Source: Epithemia pelagica (Eukaryota > Protista > Bacillariophyta). Taken from it: a stretch of DNA of 64,000 nucleotides. Shown piece by piece: positions 1 through 64,000 of this stretch (its first letter is position 1; each line of letters opens with the position of its first letter). Made by a program: the position numbers and the translations under genes. The stretch lies in assembly GCA_946965045.2 (NCBI GenBank), contig OX337229.1, positions 62,001 through 126,000 on the forward strand, written 5' to 3'. The notes below the pieces were generated by a model. That model was not told where the DNA came from, did no database searches, and worked only from the letters and a program-made list of their open reading frames with translations.

Positions 1-2
1 GG

Positions 3-3000
3 AAACCGAAGCCACAAGCACAGCCGAAAGAGGAGGTGGGAAATGGCGCTGCCCTTGAAAAGTCGACATACACTGCAGATGGTCGTCTCTCACCGACAAG
101 AGCAGGTCTGCTCCACGAAGGAGCCGAGGATGCTGATGAGGGAGATGCGATGCTCATGTCGACGAAAACCTACAAGTCTGCAGATTCTGATGAGGATTCC
201 GGTGTAGCTGTGCCTATTGATACAAACGCTGGTGGTACCGAGACAAGAAATGCATTGGAAGAAGGACTGGCCAATACTGGAGGAGTCCGGTTTGTTGTGT
301 CCCTGGAAACAACGCCTCGTATGCACGAACCAGCAGCTCCGCAACTCTCTTCCAATACGCCACGATCGATTTTGAACAAGAAGGGACCACATGCTCGTCA
401 TCACTACAATGAAGACGGTACGCCAAAACTACGATCTCAACCAAGCATTCTTACGACCGGAAGTACCAGCCTAGAAAGTCTCTTTCGTCCCATGCTCGAC
501 TTCAATCCATGGAAAACACCCAACTCACTAGCTACAAACAACAGTACGCCCAAACCCAGCAATGAAGAATCATCCAATAGAGCCCAGGAGGAGCGTGATT
601 GTACAGAGAAGCAGACTATATCGAATAACACTCCATTGTCGAGTCGTCAAAAGTCCCAAGATGACCAATCACAATGCTATGAGGAGGGCTTTGAGCGGAC
701 ATTATCGACAATGTCATCTATATCAACCATGGACGAAGGAAAGAAGCACGAACAAAAGCCTGAGAAGAAGAAACCAGAACCAATTGAGGATATTCACCCA
801 CGGGAGCAGATGGAAATTGAAAAAGCCGAGCACGATGAGTCACACGGCGATCCACAGGAAAAAACCGAGGAAGACAGCGTATACTCTTTGCACTCCAAAA
901 TTGACGAACTCATTACTGCATCGGAGGAGCAAGATGAGTTGGAGTCATTGTCCAACAACCGGTCGAATCGCCTCAAACGATGGAAAAAGCGAACCCGAGG
1001 AATGGTTCGAAGGCTATCCACAAGAGACCAATCGAAACAAGAAGAACCAAATGACACAAAGGGGGAAAATGCCAAAAGGAGGAACCGTCTTCTACTCCGA
1101 AGGAAACAGAAACCTGAACCATTGGATCGGGTGGCGGAAGAAGATCAACCGAACGATCCAAAGAAGGAAGAAGATCAACCGAATGATCCAAAGAAGGAAG
1201 ACGAGCAAGAGAAGGAATCGAAGGAGGAGCCAAAGGCTGAAATGGAGGAACAGAATGGCCCAGTTTCGAAACCATCGGATGGAGATGAATCGGATACGTC
1301 CAATCCACGAAATCAACAGCAAGAGGCAAAAGGGAAAGAAACGAACGACGAGAAGGACGACCATGAACCCGAAGAAGACCGCGTGGAGACAACAGAAGGT
1401 CCTGCGATGGAATCATCCAATTCCAAGCAAGATGGCACAACAAAGACCAAGAGTAATCGCAGACTTTCGTCGATCGTCCGACGATACAAGAACAAGAAGA
1501 AAGACTCGACAGGAAACAACAGCAAGAACGTTTCTCGTCCGTTCCTGCGAGCATTACGAGTGAAGAAAGAAACAAGCGACATTGAAGAGCCTCCCCCACC
1601 ACTGGACCACGAAGATGAATACTACGAATATGAAGAAGAAGAAGAAGAAGAATACGAACAAGGCCAGCCGGACATAGCACACACCACAAAATCCAACAAA
1701 CGGCTTTCCGCCTTGCGCAATCTCTTCAAACGCCGATCCATGAGTGGGAACAAGAATCACCACCAAAAGTTTGAAGATGCTTACATCAACAAGAGTGAAA
1801 GCCATAATATTGTACCGGAAGAAAGTTACAGTTACTTTTCGGAGGGAACCCGGGAGGATGAAGATTTGATTCATATTATTTCCCTGAGTACCAGTTCCGG
1901 CATGGATAATCCTTCGGTACTTACCGAACCGACCGATTACGGAAGCCATGTCGACGAGGAAAGTCGCTTGTCCAACAGTGGTGGTCGACGCAAGGAAGCT
2001 GTGATTGTGGAAGATGTATCCTCGTCCTCCGCCTCGTCATCGACGAGTAGTAGCCGATATCATGTATCCAGGTCCACACCACCACTTCGAGAGGTTAGCA
2101 CCAGCGGATCCTCCTCCCGAAGTAGCCGGAGTGAAGACCGAACCAACAACAACAACAACACCTATGTCAAACCCATGTTACAGATTGACGAAACGGTCCA
2201 CGAAGAAGAGTACCACAATGGTGGTGATGATGACGATTCGGTCTCCCAGTTCTTTGAAGCCTGTGAAAACGACGAAACTCATCCACTAGCCCATGTGGTG
2301 GAACGCCAAGGCCGACCCGGCCGTGATCATCATCCCGTATCGCCCGTCATTTCGGATACGACCCCCAAGGCAAGAACGTCGAAACGGACCACGCCCAAGG
2401 TATCATCCTTTAACCATACAACAAACAAGACTGCCGACCTGTATGATGATGTGGCTCCATCCTTGACACTCTCCACATCGAATTCTTCCACATCGTCGTC
2501 GTCACAGAATCATGCACCCGTTCGAACGCGGAGCAAGGATGCCGCCTCGGGGAATCCTTACCAAAAGTCATTCTTGTCGAAATCAAGGACAACGTCTCCC
2601 AAATCCAACAAGAAATCGGCGGCCCTGGACATGGATCCCTTGTTGGATGAGTATACAACCGACCTGGAAGCCGACACTGACGAAAACAAGAGTCCCTTGA
2701 CCAAAAAGTTGGAAACGGCCGAAGATCGCTTGACCCGTCGATTGAAAAAGGATTTGCAACTCTTGAATCGAATCGAAAAACTTCGCGTGGCGCGAGACAC
2801 ACAACAGTATTCCAAGACGACTACTACGAATGGCAATGGACCGCGGGGACACTCTCGCTTGGACGAAACGGCTGGCATTTTGCGAGAAGTGCAAGCCTTT
2901 GTGCGGCAACACAAGGCGGAACGAACGCAAACATCTGGATCCTCCTTGTTTCGTACGCAATCCATGCCCATCTGCACCAACCACAACCACCACAACAATT

Positions 3001-3101
3001 ACAATACCAGTTCGGGTGCCTTGGTATCTCATCAACCATGGACTGGAGGCGACTTGTTTTCGTGTGGATCGACTCCGGCCCATGTTATTTTGGAAGACTA
3101 A
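3..3101 (+). CDS. Large low-complexity hypothetical protein, 5'-truncated by the window edge
   Basis: The frame is open from base 3 (KPKPQAQPKEEVGNG...) to TAA at 3099-3101. It has acidic, Ser-rich and basic clusters, a 30-bp internal duplication (EEDQPNDPKK x2) and a short coiled coil near the C-terminus. No domain recognised. Confidence 0.75.
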   Translation, partial: KPKPQAQPKEEVGNGAALEKSTYTADGRLSPTRAGLLHEGAEDADEGDAMLMSTKTYKSADSDEDSGVAVPIDTNAGGTETRNALEEGLANTGGVRFVVSLETTPRMHEPAAPQLSSNTPRSILNKKGPHARHHYNEDGTPKLRSQPSILTTGSTSLESLFRPMLDFNPWKTPNSLATNNSTPKPSNEESSNRAQEERDCTEKQTISNNTPLSSRQKSQDDQSQCYEEGFERTLSTMSSISTMDEGKKHEQKPEKKKPEPIEDIHPREQMEIEKAEHDESHGDPQEKTEEDSVYSLHSKIDELITASEEQDELESLSNNRSNRLKRWKKRTRGMVRRLSTRDQSKQEEPNDTKGENAKRRNRLLLRRKQKPEPLDRVAEEDQPNDPKKEEDQPNDPKKEDEQEKESKEEPKAEMEEQNGPVSKPSDGDESDTSNPRNQQQEAKGKETNDEKDDHEPEEDRVETTEGPAMESSNSKQDGTTKTKSNRRLSSIVRRYKNKKKDSTGNNSKNVSRPFLRALRVKKETSDIEEPPPPLDHEDEYYEYEEEEEEEYEQGQPDIAHTTKSNKRLSALRNLFKRRSMSGNKNHHQKFEDAYINKSESHNIVPEESYSYFSEGTREDEDLIHIISLSTSSGMDNPSVLTEPTDYGSHVDEESRLSNSGGRRKEAVIVEDVSSSSASSSTSSSRYHVSRSTPPLREVSTSGSSSRSSRSEDRTNNNNNTYVKPMLQIDETVHEEEYHNGGDDDDSVSQFFEACENDETHPLAHVVERQGRPGRDHHPVSPVISDTTPKARTSKRTTPKVSSFNHTTNKTADLYDDVAPSLTLSTSNSSTSSSSQNHAPVRTRSKDAASGNPYQKSFLSKSRTTSPKSNKKSAALDMDPLLDEYTTDLEADTDENKSPLTKKLETAEDRLTRRLKKDLQLLNRIEKLRVARDTQQYSKTTTTNGNGPRGHSRLDETAGILREVQAFVRQHKAERTQTSGSSLFRTQSMPICTNHNHHNNYNTSSGALVSHQPWTGGDLFSCGSTPAHVILED

Positions 3102-3735
3102 ATAAGAATCATTAGAATAATCGGGAGAGAGACAGAGAGGAGTGGTAACAGGACCGACCGCAGAGGGGATGCGGCGTATACCATTCCTCCATCTCCTAAC
3201 CGAGTATGTATTGGGGACAGCCACCTGTAATCATCATCCACCTATCTAGAAGGAAACGAGTCATCCTTGGGGACTCTGTGAGTATATGGCCATGGTTTTT
3301 CCTTGTCTACACAAGTAGTAGATCGTAGCAGTCAGTGGATAGGTTTCGCCGCGGTTCGTTAGGCGTAGTTCCAAGGTCCAGGAGACAGTGTTACAATTAG
3401 AGGTAATTGGAGAGATAGAGAGAGAGAGATAGAGGCGTCGATCACTTACATGCCTTCAATGACAAAGAAGGCACGAAAGACCCTTGCATCCTATCACAGA
3501 TATTTCTCCTAACGAACAAGGTAGTTTGTAGGAGCTACGAGACATTAGTTGGAATCTAATACGGATTATAAGTATGTGATACGACAAGGGGAACCAATGG
3601 TCCAATTCGGTTGCTAGTGGGAACCAACCGAGTCCATGGCCCAGAACCAGTCAAGGTCCTTCCAAAATGATGAGAATAATAATACGTTCGAGACTTGAAG
3701 AACAGCGCGACAGATCCAGACGGGCGTGTGATGAT

Positions 3736-3972
3736 TTATCCTTCATAAATTGGTTGAATGAGTGGATGCCATTGATGAAGCCAGGCGCAGAGCCAAAACA
3801 ACCACATGGCCGTGACGGCAATGGAGACGACAATGTTGCCAATGGCGGCATCGTCCTTGTTGAGCATGCCAAAGGCTCGACCGCCCATGACCATTCCAAT
3901 CAAAATGGCCGCGAATAATATGTACCCAATCGTACCCGTAATCAACACGGAGGGAATGCCCAACAACGACAT
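3736..3972 (-). CDS. ATP6V0E: V-type H+-ATPase subunit e (78 aa)
   Basis: Two hydrophobic helices and the C-terminal signature MWLFWLCAWLHQWHPLIQP of subunit e/Vma9. ATG at 3972. Confidence 0.93.
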   Translation of the reverse strand: MSLLGIPSVLITGTIGYILFAAILIGMVMGGRAFGMLNKDDAAIGNIVVSIAVTAMWLFWLCAWLHQWHPLIQPIYEG

Positions 3973-4936
3973 GATGATAAAACTTGGTGTGTGTAGGTGT
4001 GTGTAAAGAGATGTAGGTGTCTGTGGAGAATGAACCAACGGAATGGATCTAGGAAAGAGACTGGTGCTGCGAGAGGGTCTTGATGCAAGGCCACAAGGTT
4101 ATTTGCTTGGATATATAGCTTGTGCTGTTGTCTATCAAACGATCGACGACAATTGCCACAACCACAACGACTTCAAGAGACCAGAGGAGGTTGACTCGTT
4201 GACTCGTGTTGCTGCTGCTGGTGCTGTCGTGTTGTTGCTTCCCTCTTGATGGAGCCGGTCGGATTCGGGCACGCGCTCAAAGTTGGCGAGTGGTAGAGTC
4301 ATTGGAACGTCGGGCGGGCTTTTCGCCGTGACGGAAAGACCGCGATCCAAGATGTGTGGCAAGTGGCAAGGCGATTGTATCTCCGGTCGGATTGGCCACA
4401 CGGACGGTCGGTATCTTTTGGTGTCTCTTGTGTCTTGTGTTTGGCGTTCTCCAAAAAGATTTGGATTCTCGATCCGGGGAGCAGGCATACGAGAACAGAA
4501 AGATACTACCCCATTCCTACCACACATGCACGTGGTCTGGTAAGAACAAGAAGAGGGTACCGACTCTCCTCGTTTTGTTGTGTTCTGGACTTTTTTCTCG
4601 GAGAGAAGACAAAGAATCTTTTGGGTTTGGCGACCGGAGAGAGGTAGAGAAACAAGGAAGAAAGTCATTGTGGATCTAGTACAAAAGGGAATTGGATGAG
4701 AGCAACAAAACCAAGGACAGCGAACAAACTCCAGTGACAACAGTCCGTGCACAACCAAAACAAGAAGAGAAGAGTGCCAAACGAGAACAAGGAAACTATC
4801 GAATCATTATCATCCTCACCATCTTCATCATGTTGCAACTCCTCTCGACTCAACCCTATTACCTTACAACAACAAAAACAACAAGGTAAACCATCACAAA
4901 ACTAGCAACCGCAAGAACCCTGCTTGTTCCCAAATC

Positions 4937-7291
4937 ATGAGACATGGAGCCATTTTACGACGACGAGGAGGAATGGCTGTCGCCCACAGGATTCGGACAT
5001 GGTGGGACAGCGCTGGTTCGTCATTACCACTACCAACGCGGTCCGTGATTCGCTTCTCCACAACAGCAACAAGATCGACTAGACCAAGGGGCGGTCATCC
5101 ACCCGTCCTCCATGCATTGCCTTTTCCTTCTTGTTGTTGCTGTTTTCATTCCACATGGATCCGTCCCAAACAACTCCAACCAGACAGACCGTTCTGGTTC
5201 CCCTCCCAACACTCGCCGCCTAGGGACACAACTGTTGGTACCGAACCAACCGTGTCCAGATCCTCGGCCTCTTCGGCACCACCCTCTCCTCCGCTTTCTA
5301 CTTCTTCTTTGTCTTGGCTTCCTACGACGTCTGGTTTGTCGTCACGGTCAGAGCATGGTTCCTACATTTTGCAAGTCAAGGGAACCACGAGGCATCACTA
5401 TGCCGCGGCCGTGGGCATTGTCTTGCTTCAACGACCACCACAAACACAACAACAAGAACCATCCCAAGTCGTTCACACGAGGAATCCTTCTCCTCCCCCG
5501 GAAGAACCAGTGGTGGTCTTTGCCGGTCGCTACTTTTTGCCACGGTGGCGATCGGCCTTTGAAATTGAATATACCGCCATTTGCATGGGATTGGATCTGG
5601 CCCATCAGTACCTACTGCCGCAGCAACAACCACTCGAACAACAACAAGAACCACAACAAGAACCACGACGACCCATTGTCCTCGAGTTGCAATTGGATCA
5701 CGCCGTCATTCGTCAACAATTGCAAGGCACCTTGCCCATTAGCAAGACCAATCATCAGGAACGATTGACTTTCCTGTATTGGCAAATTATGGCCCAATCG
5801 CAAGCCTTTGTCTTTGACATTCAACCCATATCACCCGTCCAAAATCGACAAGCCGTTCATTTGGCCTGGACGGCCTTTGTCACGGGGCAATCGGCGTCCG
5901 TGTCCTTGCCAACCTCCACGAGTCGTGGATCCTCCTCCTCATCCCTGTCATCCTCCATTTGGGCCATTCAACAACGACCCTCCCAACGGTTCGTAGTACG
6001 ACAACCATTGCAGGGTCGGTCCCATCCCAATCCTCATCCTTGCGATTTGGAACTGGCGTTTGTCCCCTTGGAGGATCCCTATAATCGCCTCAAGAAACAC
6101 AACGAAGAAGAAGAAGAAGATGATGAGCAAGAGGAGAATGTGCAACACGAGGAGGAGTATCCCGAGCTACTGGACCATTCGTTGGAACCACCGGCGACAG
6201 AGCAAGACAGGAACCATGCGGGTTCGCCGGGAAACCAAGACCCAGATGCGCCTTGCTCGTCATCCTCCGCGTCATCGGTGCCACCTCCCAGCGCTATGGT
6301 TCCTCCTCGGGTCGCCCGTCCCTACAACGAACGAAATATCATGAGGATGATGAGTCCCATGGATCCTACACAAACCTATTTGTTGCAATGCGATGGTGGA
6401 TGTCGTGGTCGACCCACCTTTGTTTCGGGCGTCGGCATGGTCTTGTATCAACTCAATCACCAGGACGACGACGACAACAAGAAGAACCACCACCAGGATT
6501 CCTGGCACCAGAAACCGGAAATGGAAAACGAGTGGAACACGCACCTGGTAGAAGTCTGGTGTGGATTCAAATGCTTTCTTCCCAGTTCCGCCACACTCCA
6601 AACCTTTTCGTCGTCTCGTCACCGCCGCAATCGTCAGGCCAAGAACGAAACCAACAACCACAAGCAAAACAGCAGTCCGGTGCAAAACAACAACGACGAC
6701 CACCAGTACGACGAGGGACTCCGGAATGAGGCTGGTCGAATGAGTAACAATGTAGCCGAAATTTGGAGTTTGCTCTTGGGATTGGAGCAAGCACGACGTT
6801 TGGGCATTCGAAACTTACGGGTCCAAATGGATTGTGACACGGTCGTTCGCATCATTTACCAGGCAACGACCACAACCAACAAGGCGTCCAGTCCAGTCCC
6901 CACAACCGACAACAGCAATGATGACGACTCATTGTCATTATCGTCGTCCTTGTCCGTCAACGCGTTGCCCCTGGGTCCCTTTATTCGACAGGTACAAGAA
7001 TTGGTGGAGACGCATTTTGATGAGTTTGAAATTGAACACATTCGACGTCAGTACAATCGGCGGGCCGACTTTTTGGCCAATCATGCCATGGATTTTCAGT
7101 GCGACTATGGTGTTGATCCAGACATTGTGATATCTGGATCGTCCCCACAACATGCTTCGATACCGAAGAACCAACAAACAGAACCAGAGGACACTCTCCC
7201 GTATATGTACAAGGAGGAATGCGATTCAGAAGACAATGATGATGACGTGAATGAACTCCACCTTTCCTCCATGGCCGATCAACACTCCTAG
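4937..7291 (+). CDS. Ribonuclease HI-family protein with a degenerate N-terminal RNase H fold plus an intact archaeal-type RNase H domain
   Basis: The C-terminal domain has all four acidic residues (LQCDGGCRG, NNVAEIWSLLLGL, VQMDCD, HIRRQYNRRADFLANHAMD). The N-terminal domain has the same spacing with substitutions (LQVKG, AFEIEYTAICMGL, QLDH, QNRQAVHLA). Confidence 0.85.
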   Translation: MRHGAILRRRGGMAVAHRIRTWWDSAGSSLPLPTRSVIRFSTTATRSTRPRGGHPPVLHALPFPSCCCCFHSTWIRPKQLQPDRPFWFPSQHSPPRDTTVGTEPTVSRSSASSAPPSPPLSTSSLSWLPTTSGLSSRSEHGSYILQVKGTTRHHYAAAVGIVLLQRPPQTQQQEPSQVVHTRNPSPPPEEPVVVFAGRYFLPRWRSAFEIEYTAICMGLDLAHQYLLPQQQPLEQQQEPQQEPRRPIVLELQLDHAVIRQQLQGTLPISKTNHQERLTFLYWQIMAQSQAFVFDIQPISPVQNRQAVHLAWTAFVTGQSASVSLPTSTSRGSSSSSLSSSIWAIQQRPSQRFVVRQPLQGRSHPNPHPCDLELAFVPLEDPYNRLKKHNEEEEEDDEQEENVQHEEEYPELLDHSLEPPATEQDRNHAGSPGNQDPDAPCSSSSASSVPPPSAMVPPRVARPYNERNIMRMMSPMDPTQTYLLQCDGGCRGRPTFVSGVGMVLYQLNHQDDDDNKKNHHQDSWHQKPEMENEWNTHLVEVWCGFKCFLPSSATLQTFSSSRHRRNRQAKNETNNHKQNSSPVQNNNDDHQYDEGLRNEAGRMSNNVAEIWSLLLGLEQARRLGIRNLRVQMDCDTVVRIIYQATTTTNKASSPVPTTDNSNDDDSLSLSSSLSVNALPLGPFIRQVQELVETHFDEFEIEHIRRQYNRRADFLANHAMDFQCDYGVDPDIVISGSSPQHASIPKNQQTEPEDTLPYMYKEECDSEDNDDDVNELHLSSMADQHS

Positions 7292-7497
7292 AGGTCACAC
7301 CCCGACAGAGTTGTGTCCGAAACCAGAACGAAATGTTGTGGAATAATGATGCTGTACTCTACTCCAGTATTATTGTTTCTCGTTGGCTATAATCAAGCAT
7401 CTAAGGACGAGGATTCGGATGGTCGCGCCCTATGATGATATCTTTTGTTGGAACAACCAACTCTCGGTTGTTATCCGCATGACGATAAACAGAAAAA

Positions 7498-7714
7498 GGA
7501 TACACCACAAGTGTGTTGTTGGTCAAGGCATACGAGGGAATGACCGTCGACAAGGTGTTGATGGCACCGATTCGTCGTACAAAGGTCGACCTGGTCTTAA
7601 AACTCTTGTTCCTCATCATTGCGTGTGTACATGTAAACACCGGCCGAGACCAGACCTGCGGGCATAAACAAGGCGAGAAAGACCACAATTCGAAGGGAAA
7701 AGACAGCGACACTC
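7498..7714 (-). pseudogene. Collapsed fragment of the cyclase gene at 12240-15126
   Basis: Near-identical to about 14685-14920 with an internal deletion, fused to a short piece matching about 13698-13716 (ggatacaccacaagtgtgt). Confidence 0.9.
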
Positions 7715-7889
7715 GGAACTAGAAGCCAGATAGTCTCTGGTGCGTACAGCTCTTGGTGGAAAGCCCGCTCGCGACGTCAACGCGGCTGTACAATGAACGG
7801 GTGAGGCGACAGGACATCAATGGATGCCTGACAGGCACTATGGCACACCCCAGAGGCTAATCAGAGGAGCCCCCAAACTCGTAAAGGGT

Positions 7890-7976
7890 AGGCTAATCAA
7901 GAGGTAGCCCGAATCTCTAGGCTAATCAAGAGGTAGCCCGGATCTCTAGGCTAATCAAGAGGTAGCCCGAATCTCT
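7890..7976. repeat. 29-bp tandem repeat x3 (aggctaatcaagaggtagcccgaatctct); a fourth copy near 8109
   Basis: Read directly from the sequence. Confidence 0.95.
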
Positions 7977-8387
7977 AGGAGTACATACAATTTGAACGGT
8001 GGAGGCGACAGGACGTCAATGGACGCCTGTCATGCAACTATATGGCACACCCCACGCCGTATTGTATGTAACTCCTGAGGCAATCAGAGGAGCCTCTAAC
8101 TCGTTGCTGGCTAATCAAGAGGTAGCCCTAATCTCTATCTGGCACAGAGACCAAAGTCTCCGTGCCAGATACCTGGTAACACAAGGACAAGTCCTCATGC
8201 CACCAGGGTTTTGTGATAACACCGACAGCCGACACACCAACAAGGACCACCAACAAGGACCACCAACAAGGACGTCTCCGACAAGGACTCTAGCTAGACT
8301 CAGCTGATGTAGGAGTAGGAGTAAAATTTAGCAATCGGTAGAAACAGAAGAAGGGGTATTAGAGTGAGTAGGTTGAGTAGGAAAGAT

Positions 8388-9329
8388 TCATAACCGACAC
8401 GACTGTTCGCACGTACCACTAGCAACCGACAACCGACATGTTTTTTTCTGGGTTTTTTGGATTTTTTTGCTTTTTCTGGGTTTTTTGGATTTTTTTGCTT
8501 TTTCTGGTTTTTTTGGATTTTTTGGATTGTTTTCAACAGCACCACTACCCGTACCCGCGGACAAAAGACGAGCGGATCGTCGAACGTGCACCATTCGGCG
8601 TGCCTTTTTGGAGTAGGCAACAACAAGGATCCTGCCCAAACGCGGGGAGTCCTCGGGGCCGGAGGAACTCTCGATCACGCTTTGGCGGGCATTCTCGTCA
8701 ATGTGAGGCGAGGTATCTTTTTGGGTGGGGGTGGGGGGAGGAGGGGTGGCGACCATGGAAGGAGGGGTGGAGTTTCGAGGGGGTGAGTCGTGCCCCAAAG
8801 TGATCTCGTCGTCGTTGTCAGGGATGAGCGCAGGTTCAGGCTGATGACGGTCGACTGGAGGGGTCTCCTCTTCCTCGTCGTCCTCGAGATCGTCTGCGAG
8901 TGCGAGAGGAGGGAAGTCCAAGTCAGCGTCGAACTCGCAAGGCAGAACAGCAACATTGTCGACGTCGACCGCCTCCTCGCGATCGCGAATCTCCATCTCT
9001 CCAACTTCCTGCCGACCATTCTTGCAGTTCTTCGCAGCAAGCTTTGCTTCGGCAATGGCCAGCTGTTGCTGAAGCTGAGCTTTGTCGTGTCGAAGCTGTC
9101 GAAGCTCCGCATGTTCGTGTCGAAGCTCCACGTGTTCGCTACTTGTAGTACGACTTCTCTTGATGAAAATGACCCGAAACAGGTGTTGGACAATAAGTTT
9201 CGCCTCATCGAGGACATCAGCGACACCGTAACACAGTATGAGAGTCACAAAAGGAGCAACTAACAGAGCCCATTCGGAGCTGATCATCTTTTCGTAACAG
9301 TAATCACAATCACACATCATCATGGTCAA
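8388..9329 (-). CDS. Hypothetical protein: TM helix, coiled coil, acidic/Pro-rich linker, RRSARLLSA motif, Lys-rich tail
   Basis: 313-aa ORF. Its paralogue at 26679-27524 is also open, with in-frame indels in the shared part. Confidence 0.65.
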   Translation of the reverse strand: MTMMMCDCDYCYEKMISSEWALLVAPFVTLILCYGVADVLDEAKLIVQHLFRVIFIKRSRTTSSEHVELRHEHAELRQLRHDKAQLQQQLAIAEAKLAAKNCKNGRQEVGEMEIRDREEAVDVDNVAVLPCEFDADLDFPPLALADDLEDDEEEETPPVDRHQPEPALIPDNDDEITLGHDSPPRNSTPPSMVATPPPPTPTQKDTSPHIDENARQSVIESSSGPEDSPRLGRILVVAYSKKARRMVHVRRSARLLSAGTGSGAVENNPKNPKKPEKAKKSKKPRKSKKIQKTQKKTCRLSVASGTCEQSCRL

Positions 9330-9839
9330 TCGTATTTTTGGTCAATCGTATTTTGTTTTTGTGCGTGTTGGATTGTTGCGTGTTGTCGTTGTTGGCGTTT
9401 TGTGTTGTTTGGCGATCGGACCCTCGAGGTGCGAGGCAGCGGGGTCGGTTTATACGAGCACAACAATCAACCGTTCGAGGGCAGCAACACCCACCGTCGG
9501 GGCAATGTTGCACGTACCTCGAGGGTCGAGGGCAGCAACACAGCGCAACTACTCAACAATCAACCGTCGGGCGGTCCAATCACAACCAAGACGACGACGA
9601 CGACAAGAACAAAGAGCAAGTCGATGACGACGACACAACAACAAGATTCTAAATCATAATGAATAGCACACCTTCGTGCATGGGTTGGTTCTTCTTCTAT
9701 GCGACTACTACGACGGTTTGGTTGATACAACAATACAATACAAAACTACACCCCAATCTGTTTCGTTTTGATGTTTGCTGGTTTCTACCTAGTTTGGTTA
9801 ATGGGCCACCAAGGGAGCCGTTGCAGCTGTGGTGGGCAC

Positions 9840-10110
9840 TTCGGACCGCATCTCCTCGACACATTCTTGATAGTCTCCCATATCAAACAACATAGCGCCC
9901 TTGAATTGACTGGCATCGCCAAATTGGACATGATCCTTGTCAATCATTTTATTGGTCCGGGCGACGCGGCCAAAATTGTTCAATGGACTTGTAGAGGGCG
10001 GCCAGTGTGGCATTGCCGCGCTTGAGGGTTTCTTGGAGCATGGAAAGGGCTTCTTCGGGTTTGCGCAACCACATTCGGGCCATGTTGTTGACCGAACACA
10101 AATCCACGGG
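9840..10110 (-). pseudogene. TPR (kinesin-light-chain-like) gene fragment with frameshifts
   Basis: TPR-like pieces in different frames: LCSVNNMARMWLRKPEEALSMLQETL and FKGAMLFDMGDYQECVE. Confidence 0.5.
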
Positions 10111-10396
10111 GTCAAAATTGAGAGGCGAAAACTTGTGCGACACGGACGCGGCCAAGTGAAAGAATTGCAGGGCTGTATTGGGTCGACACCAATCTGATAA
10201 TGAATCAGGCCCATATTAAGGAGGGTCGCCTTGGAACATTCGACGGGTCCGGCACAACAGGTCGTTGTTCCTTCCTTGGCCTCTCAAGCCACGTGTTGTC
10301 GTGTGCTCAATGCGGTGGCTAGTATGAATCGAAAATCCATGCCAACGTACCAGAGCCAGAGGAAACGCCATAAGAAAAATCTAACCTCGATCAATC

Positions 10397-10498
10397 TGGG
10401 CGTCAGCATGGTCTTGTATCAACTCCTTCATCAGGACGACGACAACAAGAACAAGAAACTGGGAATGGAAAACGAGTGGAACACGCACCTGGTAGAAG
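10397..10498 (+). pseudogene. Short orphan fragment of the RNase H gene
   Basis: Matches about 6427-6551 (GVGMVLYQL...MENEWNTHLVE) with an internal deletion. Confidence 0.85.
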
Positions 10499-10631
10499 GC
10501 AATGGCATTACAGATATCAATGGCCATGCCTTGGATTTGCGCTCCATGAATTCTTGGACGAGTAAACTGGAACCAGTGTCGACGCCGGAAGTCGTCGAAT
10601 GCATGTTTGTCCTTGATTCATAATTGCCTCT

Positions 10632-11820
10632 CATGCACTTGGTCTGGTGAGAACAAGAAGAGGGCCATCTCTCATGCACTTGGTCATAGTTTTTGTATTT
10701 CTGGAGACTTTTTTGGAGAGACGAAGAACCTTTTGGTTTGGCGACAGGAGAGAGCGAAATTCAAACGAGAGTGCGAAATCCAAACGAGAGTGCTAGCTAG
10801 CCTGTGTGGATCTATGGGCAACCGAACAAGGAAACTATTGAATCATCTTCATCATCAAAATGTTGCGACTCCTCTCGACTCAACCCTATTATCATACAAC
10901 AACCAAAACAACAAGGTAAACCATTACCATACAAGCAACAAGAAGAACCGTTGCTTGTCCCACAATCAAGAGACATGGCGCCACTTTCGACGAGGAGGAG
11001 GAGTGGCTGTCACCCGCAGGATTCTGACATGGTGGGGCAGCAATGGATCGACACCACCAACAACAAAAATACGCCTCGACGACGAATGGCGGTACTAGTC
11101 CTGTTTCTGTGAGTCGGCCAGTTCTCTTATCAAAAAGAACAACCAGACCAAGGGGCGGCCACCAACAACCCATCCAGGCAAACACGCACCTTGTGGAAGT
11201 CTGTTGTGGATTCAAATGCTTTCTTCCCAATTCCGCCACCCTCCAAACCTTTTCGTCTTCTTGCCATCGCCACAATCGCCATGCAAAGACCGAAACCAAC
11301 AAGCGCCGCAGCACTAGCAGTCATGCGCAAAGCAACGACGGCGACAAGTACGGCGACGACAAGTACGACGAGGGACTACGAAATGAGGCTGGTTGAATGA
11401 GTAACAATGTGGCCGAAATTTGGAGCCATGGATTTCAATGCGACTATGGTGTCGATCCAGACATTGTGATATCGTCCTCGTCGTCGCCACATGCTACTAC
11501 ACCGAAAAACCAACCAAAAGAACCAGAGGACACTCCCCGGTATTTGTACAAGGAGGAATACGATCCAGACGAGAATGATGACGACATGAATGGCGACCAC
11601 CTCTTCCTGGCCGATCAACACTCCTAGAGGTACACTGGTAGACAGAGTTGTGTTCAAAACCAGAACGAAATGTTGTGGAACAATAATGTTGTACTCTCTA
11701 CTACTGCCGGATGATTCGCTTCGACCCACACTATTTCTTTCTCGTTGGCTGTAAGAAAACATCTGGGGACGGGGATTCTATCGGTTGCCCTATGGTGATC
11801 TCTTGTTGGAACTACCAAGT
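10632..11820 (+). pseudogene. Internally deleted copy of the RNase H gene with its 5' and 3' flanks
   Basis: Colinear with about 4525-7460 but missing about 5100-6535 and about 6771-7085. It has a TGA in the position of CGA just before MSNNVAE. Confidence 0.9.
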
Positions 11821-12239
11821 TTTTCGTGTCGTCCGTATGGCGCAAAAAATGGAAATGGATGGCGATGCTCATTCGGTTGTGCGGTGCGTTCGACTCAACG
11901 TATGGACGGGCTTACATGATGTCGACTAACCTAATCTCATACATCGGTCGGCATGCGCGAACCCCGGGGGAGTCTTCTATAGTCACAATACAACATAAAT
12001 GTCAGCCGTCAGCCATTGATCTCCTCGCGAGCTCCAATAATTGTTGGTGTATGAGATGCCAAGAAGGTATTACGAATGTTTCTACGAGGCCTCATCGTCC
12101 ACACAGCGTAGCTAGAGAATCCTCATTCCAGCACCGGAAAAGCATTAGACCTATTTACCGACAGTACAGAAGGATGGTGTCACACAAACAAGAATCTCGG
12201 CTATATGAAAAGAGCAGTCACAATCTAATCTTTGTGTCT

Positions 12240-15126
12240 CTATCCGGTGGCTGACGATGTGGGACTTTCCGTGGGAGCATCGGCCAGAGGAGGTGGTATG
12301 GAGGCAGCACGTGTGGGCAATTGCGGATGGTTCACGAGGCCCCCTTGCACGGTATGATTGGTATTACGATGCTGGCTGACGCGAGAAGGATGTGGCGAGG
12401 TACCAGGTGATACACTGGCGAGATTGGGCACATCACTGGTCACACTGCTTGTCGTGGACCGGGCTGGTCGAACACGGGACATGCGTTGCGATAAAATGGC
12501 TGCTTCCACGGCAGCCGTATTGGATTCGCAGGAAAACAAAGTCCAATCTTGGCCGCCACCACCTCCTGCTGCCGAGTATGGCAAGGCGCTCTCCCGAGGA
12601 GGATAGGATTCCGACCGATGCGACATTTGGTCTTCGGATTTATTGTTGCCACTTCCTGGACCATGAAGATTGAGCCAATAGGTTTCCATTTCACCCTTAC
12701 CCTTGGCCTGGACTGTACCCGATCGCTTTTGCAACCAATGGGCCTTGCCGCGAGATCGCAAGGCCTCGGCGGTTGTTTCCGAAACTTGGATTTTGCCTGG
12801 CATACCGGTGGATTCCAACCGAGACGTGGTGTTCATGGTATCTCCAAACAATTGGAATCGCGACTTTTGGCCCCGCAAGACTCCTCCCGTCACGGGTCCC
12901 GAATGAATCCCAATGCGCAATTCCAAATCACGACATTCCACACCCAACGAGTCGGACAACTTGCCATTCATGAGGGACCGCGTCTTTTGCAGACAATTGT
13001 GGGCAAACTTGGCCATGATGAGAGCGTGGTCTTCTTGAGCTGTGTTGTGTGAATGCACCGGAAAGAAAGAAACAATACAAAACAACAAGTCATGAGAAAT
13101 CATTTGTCCACTCAATACATTGCGTACAAGCAAGGGTATACAAGACACCTACGATTGGGCAATCCAGTGACGGCCACATAGCAATCACCAACGGTTTCCA
13201 CCTTGAACACTTTTCGTCGCATGGCAATGGCGTCAAAGGCGGCATACAAGGTTTCCAGCAATGTAAAGACTTGGACGGGCGTTCGTGCGGTACTCCATGC
13301 GGTAAATCCGGAAAGATCGGCAAACAAGACGGTTGTTTCGGGAAATTCTTCCGCAATGGGAGCGGTATCGGTTACCATACCAGCACCCACGGCGTCCATG
13401 CCTTCCACCTTGTCTTCGGTGGCCTTCCATTGTTGGGCCGCCGCATCCGCCTTTTTCGATTTGGATGGGACGGCAGCAGCCGTGTTCTTGTACAGGCGTT
13501 CCTTGACCCGTTCGGGGAACAGAGACGAGACAATGGCCCCCGAAATGACGGCATGTCCCATGACCTTCTTTTGGCGACGCTCCACCAAGATGGAAAATGC
13601 CACAAAGGTGAGACAGGTCGCCGCAAAGACGGCAATCGTGACCAACATGTACAACACTGGTCGGTTGGTTGTGTACGTGTCTTCTGTTTCTTGAGAAGGA
13701 TACACCACAAGTGTGTACGTCCCGTACTCTTGTTCCAAATGCGCTGTCATGTACGAGCGCGTCTCGGGAGATGCCGCCGCTGCACATTGGCATTCAACTG
13801 CGCCGTCACACCAAGATAGTTGAACTTGGGGTCGTGCAAGTCACCCGCTCCCATCCAAGTGGCCGTGCCGCCGTCGAGACGATACGAAACGGTCTGATTG
13901 AACGAGTTGGACAAGACGCAAATGTAGCCAACGGATCGAGACATGAGAATATCATCAAACAACATTCCCCAGTACAAATTGCTCCATAATGCGCCTCCCA
14001 ATTGTCTAGTTTTTCGATCAAAGGATGTAAAGACAGGGTATCCAAAAAAGGTGATGGGATCTTGCACGGTTTCTTCGTAATCGTGACGATATTGTCCAAT
14101 TTTCAGGTTGGAAGCAGCTTGCTGTTGCATGGCAGGGATGGGGACAATAGTACGTGCCAAGACTGCCTTTCCTTCCAAGAGATAGGGCAGGACTCCATTC
14201 ACAGCAGGAGTATTGTCAAAGTTCAAGTTTAGAATCTTTTGCTTGGATGGATTAATGGGAGAACGCTGCCAAAAGGGCATGAATTGGCCTGTTCCCTCCG
14301 GTTCTGCACCTTTGGGCGTTCGTGTTCCATTGGACCAGATTCGCAAATGATAGCCGGTGCAATCTTGCAAGACATTGGGGTCTGGTTCTTGTTCGGCGTC
14401 ACCCCCCGCTAAACTTCGGTCCGCATGGTGCGAACCTTGGTGGTGTTCGCTATTGTCATCTTCGGTATACCCCAAATCTTGATCTTGGAACAGTCTCATT
14501 TCTTGATCTTCCACAAAGGCTTGATCAATGTGTCCTCGGTGTTCCAGGGCATAATCTTCCCAGGCACTTCGCGTCGCGTCCGTAATGTACGGTGTGTAAT
14601 GGACGACAAAGGCATCGGCTTGCACCCGCATGTCGGCACCCAATTGCGCAAAGTGAGGAACTGTTACAAAGGGAAAGGTATGGTTGTTGGCCAAGGCATA
14701 CGAGGTAATGACCGTCGACAGGGTGTTGATGGCACCGATTCGTCGTTCCAAGGCATCGTTGAACGAGTTGATAATCATGTTGGCATTCGATTCGACCTGG
14801 TCTTCAAACTCTTGTTCCTCATCATTGCGTGTGTACATGTAAACACCGGCCGAGACCAGACCTGCGGGCATAAACAAGGCGAGAAAGACCACAATTCGAA
14901 GGGTAAAGACAGCGACACTCTCCTTGCCAGCCAAAATGTTGGTTTGCTCATCGGCTGCCGCCTTTTCGCGAGCAGCCGTTGGATTAAAGTCTGATTCTTG
15001 GTCTTCTTCCTCATCAAAGTTGGCTTCATCGTCCAAGGCGGAATCATGACTTACAACCGAAGAATCAGCTTCGTCCTCAAAACTATTTCCATTGCCGTTC
15101 GTGGCTTTACCGGCAAGACTTGTCAT
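12240..15126 (-). CDS. Receptor-type class III nucleotide (guanylate-like) cyclase with two TM helices; frameshift near 13780, possibly a pseudogene
   Basis: Motifs LFADLSGFTAW, KVETVGDCYVAVTGLP and LRIGIHSGPVTGGVLRGQKSRFQLFGDTMNTTSRLES. GT-AG intron 13040-13152 gives GLPNPQEDHAL. The frame changes near 13780 with no intron signal. Confidence 0.9.
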
Positions 15127-16952
15127 GGTAGCAGGGGAACGCTCACTGTTCTTTGCAGTGGTCGACACAATTTAGGTTAGTTGCTTCAGCGTCGCTCGCT
15201 TTGAAGGAAACGGACTATGACGAGGGGGATGCAAAAGGACAATGGCTTTGTTCTCACTGCAAAACGTAATCCTAATCTTCTGTATCTCGCAATCGGATTG
15301 ACTTTTCCATAACGATCATATTGTGGGCGTGTTTGGAACTATTTGCCTCATTTGGGTGTCTGTATTCGTAGCTATCACATGGTGCTTTCATAATAATGCT
15401 GTATTATCACCTCCTGTAGTTGACGAGTCATGAGTATGGTTCGATATACTTCCGTATTGTAGAATATGCCTTTGATATCGCTGCGGTGCTTTAGATTTCT
15501 AGTGCGTGTAGACATAGCTTTCCGGATCCCGGATATAGTTCACTCGCTTCCATACTTGCCAACATATTGCTTCAGTCCCTAGTCCCAACCAATAAACATG
15601 ACGGCCCGACCTCATCCGTTAGATAGGAGGACATTTCATATCGATATATAAATGTGCTTGACCCTTACCAGATTGCGATCTCTTCTTTGTTGCATTCTTC
15701 ACGTATTTGGCATTGATGGACGGCAGGGCGTCGAGCCTCATGCCGGCATTTGCAATAAATCAATTGGACTCCGAGTTTTACTGGTAAGTGAAAAGGGAAA
15801 GGAACAATAATCCTCTCTGGTTGGGTCTAGCAGACCCAATAAGTTAAATGCCGACAGGCAATTCCTCCTCTGTTTTATTATCCTTTTTTCTTCATAAGAC
15901 TGTTATTGGCTACTCGTAGTCTTATTCTGGCTCGAGTTTCGCACCTACTCCTACCAGCTAGGACCTAGGTACCACCTGTCATTTCAAAAGAGTCCTACGA
16001 GTAACAACATTATGGCGTTCAGTTGACCGTCCGTGGTCCGTGTCCGTGCGGCAGAGTTTTTGAGTCCCACACCAAGAGTTTGTTTGGTTGGTCCTTTTTC
16101 GGAAATGTCCATCGACTCTTTTGGTGGCGATTGGGGGAAATGCGATCCGCTCATGTTTTGACTGGCTGCATTGTTCCAGTAACCGCGTTGGTTGACCATG
16201 CCAACCCTACCCTTTGTCGTCTATTCGTAATTATTTCTCACGTTTCTGGTGATAGTAGTTGCTTGTCGTCTACTCACAACATTGCCTTGTACTGGAAGAA
16301 CGTACCACCAACCACCAACGAACGTCATAATACGAGCTCGTATTCGGACCAGTGGCATTCGTTTGATGGTGGAGTTCGCTTTGGATGTGTGTGTGCGTGT
16401 GTCACGCAGCAGTCCAGTCGGAGTTTCTTGTTTCTCGTTGTTGTTTGGGTTTCCGGTCGAGGCAACACACACAAACTGCCACTTCTTTGTTTGGATGACT
16501 CTGTAGGAGGGGACAAGAATACGGAAAGGAGCGGCTCTACGACTACCTACGAGTCGAGCACACTGCGACCGTTCGTCTTCGCCATTTGTGCTACGACGAC
16601 GATGACCACCGAAACTCTGGGTTTGGTTTGTTCGTGGACACTCTCGATGCGACACTCGTGGAGGTGTCGAATGTTGTTGCCACACTCCCAACGGATATCC
16701 AAACCAACCACAACTGGTTCGAAACATGGCTTGTTCGGCGGCCGCTGACAACGGAACAAGTAGATTGAGTTGACTGGCTGTCTTTTCTCTCTCACGAATG
16801 ATGGTGGTTGTTTGAAGAAGGACTTTTCGGATGAGGATAGTGACGGAAGTAAAGATGGCGAGGAGAAAGGTAAAACGATGCTGATGGCTGAAGCATACAG
16901 CAAGGGCCATTATCGATATCGCGTTACATACATTGGAAGTGGTCATGGTAAC

Positions 16953-18420
16953 ACTGCTGGTAAATGATGACACTGCTGATTGTGGGTTCCGTGATTCCGC
17001 CCGATTCTCTCCAGAGTCTTGAGAGAATCCTCGGTGGATTCGCTGAACTTACAATCAGCGTTGCTTGCTACACTTGTCCAGAAATGGAAGCAGCCTTTTT
17101 TGGTTCGTCGCCTTATACGTTGGGACAACCAGGAACCACTGCTGCTGATGTAATGATGACACTGCTGATTGTGGGTTGAGTGATTCCACCCGATTCTCTC
17201 CAGAGTCTTGAGGAGAGACTCGGTGGATTCGCTGAACTTACAATCAGCGTTGCTTGCTACACTTGTCCAGAAATGGAAGCAGCCTTTTTTGGTTCGTCGC
17301 CTTATACGTTGGGACAACCAGGAACCACTGCTGCTGATGTAATGATGACACTGCTGATTGTGGGTTGAGTGATTCCACCCGATTCTCTCCAGAGTCTTGA
17401 GGAGAGACTCGGTGGATTCGCTGAACTTACAATCAGCGTTGCTTGCTACACTTGTCCAGAAATGGAAGCAGCCTTTTTTGGTTCGTCGCCTTATACGTTG
17501 GGACAACCAGGAACCACTGCTGCTGATGTAATGATGACACTGCTGATTGTGGGTTGAGTGATTCCACCCGATTCTCTCCAGAGTCTTGAGGAGAGACTCG
17601 GTGGATTCGCTGAACTTACAATCAGCGTTGCTTGCTACACTTGTCCAGAAATGGAAGCAGCCTTTTTTGGTTCGTCGCCTTATACGTTGGGACAACCAGG
17701 AACCACTGCTGCTGATGTAATGATGACACTGCTGATTGTGGGTTGAGTGATTCCACCCGATTCTCTCCAGAGTCTTGAGGAGAGACTCGGTGGATTCGCT
17801 GAACTTACAATCAGCGTTGCTTGCTACACTTGTCCAGAAATGGAAGCAGCCTTTTTTGGTTCGTCGCCTTATACGTTGGGACAACCAGGAACCACTGCTG
17901 CTGATGTAATGATGACACTGCTGATTGTGGGTTGAGTGATTCCACCCGATTCTCTCCAGAGTCTTGAGGAGAGACTCGGTGGATTCACTGAACTTACAAT
18001 CAGCGTTGCTTGCTACACTTGTCCAGAAATGGAAGCAGCCTTTTTTGGTTCGTCGCCTTATACGTTGGAACAACCAGGAACCACTGCTGCTGATGTAATG
18101 ATGACACTGCTGATTGTGGGTTGAGTGATTCCACCCGATTCTCTCCAGAGTCTTGAGGAGAGACTCGGTGGATTCACTGAACTTACAATCAGCGTTACTT
18201 GCGACACTTGTCCAGAAATGGAAGCAGCCTTTTTTGGTTCGTCGCCTCATATGTTGGGACAACAAGGAACCACTGCTGCTGGTGAAATGATAACACTGCT
18301 GATTGTGGGTTCCGTGATTCCACCCGATTCTCTCCAGAGTTTTGAGAGAATTGATAGATTCACTGAACCCACAATCAGCGTTGCTTGCGACACTCGCCCC
18401 GAATTGGAATCAGCTGCTTG
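16953..18420. repeat. 189-bp tandem array (about 7.7 units, 8 hairpin copies)
   Basis: Exact 189-bp period (gctgattgtggg at 16975, 17164 ... 18298). Inner copies are near-identical and terminal copies diverged. Confidence 0.97.
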
Positions 18421-19383
18421 GTTCGTCGCTTCTCAGGAACCATGGTCGGCGGCTGGTGGCCGTGGCGTGGACGACTGCCGCCGCGGGTGCCATTGGAACT
18501 GCCGCTCTCTAGCTAGTAAGTACGTTGCTGCTTGCTGGAATCCTATATACGACGAACCAATGGCACTCTCGGAGGATCTGTGGATAAACGACCACCAACA
18601 CACTACTGTGGACAAATTGGTTCCGTGTGGTTGTGTTGTGTTGCGTTTGTAGCTATACTAGTAAAAGTTTCTGGGTTCCGAAACCTCCTCCTTCTCTACT
18701 ACGGAGTCATTGGTTTCGTATGGCAGGATACTTGACATGTGTGACGTTCCTGTTGGCTTGGAGCAATGGATTGGTTGCTCGGCTGAGAAAGGACCGATTA
18801 TTCCTTGTCCTTCCACTGGATTACACCATACCATTCTGGTTTCGCGCGTGGTGAATTGGGTGAATTGTCGCTCTATTACGAGCTGTCGGAGTCGACCATG
18901 GGCCTTGTGTAACTAGGAAGGCACGAGCCCGACCATTGCAACCGGTCCGACTGGTGCTACCCACATTCCATCACCATGGTGAGCGTTGCCGACAGGTCCT
19001 TGTTGCAACGACGGTGACTCGGAGATATTAGGTAGATCGACAGGGGACAATCGCTAGGACCGTGGCTCTAGAGGGTAGCTAGGTAGATAGACCTCTAGCT
19101 CTACTAGCTACCCAGACCAAACGTCCTATTGGGTAGACGCGACCTCTGAACCGTCTGTCCTTCCGTCTGTCACGTTGGATCCCGGTGCGACACGGGGTTG
19201 GTTAAAGTCCCCAACGCATCCCCACACGATCTTTCACCCGAGAGGTCAGGTGAGCGATTGGCGTTGGATTCTTGTTTCGACATCTTGTTGGTTGTATCCA
19301 AGAAGAGAAGTTCTTGTCAAAGAAGAAGAAGAAAATCAACAAGTACCTGGTAGAATCCAAACAACAACAACAACAGCAGCATC

Positions 19384-20442
19384 ATGACGAAAAAGAAAAA
19401 GGCTCGCAAATTGAAAAAACAACAGCAACAAGCATCTTCGTCGTCCTTGAATACGAGCAGCTCCAATCTTGGGGCATCCTCCACCAATACCACTCCTTCC
19501 AGTTCGCCCACCAACAAGGCCGCAACAGAAACCACCGCTACGAACAACTCCGCTTCGGCAGCTGTTGCAGCTGCAGCCTTGGCATCAACTGCAACCACAA
19601 CGACCGAGACAAACACTGCTCCTCCTCCAGCTACTACTAAAGAAGAAAACGTGGCACCTGCAGCAGCCTCTCCCGCAGAAGAACCAAAAGCAGCCGCCAA
19701 GGAACCAGAAAAAGCCACCGAGGAACCAGAGAAAATTGTCGAGGAACCCAAACAAGAAGAACCAAAAGAAGAGGAACCAGTCAAAGACGACGATAAAGCA
19801 GCAGTCGCCGAGGAGCCAGTGGCGACCGAGGCTCCCACAACCATTCCAGAACCAGCAGTAGCAGAGGAACCAACAGTAGCTGCGACAGAGGAACCAGCAG
19901 CAGAGGAACCAGAAGTAGCAGAAGAACCAGCAACCGAACCAACCACCACTCCCACTACCGAAACAACCACCTCTCCACCCCTTACGACAACAGAACCATC
20001 GGATCCAGGCACGGAACCTCCCTCGGACCCACCACAAACTCCTGCTGCCACCACCACCAAAGAGACGGACACAACGACCACTGTACCTCCGACAACACCT
20101 GGCAGTAAGGTGCAAGAACTCAAGAATCAATTGTGGGATCAAGGAGAATCCCTCAAGGTACGAGGGACACCCAGTGCGCATACGACGACTCCTTCCAAAC
20201 CAACCACCGCCGCCGACACCAACAATACCCAAGAAGCAACGACCACTACCACTGCCGGAACCGACTCGGCTTCTCCGTCCACCGAAACACCCGCTTCTCC
20301 GGCTCCCATGGCTCCGGCAACGGCTCCGGCTCCAGCCACCACTACGAACCAATCCAGAGCAGCACCGGCTTCGGCCTATGCGCCAAGTACCCCGGACGAG
20401 GAATCCAGCAGCAAGTTTTGTTGTGGCTGTACCATTCTCTAA
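19384..20442 (+). CDS. Pro/Thr/Glu/Ala-rich protein with N-terminal Lys cluster and C-terminal CaaX (KFCCGCTIL)
   Basis: 352-aa ORF with biased composition, ending C-T-I-L-stop. Confidence 0.8.
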   Translation: MTKKKKARKLKKQQQQASSSSLNTSSSNLGASSTNTTPSSSPTNKAATETTATNNSASAAVAAAALASTATTTTETNTAPPPATTKEENVAPAAASPAEEPKAAAKEPEKATEEPEKIVEEPKQEEPKEEEPVKDDDKAAVAEEPVATEAPTTIPEPAVAEEPTVAATEEPAAEEPEVAEEPATEPTTTPTTETTTSPPLTTTEPSDPGTEPPSDPPQTPAATTTKETDTTTTVPPTTPGSKVQELKNQLWDQGESLKVRGTPSAHTTTPSKPTTAADTNNTQEATTTTTAGTDSASPSTETPASPAPMAPATAPAPATTTNQSRAAPASAYAPSTPDEESSSKFCCGCTIL

Positions 20443-20665
20443 AGAAAAAAGAACAAGCACCAAAGAACAAGAAGAGCAACAAGACAAATGGGACGACGAC
20501 AAGGAGAAACCGTGTCGAACTGTATACGTGACTGTGTGTTGTAGATAGCATGATTCTATCATCAAACAACAACAATGACGATTCCTTTTCTGTACTATAT
20601 ACTAGACCATAGTACTAGCAGGAATAGGATCCCAGGGTCGCATCCAACAACGGAATGAGAACCAT

Positions 20666-20710
20666 ACCAAACCAAACCAAACCAAACCAAACCAAACCAA
20701 ACCAAACCAA
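20666..20710. repeat. (ACCAA)9 microsatellite
   Basis: Read directly from the sequence. Confidence 0.95.
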
Positions 20711-21514
20711 AACATACTGTTGGTTGTTGTTGTTGTTGTTGTCGTAGTTTGAGCGCACAGTTTGTGTACACCAGTCCCGTAGATTCTCGAGACCATGGGT
20801 GTGGCAGTGTCTTGTCGTCGTTACTCCTGGCTACTCCTCGAGTAGTAGAGGTTGAAAGAACGAGGTCTATACTCGTACAACCACAAGAACAAGAACATCC
20901 ATTCGATGACCTCTGCCGGCATCTCTCTTTCTCGCTACATGTTGTATAGGAGTAGTTGGCAGCACAGTGTCTTTCCGAATGGCGTCGGTAGAGGCAGGGA
21001 AGAGAGGCATAAGTTAGGAGTAAGGATAGGGGAAGAAACGAAGAAAGGAAGAGATAGATGTAGAGGTACATAGAGCGGGTAGAGAAATCACAGTATGTCC
21101 GCCGTCCGTGCCGAAAAAGTCGATCAACGTGGCCAAAGCAGAGACACACGTACTCCCCAAGTTTCTCCCTCCATCATCCTCGTCGTCATTATCAATTATC
21201 ATCCGAAATCATCCGGTCATTCGTCGTCGCATCCATCATTGAATCGATCCGAGAGAACGCGATAACCCCAATCTATTCTGTGTGGAATCAACGTCTTGTC
21301 GAACGACGAAAAGGACAACGACGATAGATACAGTATCCTTTGGATCCACCGTGTTGTTGCTTGATACTGTGAGGACGAACGAGAGAGCAAGAGAGAGACA
21401 ATGGATCGCACCATGCCGCAACAGCAACAGCAGCAACAACAGGATGAGAGTCATTTGGTACTGGGCATCCCTACTCCAATGACAAGAACCACAAACTCGA
21501 AACTATCGTGCCGA

Positions 21515-23041
21515 ATGGGACCCCTGTTCCTGCTGTGGCTCTTGTTGTTGGGCTGGATGGACTGGCAGTCGTCCACCATGGCCTTTGTCCTACAACCGAA
21601 TACTGCGGCAACCACACGACAACAACAACGACAACAACAACAACAAGTGTGGGAGAATGATTCATTGTGGGGAAGAAGGACATGTGCACCCTTTCAACCA
21701 CCACAACGACAACGCCACTGGTTCGTCGTCGGAGGACGACTCCAGGCCACGACATCCTCCTCCTCCAAGACATCGACGCCTTGGACGACGAGTACCAATA
21801 CCACTGCTACTAGTACTACTACGAATGCCACCACGGCAAATTCGACCGTCACGGCCAAGCAAAAGAACCCCCAACACAAAAAGGCAAAGGGCAAGAGCAA
21901 ACGCAACTCCAAAGACGAAACACAAACATCACACCAAGAAACAACCAATAGTACATCTATTACGGAAACGGCCGACCAGGATGCCACCACCACCATGGAC
22001 TCTAGGAATGCATCCCTGGAACAAGACCTTGACGACGACGACGATGGATCCATGAATGATTCGACCGCCAACACTAATACCACTGTGGACAATACCAACC
22101 AGTTGGACTCTCATGAGGAGGAGGAGGAGGAGGAGGAAGAAGATTCCGACGACGACAAGGTGACGACGAAAGCAATGGACGACGAACCGACCAATGGCGC
22201 AGTGGAGGAGTTGGTGGAACCACCGACACTGGAACAAGATCAAGAAGAAGATGACGAAGATGACCAAGAAAGTGACGAACCGACAGAGTTGGAGAATGAA
22301 AATGACTCGACCACAACCACAACGACAGCATCCACCACCACCACCACGAATGCTGCCTTTCCGGCCATTGTTGATGCCCAGGTCGAAGCCAAAAAAGTCC
22401 ATCCCCTGTTGGATCCGTATTTCATGGGATCCCCACCCTCCCCACCCTGGAGTCCGCCCGACTCCTCGGGCAAACGAACAACAACAAGTAGTGGTCCCGA
22501 TCCCACCACGGCACCGGCCTTGGATTTGGACGAATACGATGTCATTCTCTTGTATCCCACACCCCAAAGTCCCTTGCACTTGATGGAAACGGTCGATGGT
22601 CATGTGGCCTTTGGTGGCTATGTCCTTCCCGAACAACCCTGTAGTACGATTCGCAATGTCGGCGATGTCCTCTTGTCGATTGACGGTGTGTCAACCGAGG
22701 GCTGTACCCTGAATCAAATTGAAGCGTGGTTGACGGACCAAGCGCGTCGCCAACCGTATAGTTTTTGTCGGTTTCGATCCGTCGTTTTGCCCACCACCGT
22801 CTTGTCGCCCACCACGGGCGAATTGGCCGGGGCCACGGGCGGACACTTGCCCGGCGAACGACAACGCTACGTGTTGGAACAAGAATTGGTGTGGTTGGGC
22901 CATCAAGTGGAGGAAACCCAACAGCAATTGCAGCACTTGCAAAGCACGATTTATACCAAGAAGCAAGAATTGAAACGATTGCGACTCGCCGATTTGGAAT
23001 GGATGGAACGCAAATCGGGAGAATTGGAATATCAAATCTAA
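21515..23041 (+). CDS. Putative plastid-targeted protein with PDZ-like domain and coiled coil; the frame reopens after the TAA to 23593
   Basis: Signal peptide ending TMA|FVLQP (Phe at +1). PDZ-like segment VGDVLLSIDGVSTEGCTLNQI. Confidence 0.65.
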   Translation: MGPLFLLWLLLLGWMDWQSSTMAFVLQPNTAATTRQQQRQQQQQVWENDSLWGRRTCAPFQPPQRQRHWFVVGGRLQATTSSSSKTSTPWTTSTNTTATSTTTNATTANSTVTAKQKNPQHKKAKGKSKRNSKDETQTSHQETTNSTSITETADQDATTTMDSRNASLEQDLDDDDDGSMNDSTANTNTTVDNTNQLDSHEEEEEEEEEDSDDDKVTTKAMDDEPTNGAVEELVEPPTLEQDQEEDDEDDQESDEPTELENENDSTTTTTTASTTTTTNAAFPAIVDAQVEAKKVHPLLDPYFMGSPPSPPWSPPDSSGKRTTTSSGPDPTTAPALDLDEYDVILLYPTPQSPLHLMETVDGHVAFGGYVLPEQPCSTIRNVGDVLLSIDGVSTEGCTLNQIEAWLTDQARRQPYSFCRFRSVVLPTTVLSPTTGELAGATGGHLPGERQRYVLEQELVWLGHQVEETQQQLQHLQSTIYTKKQELKRLRLADLEWMERKSGELEYQI

Positions 23042-24051
23042 TCCAGACGACCGACCGACAAGAATGAAGACATGAATTCCTACAAGAACAAGAAGAGAGT
23101 TTCGGTGGGTTGGATGCCAATCCTGGAGCAGCCGAGAATCCTGCCATGGACCGTGTCGTCGTCGTCGTGCGCATGTGAAGTGCCTCGCAAACACACATTT
23201 CGCCACAACAACAACCACAACAGGCGACTACCTACCGATCGACGAGAGAGGTGTGCGGGAGCGAACATGTCATTCTTTCTTGGTGCCGTCCGTGATTGGG
23301 ACTCGGCTCTCTCTCTCCAAGAACAAGGCGAGAAAATCCAAAACGATGACAAAGACGAGTTGGACCCGGACCACACAACGTACTCCTTGTGTCACGGCAC
23401 TATCCTCCAAACATTCGGCACGTTGTGGTGGCGGCCCAAAAGAAGATTTACGACCTGCCTTGACGGGAATGTTGAGGTTTGGATCCTTGTGGAATTCTTC
23501 TCTCTAGTAGTTAGCAAGTTCTATACTGACTGTAGCATCATATATTGTGTCTTTTCTTTTTGTTGCAGTGGTAATGGGACTGTCTCTGGATGATTTGTTG
23601 GGACACTTTTGCTGTGGTGTGCCGGATCTCGAAGAAGAACCTACGTATAACGTATAGGCGTAGACCACCAGTCTCTGTGGTTGTGTTGAGGTGTGCCAAC
23701 GAAGAGATGTGGGTGTCTTATGGTGAGCGGTTACGATGTGGAGATTCCTCGCCCGGCGCATGGGCTTGTGCGGGCATGCTCCAGAGTCACTGTCCTATTG
23801 ACTACCTGTATCTATTCATTATTATGTTCATGCTTGCTCCTTCATCCGGTGACGCCGCATTTGTATCGGGCATGCTCGCAGCTCGGAACCAAACGGTGGC
23901 CGTTGGTGTCGTTTGCTTTGAACCATGTTGGCTGTTTCTTTTCGACACAATCAAACCAAAGAGAGTCCTCGCTCTCTCTCGACTCTCGACAAGAGATCCA
24001 CCAACAACACACATTCATTATTCATTCGATTGATTCTAGTGCCGGGGCAGG

Positions 24052-25599
24052 ATGATTCTGGAGGATCCAAGCATCACCACCACCACTAACAAGAGTTCCA
24101 CCATGCTCCGCTCACCATCCACCAGGTGGTTGCGTCGTGGTGGTCGTCGTCCATTCTTGGGCCGCATGGCACTTGTGATTCCCGTTGGATTGGCCGTGTT
24201 GGTGGCCGTGGTTCCAGTGCTCTTCCCAATCCTACTACTACCACACCACCACGAAGAGGATCGTCGTCATCTCGAATTGGAACGATTGACCAGTCTGGAA
24301 TTCTTGCCACAACACCAAAACCAAACCAACAACAACCTTACCAACCCAAGCATTTCTCAGAACCATTCTACTACAACGGATACTCGGAACCATTCGACTG
24401 CGACGGATCGTACTACTACTACTACCCAAGAGACGCATACGACAAAGGAAGAACTGTCCTACCAAGCGCAATTTGATTTATCTACGCAATTGGATCCCAC
24501 GCAACCCGTCTTGGCCTATGCGCCGACGCGATTTTATTCCGGCTTTTGCAACGAGGTCATGGCCTTTACGGCCTTTCTCATGTATGCCATGGATCACAAT
24601 TTTACGCAAGTACTATTGACCAGTTTGCATTGGAAGGACTTGTTTGGGACCAATCAACGCATTGCTCATGAGGACTTGTTTGACGTTGTGCATTGGAATC
24701 AACACTATGCAACCTTCAATACCAACAACAGCAAACCCCCTCTGCCACGTTTGGTGGTGCATCATCCCTCCTTGATTCACATGCGATCCAACAGTCAGTG
24801 GCTCGTCAAGTCGGACAATGCCACCCTGCCCTACGGGTACGGCAAACAAACCAAACTCTTTGTCGCCTACAAGCAGTATACCAAGGGGATTCACCATCAA
24901 CCTCCCGAGCATGGTCGACACCAGGCCGATTTGGCCCTCATGCAAGGCGCCTTTCGACCGCATCCGGACCTGGCACACCTGATTCACTCCATTCAGACTC
25001 GCATGCTGGAAACACCACCACCCTTGTCGTCGTCATCGTCGTCGTCTTCCGCGGCGGCTGGTTCGCCACCACCCACTGGTTACATGTGTTTGCATGCTCG
25101 CATTGAACCGGATATGCAACATCATCGTCCCTGCAAAAGTCAAAAGGAAACGCGCTTGGCCAATATTGTCCAAGGCTTGTATCAGGCCTTTCCCGAACCA
25201 CCGGTCCAACACGTTTTGATCATTTTGAATCGTCCCTTGTTGGAACGCGAAAATTTCACCGCCAATCCCGTGGCTCGGGAAAATTTGCAAGTCCTCAATC
25301 AAGTGCGTCGCGATGGACTGTGGAATGGAACGGTTCGCGTCCAGGAAGCCGGTACGGGCAGTTTGCCCCGCACGTCGTGGTATGGCAAACACGCGCCCAG
25401 TGTGGCGGGCAGTCTCGTGAATTATCAATTGGCCTTGCAATCGGATATCTTTGTCGGTGCGCCCATTTCCAGTTATGCCATGCATCTCTTTGCCACTCGC
25501 TATCATGCTCGCCAGAATGCCACCAATTACCTCTACTTGCCGAATCAAGTCGTCCAACGCATCGATCCAACGCGAGAACCACCCCGATTTGCCTGTTGA
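24052..25599 (+). CDS. GDP-fucose O-fucosyltransferase-family type II membrane protein
   Basis: N-terminal TM anchor, then YSGFCNEVMAF, YMCLHARIEPDM and LVNYQLALQSDIFVGAPISSY motifs. Confidence 0.82.
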   Translation: MILEDPSITTTTNKSSTMLRSPSTRWLRRGGRRPFLGRMALVIPVGLAVLVAVVPVLFPILLLPHHHEEDRRHLELERLTSLEFLPQHQNQTNNNLTNPSISQNHSTTTDTRNHSTATDRTTTTTQETHTTKEELSYQAQFDLSTQLDPTQPVLAYAPTRFYSGFCNEVMAFTAFLMYAMDHNFTQVLLTSLHWKDLFGTNQRIAHEDLFDVVHWNQHYATFNTNNSKPPLPRLVVHHPSLIHMRSNSQWLVKSDNATLPYGYGKQTKLFVAYKQYTKGIHHQPPEHGRHQADLALMQGAFRPHPDLAHLIHSIQTRMLETPPPLSSSSSSSSAAAGSPPPTGYMCLHARIEPDMQHHRPCKSQKETRLANIVQGLYQAFPEPPVQHVLIILNRPLLERENFTANPVARENLQVLNQVRRDGLWNGTVRVQEAGTGSLPRTSWYGKHAPSVAGSLVNYQLALQSDIFVGAPISSYAMHLFATRYHARQNATNYLYLPNQVVQRIDPTREPPRFAC

Positions 25600-25999
25600 G
25601 ATGGAGACAAATGACGATGAATGACGGTACGTACGCGAACCAACACAACACCCAAATGCCCGAAACACTTGAGGAGAGCCAACGGACCAGGCCCTCCGTC
25701 ACAATCGTACGCCAAAGAAATGGTACGGTCGATTCCATGGTCACGAGCGCAGGACCATGAGAGACCAAACGAGGTAGATTCCTTTCTTGTGTGTGTGTGT
25801 TGGGGAGAGCCACCCCGATCCGACAGACTGGATCCGGTGGAAGAAAAGAAGAAGAAGAAGAAGTTATGTAGATTCTTTTGTCCTTCATAACATTATTCAT
25901 TGTGGAACACGTACTGCGGAAAGTATGCTCCAACTTTTAGACTTTTTCTAGGCGTAGTAGGAGTAGTGTGTCGGCGCAAGTTCTTTTGGTTTTAATGTG

Positions 26000-26941
26000 G
26001 CTCTTGGTAAGAAGAGTGGGCATCTCTTCCGCAAGCCCGCTGGCGACGTCAACGCGGCCACAAATACAGCGGGTATTTTTTGTTGTTTAGGGAAGCGGAG
26101 GAATCAATGGATTCTCCAGGGGCAACTATGGCACTCTTCCCCAATGGCACAGAGACCGAAGTCTCCATGCCATACCTGGTGACACAAGGACAAAGTCCTC
26201 ATGCCACCAGGGTTTTGTGATGGCATAGGTGACACAAGGACAAAGTCCTCGTGCCACCAGGGTTTTGTAATGGCATAGGTGGCACAAGGACTCAGTCCTT
26301 GTGCCACCAAGGTTTTGTGAAATTGTGGAAGCCCGGAGGAATCAATGGATTCTCCAGGGGCAACTATGGCACTCTTCCTCAATGGCACAGAGACCAAAGT
26401 CTCCATGCCATACCTGGTGACACAAGGACAGAGTCCTCGTGCCACCAGGGTTTTGTGATAACACCGACAACCGACACACCAACAAGGACGTCTCCGATCT
26501 CCGACAAGGTCTCTAGCTAGACTCAGCTGATGTAGGAGTAGGAGTAGAATTTAAAACAATGTCGTTAGAAACAGAAGAAGTGGTAGAGTGAGTAGGGTGA
26601 GGAGGAAAGATTCATTACCGACACCACCGTGCGCACGTACCACTGGCAACCGACAACCGACTTGTTTCAACTGCACCACTAGATACCCCTACCCGCGGAC
26701 AAAAGACGAGCGGATCGTCGAACGTGCACCATTCGGCGTGCCTTTTTGGAGTAGGCAACAGTAAGGATCCTGCCCAAACGCGTGGAGTCCTCGGGGCCGG
26801 AGGAACTCTCGATCACGCTTTGGGAGGCATTCTCATCCATGTGAGGCAAGGTATCTTTTCGGGTGGGGGTGGGGAAAGGAGGGGTGGCGACCATGGAAGA
26901 AGGGGTAGAATTTCGAGGGGGTGAGTCGTGCCCCAAAGTGA

Positions 26942-27015
<74 letters not shown>

Positions 27016-27727
27016 GGGATGAGCGCGGGTTCAGGCTCAGGACGGTCGACTGGAACCAGAGGGGTCTCCTCGTCGTCCTCGAGATCGTCTGCGAGTGCGA
27101 GAGGAGGGAAGTCCAAGTCAGCGTCGAACTCGCAAGGCAGAACAGCAACAGTGTCGACGTCGACCGCCTCCTCGCGATCGCGAATCTCCATCTCTCCATC
27201 TTCCTGCCGACCATTCTTGCAGTTCTTCGCAGCAAGCTTTGCTTCGGCAATGGCCAGCTGTTGTTGAAGCTGAGCTTTGTCGTGTCGAAGCTGTCGAAGC
27301 TCCGCATGTTCGTGTCGAAGCTCCGCGTGTTCGCTACTTGTAGTACGACTTTTCTTGTTGAAAATGACCCGAAACAGGTGTTGGACGATAAGTTTCGCCT
27401 CATCGAGGACATCAGCGACACCGTAACACAGTATGAGAGTCACAAAAGGAGCAACTAACAGAGCCCATTCGGAGCTGATCATCTTTTCGTAACAGTAATC
27501 ACAATCACACATCATCATGGTCAATCGTATTTTTGGTCAATCGTATTTTGTTTTTGTGCGTGTTGGATTGTTGCGTGTTGTTGTTGTTGGCGTTTCGTGT
27601 TGTTTGGCGATCGGACCATGGAGATTGCGAGGCAGCGGGGTCGGTTTATACGAACGCGTCGGGGCAATGTTTGTTGAACGCACCTCGAGGGCCGATGGCA
27701 GCAACTACACAACAATCAACCGTCGGG
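26000..27727. repeat. Dispersed unit, copy 2 (see 7749-9571)
   Basis: Colinear similarity. Contains a 238-bp duplication with three 50-bp hairpin subunits. Confidence 0.9.
26679..27524 (-). CDS. Paralogue of 8388-9329 with a 23-Asp run, ending RRSARLLSAGRGI
   Basis: 281-aa ORF. (GTC)23 at 26946-27014. Confidence 0.65.
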
Positions 27728-27999
27728 GGCAACGGAGTTCCAAGACGAGGGTCCGCACCACATGGCTGCAAAAGGGCACAACAGGAACGTTCCGACGGCA
27801 TGGATCCTTCCTACTCCTACATAAAAGGCAATCACATGCTGGAGCCAAACTACAAACTACCTATACGAGCAAGGTGAAAAATGGCTGGTAAACCATGTTT
27901 CTTCCTGCGGACAACACCAAAACAACAACAATCCACCATGGCGAAGGAGCGCACCGACTTGACTCATCCATCAACCTGCGCTACGAACTTGGTTGTATA

Positions 28000-28084
28000 C
28001 CATGCACTTGTTTGCCACTCCCTATCACAGCAATAATGCCACCAACTATCTTTACTTGCCAAATCAAGTTGTCCAACGAATCGA
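28000..28084 (+). pseudogene. Diverged copy of the 3' end of the O-fucosyltransferase gene
   Basis: MHLFATPYHSNNATNYLYLPNQVVQRIE versus MHLFATRYHARQNATNYLYLPNQVVQRID (25478-25565). Confidence 0.85.
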
Positions 28085-28607
28085 ATACTCTGTTACTACG
28101 AACAGGCGACGAACAAAGTCCCCCTGCCAACAAGTTGCATGGTATAAAACAATCCAGGTGGTGGCATGTTTGTGGTGTCTCTGTGCGTTTGCCAAACGGG
28201 TTCCGCCTCGGCAAACCCAAACAGTTCCATCATCCCCTCTCTGTCTTTCTTTGTCTCGGACCTGTGCAGGAAGCAATGTGCGAACCAAATGGTAGAGGAT
28301 GATGATGGGCTTGTCGATTTTACGACACACGAATATCCAAAGTCTCTTTTGTTGCATGTCCGGAGACAGTCCTCCCCGTATGGCTGTCGGAGCCCCAAAC
28401 GTGCTTTGGAAACAGACGAGTTGTTGCAGTTTGTCCATACACACTACTGCTACGCCTAGAAGGATGTGTCGTTGCTAGAAAGAGAGAATATATGAACTAG
28501 TACTGGGTATGGATACTGTTTAACAAATACACAAGTGCTGCTCCAAACACACACAAATCACGGAATTGTGAAACACGGTACAGGTCCTTGATGACGGACT
28601 GCCGTCA

Positions 28608-28635
28608 TGTGTGTGTGTGTGTGTGTGTGTGTGTG
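28608..28635. repeat. (TG)n microsatellite
   Basis: Read directly from the sequence. Confidence 0.95.
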
Positions 28636-28687
28636 CTCACATTTTATTGACTAGACCACAATGACACTCGGCTTGTGTCTACCGAGC

Positions 28688-31600
28688 TTAAAAGGGCTTG
28701 GAGGAATCTAGACCGGCCAAGGCACCCGTCAAATCGCCACACTGCAAAAAGTACTCAAAACTCTCCCAGGCCGTACGGCTCGTCGCGGAGCTGTCGTCTT
28801 TGGAAGTGCCATTGTCAAAGCCTTCCATGAGCATCGTGTTGATTTGGGGAATGTCCATCATTGTGAAGCGTGGTTCTTTGCTATTGGGGCCTCCATAATG
28901 CTCATTTGGTGTCACAATGGCGGATAAGACAGTTTTGGCATTGGTGCCCTTGGCGGCTGCCGTCTTTTTGTTAATTTTGCGGGCTTCGGCCAAGGTTCGC
29001 AAGAGTTCCGTCCGTTCTTCGAGCTTGGCCAATTCTTCTTCGTCCAAGTCTTGCATGACCTCACCGATTTCGCTCAAGGCCACCACGTGCACGGCAAACT
29101 GTGTTCGGAGTTGTGACATGCGCGCCCGGATGCGTTCCAGTTCTTGCTGATGCTTGGCAATGTCCGACTTGAGATCGCGTCGACGTCGAGCAATCTTGAC
29201 GGCAGTCTTTTCAAATTTGGAAGCAATCGCAAGGGTTGCCGTCAATTCTTCCTCCTTCTTTTCATCATCATCATTATCACTCAGAGGGTCGGACGAGTCA
29301 CGACCTTGTGGATCTTGATATGTTCCGACGGGTTCCTGTTGCTTGAGTGATTGGGATGGTGAAGAAGAAGAACAAGCTGCTGTTGCTGTTGCTAAAACTG
29401 GATGAAACAATTCACAATCCAACTCTCGAGCGGCCCTAGTAGAGGATGCTTCGTCTTCATCGGTGGTTGTTGTTGTGGGACCTTCGGGCAACTCAATGGG
29501 TGTCACGGCATAATTGGCAATGTCAAGATCGTTGTGAACGATTGGTGACGTCGGAGGCTTGGCCGCGGATCGTGTGGGAGACGAGGGGGGAGAAAGTTCC
29601 GACAATGGCCATGGCAGTGACTGCACCATGTTGGTAACTGCAAAGGTTTCTTGTGTTGCCTCCGTCGTGGCAGGATGTTGGTCGTTATTATTCTTGGTTT
29701 CTTCGACCGCTGGATCTTGAGGAGTTTGCTTTGGTTGTGTCTGTTCCGATACCGATGGTACTGTTGCTGGTGTTTCAACACCTTCCCGTGTTTCGATTGG
29801 TTTTACGGTCTGTCCTTGGGAGTGTCCTTGTAGATAAGACGGAAGGGGAAGAGTGGGACAGGCTGGTGGTTTTGCATCATCGTCGTCGTCATTATCCATG
29901 GACAAAATTCTCTTGGGTACACAGCCAAGAATCATGTCAGATGGGGCCTTGCCGCTTGCACCCTCTGTTCCCTTGTCTTGGCCTTCAACTGTACCTTTGT
30001 CTTGGTCTTGACCTGTACCCATGTTTTGGCCTTGAATGGCGGGCGGTTGCTTGGCCCATGCTTCCAGGTTGGCTTTGGCACTGGCCGCTACATTTTCAGC
30101 CATGCACGCTGTGAAGGAGCAATCGACGGCCGAGTCCGGTCCTACCGCTGTCGAAGCGGAAGCAGCAGCAGCCGTTGCCGATGCCCGGGCGGATGCCACA
30201 GCTGATGTCGCCGAGTTGGCATAGTGCATCAAGGTCGAGGATATCATGTCGGGACAGGCTTGACCATTGTCTTGAGGTGCTGTCGGAAGGCTCCGTACAA
30301 TCATCCGGTTGGCATCCGTCAGAGTTTCCACCGCTGCTCCATCGTTAGTATTCATGGATGCGATTTGCGACTGTGGCACTTCCATATCTGTGCTGGGAAG
30401 TGTTCCAACTTGTGCATTCGCAGTAGTCTCTGGTTGCGTGACTGGAGGAGATTCCGGTACCGCGCAATCGCGCTGTTGCATCTGTGGAACGGTCTCGAGA
30501 TTGGATACAGGAACAGCCGCTTCGGGTGGTACAGTCTCCAAAGTGGATGCGCCGATTGCCACTTCCGATTGCGGTACAGTCTCCAGAGTGGATGCACCAA
30601 CAGCACCTCCTGATTGCGGTGGCGCCGATTCCAATGGTGGAGAAGCCGTTTCTAGGGATGGGACAGCAACCATCTCAGGTTGAGGAGTCGAATGCGCCAC
30701 CTGAGGTTGATCTGGTGGTACTGGTACTGTGACAAGATCCTGGTTCGAAAGTCCGTTAGCTTGTGGTTGCTCTGTGTTAGTGGCTAGTGTCACTGACGGA
30801 GCACTCGAACTCGTGGTATCGTTGGTATGAGGTGCTGTCAAAGGCTCGCTCGTGATTGGGCTCGACATGAGGGACAATGCAGTGGTTTCGGCCGGAGCCA
30901 CTAGTTCGTTGGACACGGAATGGTCTTGAGGTGGTGGTGATGGGGGAGGAGGAGGCATCAATCCCAGGGTCGAAGGTGGTACCGAAATTTCACTGTACTC
31001 TCCCAACACGGATGGTTCAAACAAGGCCACTTGACGGGTTGCCGTCAAATCCACAGGTGTCAAGTGCGGTGTTGGTGCTGCCTCGTTGTCGTCCTTGGTA
31101 GAAAGTCTGGTTTCGGGTTCGGGAAGGGGAGGTTTGGCACGAAGGCTCTGGAGTGTTATTGTCGTTGCGGGTTCGGTGGATATCTCTTCTTCATGTTGCA
31201 CAAAGACATCTCCTCCCGATAGGGTTGATTCGGTTAGGGGAATGGCGGGTACGGCAGAGTCTTGTACATTGGCCTCTTCCTCTGCTTGTTCGTTTGCCAC
31301 TTTGGGAGCACGTCCCGGTGTTGAGGGAGCCACATCATTTGTTGTGGGTGGGTCAACAATCGGTTCTTCTTCTTGTCCTGGTTCAACAACCACGTCGACG
31401 ACAGATTCTTGGACAAGGGGTGTGGATGGACTTGCCGTCGTCGTCGTGCTTGTCCTTGTTGGCGGCTCATCCACACTCATCACTGGAGGAGCTTCATTGT
31501 TTGGCTCCACCGGGGACGGCTGAGCTGGAAGAATGGTACTGTTGTGTGTCGTTCGGTCCGTCATTGTTTCGTCGGCGGCAATGGCAATGTCCGTCTGGTC

Positions 31601-33013
31601 ATCATCATTCTTATTCTCATTACTACTACTAATATTCATCTGAGTATGGTCCTGTTGTGGGGTACCAAAAGCCGTATCCGATGGTGTCACTGCTGTTGTT
31701 GTTGTCATGGTTGGAGGAGGCACTGGATTTGTCGTCGGGGCTGCCTCTACTACAGGCACTGGATTCGACGGCGTTGTCTCAATTACGACTTGGTTTTGTT
31801 TGGTTTCGGTTTCGTCTTGTGTGGGGGGAGGAACTAGAGTAGCAGTCAATGGCAACACATTCATGGAGGAGGAGGATTCCATGGCGGTAGGTACCAGCAA
31901 GGACTGCTCCTCCAAAGCTCGTTCCTGTGTTTCTTGTTGCAATTGCTCAAACAAGGACGTCGTAGTAGTAATCGTAGCTGTTTTGTTTTCACTACGGGGC
32001 GCGTTGGGTTCGGTCAATGCCAGAGGAGCATTGGCTCCTGTTGTGGGAGGAGGAGGAGGAGAAGAAGAAGTCACAAGATTCTTCGTCGGTTCTTCCTGTG
32101 TCACTACGGGTCGTGGCGGCGCTGCCACTGCAGCTGGAGCGGGTGGCTCCGTGACATTGGTAGTTGTAGTCAACGCAATGACTGGTACAGCAGAAACTGC
32201 TGTGGTCGTTGCTGTTGTGGAGGAATGGGTTTCAGGGAATACCGTGGTGGTCGGTACGACAGTGGTCGTCTCTTTGCTTTCCATGGGTGTCACAACAAGT
32301 GGTGTAGTGATTGAGGGTCCTGGCGAGGAGGAAGAAGAAGACGGTTGTTCCGGCACGCAAGACCTGGCAATGTTGTCGTTGGTGGTATCGTGGGTGGCAG
32401 TTTCCTCGACCGACACGACCGTGAGAGGAGATGGCGGAATGGATTCCAATCGATGGTTCGGTGAGGACAAGGAGCAGGATTGTGGTGGAACGCCGGATTC
32501 CACAATGGTGGGTGTCGCAGTTGCAGGAGTCATGACATTCAGAGCTTCGGCCACCGGTGCGGACGAAGAATAGTATTCGGGCGGTGGTCGCATCATGAGC
32601 ACCGAAGCGCCATCCCCACCCAAGACCGAAGCGGCTTCTTCTTCTTCCTCATTGCCTGGAATGAAGTGAATTTCCTTGGGCGGTGGAGCTCGGGACGTAG
32701 ATTTGACCAACAAGAGTTCCACATTGGCGGGATCGTTCATATTGTTGTTGTTGTTGGGGTGACGACTCAACTGACTGGGATCGGCCGCTTGTGCCATGAC
32801 AATACTGGTTCGCGAGGCCGTTCGGTCGTCTTCGGTGGCACCACAAGAGGAGGATGAAGATGAAGAGGAGACGTGTTTGTTGCGTACCAGCGATGACGAC
32901 GAAAAGGAGGAAGACGAGGAAGAAACAGAATCAATGATTTCCGAAGCCAAGGCCCCCACTACATCCATATCGTGGTGCACAACGACAAGGATGGAGCAAT
33001 GAATTGAGACCAA
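28688..33013 (-). CDS. Very large low-complexity Pro/Thr/Ser-rich protein with C-terminal coiled coil
   Basis: 1441-aa uninterrupted ORF with short internal repeats (xLETVP). No domain recognised. Confidence 0.8.
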   Translation of the reverse strand: MVSIHCSILVVVHHDMDVVGALASEIIDSVSSSSSSFSSSSLVRNKHVSSSSSSSSCGATEDDRTASRTSIVMAQAADPSQLSRHPNNNNNMNDPANVELLLVKSTSRAPPPKEIHFIPGNEEEEEAASVLGGDGASVLMMRPPPEYYSSSAPVAEALNVMTPATATPTIVESGVPPQSCSLSSPNHRLESIPPSPLTVVSVEETATHDTTNDNIARSCVPEQPSSSSSSPGPSITTPLVVTPMESKETTTVVPTTTVFPETHSSTTATTTAVSAVPVIALTTTTNVTEPPAPAAVAAPPRPVVTQEEPTKNLVTSSSPPPPPTTGANAPLALTEPNAPRSENKTATITTTTSLFEQLQQETQERALEEQSLLVPTAMESSSSMNVLPLTATLVPPPTQDETETKQNQVVIETTPSNPVPVVEAAPTTNPVPPPTMTTTTAVTPSDTAFGTPQQDHTQMNISSSNENKNDDDQTDIAIAADETMTDRTTHNSTILPAQPSPVEPNNEAPPVMSVDEPPTRTSTTTTASPSTPLVQESVVDVVVEPGQEEEPIVDPPTTNDVAPSTPGRAPKVANEQAEEEANVQDSAVPAIPLTESTLSGGDVFVQHEEEISTEPATTITLQSLRAKPPLPEPETRLSTKDDNEAAPTPHLTPVDLTATRQVALFEPSVLGEYSEISVPPSTLGLMPPPPPSPPPQDHSVSNELVAPAETTALSLMSSPITSEPLTAPHTNDTTSSSAPSVTLATNTEQPQANGLSNQDLVTVPVPPDQPQVAHSTPQPEMVAVPSLETASPPLESAPPQSGGAVGASTLETVPQSEVAIGASTLETVPPEAAVPVSNLETVPQMQQRDCAVPESPPVTQPETTANAQVGTLPSTDMEVPQSQIASMNTNDGAAVETLTDANRMIVRSLPTAPQDNGQACPDMISSTLMHYANSATSAVASARASATAAAASASTAVGPDSAVDCSFTACMAENVAASAKANLEAWAKQPPAIQGQNMGTGQDQDKGTVEGQDKGTEGASGKAPSDMILGCVPKRILSMDNDDDDDAKPPACPTLPLPSYLQGHSQGQTVKPIETREGVETPATVPSVSEQTQPKQTPQDPAVEETKNNNDQHPATTEATQETFAVTNMVQSLPWPLSELSPPSSPTRSAAKPPTSPIVHNDLDIANYAVTPIELPEGPTTTTTDEDEASSTRAARELDCELFHPVLATATAACSSSSPSQSLKQQEPVGTYQDPQGRDSSDPLSDNDDDEKKEEELTATLAIASKFEKTAVKIARRRRDLKSDIAKHQQELERIRARMSQLRTQFAVHVVALSEIGEVMQDLDEEELAKLEERTELLRTLAEARKINKKTAAAKGTNAKTVLSAIVTPNEHYGGPNSKEPRFTMMDIPQINTMLMEGFDNGTSKDDSSATSRTAWESFEYFLQCGDLTGALAGLDSSKPF

Positions 33014-34231
33014 TCAATTCAATTCTCTCGGTGTTTCCTTCTCTTTGCTGTCGGATGCTTTGGTTGTAGTTTCGTTGCCCCTTGTGCCTTTTCAAAAGAA
33101 ACAGGGACGAACGTAGTAGGCCAATTGCTGGCAACGTATTGCACAAGGATGATCGTCCTAACCTCAGCGTTGCTGTTGAGATGGTATGGTTCTGGTTTCC
33201 TTGGTGACCAAGCACAAATCGATCAAATTCTTGACTTGTTTTTTCGTTTGCAGTGGATGCTGCGTTTGCCTGTGGAAACAGAGACGAAAACGGCGAGCTA
33301 CACCGAATATACAATATGTCAATGGTAAGGTCGCTGTGTTTCTCGTAATAGCCACCTTGTTATTGGTATCGTGTCTTGTTTTCCTCTCTCTACGTTTGTT
33401 GTTGTCCTTTTCTTTTGTCGAGCTGGCAAGCGCGCCAATCTGATTGGTACTTCACACGGTAGAGAACTCCAAGCAAGTGTATAGTGGTACCTTTCTTCAT
33501 CGGCTCTAATAGAATGCCTCCTCCTTGATTATTTTTCTGGTCGCTCCGTCCAAATTTTCCAGCCGAAAAGGAATAATTGTTTATGAGCAATTCTTTTTCG
33601 GACGGACTGACTGGCGTTTGGAGGATCTCCCCGGGCGTGATCATCTATGTATCTTTGTGGCTTTCGAGAGTCATTTAGGACTCTTTCCACCGTATTTGAC
33701 AGGTCCTGGCCGAAATAGGACTTGCGGCGCGTGCTCATCCGTTGGATGCCGAGATTCGTTCCATCTGCGGACCTCTTTCGCGCAGGCCACAACACATTGA
33801 CAATTGCCTGAGTCGCGCGAGTCAGCACGAAAGACAAAAGCCCCGATGGGAACTTAACTCGTGTTTGGAATGTCGCTCCCCCCCAAAACGACCCCCATGT
33901 CCAGACACATGCCAAAAGAAAGTTCTCACAGGTGTACCTCCACCCTCCACATTTTGAGGAATCCAAAGCTCACACTCTATTTGTCTTGACATGGAGTTCA
34001 TTTCCAGTTCTAGAGTAGTAGGACATGGAATACGAATAATGCTATCGTTTGCGAATGTACCGGTATCGAAGAATAAGACAAAGTATGTTGTCTTTGGATG
34101 CGACAACAAGCACCGATACAAGTGTGTGTATCGGTTGTGAAATCCTAAAGTACAGACCACACTATCCAGACGACCCCCAAACGTCGTGCCGTTTCGTGTG
34201 CTGGAACATTTGTGTGTGTGTGTAGATCGGC

Positions 34232-34795
34232 TCATTCATCATGCAAAATGTGTCGAATCAATTCGGTACTCACGACATCGTAAATTTCTTCCCAGGCATG
34301 AACTTCCCGCGTCGACAGGGGTCGTTTGAGGGCCTGTTCCAAGGCATATAACAAGGCCTTGCCCATGTAGGGGAAAAAGGAGGGACGAATGCCCATGGCA
34401 CGATGACGACGACCCACTTGACGCAATACTTCTGTAATAAATTCCGTATCCGGACCCAACATTTGAAAGACGGAATCAAAGACGGTCGCAAACAATTTCC
34501 CATGCAAGGCCGCACGTTCCTTGGACACGGGGTCGTCTTGACTGTACCCAAAAATGGTCTTGGCGTGCGGCTGAATTTCAAACATTCTAAAGCACATGGG
34601 GAAAAGACGACAACAAGCAGGCGTGAGATTATGATGCAATCATGCCACAGTCTATGGTATCTCTCATTCCCCACAAAACACTTACTTGTCCAAACAGTCC
34701 ATGCCAAAGTTATAATGAAAGTTCTCAGCTCCAAATCGAGCATCGTCCCAACTCTTGAGGACAATGTCAAGGTCGTCAAAGGCAATGTCTTTCAT
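34232..34795 (-). CDS. Single-domain 3/3 globin (154 aa, 2 exons)
   Basis: Exons 34795-34686 and 34586-34232, intron 34587-34685 (GTAAG...TTTAG). Motifs VLKSWD, MFEIQPHAKTIF, LHGKLF, GRRHRAMG and AWEEIYD. Confidence 0.9.
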
Positions 34796-35228
34796 GTTGG
34801 TTGTGGTTCCTGGAATAAAAATGGGAATACTGCGGAGAGTGTTGATGTGTGTGTGTGTGGGTGTTTGTGCAATCCGCGTTTTATGATCACAGGATGCTGG
34901 ATCTCTTCAGCTTGCTGCGCAGTTCCAGGATCAGGATGGCAATCTTTCTCCGACAGCACAACAAATAATAATCCAGTTGGTATAGTTTGTCCAGTGCGGA
35001 ACGTTTCAACGATTACACAGTCAAGCATAGTAATAGCTTATCAATTACAAGATGGCATACGCCCGGGTACACATACACTTCGATAAACTAGTTACAGTCC
35101 CACAGAAACATACCCAATGATACCATGGCTTTGACGGCTGTAGGAAGAGTCAAAGCTATGTATTGTAGGTCGAAGCGTGGGGACATGTGCCATAACCATG
35201 ACCAGTACAAAAGCCTTGAAGCAATCTG
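34730..35228. repeat. About 0.5-kb segment (globin exon 1 part plus upstream) duplicated at 39592-40097
   Basis: Colinear direct repeat. Confidence 0.9.
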
Positions 35229-36525
35229 TCCAGTATCGCACTTGCCACTCTGCTTTAGGAAGTAGGAAGAGCTTCAAAGGCCTTCCTCTCATTCGGAAGT
35301 GGGCGAATAAGACTGTTATCGACAAAAAAGATGGATGAAAGCCGCAGTAGCTTTCGTTTACCCAACTATAGAATTTCGACGATTACATTCGAACGGACTC
35401 CTTCTTTCGAGTACTGCGATCCTTCCATGCCATTCGATGCACTTACAAGAGCACTACGTCTAGAGTAGAACACTGAGTTATTTTCTGTCTTGTCCCAGTA
35501 CCATGTACCATCTGGCATCTGGCATCTGGCGTCCCCTTTAGATTAAGGTGATACCCTAAAGTTCGGATCTTCATCTCCAGCCTTCTAGATGGCTTCATAC
35601 ATTACTTATAATTCGCTGGTCGGCGTCGGCAAGTGTAACAAGTTTGGTGTCGAAAGATGTCCATGGTGTCTAACCCAAAAACGATGGTCAGAAAGTTCTG
35701 TTTCTGACGTGTGTGGTTGAACACATAAACAATCGCCATTGAAGGAGTAGCTTCACAACCCTACAAATGAGACTCAACTATGCGCACCGTGTGCTCTTTG
35801 CTAGAGCTAGTAGACGCAAAAAGCCCTATCGCGATGAAGAACGGTCCACGGCGCGGTGGGGCGAACGACGCAGATGGTAGTCCCGGGCGTCGCAAAACTC
35901 CACCATGTTTCTTCTGTGATGTTATTCATCGTCATTCATCTACCAATTCGCGATAAAACAATCCTATTCATAATAGATTATATCACTTTGGAAGCGACAG
36001 AAGACGTAGGCTACTGATATCGATGGCGTTTGAATATCCACTCCAGTGAGAAAGATGCCTCCAATGTTTCGCATGTCATATAGCAATAATATGGTTAAGA
36101 CAAACTACCCTCGCAAAGAGCTAGAAGAGCATGTCGCGGCTGTGTCAGAGGCAAAATGACTTGTGTTGATATGGAGCATGCTCATTTTAGCAGCCATATA
36201 CTACAATCAACACATTCGATTCATTCGTTACATTCACCGCTTGCTCAAGAAGACGCCATGATGTTGTTTTCCCACTCAATACGGATAACCACCATTGGCT
36301 GAGAAGCTGGAAGCATGCGAGCTGCTATCAGCAATCCGTTGTTGTGCCCTTGATTTTCTGCTACGCCTTGTTTCGAACCAAGACCGCGCCGTGTTGAGAG
36401 CTCTGGAAAGCCGTCCATGTTTTCTTCGGAATGCAGTGCCACAAGAAGTTCTGACGAATGAAGGACGTTCATTCTCATGACGTCTATGGAGTGGGTCCTT
36501 TACCCCAGTGGACTCGTCCTCTTTG

Positions 36526-36951
36526 CTATGGGCGGCATGTTGCCTCTTCTTTCGTCGGATGTACGCGTACTCTCGACGTTTCCCCACAAACCGTGGTCCC
36601 CAAGGCCCCTGCAAATCCGCCCACCACAGGACCTACCACTGGACCCAAGACGAAAAAGAAAATTTTGATTCCATGACAAGAAGGGGCTTGCGGACAAGAA
36701 TAGGAGGACAATGAAAGGTTCGATCGCTCCTCACCCAAAACATTGGTGGCATTCGACGGCCCATACTTGTTCTCGAAGTGCAAACGTCTATTCTCTTGAT
36801 TAGTGTATTGTTGCTCAATGGAATTCAAATGCGAGTCATCATCATCATCATTGTTGGTCTCTAACATCCATCTGTCGCTTTCAGAAGTCCTATCGATTGT
36901 TCTAGACATCTTCCAGTGCAAAGGATCAGTCCAGAATTTTGTAGGAGTCAT
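36526..36951 (-). CDS. Small hypothetical protein with glycine-zipper-like helix (copy A)
   Basis: VLGPVVGPVVGGFAGALG is homologous to the neighbouring gene. Confidence 0.45.
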   Translation of the reverse strand: MTPTKFWTDPLHWKMSRTIDRTSESDRWMLETNNDDDDDSHLNSIEQQYTNQENRRLHFENKYGPSNATNVLGEERSNLSLSSYSCPQAPSCHGIKIFFFVLGPVVGPVVGGFAGALGTTVCGETSRVRVHPTKEEATCRP

Positions 36952-37439
36952 GGGGTTGGGAATTGGGAACTCATTCGTGGAGTGCGCTCTTGGATAGATA
37001 CTACCTATCACTGAGCGTCATCCGGGACTTGGTAAAGAATAGAGTCAATCCACTGAGCCCCGACTCAATTTTCTTGTGCGACTGCGGGGGAGCAAGTGTC
37101 TTTCGACTTGCGAGTGATTGCAGGAAACACAGTCGCTCGCGGCTTAAAATTCAAGACCAAGAAGTGCACATGAGAACAGAGGTGCAAAGACCAATGCCTA
37201 CAAGAGAATAAATGAAAGTCGATTGCAATCAAGCCAAAGGCAGGTAGGAGAAGAGGGGCAACACAATTACCTAAAGCAATTATCATTGTCTAATGTAAAT
37301 CTGGCCATGTCAGTATCTGACGTAAATCTTGTCATTTAGAATACTTGGTTACACAATCTGTGGATCTTTCACAACGTACAGCCTTTCCAACGATACACAA
37401 CAAACTAACTGAGCTGCTGAAGCTTGTCTACTTTTGCGC

Positions 37440-37976
37440 TCAAAGAGCCGTTGCCTGATGAACTGGATACTCGGGCTCAGTCTGAACGTCATTGTCCTTG
37501 GTATCATTGTTCGTGTGGTTATTACCAGATGTCAATTCTTTCAAACGACGTCGTTCGCGATTCTTGTTGACCGCCTTGGCCCCAAAGGCTCCCGCCAAAC
37601 CGCCGACCACACCACCCACAGGTCCCAAGACGGCCAATCCAGCGACTCCACCCACGACACCGTAAGCCACGGTGCGTCGTTTACGGCGAATCTTCATATC
37701 CAACAGTTCCGGATATTGAGCATATTTGCAGCAAGTGCTGCTGCTACTGCTGCATCGATGAACGGGACGACCGTTCGCTGGAATGATCGTAGTTGTCGTG
37801 GTCGTCGTCGTCGTGGTTGGCTTCACTAGTTCTTCGGTCGAACTATGCGTGTTGGTCGCATTAGTGGTGGGGGGAGAAGTTGATCCCCCCACAACAATTT
37901 CGGGTTCCACGACAATCGAAGGGTCCGAGGATTGACGATGATCGTCAATCGAGAACTTGGAATGGTCGTATGTCAT
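37440..37976 (-). CDS. Glycine-zipper membrane protein (copy A)
   Basis: VAYGVVGGVAGLAVLGPVGGVVGGLAGAFGAKAV flanked by basic residues. Confidence 0.7.
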   Translation of the reverse strand: MTYDHSKFSIDDHRQSSDPSIVVEPEIVVGGSTSPPTTNATNTHSSTEELVKPTTTTTTTTTTIIPANGRPVHRCSSSSSTCCKYAQYPELLDMKIRRKRRTVAYGVVGGVAGLAVLGPVGGVVGGLAGAFGAKAVNKNRERRRLKELTSGNNHTNNDTKDNDVQTEPEYPVHQATAL

Positions 37977-38537
37977 GGTTTCTTTCTTCTTGTTGTTGTT
38001 GTTGACCTGAGAGCGAGTGCACCAGAGAGGCTGAATTACTTGTCTGTTGGTTGATTTGATAGCGGCCACAACAAGTACAAGAAGAGCGTATTATGAGACA
38101 GAGCAATGAAAAATCCTTGAGTCGTTGCCGATGACGGCAACGAAAGATCCAAGATTTTCATTCCCACCGAGCCAAGTCGCTTTTTGTCACCAAGCCTTCC
38201 ATGGATTTCAACATGGTTCCTAGTCCTTCTTTCGAATGAACCCGAGAATCCAACGCATCACTTGGAACCTAAGACACAGAAGATTCGATTGTCCAGAGTA
38301 ACTCGCTGCGGCTGGACACCTAGCTGTCGTCCACGACCGCATCTCCCCGCTGACGGACAAGATCGATAAAGGACAAACAAGGGGAGATGTACCTCTCTCG
38401 CGATATGCTATGGGGAAGGTATAGAAAAGGTGAAAATACACTGCCTGACAAAATTGAACTTTGTATCGCGAATCTCATGCCAATGGCTCTGTCTGCTATA
38501 TATTCTGGTACGTCGTGGTAAACAGCAATCAAACAAG

Positions 38538-38819
38538 ATGAATCTTGCGGCGGCAGCAAAAGAACTAGTTGATTTGGAAAGAAAAGTCCCAGTCCTTTGC
38601 GGTTCTTCGACTTGCATGGCTCGCATTGAAGACTCGTCTTTGTGGAGCAGATCCGCCCTCCGACAGTGCCTTCCCTCACAGGTTTGGTATGACTACATGA
38701 AGATGGAAAGCAGGCGTGGCGTGAACACGGACTTTCGGAGGATATATCATGCTTTTCTACGATATTGGGCCGATATTCATGGCACTACCAGCCAACCACC
38801 CATAGATATGAGTAGCTAG
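38538..38819 (+). CDS. Small hypothetical protein (copy A)
   Basis: 93-aa ORF from MNLAAAAKELVDLERK with helical character only. Confidence 0.35.
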   Translation: MNLAAAAKELVDLERKVPVLCGSSTCMARIEDSSLWSRSALRQCLPSQVWYDYMKMESRRGVNTDFRRIYHAFLRYWADIHGTTSQPPIDMSS

Positions 38820-39330
38820 CAGCTACCTAGAAGCGGTGATTTCCCAGAAGCCCACGTGTTGTTGTAGAGCGAGGGCGATCGGTTTCTAACGAGACCGTGG
38901 GACCAAGCGACAAGTCGTTCGGCAAGTAAGACCAACCATTTGCGCTCCAGATGCAGCAAAAGGACGAACTCGATCGATCGATCGGATTAGGAGTACTCCA
39001 AAGATATGTGTAGCTAGCAGCTTCCTAGAAGCGGTGATTTCCCAGAAGCCCACGTGTTGTTGTAGAGCGAGGGTGATCGGTTTCTAACGAAACCATGGGA
39101 CCAAGCGACAAGTCATTCGGCAAGTAAGACCAACCATTTGCGCTCCAGATGCAGCAAAAGGACGAACGTTTGTGCTCGTTCAATTCGAGTAGGAGTACTA
39201 CCTAGATGCGGTGATTTCCCAAAAGCTCACGTGTTGTTGTAGAGCGTTTCTAACGAAACCATGAGAGCAAGCGACAAGTCGTTTGGCAAGTAAGACCATC
39301 ATTTGCTCTCTCTGACGATCTCGATTGGAG
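38804..39330. repeat. 198-bp tandem array (2 units plus a degenerate one)
   Basis: agatatg at 38804 and 39002. Confidence 0.92.
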
Positions 39331-39591
39331 TAGGAGTAGTATGCTAGAGGTGCTAGACCACATAGCTGGCCGCATGTAGTACTGACCTACCCATGAAATG
39401 ACCTCCCTCTACAGATTGACTCTATAGGACTGCGTATGACTCTGCGCGTACAATCTCTTGTATTGACGGAGGGGATGCTGTTTTTCACTTTTTGACACCG
39501 ATCTTGTCCATCTTTCTTCATTCTTCACTGGCCAAAAGGTAAGACTACGGTATACGGTAGCCGACAGTGGTGAAACTCTCCAGCGACCTAT

Positions 39592-40097
39592 CCAAATCGA
39601 GCATCGTCCCAACTCTTGAGGACAATGTCAAGGTCGTCAAAGGCAATGTCTTTCATGGTGGCGGTGGTTCCTGGGGGGAAAATTGGGATACTGTTGAGAA
39701 TGTTGCTGGTCGGAGTGACGGTTGGTGCAATCCCCGTTTTATGACCACAGAATGGGGACCTGTTCAGCTTGCTGCAGTTCCAGGACCATGATGACAATCT
39801 TTCTCCGACAACAAAACAAATAATAATCCCGTAGTGACAGGTTGGTGGTATATTTTGTCCAGTGCGGAACGTTTCAACGATTACACAGTCAAGCAATATA
39901 ATAGCTTATCAATTACAAGATGGCATACGCCCGGGTACACATACATTTCGACAAACTACTTACAGTCCCACAGACACATACTCAATGATACCATGGCTTT
40001 GACGGCTGAAGGAAGAGTCAAAGCTATGTATTGTAGGTCGAAGCGTGGGCGACATGTGCCATAACCATGACCAGTACAAAAGCCTTGAAGCAATCTG
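39592..40097 (-). pseudogene. Truncated duplicate of globin 5' end and upstream region
   Basis: MKDIAFDDLDIVLKSWDDARFG followed by a stop at the junction with segment A. Confidence 0.88.
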
Positions 40098-40802
40098 GAT
40101 AAGACGTGTTATTCGCTAGTCTTGATGGTTTTGTTTAGGAGGCTTGAGTATATTGGACGACGTCTTCCAAATAATCATGCTCCAGCAACAACCATGAAGA
40201 ATGAACAAACTGTCCAGGCCAAATATGCTTGGGAAGCATCGCGCACATCACACATCATCCTTATTTGGAATTTGGACATAACAAACTTATATCCAAAAAA
40301 TATGGGAACGTCGATCGCCAGATAGAAAGAGAGATAAAAGAGATATAAGATAAAAAAGAAAGGCGGATTAGACTAAGTCCAACCAATAAGTTTAATTGGT
40401 GGATCTCTGGATTTTGCAGCCCATAGTTCGATTATTCTTGGTAGCGAAGTAAAACTTCAAGTTTCTCTGGGGGACGTACAGAAGCGGTCGCGCATAACCA
40501 TTTTCCGACCCTTATCTACTGTACGCTTCTCACTCCCAGACAGACGTTTTCGAAGGAACTCTTGGTTCTGTTCGTAGAGTTGATATAAGCCCAATGAACT
40601 CGCATGTTGAATCGCAACCAATCTTGGCTATCCGTATCAAACTTCTTCCCAGCTCAGGCCCTAATCGGAAAACCGGTCAAACTGAATGGGCCTCATGAAT
40701 AATGCTCTTCATCAGCGACCAACACGCGACACTAAGAATTTTCGAGAGAGACGAAAAACCAATCCGAACTCGGTCTCATAATTTCTCCGATGTTCATGGC
40801 AA

Positions 40803-41652
40803 ATGGCAAACCACAACAACCCTGCCACAATTCAAACCAACATCAAGAAACGAACCGTGCAAAAGCCCAAGAATACAATCATGAAAGCCTATACCTTTGA
40901 GGATTTGGATCTGGTATTGACCACATGGAACACTGCCAAAGATGAAACCAAGAACTTTTACGACGAGTTTGGGATGCACTGTATGGAACGGTACGTAAAA
41001 GGCTCAGAACAAAGGCTTGAAGAACATGATGTAATCCTGATCATGGCGGACTGTGCATGACAAGAATTTGGACTCTCACATGTCTTTTTGTCTCCTCCTT
41101 CTGGACCAAACGCAATGACGGCCCCACAGATTGTTTGACTTGGAACCAAGCGTGAAGCAAGCCTTTGGTTGCAAAAGCGAATCCAACGTTGTATCGTGCG
41201 ACATTGTCGCCTGTCATGGCACCTTGTTTGCCACGGTATTGGACACGATTTTGCACATGTTGGGTCCGGCGCCGGATCACGACACCGTCACGACACCCTT
41301 GTTGCACCAAATGGGTCGTCATCATGCCGCCATGGGCATTGCCGCACCGTCCTGGTTTGACGCCATGGGACAAGCCATTGTGTAGGCCCTGGAAACACTG
41401 TTGCAATCAATCAATCGTCCTACCATGCCATTCTGTACATCCTTGACTCTGCGAGAAACTCGTGCCTGGCAAACCGTCTATGCGGCGCTCTCGTCCGAAA
41501 TGCTCCAAGCCATGGGACCCATCGATGATGAAGAAGATGAAGAAGACGAAGAAGAATCCCTCTCCGTTCGTCAAGAGCAGCCACAATATTTGGAGCGAGT
41601 ATCGATCCAAGACACTGTCGAAGAGACCATTTCGATACGACGAGGCCGATAA
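40803..41652 (+). pseudogene. Second globin with in-frame TAG at 41383-41385
   Basis: Intron 40991-41129 at the same position as in globin 1. Motifs RLFDLEPSVKQAF, CHGTLF and GRHHAAMG. Globin similarity continues after the TAG (ALETLL...RAWQTVY). Confidence 0.8.
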
Positions 41653-41902
41653 AACTGATGTGGTACACACTATCATGTCATCATTCTCTTTGGGAGGAAC
41701 CCACAATGCCACATTGCTCCTGCGGTCGTTGACACAATTCTCTTTTGTTTGAATTCAAACAAAGAAATCAGAGATTTTGAAAAAGCTGTCTACCTGTATA
41801 AATGCTACTAGAAATAATAGAGGAAGGCTTTTGGAACGTTTTGTATTTTTTACTGTATCAACGAACATGGAATATATTATATTTTGTATCGAATGAAACG
41901 CC

Positions 41903-42579
41903 TCATTCTACTACGGGCAGGTACATTTTGGCCACGTCCTGATGAAATAGATTGAAAGAGAACGCATGAGTGAGTATACTACCTTGTGGGGAGCAACAAA
42001 AGTCAAGGAACCAACGCAAACGGTACGTACGTCAATGGCATGATCCAAGGCATTGCATGCCACCTTGGCATTCATGGATTGTTTGGCCTGGACGGCACAT
42101 TGGAGCAGTTGATGATGGGCCTGGAGGGCATCCCTATAATCCTGCTCATTGGCAAAGACACCTTGCGACTTGACGCGTTGACACAAGCCATAATTGCAGA
42201 CTGTATCGATAATCTTTTGACAATGTTCTTCCTTGGTGACAATCCATCGAATCAGTTGATTCATGGCCGTGACATCCCCTTGTTTCTTGTTCAATGTCTG
42301 GCACGACACCATGGCCTCGCGAATCGTCGTGGCCGATTGTCGTAATTCGGCAACCATGGCTGGATCGTCAAAAATACCACACGGAACTTGACAATGTCCG
42401 CCCCGCCAGTGTAGACCCCAACGGCGTTGTTCTTGTTGTTGTTGTGGCTGCTGCTGCTGGCGTGGTGCAAAACGGAGCGACCAGGATGGGAGAGAGGATG
42501 CATCCACTGCCGTACTGGATGTACCAATACCAATCGAGACGAGCAGGAGTACTACAAGAACGTGAATGGGAGAAGCCAT
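41903..42579 (-). CDS. sodN: Nickel superoxide dismutase precursor (signal peptide, pro-segment, Ni-hook)
   Basis: Ni-hook HCQVPCGIFDD starting at 42396, then TKEEHC. Intron 41939-42030 gives the C-terminus ALDHAIDDVAKMYLPVVE. Confidence 0.93.
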
Positions 42580-43333
42580 GCATCCTTCTTCTTGTGTAGA
42601 TCTCGTTTGAGGATGCTACCGTCCAAACCATGATGCGAGTATGGTCACCGTGACACCAATTGATTTGGATGGCAGAGCCACAAAACTTCAAAATGGCAGA
42701 CACTCGCTCTCCAATCGCAAACCGTCGAGTTACCAATCGGTCGACTAGTTGACTCTCTCGAGTCTGGTTTCCTCTACAACGCCTTCTTCCTTTGAATACT
42801 ACCGTTGTACGACAAACCAAGTGTCGGCTGCCAATCGAAAGATCCACATATCTCTTCCAAAAAAAGATTCTCTCGAGAAGGCTAATGTCTCTTGGCGCGA
42901 TCGAAATGCCGTTTCAAGTTCGCTTGTAGATCGCGTTTATCAGCGCATCATAACCTATCGAAACTATCCACTGGCGAATGGCATGCGGTGTACTCTAGCT
43001 AGAGTAGGTAGATCCACAGTCCATACTAGGAGTGAGCACAAAAACCATCGTCTTCCATTCAAGGTATAATGCTAATATGTAGATTAATGTATTTCGATCA
43101 ATGCCGTTCCGGCAGTGTCGATCTAGGTAGAGAGGTACGTTCCAGTGTTTCCTCCGAATAGTATAGTGTGCTTGGTGTGGTCCCCACCAGGAGTTGGAAT
43201 GGCCCATGTCGAAAACAAAAGAGGCACTCCCAGGCCACTTTAGGTTCTCCAGCAATGTGTTTGTACAAGCAGATTACGGATAATGGAGCATTGTACGACC
43301 GTGTAATCTTGGAGAGCTGCTCACTCTCTGTCA

Positions 43334-44863
43334 TTAGGAGGACGCCGCCGCCGCCGCGGCAACCACTTGTGCACTCGACGATGCTTGTCCGACAAATTGT
43401 GCCAATCGTCGCGAGGGTGCCGAAATGGCTTGACATTTTCGGCGTCGCAGTTGCCACAATTCGTCGACCGTCAAGTGGGGATACCGAGAGGGAGTCACGT
43501 CGGAGTGGACGACCCGCCACAAGGCTTTCCATTGCGCATGCTTTTTCAACACCTTGTGGTGGTGGTTGGTCTCGTTGGACGACGTCAACGGCGAGGACGG
43601 TGTTTGGGTCGAGACGGCGGCCAAGGAAAGCGCCAATCGTTGGACCAATCCAGTCCGAGGGACGGTCGATTGCAAATGCATTCGAAATTCATCCAGTAAC
43701 CGAGGATCCAGCTCCACGATCGCTTCTTCTTCGTCGTCTTCCTCGTCCTCACAATTGTCGGTCTCCTTGGTTGGGTGTGATTCCTGGTCGTTCTTGTTGT
43801 CACTTGTATTGGTTTTGTTGCCGGTGCTTCCAGTCTTTTGTTTCGAGTGTTCTCCTCCCTGCACGGCACATTGGTACACTTGCAACAAGACACTGGGATA
43901 GGAGGATGGATCGAGAAGGGCAGCGCCCTGTCCATATTCCATCCAGACCAATTTGCGCACCTTTTCATAGGCTTGGACGGAATGGAAATGTTTCATGGTA
44001 TTGCATTCGGCCGTGGAATACCACAAGACGGATTCGGTTGTCGTAGAAGTAGTAGTCTTCGTAGAATCGTCGTCCTGGTCGTTGGTTGCAGTTGGAATCA
44101 CGGTCACTTGTGGGTCAAACGAGACGACACGTTGCCCATTTCGGCTGAGGCAACTACTACTGCTGCTTCGCATGGTGGAGGACGACGAATCGTCCAAACC
44201 GACAGTTTCCGAGTCCTTCGTTTGGTTCTGTTTCTTGGTTTTCTGTTTCGTTTGCTTGGACTTTTCGGATGGAATAATGCGACAGGTCTTGTGGTTGTTG
44301 TTGTTCTTGCGTGGCTCCTGTTTTTTACTTGACGTTGACTTGGTACTGTTCGTTGCGTCCTTGGCCTTGTTCTTGTTGTTGCTGTTCGGATTGCTTGTTT
44401 TCAAGGGTCGCAATCGAGAGAGCGACAGCAAGGAGGAGGAGGACGAGGAGGGCTCGGACGCTACTGCTTTGGAAGGACTGGTGGATGCTGTATCCAAAAG
44501 ACTGATGTTGTGATTGTCGTTCTGTTTGCCATTGCTCATGATGCTACTCGGACCATTGGAACTATGGCAACTGGACCATGCCGTACTCCAGGACGAACAA
44601 AATTCATCATCATCGTAGTCAACATCATCACAATCGTCGTGAGGATTCTGTCGTCGTGAGATCAACAATCCTCGTCCTCGTCGGCGGTGCCGACGTTGAC
44701 TGGAACGTCCACCCAGAGACGACAAAAAGGGTAGGCGACGGTTCGGTTCCGAGGACAAGGACAAGCCATCATCAAGGACCAGAGAACGCTTGGATTGGTA
44801 CGGAGACAAGGTCACGGGCGAAATGGGAACATGAGCAGGAGGAGAAGAACGAGGAGAATGCAT
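43334..44863 (-). CDS. Hypothetical protein of the RVxF...WYS family
   Basis: RVVSF...LWYS...GL...SAPSRRLAQ, a pattern shared with 50329-51045. Confidence 0.7.
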   Translation of the reverse strand: MHSPRSSPPAHVPISPVTLSPYQSKRSLVLDDGLSLSSEPNRRLPFLSSLGGRSSQRRHRRRGRGLLISRRQNPHDDCDDVDYDDDEFCSSWSTAWSSCHSSNGPSSIMSNGKQNDNHNISLLDTASTSPSKAVASEPSSSSSSLLSLSRLRPLKTSNPNSNNKNKAKDATNSTKSTSSKKQEPRKNNNNHKTCRIIPSEKSKQTKQKTKKQNQTKDSETVGLDDSSSSTMRSSSSSCLSRNGQRVVSFDPQVTVIPTATNDQDDDSTKTTTSTTTESVLWYSTAECNTMKHFHSVQAYEKVRKLVWMEYGQGAALLDPSSYPSVLLQVYQCAVQGGEHSKQKTGSTGNKTNTSDNKNDQESHPTKETDNCEDEEDDEEEAIVELDPRLLDEFRMHLQSTVPRTGLVQRLALSLAAVSTQTPSSPLTSSNETNHHHKVLKKHAQWKALWRVVHSDVTPSRYPHLTVDELWQLRRRKCQAISAPSRRLAQFVGQASSSAQVVAAAAAASS

Positions 44864-46403
44864 CTTGAGGAGCCAACAACCCACAAAAGAGCAAGACGAT
44901 GGTGGTGATTGGACTTGTTGTTGTTGTTGTTTTTGTATGTGTGTCTGGGGGGAATGTCAACCAGAGCAGATTACTATCAATGGCGACAAACACAGACAAA
45001 CAAACACAAGTCTCGGAATACGGAAAAAGCGTCGTCTCGAAATCGGCCTCTCTCTTGTCGTGGAATCTACAATCTCTCCCTGTGATTTATTTTTGTGGGA
45101 GGAGGAATCCGTACAAACTACTAGTACTTGGCGGGGCCTCTTTGGAACTCGGTCAAGTAGGAAGAGCTTCAAAGGCCTTCCTCTCATTCGGAAGTGTGCG
45201 AATAAGACTGTTATCGACAAAACAGATGGATGAAGGCCGCAGTAGCTTTCGTTTACCCAACTATATCGAATTTCGACGATTACATTCGAACGGACTCCTT
45301 CTTTCGAGTACTGCGATCCTTCCATGCCATTCAATGCACTTACAAGAGCACTAGAGTACAACACTGTGTTATTTTCTGTCTTGTCCCAGTACCATGTACC
45401 ATCTGGCATCTGACGTCCCCTTTAGATTAAGGTGATACCCTAAAGTTCGGATCTTCATCTCCAGCCTTCTATATGGCTTCATACATTACTTATACTTTGC
45501 TGGTCGGCAAGTGTAACAAGTTTGGTGTCGAAAGATGTCCATGGTGTCTAACCCAAAAACGATGGTCAGAAAGTTCTGTTTCTGACGTGTGTGGTTGAAC
45601 ACATAAACAATCGCCATTGAAGGAGTAGCTTCACAACCCTACAAATGAGACTCAACTATGCGCACCGTGTGCTCTTTGCTAGAGCTAGTAGACGCAAAAA
45701 GCCCTATCGCGATGAAGAACGGTCCACGGCGCGGTGGGGCGAACGACGCAGATGGTAGTCCCGGGCGTCGCAAAACTCCACCATGTTTCTTCTGTGATGT
45801 TATTCATCGTCATTCATCTACCAATTCGCGATAAAACAATCCTATTCATAATAGATTATATCACTTTGGAAGCGACAGAAGACGTAGGCTACTGATATCG
45901 ATGGCGTTTGAATATCCACTCCAGTGAGAAAGATGCCTCCAATGTTTCGCATGTCATATAGCAATAATATGGTTAAGACAAACTACCCTCGCAAAGAGCT
46001 AGAAGAGCATGTCGCGGCTGTGTCAGAGGCAAAATGACTTGTGTTGATATGGAGCATGCTCATTTTAGCAGCCATATACTACAATCAACACATTCGATTC
46101 ATTCGTTACATTCACCGCTTGCTCAAGAAGACGCCATGATGTTGTTTTCCCACTCAATACGGATAACCACCATTGGCTGAGAAGCTGGAAGCATGCGAGC
46201 TGCTATCAGCAATCCGTTGTTGTGCCCTTGATTTTCTGCTACGCCTTGTTTCGAACCAAGACCGCGCCGTGTTGAGAGCTCTGGAAAGCCGTCCATGTTT
46301 TCTTCGGAATGCAGTGCCACAAGAAGTTCTGACGAATGAAGGACGTTCATTCTCATGACGTCTATGGAGTGGGTCCTTTACCCCAGTGGACTCGTCCTCT
46401 TTG

Positions 46404-46829
46404 CTATGGGCGGCATGTTGCCTCTTCTTTCGTCGGATGTACGCGTACTCTCGACGTTTCCCCACAAACCGTGGTCCCCAAGGCCCCTGCAAATCCGCCC
46501 ACCACAGGACCTACCACTGGACCCAAGACGAAAAAGAAAATTTTGATTCCATGACAAGAAGGGGCTTGCGGACAAGAATAGGAGGACAATGAAAGGTTCG
46601 ATCGCTCCTCACCCAAAACATTGGTGGCATTCGACGGCCCATACTTGTTCTCGAAGTGCAAACGTCTATTCTCTTGATTAGTGTATTGTTGCTCAATGGA
46701 ATTCAAATGCGAGTCATCATCATCATCATTGTTGGTCTCTAACATCCATCTGTCGCTTTCAGAAGTCCTATCGATTGTTCTAGACATCTTCCAGTGCAAA
46801 GGATCAGTCCAGAATTTTGTAGGAGTCAT
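46404..46829 (-). CDS. Small glycine-zipper-like hypothetical protein (copy B)
   Basis: Translation identical to 36526-36951. Confidence 0.45.
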   Translation of the reverse strand: MTPTKFWTDPLHWKMSRTIDRTSESDRWMLETNNDDDDDSHLNSIEQQYTNQENRRLHFENKYGPSNATNVLGEERSNLSLSSYSCPQAPSCHGIKIFFFVLGPVVGPVVGGFAGALGTTVCGETSRVRVHPTKEEATCRP

Positions 46830-47317
46830 GGGGTTGGGAATTGGGAACTCATTCGTGGAGTGCGCTCTTGGATAGATACTACCTATCACTGAGCGTCATC
46901 CGGGACTTGGTAAAGAATAGAGTCAATCCACTGAGCCCCGACTCAATTTTCTTGTGCGACTGCGGGGGAGCAAGTGTCTTTCGACTTGCGAGTGATTGCA
47001 GGAAACACAGTCGCTCGCGGCTTAAAATTCAAGACCAAGAAGTGCACATGAGAACAGAGGTGCAAAGACCAATGCCTACAAGAGAATAAATGAAAGTCGA
47101 TTGCAATCAAGCCAAAGGCAGGTAGGAGAAGAGGGGCAACACAATTACCTAAAGCAATTATCATTGTCTAATGTAAATCTGGCCATGTCAGTATCTGACG
47201 TAAATCTTGTCATTTAGAATACTTGGTTACACAATCTGTGGATCTTTCACAACGTACAGCCTTTCCAACGATACACAACAAACTAACTGAGCTGCTGAAG
47301 CTTGTCTACTTTTGCGC

Positions 47318-47854
47318 TCAAAGAGCCGTTGCCTGATGAACTGGATACTCGGGCTCAGTCTGAACGTCATTGTCCTTGGTATCATTGTTCGTGTGGTTAT
47401 TACCAGATGTCAATTCTTTCAAACGACGTCGTTCGCGATTCTTGTTGACCGCCTTGGCCCCAAAGGCTCCCGCCAAACCGCCGACCACACCACCCACAGG
47501 TCCCAAGACGGCCAATCCAGCGACTCCACCCACGACACCGTAAGCCACGGTGCGTCGTTTACGGCGAATCTTCATATCCAACAGTTCCGGATATTGAGCA
47601 TATTTGCAGCAAGTGCTGCTGCTACTGCTGCATCGATGAACGGGACGACCGTTCGCTGGAATGATCGTAGTTGTCGTGGTCGTCGTCGTCGTGGTTGGCT
47701 TCACTAGTTCTTCGGTCGAACTATGCGTGTTGGTCGCATTAGTGGTGGGGGGAGAAGTTGATCCCCCCACAACAATTTCGGGTTCCACGACAATCGAAGG
47801 GTCCGAGGATTGACGATGATCGTCAATCGAGAACTTGGAATGGTCGTATGTCAT
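47318..47854 (-). CDS. Glycine-zipper membrane protein (copy B)
   Basis: Translation identical to 37440-37976. Confidence 0.7.
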   Translation of the reverse strand: MTYDHSKFSIDDHRQSSDPSIVVEPEIVVGGSTSPPTTNATNTHSSTEELVKPTTTTTTTTTTIIPANGRPVHRCSSSSSTCCKYAQYPELLDMKIRRKRRTVAYGVVGGVAGLAVLGPVGGVVGGLAGAFGAKAVNKNRERRRLKELTSGNNHTNNDTKDNDVQTEPEYPVHQATAL

Positions 47855-48415
47855 GGTTTCTTTCTTCTTGTTGTTGTTGTTGACCTGAGAGCGAGTGCAC
47901 CAGAGAGGCTGAATTACTTGTCTGTTGGTTGATTTGATAGCGGCCACAACAAGTACAAGAAGAGCGTATTATGAGACAGAGCAATGAAAAATCCTTGAGT
48001 CGTTGCCGATGACGGCAACGAAAGATCCAAGATTTTCATTCCCACCGAGCCAAGTCGCTTTTTGTCACCAAGCCTTCCATGGATTTCAACATGGTTCCTA
48101 GTCCTTCTTTCGAATGAACCCGAGAATCCAACGCATCACTTGGAACCTAAGACACAGAAGATTCGATTGTCCAGAGTAACTCGCTGCGGCTGGACACCTA
48201 GCTGTCGTCCACGACCGCATCTCCCCGCTGACGGACAAGATCGATAAAGGACAAACAAGGGGAGATGTACCTCTCTCGCGATATGCTATGGGGAAGGTAT
48301 AGAAAAGGTGAAAATACACTGCCTGACAAAATTGAACTTTGTATCGCGAATCTCATGCCAATGGCTCTGTCTGCTATATATTCTGGTACGTCGTGGTAAA
48401 CAGCAATCAAACAAG

Positions 48416-48697
48416 ATGAATCTTGCGGCGGCAGCAAAAGAACTAGTTGATTTGGAAAGAAAAGTCCCAGTCCTTTGCGGTTCTTCGACTTGCATGGCTC
48501 GCATTGAAGACTCGTCTTTGTGGAGCAGATCCGCCCTCCGACAGTGCCTTCCCTCACAGGTTTGGTATGACTACATGAAGATGGAAAGCAGGCGTGGCGT
48601 GAACACGGACTTTCGGAGGATATATCATGCTTTTCTACGATATTGGGCCGATATTCATGGCACTACCAGCCAACCACCCATAGATATGAGTAGCTAG
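48416..48697 (+). CDS. Small hypothetical protein (copy B)
   Basis: Translation identical to 38538-38819. Confidence 0.35.
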   Translation: MNLAAAAKELVDLERKVPVLCGSSTCMARIEDSSLWSRSALRQCLPSQVWYDYMKMESRRGVNTDFRRIYHAFLRYWADIHGTTSQPPIDMSS

Positions 48698-49410
48698 CAG
48701 CTACCTAGAAGCGGTGATTTCCCAGAAGCCCACGTGTTGTTGTAGAGCGAGGGCGATCGGTTTCTAACGAGACCGTGGGACCAAGCGACAAGTCGTTCGG
48801 CAAGTAAGACCAACCATTTGCGCTCCAGATGCAGCAAAAGGACGAACTCGATCGATCGATCGGATTAGGAGTACTCCAAAGATATGTGTAGCTAGCAGCT
48901 TCCTAGAAGCGGTGATTTCCCAGAAGCCCACGTGTTGTTGTAGAGCGAGGGTGATCGGTTTCTAACGAAACCATGGGACCAAGCGACAAGTCATTCGGCA
49001 AGTAAGACCAACCATTTGCGCTCCAGATGCAGCAAAAGGACGAACTCGATCGATCGATCGGATTAGGAGTACTCCAAAGATATGTGTAGCTAGCAGCTTC
49101 CTAGAAGCGGTGATTTCCCAGAAGCCCACGTGTTGTTGTAGAGCGAGGGCGATCGGTTTCTAACGAAACCATGGGACCAAGCGACAAGTCATTCGGCAAG
49201 TAAGACCAACCATTTGCGCTCTATGCAGCAAAAGGACGAACGTTTGTGCTCGTTCAATTCGAGTAGGAGTACTAACTAGATGCGGTGATTTCCCAAAAGC
49301 TCACGTGTTGTTGTAGAGCGTTTCTAACGAAACCATGAGAGCAAGCGACAAGTCGTTTGGCAAGTAAGACCATCATTTTGCTCTCTCTGACGAACTCGAT
49401 TGGAGTAGGA
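48682..49410. repeat. 198-bp tandem array (3 units plus a degenerate one)
   Basis: agatatg at 48682, 48880 and 49078. Confidence 0.92.
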
Positions 49411-50328
49411 GTAGTATGCTAGAGGTGCTAGACCACATAGCTGGCCGCATGTAGTACTGACCACCCCATGAAATGACCTCCCTCTACAGATTGACTCTAT
49501 AGGAAACTGCGTATGACTCTGCGCGTACAATCTCTTGTATTGACGGAGGGGATGCTGTTTTTCACTTTTTGACACCGATCTTGTCCATCTTTCTTCATTC
49601 TTCACTGCCGACAGTGGGGAAACTCTCCAGCGACCTATCGGCACTGCTCCTTTTGATATACAAACTCGGAGTTTTACTATTGTCATAGATTGCGCCCACC
49701 TCTTGATGCAGTACTTTTCTTTAACGATTCTCTCACCCAACCGATTTTAGTTGAAATAAATATACGATTACTGATTGGGCAAGCCCCTGCAATCCTGCGT
49801 ATTTTCTACTTCAATTGGTGTAGACCACGAGGTACTCGTATTCGTTACTCTTTTTACTCGTAGCCCTGCCTCTTGTCCTTGGGCGAACAGTTGATTCTCC
49901 CTATCAGACTATTAGGATAAGATGATGATGTCGACAATGACAAAGCTGACATATCGTTGGGCGCAATGAAGAACTTATTGACTGGGATATGTCAATGATG
50001 CGATAGGTTGTGATGTTTGATTGCTACTACATCTTAGCGCGTTGGCGCTTTACTATGGAGATGGGATGCTTCAAACCGAGGACATGAGAGAAGCAGGGCT
50101 AGCTACCCAACAAATATCAACTTCGGCATCCATGGGGGATGGTTTATTGCCCTATGAGGTACTCGTAGTTTTGTAGGTCCCTACCAAATCCAATGTACCG
50201 TTTGGTTGGCGTAATTTCCATGATATTCATTCTGGTCCCAGTTGACAAAGAGAGACGTTCACCGAGTTGAAGATCCCTCTTATCTGAGCTTTTTGTCAAT
50301 TGCAGTCTGCCTACTCGATTTCGTATTC

Positions 50329-51045
50329 ATGATCTTCTCCATAGTCGAGAACGACGATCTGACATTGGATTGCTACCACCATTCTCCAACCACCAACACT
50401 GTTCGTCGTCACAAACGAGTCTCGTTTCAACCACAGTCTCCCCTCAATCATTCGTACCAGGACAAGATTGCCATGACGTGGTATCCCAGTCGATTTTCCA
50501 CCAAGAAGGATACCAAACACTTGTGGTACTCCGAACGGTTCCAACTCGAGTACATTCAAGATATCAAGACCATTATTAATGGACCAGATTCCGACTTGTA
50601 CAAGCCGTATCGACGTGGTTTGAAACAAGCTTGGATCGAGGCATGCAATGATTCGACCTCGATGGATTCCTCGTCCTCACACCCCAGTACTGCCATCTTC
50701 CAGCCTCCTGGTAGACCATGTGCAGCCGTGACCTTGGTGGGATTGGAACGCACCTTGGTGCAACGGATACGAGTCGATAAGAAAGTTCGTCGATCCAAAC
50801 TGGCGAATGCCATTTTGAGGCTTCAAGACCGACACCAATGGCACCACGAACTTGGAATGGGTTGCGAGTGTGGCAACCAGTGTACCACCACCAACAACAA
50901 CAACCACATTCACAACAAGAGGGCCCGGCATTGCTGCTGCTTGGAGCAGGATGCCTTGGAACTGGCCCAAGTGTCTCGAGAGATTTCTCGTCCGTCTCGC
51001 ATCTTTGCCAGACACTTGGCGCAATGGACCGCCGCATCATTCTAA
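50329..51045 (+). CDS. Hypothetical protein of the RVxF...WYS family
   Basis: KRVSF...LWYS...GLER...SRPSRIFARHLA. The ORF track starts it at 50242; first ATG is 50329. Confidence 0.7.
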   Translation: MIFSIVENDDLTLDCYHHSPTTNTVRRHKRVSFQPQSPLNHSYQDKIAMTWYPSRFSTKKDTKHLWYSERFQLEYIQDIKTIINGPDSDLYKPYRRGLKQAWIEACNDSTSMDSSSSHPSTAIFQPPGRPCAAVTLVGLERTLVQRIRVDKKVRRSKLANAILRLQDRHQWHHELGMGCECGNQCTTTNNNNHIHNKRARHCCCLEQDALELAQVSREISRPSRIFARHLAQWTAASF

Positions 51046-51357
51046 ACGGAAAAGAGACACACACACACACATGACACCTTTTGGAATGGGTTGCATTTTG
51101 GTTTTGTGGGGATTGGCTTGAACCAATTGCCATGAAAATAGCTTTTATAACAATAGACATTGTTCTTTTTGCCAGTTCGTGTCATTGCCCTCCTCAAAAC
51201 TCGTGCTGTCTTTCTGCAGTTCCATTGCTGGAGTCCATTCGTTTCTTCTCTCCAAGAAAACCGAATGCTTCCATAGTATTAGACAGCCACCCCGTCTTGA
51301 TCACGTGTTAGCCGTCCTGTGATTGATTTCGTTCCCAACAGTTCCGTCCCATTCTTT

Positions 51358-51360
<3 letters not shown>

Positions 51361-51396
<36 letters not shown>
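51361..51396. repeat. (CT)18 microsatellite
   Basis: Read directly from the sequence. Confidence 0.95.
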
Positions 51397-51402
<6 letters not shown>

Positions 51403-51540
51403 GATGAGTGATTTTAGTCAGAGTCTCCCAGTATTGTGGATGCCAAAAAATGCGAGCCGAATCTCCCCCTCGACAATAATGGAGATCCGTGAACAACTAA
51501 CTGTCTGTCTCTGCAAGTCCTTTCTCCGGAGTATACGCTC

Positions 51541-52519
51541 AGAAGACTGACTTGGGATTCTGGTGGTGGATTGTCGATTCATTGTGATCCATGAAGTCTC
51601 TTTGTGAACAATACATAGAAGCTGTCCGCATGTATCATCATCATATTGATTGTACAATACATGATGGATTGGAGACGATTCTTTTGCTCTTCTGGAAACT
51701 GCGCCCCATTTTTTCCCAGTCTTTGGATTTGTGTGAGGGTCGCCAAAATTGGAGCTGCCGACGGGCGATGCCGCCTGTGATCGAGCCGGAGCATGACCTT
51801 GCCGGCTTGTACAAACAGAGGTGCGATCCGAGAGCAGCGACGGACAGACAGCCCCAAGTCGATAATGATGGCAACAGAAATGTGGGGAATCTTGAAATCC
51901 ACACCATGGAGGACTAAAGTACTCCTAAAAGTGTGGATGCCACTGTTGCGGAATGGATGGATCTCTGTCATTGTTCCATTTCCGAGAAGGAAAAACAGTT
52001 GTGGGTTCATCTTGATGCAACGCCTTTTAGCACTATGTAAAGTAGAGGAGGGATTTGAGCTACTCCATCTACCCCCAACACATAGCCAATAGATATAGGT
52101 ATATATATCCCCACATATCGCCACAAACGCAGACAGCACACAAAAACCCCACCAGAAGCCCACGTGGTGATTGGTGATCTGGATATCTTCTTATGGAACA
52201 GATCTCTCCATTTCGATTACTGTTCGCACCCTCTCTTGGGCGTCTCCCTCCATTCTCTCGAAGCAAACATTCGTCTCTCTGTCGTTTCTCTTCCTTGGGA
52301 GAGGAGACTTTCCAATAACAGAGAGCGACACACATTTGGCTTTTCTCTTTGTTGTGTGGCAAGAAACAGGCGACAGCACACACTACTGGAACCCTTACCG
52401 CACTCCAGAGAATGACGACCATGACGACGACGACAACAGCCACAAGAACAACCACCACCACTCATACGGATCGACCACCACCACCCACCACAAGACAGAG
52501 TGGCTCTCGACAACCACCA
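51541..52519. repeat. About 0.95-kb direct repeat, copy 1 (upstream region plus first codons of the CCCH gene, truncated)
   Basis: Colinear with 54375-55291. Encodes ...THTDRPPPPTTRQSGSRQPP and then diverges. Confidence 0.92.
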
Positions 52520-52642
52520 TCTTTACGAAGATTGCGCTCGTGCAGTTCGGGTGGCTGAACTACGCATCGAATTCATCGTTTCCAATCTGATTGGAATTGT
52601 TTGGACACAACGATTGCGTCCAATCCCCAAGAACGATTCCTT

Positions 52643-54271
52643 CTATTGCGTACGAGCGGTACCGCCCACTTCAAACCCTTCAAATGACCAAGCTTTAAGT
52701 TGCTGCTTTGCTCGGAGGCATTGTGAACTTGAGGGCATTTTGAACATACGGAGACTCTCAATTGGAACAAGAAACAGAAACCTGACTGTAGCAAAATTGA
52801 TCGGCTCCGCTTCGCGTTGACTCAGAGATTCCAACAGGACAAGCAGTCTCGAAACATTTCCGGAGTGAGTGGCAGCCTCGGATGCATTCCAGGCCACCAA
52901 GTGGAGATGCCCATCTCCATTCTGATGAATGTACAAACCGTCGAATTCGGGGTGATTCCATTTTTCGGGGAGAACTAGGAATTGTTCATCATCCGGTAGG
53001 CCATGGCGTAGGAACTCGGCAAGGCGGACAGTCTTTGTTATCGTCCACGTTGACTCCGAAGAGCCCACAGTGAGAGTGAGCGAGTTATGCTTCTGAAGTC
53101 GCGTGATAATATCCCATGCAAAAATAAACCGATGGACGGAAGGATTGTTTTGTACCCAGTGGCTCGCATACATGACTCGAATTGCCTCTAAACCAACCGT
53201 TTCCGATATTTTCTCCATTATGAAGGAGCTCGAGATTTGGAAGAGGCCCAGCCGATCAGAATTGTGAGATGGATACATTGCAATAACGTGGTTCACTGCA
53301 GTCACTCCACGCACTCCAGCCAACCCATTTTGGATCATTTGGGCATTCGTCACCTTCGCGAGGTGAATTTCAATGTCTTGCAATGCATCTTTCAAGTTCA
53401 TCCCAAACATCCACCTTGCAGAGCACCCACAAAAGTACTTTTTGATCGTGCAGGCCTGGTCAAAGTCAATTGCCGCCCAAGGCAAAGAGCGATTTTCGGG
53501 AAGTCCGCCAATGACCTCGTCCACAAATGCTCGTTTCATTCCGTCATCAAAGGTAGCCGCGTATTCATTTATTTCAGTCTCGGTCCATGAATAAAAAGAG
53601 AGATACTTCATATTCACAGCCTGTAGATGTTCTCGTGGTATGACCAGCTGTTGACTCGAAATCCAGATCATATGGCAGTGCTTATACAAGCTTGAATCGA
53701 AGCCAAACGATCTCCAACTCTTGCCGGCCATTTCTTTGTTGTCATGTGTAACTCCATCCACCACACATATTTCGATCTTTTCATCATCGTCGTAGACATG
53801 CGCGAACGGGTCATTACGAGCATGGATTCTCTGGAAGGTGAGTGTGCCATCCTCTCCACGGCTCATGACACGCACCACCCAACAGCCACGTTTCATCCAG
53901 TGACACCAGAGCGCGTTCTGGCCCGTACGTAGGACTCGCTGCGTGAGCCAAAACCAGGCTGCCGTAGATGTTCCAGAGCCAGGAGGGCCCTCCAACAGAC
54001 AACTCGTAGCTTCGAGCTTCGCCCATAGCGTTACATGTTGAGCTCGTGTCATGAAGCGAATCGTAGGTTCCGCTCTCAAGCCCGACTCTTCCACGTATTG
54101 CACGGTAAGCACCGTTCCGGAATCAGGCAGCATCTCCATCACTTGCCACTCTTTTCGGGAACGGGGCAGGTTTGGTTTTGTGTGGATGAAGAGTGTGTGC
54201 TCGAGCCTGAACGAGACTTTGGTGAACCCTGATGAGAATGGTGGTAGAGGCGGCGACGAAATTCCACCCAT
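52643..54271 (-). CDS. Crinkler-like NTPase + restriction-endonuclease-fold protein lacking an N-terminal header domain
   Basis: LLEGPPGSGTS (Walker A-like), CVVDG (Walker B-like), YSW, CGCSARWMF, NPS, and LPEKWNHPEFDG...WNASEAATHS. These match in order the recalled oomycete CRN C-terminal pattern (GPPGxGKS, SW, GGSARxMF, NP, KPxKWNQGGYDA...VQxTxxxxHS). Confidence 0.75.
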   Translation of the reverse strand: MGGISSPPLPPFSSGFTKVSFRLEHTLFIHTKPNLPRSRKEWQVMEMLPDSGTVLTVQYVEESGLRAEPTIRFMTRAQHVTLWAKLEATSCLLEGPPGSGTSTAAWFWLTQRVLRTGQNALWCHWMKRGCWVVRVMSRGEDGTLTFQRIHARNDPFAHVYDDDEKIEICVVDGVTHDNKEMAGKSWRSFGFDSSLYKHCHMIWISSQQLVIPREHLQAVNMKYLSFYSWTETEINEYAATFDDGMKRAFVDEVIGGLPENRSLPWAAIDFDQACTIKKYFCGCSARWMFGMNLKDALQDIEIHLAKVTNAQMIQNGLAGVRGVTAVNHVIAMYPSHNSDRLGLFQISSSFIMEKISETVGLEAIRVMYASHWVQNNPSVHRFIFAWDIITRLQKHNSLTLTVGSSESTWTITKTVRLAEFLRHGLPDDEQFLVLPEKWNHPEFDGLYIHQNGDGHLHLVAWNASEAATHSGNVSRLLVLLESLSQREAEPINFATVRFLFLVPIESLRMFKMPSSSQCLRAKQQLKAWSFEGFEVGGTARTQ

Positions 54272-54279
54272 CGTCAGAG

Positions 54280-54294
54280 TTAGGGTTAGGGTTA
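54280..54294 (+). repeat. Interstitial telomere-type repeat TTAGGGTTAGGGTTA
   Basis: Read directly from the sequence. It lies 9 bp from the CRN-like ATG. Confidence 0.7.
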
Positions 54295-54374
54295 ACAATC
54301 TCTCTCGTTCGATAATAGTAGACAGAGAGTATGGAGGTCCGTGAACTGTCGCCTCACGCTCTCATTGAAGCAGA

Positions 54375-55291
54375 AGAAGAGTGACTTGGGATTCTGGTGG
54401 TGGATTGTCGATTCAACTTTAGCCATGAAGTCTTTCATTTCGAACAATCCTGTCCATCCCACATCATGGATTGGACGATTTTCCTTGCCAATCCTTTTCT
54501 CTGGTCTTTGATTTTGTGTGCGGTCGCCAAAATTGGAGCTGCCGACGGGCGATGCCGCCTGTGATCGAGCCGGAGCATGACCTTGCCGGCTTGTACAAGC
54601 AGAGGTGCGATCCGAGAGCAGCGACGGACAGACTTCCCCAAGTCGATCATGATGGCAACCGAAAAATGAGGGTCTAATCTTGAAATCCACACCATCGAGG
54701 ACAAAAAAGTGTGGATGCCGTTCTTGCGGAATGGATGGATGTCTGTCATTGTTCCATTTCCGAGAAGGAAATATAGTTGTGGGTTCATTGATGCCTCTAG
54801 TAGGAGTTGTAGAGAGGCATTTGAGCTACTCAATCTACCCCCAACACAAGCATAGCTATGGGTATATAGATATTAGATAGCCCCACATACCGCCACAAAT
54901 GCAGACCCAGACAGCACACAAAAACCCCACCAGAAGCCCACGTGGTGATTGGTGATCTGGATATCTTCCTTGCAGAACAGATCTCTCCATCTCCACAACT
55001 GTTCGCACAGATCTCTTGAGCGTCTCCCCCCAGTCTCTCAAAGCAAACATTCGTCTCTCTGTCGTTTCTCTTTCTTGGGAGAGGAGACTTACCAGCATTT
55101 CCAATCAAAGAGAGCGCCACGCATTCGGCTGTTCTCTTTGTTGTGTGGCAAGTAACAGGCGACAGCACACACTACTGGAACTCTCGTCGCACTCCAGGAC
55201 AATGACGACAACAAGAACAACCACCACCACTACTCATCAGGATCGACCACAACCACCCACCACAAGACAGAGTGGCTCTCGACAACCACCA
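54375..55291. repeat. About 0.92-kb direct repeat, copy 2 (runs into the intact CCCH gene)
   Basis: Colinear with 51541-52519. Confidence 0.92.
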
Positions 55292-57106
55292 CCACCTTCA
55301 CAATCCCAGGATCCGTCAAGTCCTTGTCCACTGGCCCCGTCATTGGAAACACCACCAACAATAACAACCAGAGGAGGAACCACCAGACTTTTGTGTGCAA
55401 CGGCACGAGAAGCCGAACCCAAACAGGAAGCTCCTCCTCCTCGAACCGGTCGAGACACAACCAATGATTCGGCCGCTGTTGCAGTGAAGCAAACCTTGAT
55501 GGAGTCCATTCACTTGTGGACTGGCAGCAACAACCACAACCGGATGCTGCCTCCAAATGACACGAGGAATCCGCAGCAGCCGAACAACGCACCCACTACT
55601 ACGGATCGTGAAAGGACGACGACCACCACCAACAACAACTACGACGACCAGTTGTGGCAACGGGGTCAATCGTACAAGGTGCAATTGTGGAAACAACTCG
55701 TTGAGTGTCAAGAACGATTGCACTCCAATCAAGAACGACTCCTCGTCCATCAACAAGCAGTGCATCGATTGGAAACCCAACACATCGTCTTGCTGGCCGA
55801 ATTGCAACATGTGCAACACTACAACTACTACTCCTTGGGTGCTGGTGGACGAAGAACCACTGTCGAGTCATTGCACGAATTGCCTCCCATGCGAGAAGCA
55901 GCCAACCACCATTCGAACAAGAATGACGATGAACCCGTGGACCGCAGGAATCACGAAAACCACGGCAACCACAACAACAACCAGGAGCAGGAGCAGATGG
56001 AGGAGAACACGGGGCGTGTCGTCCTGGACAAGAACAACGACAACAACAACACAAGCGACACCTCGGCATTGGATGGAGAAACAGAAATGGAATCGAATGA
56101 AACACAACAACAACAACAACAAGAAAGCAGTACAGACATGTTTCCTCCTCCTCAAGCACTAGCACCAGAACAAGAGCACTTACAACAAGAGCAACAACAA
56201 GGACCCGAAAAAGTCTATCCGACAGAGTCAGAGGAGGATACAAGTTCTTTGGATCGAAACGACTCGTCTTCGCACCACCCGGAACCCCCCCCCCCCATCC
56301 AGGAACCACCCCAGTCTAGTCTGGGCCGTCTCCTGGTCGATTTGTCCAAGGTGAAACAAGAAGAAGACACGATTCAAGAGTGGCCGGATCATGGGACATC
56401 TACTACCACTACGACACCACAGCAACAGCAGGATCACCGCCTCGACCAAAATTTCCGAGTCGGGGACGACCAACAAGGACTGGTGAGTGAGATCCATGAT
56501 CCTGCCGCACACACCACGGTACCCCACGATCGATCGGACATGACAACAACGAGACGAATGGAACGAAAACGCAAAGAACCGCCACCGTATGCCACCTTGG
56601 CCGCAACAAGAAGAATGGAAACTCTCTGGACGACAGAGGGCAGCGAGTCTCGGAGTCGTTCCAATCATGACACGGGGGGATTCATGAAGGAGGCCACGGC
56701 AAAACGACGGATTGCGGCTAGCAGCACTACTGCACAATCCTCCTCCTCTGCCTACTTACGGGCGGACCACCCGCTTTCTTCTTCTCCACGGCAGAGTTGT
56801 ACCTCCAATTGGGGAACTAGTGGTAGTAGTGGTGGTGGTTCCGCCAAAAACCCAGACGGTCCGTCCCAGCAACAACAGGAGGATCATCCGTCTTGTTGTT
56901 ATGCGTCCATGGTGGTCGACCCTCCTCGTGCTGCTTCTCTGCGAATGACCAGGTTTGCCGACGAGAAGCGAACCTTGCGAGAGGAGGCGTCGTCCCTCGA
57001 GTCTTGGAGTAGGAGGAGGAAGGATGCTCGGAGTAGTACCCGTCCTCCGTCTCGACTGGAACATGGTCGGTCCGACACGAGGTCAAAGGCTCATTCGACG
57101 ACGACG

Positions 57107-57143
<37 letters not shown>

Positions 57144-57370
57144 GGGAAGATGGAAAGACGGCGCTCTGCCGCTATTTTGCTCGGGGCTTTTGCATGCATG
57201 GAGCAAACTGCCGGTATCGTCACGAAGCCGAATCGCCCCCAACTGTCTCTCCTCCAACCACCAGCACCACAAGTCGTCCACCCATGACTGCACGAGACCA
57301 ACACAATCGTAGGGAAACATCACCACGCGCCTATTCGATCCACATCGAACAGGATCCTCATGGATTGTGA
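55202..57370 (+). CDS. CCCH zinc-finger protein with N-terminal coiled coil
   Basis: CRYFARGFCMHGANCRYRH (C-x7-C-x5-C-x3-H). First ATG at 55202. Confidence 0.85.
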
Positions 57371-58273
57371 AACAGCAACACTGTCGTAGACGACCCAAGA
57401 CCAAGTCTCTCCACCAGAGCTGTGATACGCAAAGAGATGGGGTGTTGACAATACAATCGATCCTTCCTGGCTACTTCACTATCTTGGAAAAGCACAAGAC
57501 TATATGATACTCAAAGAGACGTTGTGTTGGTACGAGAATCCAAACCTACAGACTACTAGGTACTATTGGAAAAGGACACTTTGTTCATGGCCTAGTGCTG
57601 TATTTATTCTGGTGGTGTGGTTTCAAGTGAATTGTTTACAAAAGCTGCCAACGAATGAATGTGTTGTTCGAGAACAATTTGTTTGCGCAGGAGGTTCATT
57701 CGGAAAGGAACAAGAGGGCGCATTGTTTGTTGTGTGATGCCAATCCTCTCGAACTATTTCCTCTCGAACTATGGCATCAGTGTCATTGGTTGCTATTCGC
57801 AATTTGGCGCTCCACACGTCTGGGATCATTGCGTCTGGGATCATTGCTCCACGTCTGGGAGTCCCACAAACCATTCACTCGGGAACAAATTTGTGCGCCT
57901 CGTTGTCCCCGCGGGAACAAATTCCGGGGGAGTCGTCATTCCTGACTGGCGATACTACATTTGGGGGGAGAAGAGGGCCCCATCATACACAATACACATA
58001 CACAACCGCACGAACGGTCCAAAAGTTTACACAAACACACACAACCACAACACACACACACATTCTCGTTTTCGATGACACCGAAGATTTGCTTCCCATA
58101 GGACCGAAACTCTCCCTCCAACGACAACCAACACCAACACACAACGACAGCACGCTCCGAAACCATTCCCACGCAGCGAGAAAGATCCACAAATCCAACA
58201 GTGGCGCACAGTGGAGAGCGAAATGGCCATTGCGGATTGAAAGAGAATTTTCCTTCCAAGAATCGTTCCGAGA

Positions 58274-60562
58274 ATGAGTGATTTGGACCATCCCTCATCA
58301 TTCGTTCGTCCTGCCGCCGTTGCGGCCCCTAGCACCATTAATAATGAGGATGGCCGTCTCAACCAAAGGATGCGAAACCCTGAAGCAACAGTATCACCCA
58401 CCATTCCGAAACCGCCAAGCCGTTCCATGGACTCGTTCCTTCCAACCGCAACAACAGCACAAACCGTACCACGTCCTGGTGCAGCAGCAGCAGCTGCTGC
58501 TGCCATTGGAGCGACTTCTGGACTGTATGAACCACGGCACCCCTTGGCAGCCGCCGCCGTACCGTGGAATCCCCCACAAGACCAGGACACGAAATCGCCG
58601 CGCCCAAACTTGGAACGATCCTCCGGGAACCAGGCCCGCTGCCAAACCGAGCTGTCCAGGAAGCACGCCCTGCAGTGTCTGTGGAAGGAATATGGCCAAC
58701 GGTACGAGCAATGGAAGCATCATCAAGCCCGACTGGCCGTTCATCAAGAGGCGATGCGACGATTGGAAGCGGAATGTGCCAGGTTGCTGTCCGACTTTGG
58801 CTCTCTGCCACACCACCAACCACCACCCTACCTTGCGCAATGGAAACAAGAAGAAGACACGGACCCGAAACCGAATGGCCCAGCAAAACCTCCTGCCATA
58901 GATCCACAAGCCAAGAGACCCATTCACAAGACTGCGGCCGTCACGGCACGGGAACCTGCCGTCCATTCTCCGCCGCGGCTCAAGACGGAACTGGTCCCCC
59001 CAGAGACTCTGGAGCCACCCCAAGACGACGACAAGGCCGTCGCGGTTGGAGCATCACTCGACGACGAACTGGTCTTTGACGATTCCGATCAAGTGGCCTT
59101 GTTTCAACAAGCGGTGCAGAATCAGGTGAAACAAGAAGAAACACCATTGTTCCAAGAGCAGCCTGTCCCAGCGAATCATGGCCCACAACCAGACACGACA
59201 CTTCCTGCTGCAGTTTCGGTTTCCACGGTACAACAACAAGAAGAACCACACCAAGAACAACAACAACAAGAAGAACAACCACAAGACGGTGAAGATGATT
59301 TTGTCGAACCAACGCAGAGGCAAGAAGCATCCCAGCCGGCCCTTGCAACGGAGCAAACGTCCATCCAAACTGCGATTCTCCGAAAAATCTATCAGCCTCG
59401 TGGATCCACGGATGACAACAGCAAGTCTGTACCCTACCAAGGACCAGCGACAAGTGTCGCCGCCAAGACTATGGCGGATTCGGTGCCACCCGACCAATCA
59501 TCCCGTGCCACACCAGAGCCCCAGGAACCGCCCAGTCTTTCCAACCCGTCCGGAAACACGGTCCATCGTGGCACAGTGAAAGGCGTGCCACCATCCAACG
59601 ATGGACCCACTGCATCAGGCGATGCGTTGGCATCGCAACGAAGAGGAACCAAGGCGGATTCGGTACAGCCATGCTTGACCGCAAAATCACGTTCTACTCC
59701 AGACGAGTCGAACCAACTACCGAGTCCTTCCACCCGCACGAAAAACAGGGAAAATGGTGCAACAGTCCAAGACCTGCCATCCTCCAAGGATTCTTGTGAT
59801 AATGCGTTGGCAATGGAACGACCCTGCTCCACGAATTCTGGCTCTGCACCGAATGCGGCACGAGATGGCCCGAGCACCAAGGCCGTGTCAGTTCCAAAGT
59901 GCTCGGCACAGAACCGGGTCAATAGTAGTGGTAGACGTCCTTCTTGTGAGAATGCGTTGGACCTGCCATCCTCCAAGGATTCTTGTGATACTGCGTTGGC
60001 AATGCAACGACCCTGCCCAACGAATTCTGGCTCTGCACCGAATGCGGCAAGAGATGGCCCGAGCACCAAGGCCGTGTCAGTTCCAAAGCGCTCGGCACAG
60101 AACCGGGTCAATAGTAGTGGTAGACGTCCACGTTCCAAACTGTTGGCGCGCATCACCAAGCCTCCCGTGAAGCGAAAGAAAGACGCTGTAGCCACCGATG
60201 CGGCGGATGATACTAGTTTGTCCCCCCGCATTCCCAAAAAGAAAAAGAAAACTGTAGCGACGAGCAATACAGCCTTGCTGTCGAATATGCCCGGTATAAC
60301 AATCAAGTCGAAGGAAACCCGCAGTTTGCCGGGACGACCCAAGGCGCCAGAAAATCGCCAAGACTCTGGTAAAAAGCCTTCGGTATGCCGTTTCTTTCCC
60401 AGCGGCAACTGTTGGCATGGGGCCAAGTGCCGGAATCTTCACGAAACGAACGCACCATCACTCGTGTGTCGGCCCACTTCCCGAAGCACCAACCCATCTA
60501 GTTCTTATGAACCTCGTGGTCGACCTGCCGCTTCCATCCAATGTGATCCACATGCCTTGTAG
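58274..60562 (+). CDS. CCCH zinc-finger protein, paralogue of 55202-57370
   Basis: CRFFPSGNCWHGAKCRNLH, a shared coiled coil and a C-terminal DPHxL. Confidence 0.85.
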   Translation: MSDLDHPSSFVRPAAVAAPSTINNEDGRLNQRMRNPEATVSPTIPKPPSRSMDSFLPTATTAQTVPRPGAAAAAAAAIGATSGLYEPRHPLAAAAVPWNPPQDQDTKSPRPNLERSSGNQARCQTELSRKHALQCLWKEYGQRYEQWKHHQARLAVHQEAMRRLEAECARLLSDFGSLPHHQPPPYLAQWKQEEDTDPKPNGPAKPPAIDPQAKRPIHKTAAVTAREPAVHSPPRLKTELVPPETLEPPQDDDKAVAVGASLDDELVFDDSDQVALFQQAVQNQVKQEETPLFQEQPVPANHGPQPDTTLPAAVSVSTVQQQEEPHQEQQQQEEQPQDGEDDFVEPTQRQEASQPALATEQTSIQTAILRKIYQPRGSTDDNSKSVPYQGPATSVAAKTMADSVPPDQSSRATPEPQEPPSLSNPSGNTVHRGTVKGVPPSNDGPTASGDALASQRRGTKADSVQPCLTAKSRSTPDESNQLPSPSTRTKNRENGATVQDLPSSKDSCDNALAMERPCSTNSGSAPNAARDGPSTKAVSVPKCSAQNRVNSSGRRPSCENALDLPSSKDSCDTALAMQRPCPTNSGSAPNAARDGPSTKAVSVPKRSAQNRVNSSGRRPRSKLLARITKPPVKRKKDAVATDAADDTSLSPRIPKKKKKTVATSNTALLSNMPGITIKSKETRSLPGRPKAPENRQDSGKKPSVCRFFPSGNCWHGAKCRNLHETNAPSLVCRPTSRSTNPSSSYEPRGRPAASIQCDPHAL
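59771..60129 (+). repeat. In-frame 189-bp (63-aa) tandem duplication inside the CCCH gene
   Basis: gacctgccatcc at 59771 and 59960. Confidence 0.95.
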
Positions 60563-60742
60563 TAGTTTCGTTCGGAGCGACTGTACGGCGAATAATCGGG
60601 TGGCACAAGTTTCACCTCAAAATCGCACATTTCCGAACACCAGCTGCTCCTGTTTGCGTTGCACAGTTCTGGAGTAAAAATGGCAGCACATTGAATGAGT
60701 ATCCTTGGTTTATCCATGCAGAGTATCCATGTAGCCTCGACA

Positions 60743-61213
60743 ATGCTTGGCCGTTTCGACGTTCGCAGAAGGCTCGTGGCACGTTGTATGGGGCATCGCT
60801 GCCTCAGTAGTATCCAGGCACCACTGCCCAAGAAGAATTGTGACCGAACGACTGTTTGGCGTCATTCGCAGTTCCCGGACTCCGAAAAAATCGGACTACG
60901 TCCCTTACCGGTGGTCCCAGTGTCGTTTGAACGTGACAACCGATCTCGGAACCAACGCCTGGCGAACCAAGGCGATCCGCACCGCCGCGAGTGTCCCGAA
61001 CTCGTGAAATGTCGGTCGACCAAGGACTTTGTCCGGTTTGCCCGAAAAAAGGGAGCGACGGTCGTGTTCACCAAGAACAATCATGTCAAGGTATCCCAAA
61101 AGGGCGTCACCAAAGGCTTTTGCTGATTTGGACGACCCCAAGCGCTCCTGAGAAGTGTAGCGAAGCAAAAAATTGAAGCCTACAAGGCCATGGGCATTGC
61201 CTGGAAAGAGTAG
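60743..61213 (+). CDS. HicA-like (alpha-beta-beta-beta-alpha) protein with mitochondrial-type presequence, interrupted by in-frame TGA at 61124-61126
   Basis: STKDFVRFARKKGATVVFTKNNHVKVSQKGVTKGFC*FGRPQALLRSVAKQ resembles the HicA pattern (helix-G, beta, H, beta, LRSIxKQ helix). Confidence 0.45.
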
Positions 61214-61931
61214 GAAGCACACCAGCCACCTTGCTAGGTCCGATATACCTCGTATTCCATGTAAGGACATGTCCTTGGCGGAGTTGGCTAGATGCATTGC
61301 GACAAAAACTCGCATTACTGGAGGAGCGTCAGTATGTTTTGGGGGGTAGAGCGGGTAGAGCCGATAGAGTTGGTTCATGCGTCCCCCGCTTTGTTGGCGA
61401 GGTGCGAGAAAATTCCCAGTCTGGGGGGGGGGGCGCGACAAACAATGCTTGTTCAGTATGTACTGCGTTGACCGTTGGCGAGGTGCAATGCTATTGTACA
61501 ACGTTCGCAGGGCATAGTTGAGATTTGACTGGTCGGCTCGGTGTGCGTCGGGGGAACTTTTGTGGTCATATATGAGGTCATCGTCATATATACAAGTGTG
61601 AATGTCGCAGGTAGCCGTTCAACGGCTCGTCCGGTGTTGACATTTCATAGGTGTTATTTGCTACTTGGGTCAATTTGAGGCTTAGATGTGTACTCTAGTT
61701 AAATCTAAGTATTCACAATTGCCCTTTAAGTAGCATGCGTAATTCGCTCAATCGTGTGGCCCACTCGGATGTAAATCGCACGACGAGAGAGTCCAATCAT
61801 CTCTCAGAGTCTTCACTGGAACACTGGAACACGGATGGAAAGTATGAAGCAGGGAGATGGAATCGACGGATGATGAGAACAACGCAAATAATACTGTTGC
61901 AGGTGAAGAAAGGCCATTGACCACCACCACC

Positions 61932-64000
61932 ATGGCACCCAATCCTCACGTTCGGACCGAGCCTCCAACAAAGAACAACACTACTCCATGTCATTCGCAA
62001 AACAACACTACCAGCCGTCGAATCATTGTGCCCAAGCCACGTGTCCTTTCTCCTCCACAACAACAACAACCACCTCCACAAGAACCATGGAATGGCAAAG
62101 CCTTTACTATGGCCCATGCACGACGACGACGACCATCTCCGCCCGACGCAGCACCTCCAGCGACGACGAATACTCTCTGCCCCCCAAAGACATCGATTCT
62201 GGTACGCCTGACGTGTCACATGATTGTCGATCATCGACTCCAACTCCAGAAACAACGACTCAGGAAATGCCAACACTATCATGAACAAAAGGTGGCCTAT
62301 CATGAGCAAAAGGAACGGTACCATCAACAACAATTCAAGTATCATGAGGAATGTTTGCACAAGGCACGACACGAGATTCAGAAACGAGAAACACGATGGA
62401 ATGGCAGAGGTGGAACTACTACTCTTATGCACGGTGAGGATCGAACGAGACGGGGCGTTCCGTCATCTCCTCCCAAAGCTCGACCCACTGCGCACCAAAA
62501 TGTCATTCACCAAACCCTCCGCAATCTAACAAGGGGAACACACACTCTTGTTCCACTAGGGAATCGTTCCAAAGAAGAACGATCACCAACAACGTTACAC
62601 AACCAAGGTTATTCCACCATGAAACGACCCCGCAACCACAGCCAAGGCTACGCTCCACAAGAAACAATAAGAACAGCAACGCAACATCATCATCATCATC
62701 ATCAACAACAGTCGGTGGGAACACGCATTGTCAAACCAGTGGCTCTCTCGACCACCGGAAGTCTCCGAACAACGACGAGAAGGGTAGACATCCTAGCTGA
62801 TGACCAAAGAGCGACACAGGAGCGACCTTCACCTCCTTCACGAACCGCGTCACAAGAAGCTAGCCGAGCTACTGTGACCATTGATGCAGAGCAATGCATA
62901 GAACCATCATCGCGACAACCACCTTCCAGTCGCCACCGGGAAAACAGCAATGGACATCCAAGCAAACCCCACCCGAACCATGATATTACACCACAGGAGC
63001 GGATAAAGAAAACAGGATCGCAGCCGACCATTGCCAATGCGGATTCAGTGGCTCCCCAGTACCACGAGAAGCAAACCGACGATCGTAGGGTGGTAGCAGC
63101 ACGACACACTACTGTGAATCATGGTGCCTCGAATAATCCTGTCGCGAATCGAGAAAGGATAGTGGAGAACAAGAAACAACAACAATATTGTGAACGAGAG
63201 GTACGAAATGGGAATCTATCCATGGCACTGCCACGTTGGCGAGCCATGGAATCAAATAAACCAGATCCTAGTATGCCTCCTAGATATGGTAAAAGTACTG
63301 GTTCCGACATGGCTTGTCCACAAGAAGAGCGCGAGGATGATTATGATCACGAGGGCACTATGGACGCGTCCGCCGATACTCGAACCAATGAAGCAGAACA
63401 CAAGGCTCCTACTGAGGATACGGTCGTCACAAATGACTCGCTCCAGGAGGACGAGGAGGATGCTACGTTCGAAAGCAGGGAGCCCACCAGTAAGGATGAA
63501 ACACAAGGAAAATGGAAGTGGCGTTCACAAGACTCTGCAGTACAGAGGCCAAGGGATGCACAAACGCCATCTCCTTATACAGACGTTGATGACAACCCAA
63601 TGAATCATGAAACTCATCAACAAGAGGATGAGGCTTCTCATGACTCTCCACGACCAAACTCTCTATATGCAGCCGTTAGTCAATTATCAGAGGAACAAGA
63701 CAAGGAGAAGGATCATCTGCGAGCTTCGGATCCTTCCTTCTACGATACCTCGGGCAATGACTCACAAGTAGAAGAAGAGGAATGGTCCCATGACGGCGAT
63801 GATGGTGACACACCCAGCATACAAGCCGAAAGCTCCTGGGACGAGGAAGATGAGGACGAGTATGACTACATGCAAATGCGCCGCTTTACGGCCCACTCGT
63901 ACCACACAGAAGCCATTGGTACCTTTCAGTCTCCAAGTACCATGAATGCCACAAATGAAGCTGAAGCATATTCTGTGGATAGCATCCGTGACAGCAACGA
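61932..64000 (+). CDS. Hypothetical low-complexity protein with coiled coil, 3'-truncated by the window edge (absent from the ORF track)
   Basis: Read by hand: the frame is open from ATG 61932 (MAPNPHVRT...) to the end of the window, at least 689 codons. Confidence 0.75.
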   Translation, partial: MAPNPHVRTEPPTKNNTTPCHSQNNTTSRRIIVPKPRVLSPPQQQQPPPQEPWNGKAFTMAHARRRRPSPPDAAPPATTNTLCPPKTSILVRLTCHMIVDHRLQLQKQRLRKCQHYHEQKVAYHEQKERYHQQQFKYHEECLHKARHEIQKRETRWNGRGGTTTLMHGEDRTRRGVPSSPPKARPTAHQNVIHQTLRNLTRGTHTLVPLGNRSKEERSPTTLHNQGYSTMKRPRNHSQGYAPQETIRTATQHHHHHHQQQSVGTRIVKPVALSTTGSLRTTTRRVDILADDQRATQERPSPPSRTASQEASRATVTIDAEQCIEPSSRQPPSSRHRENSNGHPSKPHPNHDITPQERIKKTGSQPTIANADSVAPQYHEKQTDDRRVVAARHTTVNHGASNNPVANRERIVENKKQQQYCEREVRNGNLSMALPRWRAMESNKPDPSMPPRYGKSTGSDMACPQEEREDDYDHEGTMDASADTRTNEAEHKAPTEDTVVTNDSLQEDEEDATFESREPTSKDETQGKWKWRSQDSAVQRPRDAQTPSPYTDVDDNPMNHETHQQEDEASHDSPRPNSLYAAVSQLSEEQDKEKDHLRASDPSFYDTSGNDSQVEEEEWSHDGDDGDTPSIQAESSWDEEDEDEYDYMQMRRFTAHSYHTEAIGTFQSPSTMNATNEAEAYSVDSIRDSN

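Follow-up and report, generated by a model that had tools for sequence, protein, structure and literature searches.

A modular cassette of covarying hairpins downstream of an orphan gene family in Epithemia pelagica: a putative structured element of the sense transcript

Introduction

The transferrin-receptor 3' UTR carries five iron-responsive elements (IREs), short bulged stem-loops in which the loop and the position of the bulge are invariant and the stem sequence is free, and which serve as repeated protein docking sites controlling mRNA stability. The loop of each IRE is the hexaloop CAGUGN, and five pairs beneath it a C bulges from the 5' side. Bacterial REP/BIME elements are clusters of 30–40-nt imperfect palindromes in variable copy number just downstream of genes; they are transcribed with the gene, shield the upstream mRNA from 3'-5' exonucleases, occupy hundreds of unrelated intergenic sites and are associated with an HUH transposase. 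In trypanosomes, the 16-mer and 8-mer of the VSG 3' UTR are near-identical across a fast-diverging family near chromosome ends, are needed for mRNA stability and mark the downstream limit of gene conversion. Integron attC sites follow a gene with an imperfect hairpin that has conserved extrahelical bases, variable stems and one functional strand, and act in bacteria as single-stranded DNA together with a tyrosine recombinase. Knowledge of post-transcriptional control in diatoms is very limited.

Here, we describe a hairpin cassette in the diatom Epithemia pelagica that resembles each of these systems in part. As in the IRE array, several short bulged stem-loops combine an invariant loop and bulge position with a free stem; however, the bulged hairpin of the cassette (type III) has a CAUU loop and a 3'-side bulge four pairs below it, and the cassette mixes at least three hairpin designs and varies in copy number between paralogues. 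It shares with REP/BIME elements the clustering of imperfect palindromes behind genes, but belongs to one eukaryotic family and has no associated enzyme that we could find. The likeness to the VSG motifs lies in a near-identical 3' element in a family near chromosome ends, whereas those motifs are short linear sequences in an unrelated organism and the cassette consists of covarying hairpins. It also shares the layout of attC, but has no integrase, no discrete border, and loops typical of RNA. Because the defining features of these systems were tested and are not those of the cassette, it belongs to none of them.

Results

An orphan gene family near contig ends

The window, a stretch of 64,000 nucleotides corresponding to contig 2 positions 62001–126000, comes from a genome of 60.5 Mb in 23 contigs. 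A sequence-only reading of the window had flagged hairpins in two stretches, 7808–8207 (locus A) and 26097–26449 (locus B), which prove to be parts of a modular cassette of variable copy number. Both stretches sit between convergent genes, the conserved partner at both loci is a minus-strand open reading frame, and the two loci align from the hairpins across the entire gene:

8388..9329, minus strand: orphan gene, paralogue A, 313 aa
26679..27524, minus strand: orphan gene, paralogue B, 281 aa, with the C-terminus ...RRSARLLSAGRGI

The product of paralogue A has a membrane anchor, a coiled coil, an acidic linker and a C-terminal RRSARL motif, and its reading frame continues through a 28-nt repeat insertion at 8443–8523. 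A comparison of the orphan protein with Pfam returned no family above threshold. Searching the genome with either cassette gathered 38 non-redundant loci, and a protein search of the genome found ~32 paralogues at the same places. Twenty-seven genes are intact, with dN/dS ~0.75 and a synonymous divergence of ~0.11.

Nearly all family loci lie within ~0.7 Mb of contig ends: at the right end of contig 1, the left end of contig 2 and the right end of contig 4, and near the left ends of contigs 3, 8, 11, 13 and 17. Two further loci lie ~0.43 Mb from the right end of contig 3, and one internal cassette fragment is found on contig 13 at 1.3 Mb. The genes are oriented both toward and away from contig ends. 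Beyond this genome, a search of 5.8 billion proteins returned 22 matches, all in one ENA assembly and none in any other organism; four of six fetched loci from that assembly are 100% identical to this genome, and it is therefore the same organism. Exact-pattern scans of metagenome contigs for hairpin types I and II gave no match. As judged from these searches, the gene family is species-specific, and all evidence presented here comes from one genome, the sole other assembly with the family being of the same organism.

Layout and spread of the cassette

Read along the sense strand, the stop codon is followed by a GU-rich spacer that holds microsatellites of differing length, then by at least one unit consisting of the linker ACAAAAC, a type I hairpin and a type II hairpin, then by motif X with a type III hairpin, and finally by the distal stems IV and V. 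In one subfamily, S units of 29 nt in tandem and a second type III hairpin enclosed by a long stem are added. Behind every gene stand 3 to ~12 short stem-loops, which follow at least three conserved designs, with more hairpins distally. The first hairpin lies 55–368 nt from the stop codon (median ~236), and the last type III hairpin ends a median of ~570 nt after it. At locus A, the following features were identified:

7726..7740, minus strand: distal mini-hairpin IV, plus strand CCAGA-TAGTC-TCTGG (in paralogues ATAGA...TCTAT or CTAGAC...GTCTAG)
7745..7791, minus strand: distal stem V, outer arms GTACAGC...GCTGTAC around a conserved GACGTCAACGCGGC core
7808..7833, minus strand: type III copy 1, 11-bp stem with a one-base bulge and a sense CAUU loop (AATG on the plus strand); a single U.U mismatch in the lower stem
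7837..7846, minus strand: motif X, conserved and unpaired, plus strand ACTATGGCAC; found next to nearly every type III hairpin
7889..7979, minus strand: S module, 3.1 tandem copies of a 29-nt unit that contains a 5-bp GGCTA/TAGCC stem; copy number differs among paralogues
7969..8075, minus strand: long stem of ~14 bp plus a bulge, GGAGTACATACAAT / ATTGTATGTAACTCC, around type III copy 2
8007..8032, minus strand: type III copy 2, inner stem CGTC/GACG, a compensated variant of CATC/GATG
8137..8170, minus strand: type II, 15-bp stem, sense UUUG loop, one G.U pair
8172..8207, minus strand: type I, 17-bp stem with four sense G.U pairs
8208..8440, minus strand: spacer between cassette and gene, with the ACAAAAC linker, the END motif and sense GU-rich microsatellites of variable length

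Locus B belongs to a different subfamily, as seen in its distal stem V, and carries three type I hairpins in tandem:

25996..26062, minus strand: distal stem V, TGTGGC...GCCACA, with an extra internal hairpin
26097..26120, minus strand: type III subtype A copy 1, GGAG-G-AATC / GATT-CTCC, its outer stem shortened at the array edge
26144..26173, minus strand: type II copy 1, 13-bp stem, tandem U.G/G.U pairs, sense cUUCGg tetraloop
26175–26211, 26228–26258 and 26278–26308, minus strand: three type I hairpins in tandem, period 50 nt
26333..26358, minus strand: type III subtype A copy 2, stem of full length
26382–26411 (type II) and 26413–26449 (type I), minus strand: terminal module nearest the gene

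Wherever a gene is present, the cassette lies 3' of it and always in the same orientation; coding homology is full at 28 of these loci. An exact-pattern search of the genome returned 50 sites for type I and 46 for type II, all inside family loci, and a covariance model of type III gave 70 significant matches (E ≤3e-4), all in family loci and all on the gene-sense strand. No hairpin of types I, II or III was found outside family loci in the 60.5 Mb genome. A wider regulon was rejected, as the type III model had no further significant site in the genome (150 of the first-look candidates scored). A few cassette fragments lack a gene, which was lost through rearrangement; truncation at either end occurs, and module order and copy number differ among paralogues. 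Other tandem repeats are abundant in the region, and a search for a consistent poly(A) signal found none.

The module nearest the gene stands out in its conservation. This terminal II-I module is ~95% identical among paralogues, whether their coding identity is 78% or 97%, and is more conserved than the adjoining spacer. Its conservation could reflect purifying selection or concerted evolution, and the latter could by itself account for an identity that stays at 95%, with no selection involved. A protein-coding repeat was rejected: the unit periods of 50 nt and 76 nt break the reading frame, and the open frames over the cassette lie on different strands at loci A and B. Pairing between the 5' leader and the 3' spacer was likewise rejected, with z-scores of -2.4 to +0.4 against shuffles; the large duplex energies between the two arise from composition, the leader being CA-rich and the spacer GU-rich.

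Hairpin designs and maintained pairing

Type I is a G.U-rich stem of 17 bp (CCTGG...CCAGG) closed by a U-rich triloop, and type II a stem of 13–15 bp that contains tandem U.G/G.U pairs and ends in a tetraloop, UUCG or UUUG. Type III has a stem of 11 bp in which a single bulged base is fixed in position, and its CAUU loop is invariant. Over the 38 non-redundant loci, type I is present in 58 copies and type II in 54–57 (54 by flank-based orientation, 57 by locus orientation). The sequence-only reading had placed the first type at 26178, 26228, 26278 (as a perfect palindrome), 26416 and 8175, the second at 26145, 26383 and 8140, and the third at 7808, 8007, 26097 and 26335. All of these copies are present, the one at 8175 reading GGTAAC, with one A.C beyond the consensus. 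The stems themselves are real but longer than had been described (14 bp and 12 bp for the first two types). Only one of the 58 type I copies is a perfect palindrome, namely the third tandem unit of locus B (26278–26308).

Types I and II are homologous and are separated by two compensated pairs; the GAGA/TCTC versus AGGA/TCCT swap that had been proposed as compensatory is real. In type II, a third compensated pair lies at the base of the stem (A-U, C-G or U-A). Across types I and II, 97.2% of cells are paired, and 3 of 12 pairs have changed on both sides. In 46 of 57 copies, the sense strand of type II reads GAC-UUCG-GUC; the other 11 have UUUG. The antisense strand reads CGAA. The sense sequence has the C(UNCG)G form of UNCG tetraloops, closed by a C-G pair. 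The cUUCGg loop is an RNA-specific hyperstable tetraloop, and 5'-UG-3'/3'-GU-5' is the favoured tandem wobble; in the cassette, both occur on the sense strand only.

Pairing is maintained in type III as well: 95.8% of cells are standard-paired, and 7 of 11 pairs have changed on both sides (13 distinct sequences). None of 500 shuffles reached the observed score and slid controls were at most 50% paired, although the paralogues are related and shuffle controls therefore overstate significance. Two type III subtypes agree in their loop, closing pairs, bulge position and adjoining motif X, while ~14 of 22 stem bases differ; a third variant shows one additional compensated pair, CATC/GATG to CGTC/GACG. 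The inner-stem variants CATC/GATG, CGTC/GACG and AATC/GATT had all been read correctly from the sequence. The bulge is a U or C and lies four pairs beneath the loop on the 3' side; its position is the same in all 69 copies, and so is the CAUU loop. A fixed bulge and loop on a free stem is typical of hairpins read by proteins, and type III may, by its sequence, be one of these. The distal stems also covary, with GTACAGC/GCTGTAC replaced by TGTGGC/GCCACA and CCAGA/TCTGG by ATAGA/TCTAT.

Strand bias of mismatches and RNA folding

On the plus strand of the window, type I cells comprise 819 Watson-Crick pairs, 154 A.C and 5 G.T, and type II cells 592 Watson-Crick pairs, 105 A.C and 2 G.T. Mismatch states were counted per stem position on the sense strand over all copies, which gave 15 G.U and 7 A.C states in total. 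Those present in three or more copies are all G.U (12 versus 0), whereas those in two copies or fewer comprise 3 G.U and 7 A.C; this difference between common and rare states is significant (Fisher p = 0.0007, or 0.003 with two states common to types I and II merged). Counted over distinct sequences, there are 71 G.U cells versus 5 A.C cells. The bias toward plus-strand A.C, equivalent to sense G.U, had been proposed from the two loci of the window and holds genome-wide for all 12 common states. Since rare variants are of both kinds and common ones are all G.U, only variants that keep the sense wobble became common; the rare variants are presumably recent. The many biased cells derive from few mutational events, with ~10 independent common wobble states and 2–3 hairpin subtypes.

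Transition classes in the same paralogues are balanced, at 64 versus 49 in the coding region and 34 versus 40 in the 3' flank. A general mutational strand bias, for example C-to-T on the sense strand or a bias linked to transcription, was rejected on these symmetric flank spectra. An account based on replication direction does not fit, as the genes face both toward and away from contig ends. G.T wobbles stabilise single-stranded DNA hairpins too, and the strand bias alone is therefore no proof of RNA.

Folded as RNA, locus B reached -199.9 kcal/mol on the minus strand (z -12.8) and -169.6 kcal/mol on the plus strand (z -7.4), with z-scores relative to shuffles; for locus A, the values were -207.8 (z -5.3) for sense and -191.2 (z -4.6) for antisense. 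The sense cassette was the more stable in 30 of 30 loci, by 16–54 kcal/mol (mean 33). Pairing is kept by compensatory change, and wobble is tolerated on the sense strand only, as would be expected of a structured 3' UTR element. The central proposal of the sequence-only reading, that selection acts on pairing in the minus (gene-sense) strand when it is single-stranded, is supported by the compensatory changes in all three types, the invariant bulge and loop of type III, the uniformly sense G.U common mismatches and the symmetric flank spectrum. The even split between G.T and A.C that would have spoken against it was not observed, and covariation is present.

Comparison with known RNA families and mobile elements

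A search of the 64-kb window against Rfam 15 at gathering thresholds returned no match, and permissive E-values gave only generic hairpin matches, with 17–36 bits versus thresholds of 42–200. The cassette thus has no Rfam family and is undescribed in that sense; a full-text literature search also found no such element described in diatoms. ARAGORN found no tRNA, and a tRNA-like element or SINE was rejected on this result. Type III differs from an iron-responsive element in its CAUU tetraloop and 3'-side bulge, and Rfam returned no IRE match. MicroRNA or Dicer precursors have a duplex of ~21 bp or more, and the stems of the cassette span 11–17 bp; a longer duplex of ~31 bp between units is possible only where type I units stand in tandem, at three loci. 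On the plus strand, a consensus scan for bacterial-type terminators picked out the perfect copy, a hairpin followed by TTTT. This candidate was rejected because the plus-strand stems carry A.C mismatches and the genome is eukaryotic.

The borders of the repeated unit do not resemble those of a mobile element. Homology ends at several different points on the 3' side, and on the 5' side the upstream sequence is conserved for at least 200 nt. A MITE or small mobile hairpin element, which would show independent dispersed copies with terminal inverted repeats and target-site signatures, was rejected, as all pattern and model matches lie in family loci in one orientation. A Helitron terminus, with a hairpin 10–12 nt before a constant CTRR end, was rejected too, since homology here ends at different points. 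The genome holds ~20 Helitron Rep matches, scattered inside chromosomes and none near family loci, and no hairpins were found at Helitron copies. LINE-mediated retrocopying was also rejected, given the absence of a poly(A) tail, the ragged 3' ends and the truncations at either end.

Discussion

The explanation that we favour, with moderate confidence, is that the cassette is a structured cis-element of the family's sense transcript, situated in the 3' UTR or the termination zone. This is the simplest reading because the strand on which pairing is kept is the strand transcribed with the gene. The hairpins would fold in RNA read through from the gene, either within a long 3' UTR or just past the poly(A) site, in the termination zone between the convergent genes. 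Possibly, they could offer one or more RNA-binding proteins a series of docking sites; alternatively, they could be barriers to exonucleases or polymerase. In either role they would set the stability, translation, localisation or termination of family transcripts, and the array would grow and shrink via unequal crossing-over between units. Several observations count against this explanation, namely the 11 type II copies, of 57, that have a UUUG loop instead of UUCG, the U.U mismatch in the lower stem of 7 type III copies, and the weak constraint on the orphan gene itself (dN/dS ~0.75). A more specific version, which we put forward only tentatively, is a modular, copy-number-variable and hitherto undescribed class of structured RNA with a dedicated factor that reads the CAUU loop and bulge, in which the number of stem-loops would tune or coordinate expression; such coordination may keep few family members active at a time.

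We consider it unlikely that the cassette is instead a neutral palindromic minisatellite, an unstable array of imperfect inverted repeats spread together with the gene by segmental duplication between chromosome ends and homogenised by unequal crossing-over and gene conversion. Its arms would then be kept complementary by hairpin-templated repair (template switching) rather than by function, and the strand bias would be a founder effect, a few old mismatches having been multiplied by array expansion. The variable copy number and module order, the gene-less truncated fragments and the wealth of other tandem repeats in the region agree with such an origin; so does the terminal module, the identity of which does not track coding divergence, as concerted evolution predicts. 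The hundreds of biased cells do go back to ~10 independent common wobble states, and the copy at 26278 resembles a one-step conversion to a perfect palindrome. However, templated correction should erase bulges and wobbles, yet wobbles persist in 57 of 58 type I copies and the type III bulge stays at the same place in every copy despite differing stems. Neutrality also does not predict rare variants of mixed kind (3 G.U, 7 A.C) alongside common ones at 12 to 0, the flanks lack a mutational asymmetry, and the type III subtypes are alike in architecture, loop and flank but not in stem sequence.

Two of the functions offered by the sequence-only reading fare less well than its third, an undescribed 3' structured element, which fits best; its core inference of selection is supported, its suggestion of a mobile-unit signal is not, and a small-RNA precursor is unlikely. 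It is distinctly improbable that the hairpins act as sense-strand single-stranded DNA, as a recombination, gene-conversion or transposition signal moving the gene unit between chromosome ends in the manner of integron attC or of HUH-enzyme hairpins (Helitron, REP-associated transposases), or, in a variant of this idea, that they stabilise R-loops, in which an RNA-DNA hybrid leaves the sense DNA strand single, and pause polymerase. The strand-specific imperfect structure with a fixed extrahelical base and variable stems is attC-like, the unit recurs in many copies across at least eight contig-end regions, and the genome encodes ~20 Helitron Rep genes. Yet the hairpins never occur apart from the family or at Helitron copies, no Rep gene lies near any family locus, and the unit has ragged 3' homology ends, a 5' continuation of at least 200 nt and neither a poly(A) tail nor a constant terminus. 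Gene orientation relative to contig ends is mixed, and the UUCG loop and tandem UG/GU pairs are established as typical of RNA. A small-RNA source, in which Dicer-like cutting of sense hairpins or inter-unit duplexes would yield products that silence or co-regulate the ~32 paralogues, is more improbable still. The ~31-bp duplex that tandem type I units can form together, the weak and far sub-threshold microRNA-precursor matches on the tandem type I stretch, and the multicopy target family near chromosome ends point in this direction. Against it, single stems of 11–17 bp are too short for Dicer-type processing, the I-I tandem is present in three loci only, the Rfam scores reach 20–36 bits versus thresholds of 90–200 bits, and an invariant loop and bulge suit protein recognition better than dicing.

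Returning to the structured cis-element of the sense transcript, comparison with known systems suggests that the cassette would work most like the IRE array or the REP clusters, with the VSG motifs as a parallel at the level of the gene family. It is best filed as a new lineage-specific family among the structured stem-loop elements behind genes, with a putative function.

Rfam holds no structured 3' element of this type. The ~30 paralogues with their 3 to 12 stem-loops form a natural series in which compensated and uncompensated variants are already present, so that transcript level, stability and the position of the 3' end could be set directly against the number and integrity of the hairpins. 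The invariant bulged CAUU hairpin would lend itself to capturing a binding protein, should there be one. Moreover, setting common wobbles against rare ones can reveal the functional strand of a structure within a single genome. Should the cassette be untranscribed, it would be a strand-specific single-stranded DNA structure in a eukaryotic family near chromosome ends, which would also be unusual. If instead a dedicated factor does read the loop and bulge, the cassette would parallel, in a diatom, the 3' control elements in the variant gene families of parasites.

The orphan gene and repeats within its coding sequence

The hairpin cassettes of the two loci, A and B, each lie 3′ of a member of an orphan gene family, and simple repeats occur within both genes:

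8388–9329 (−), orphan gene, paralogue A
26679–27524 (−), orphan gene, paralogue B
8443–8523, tandem repeat in locus A, 28-nt unit, 2.9 copies
26944–27015, perfect (TCG)24 microsatellite within the paralogue B coding sequence

The encoded protein carries a hydrophobic anchor at its N terminus, a coiled coil, a linker that is either acidic or poly-Asp, and a C-terminal RRSARLLSAG motif, which resembles RRSARLSA, the nucleosome-binding core of HMGN proteins; comparison of the protein with Pfam matched no family. The orphan family includes 27 intact paralogues, with dN/dS of approximately 0.75. The 28-nt repeat, which is A-rich on the sense strand, is present in locus A and missing from locus B, and its in-frame reading gives paralogue A an additional Lys/Pro-rich tail. 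The (TCG)24 microsatellite encodes a poly-Asp run in the paralogue B protein, and the length of this (TCG)n tract varies among orphan-family paralogues.

The 3′ spacer and the 5′ leader

Sequences flanking the coding region stand out at locus A and in L061, a sequence in this organism's ENA assembly that bears a further family copy:

9330–9560 (sense strand), gene 5′ leader, locus A
8208–8440, 3′ spacer, locus A
L061:3960–4200, enlarged GU-rich spacer between stop codon and cassette

The locus A leader is conserved and CA-rich, with CAACAA repeats, while its 3′ spacer is GU-rich; in L061, the spacer is expanded to approximately 240 nt composed of (TTGGTTTG)n(TTGGTGTG)n. Computed pairing indicated a potentially strong leader–spacer duplex (−34 to −96 kcal/mol). 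However, shuffled spacers reached about equal pairing, and so sequence-specific leader–spacer pairing was rejected, the complementarity being compositional.

Neighboring features

Three further features lie in the window:

4937–7291 (+), open frame of 784 aa with an RVT_3 (RNase H-like) domain (E = 5e-21)
16963–18396, tandem array, 189-bp unit, 7 copies
35260–39530 and 45155–49607, nearly identical duplication of approximately 4 kb

At locus A, though not at locus B, the RVT_3 open frame is the convergent neighbor, and partial repeats of this frame occur near 10800–11600. The 189-bp array is unrelated in sequence to the cassette. The two copies of the duplication, which share 94–100% identity at a spacing of approximately 9.9 kb, contain a 198-bp tandem repeat.

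The perfect type I palindrome

One hairpin of the locus B cassette stands apart:

26278–26308, perfect type I palindrome, locus B

This is the sole perfect palindrome among the 58 type I copies. Relative to neighboring type I units, two of its wobble positions and its loop are changed simultaneously, as if the copy had been produced by a single hairpin-templated conversion.
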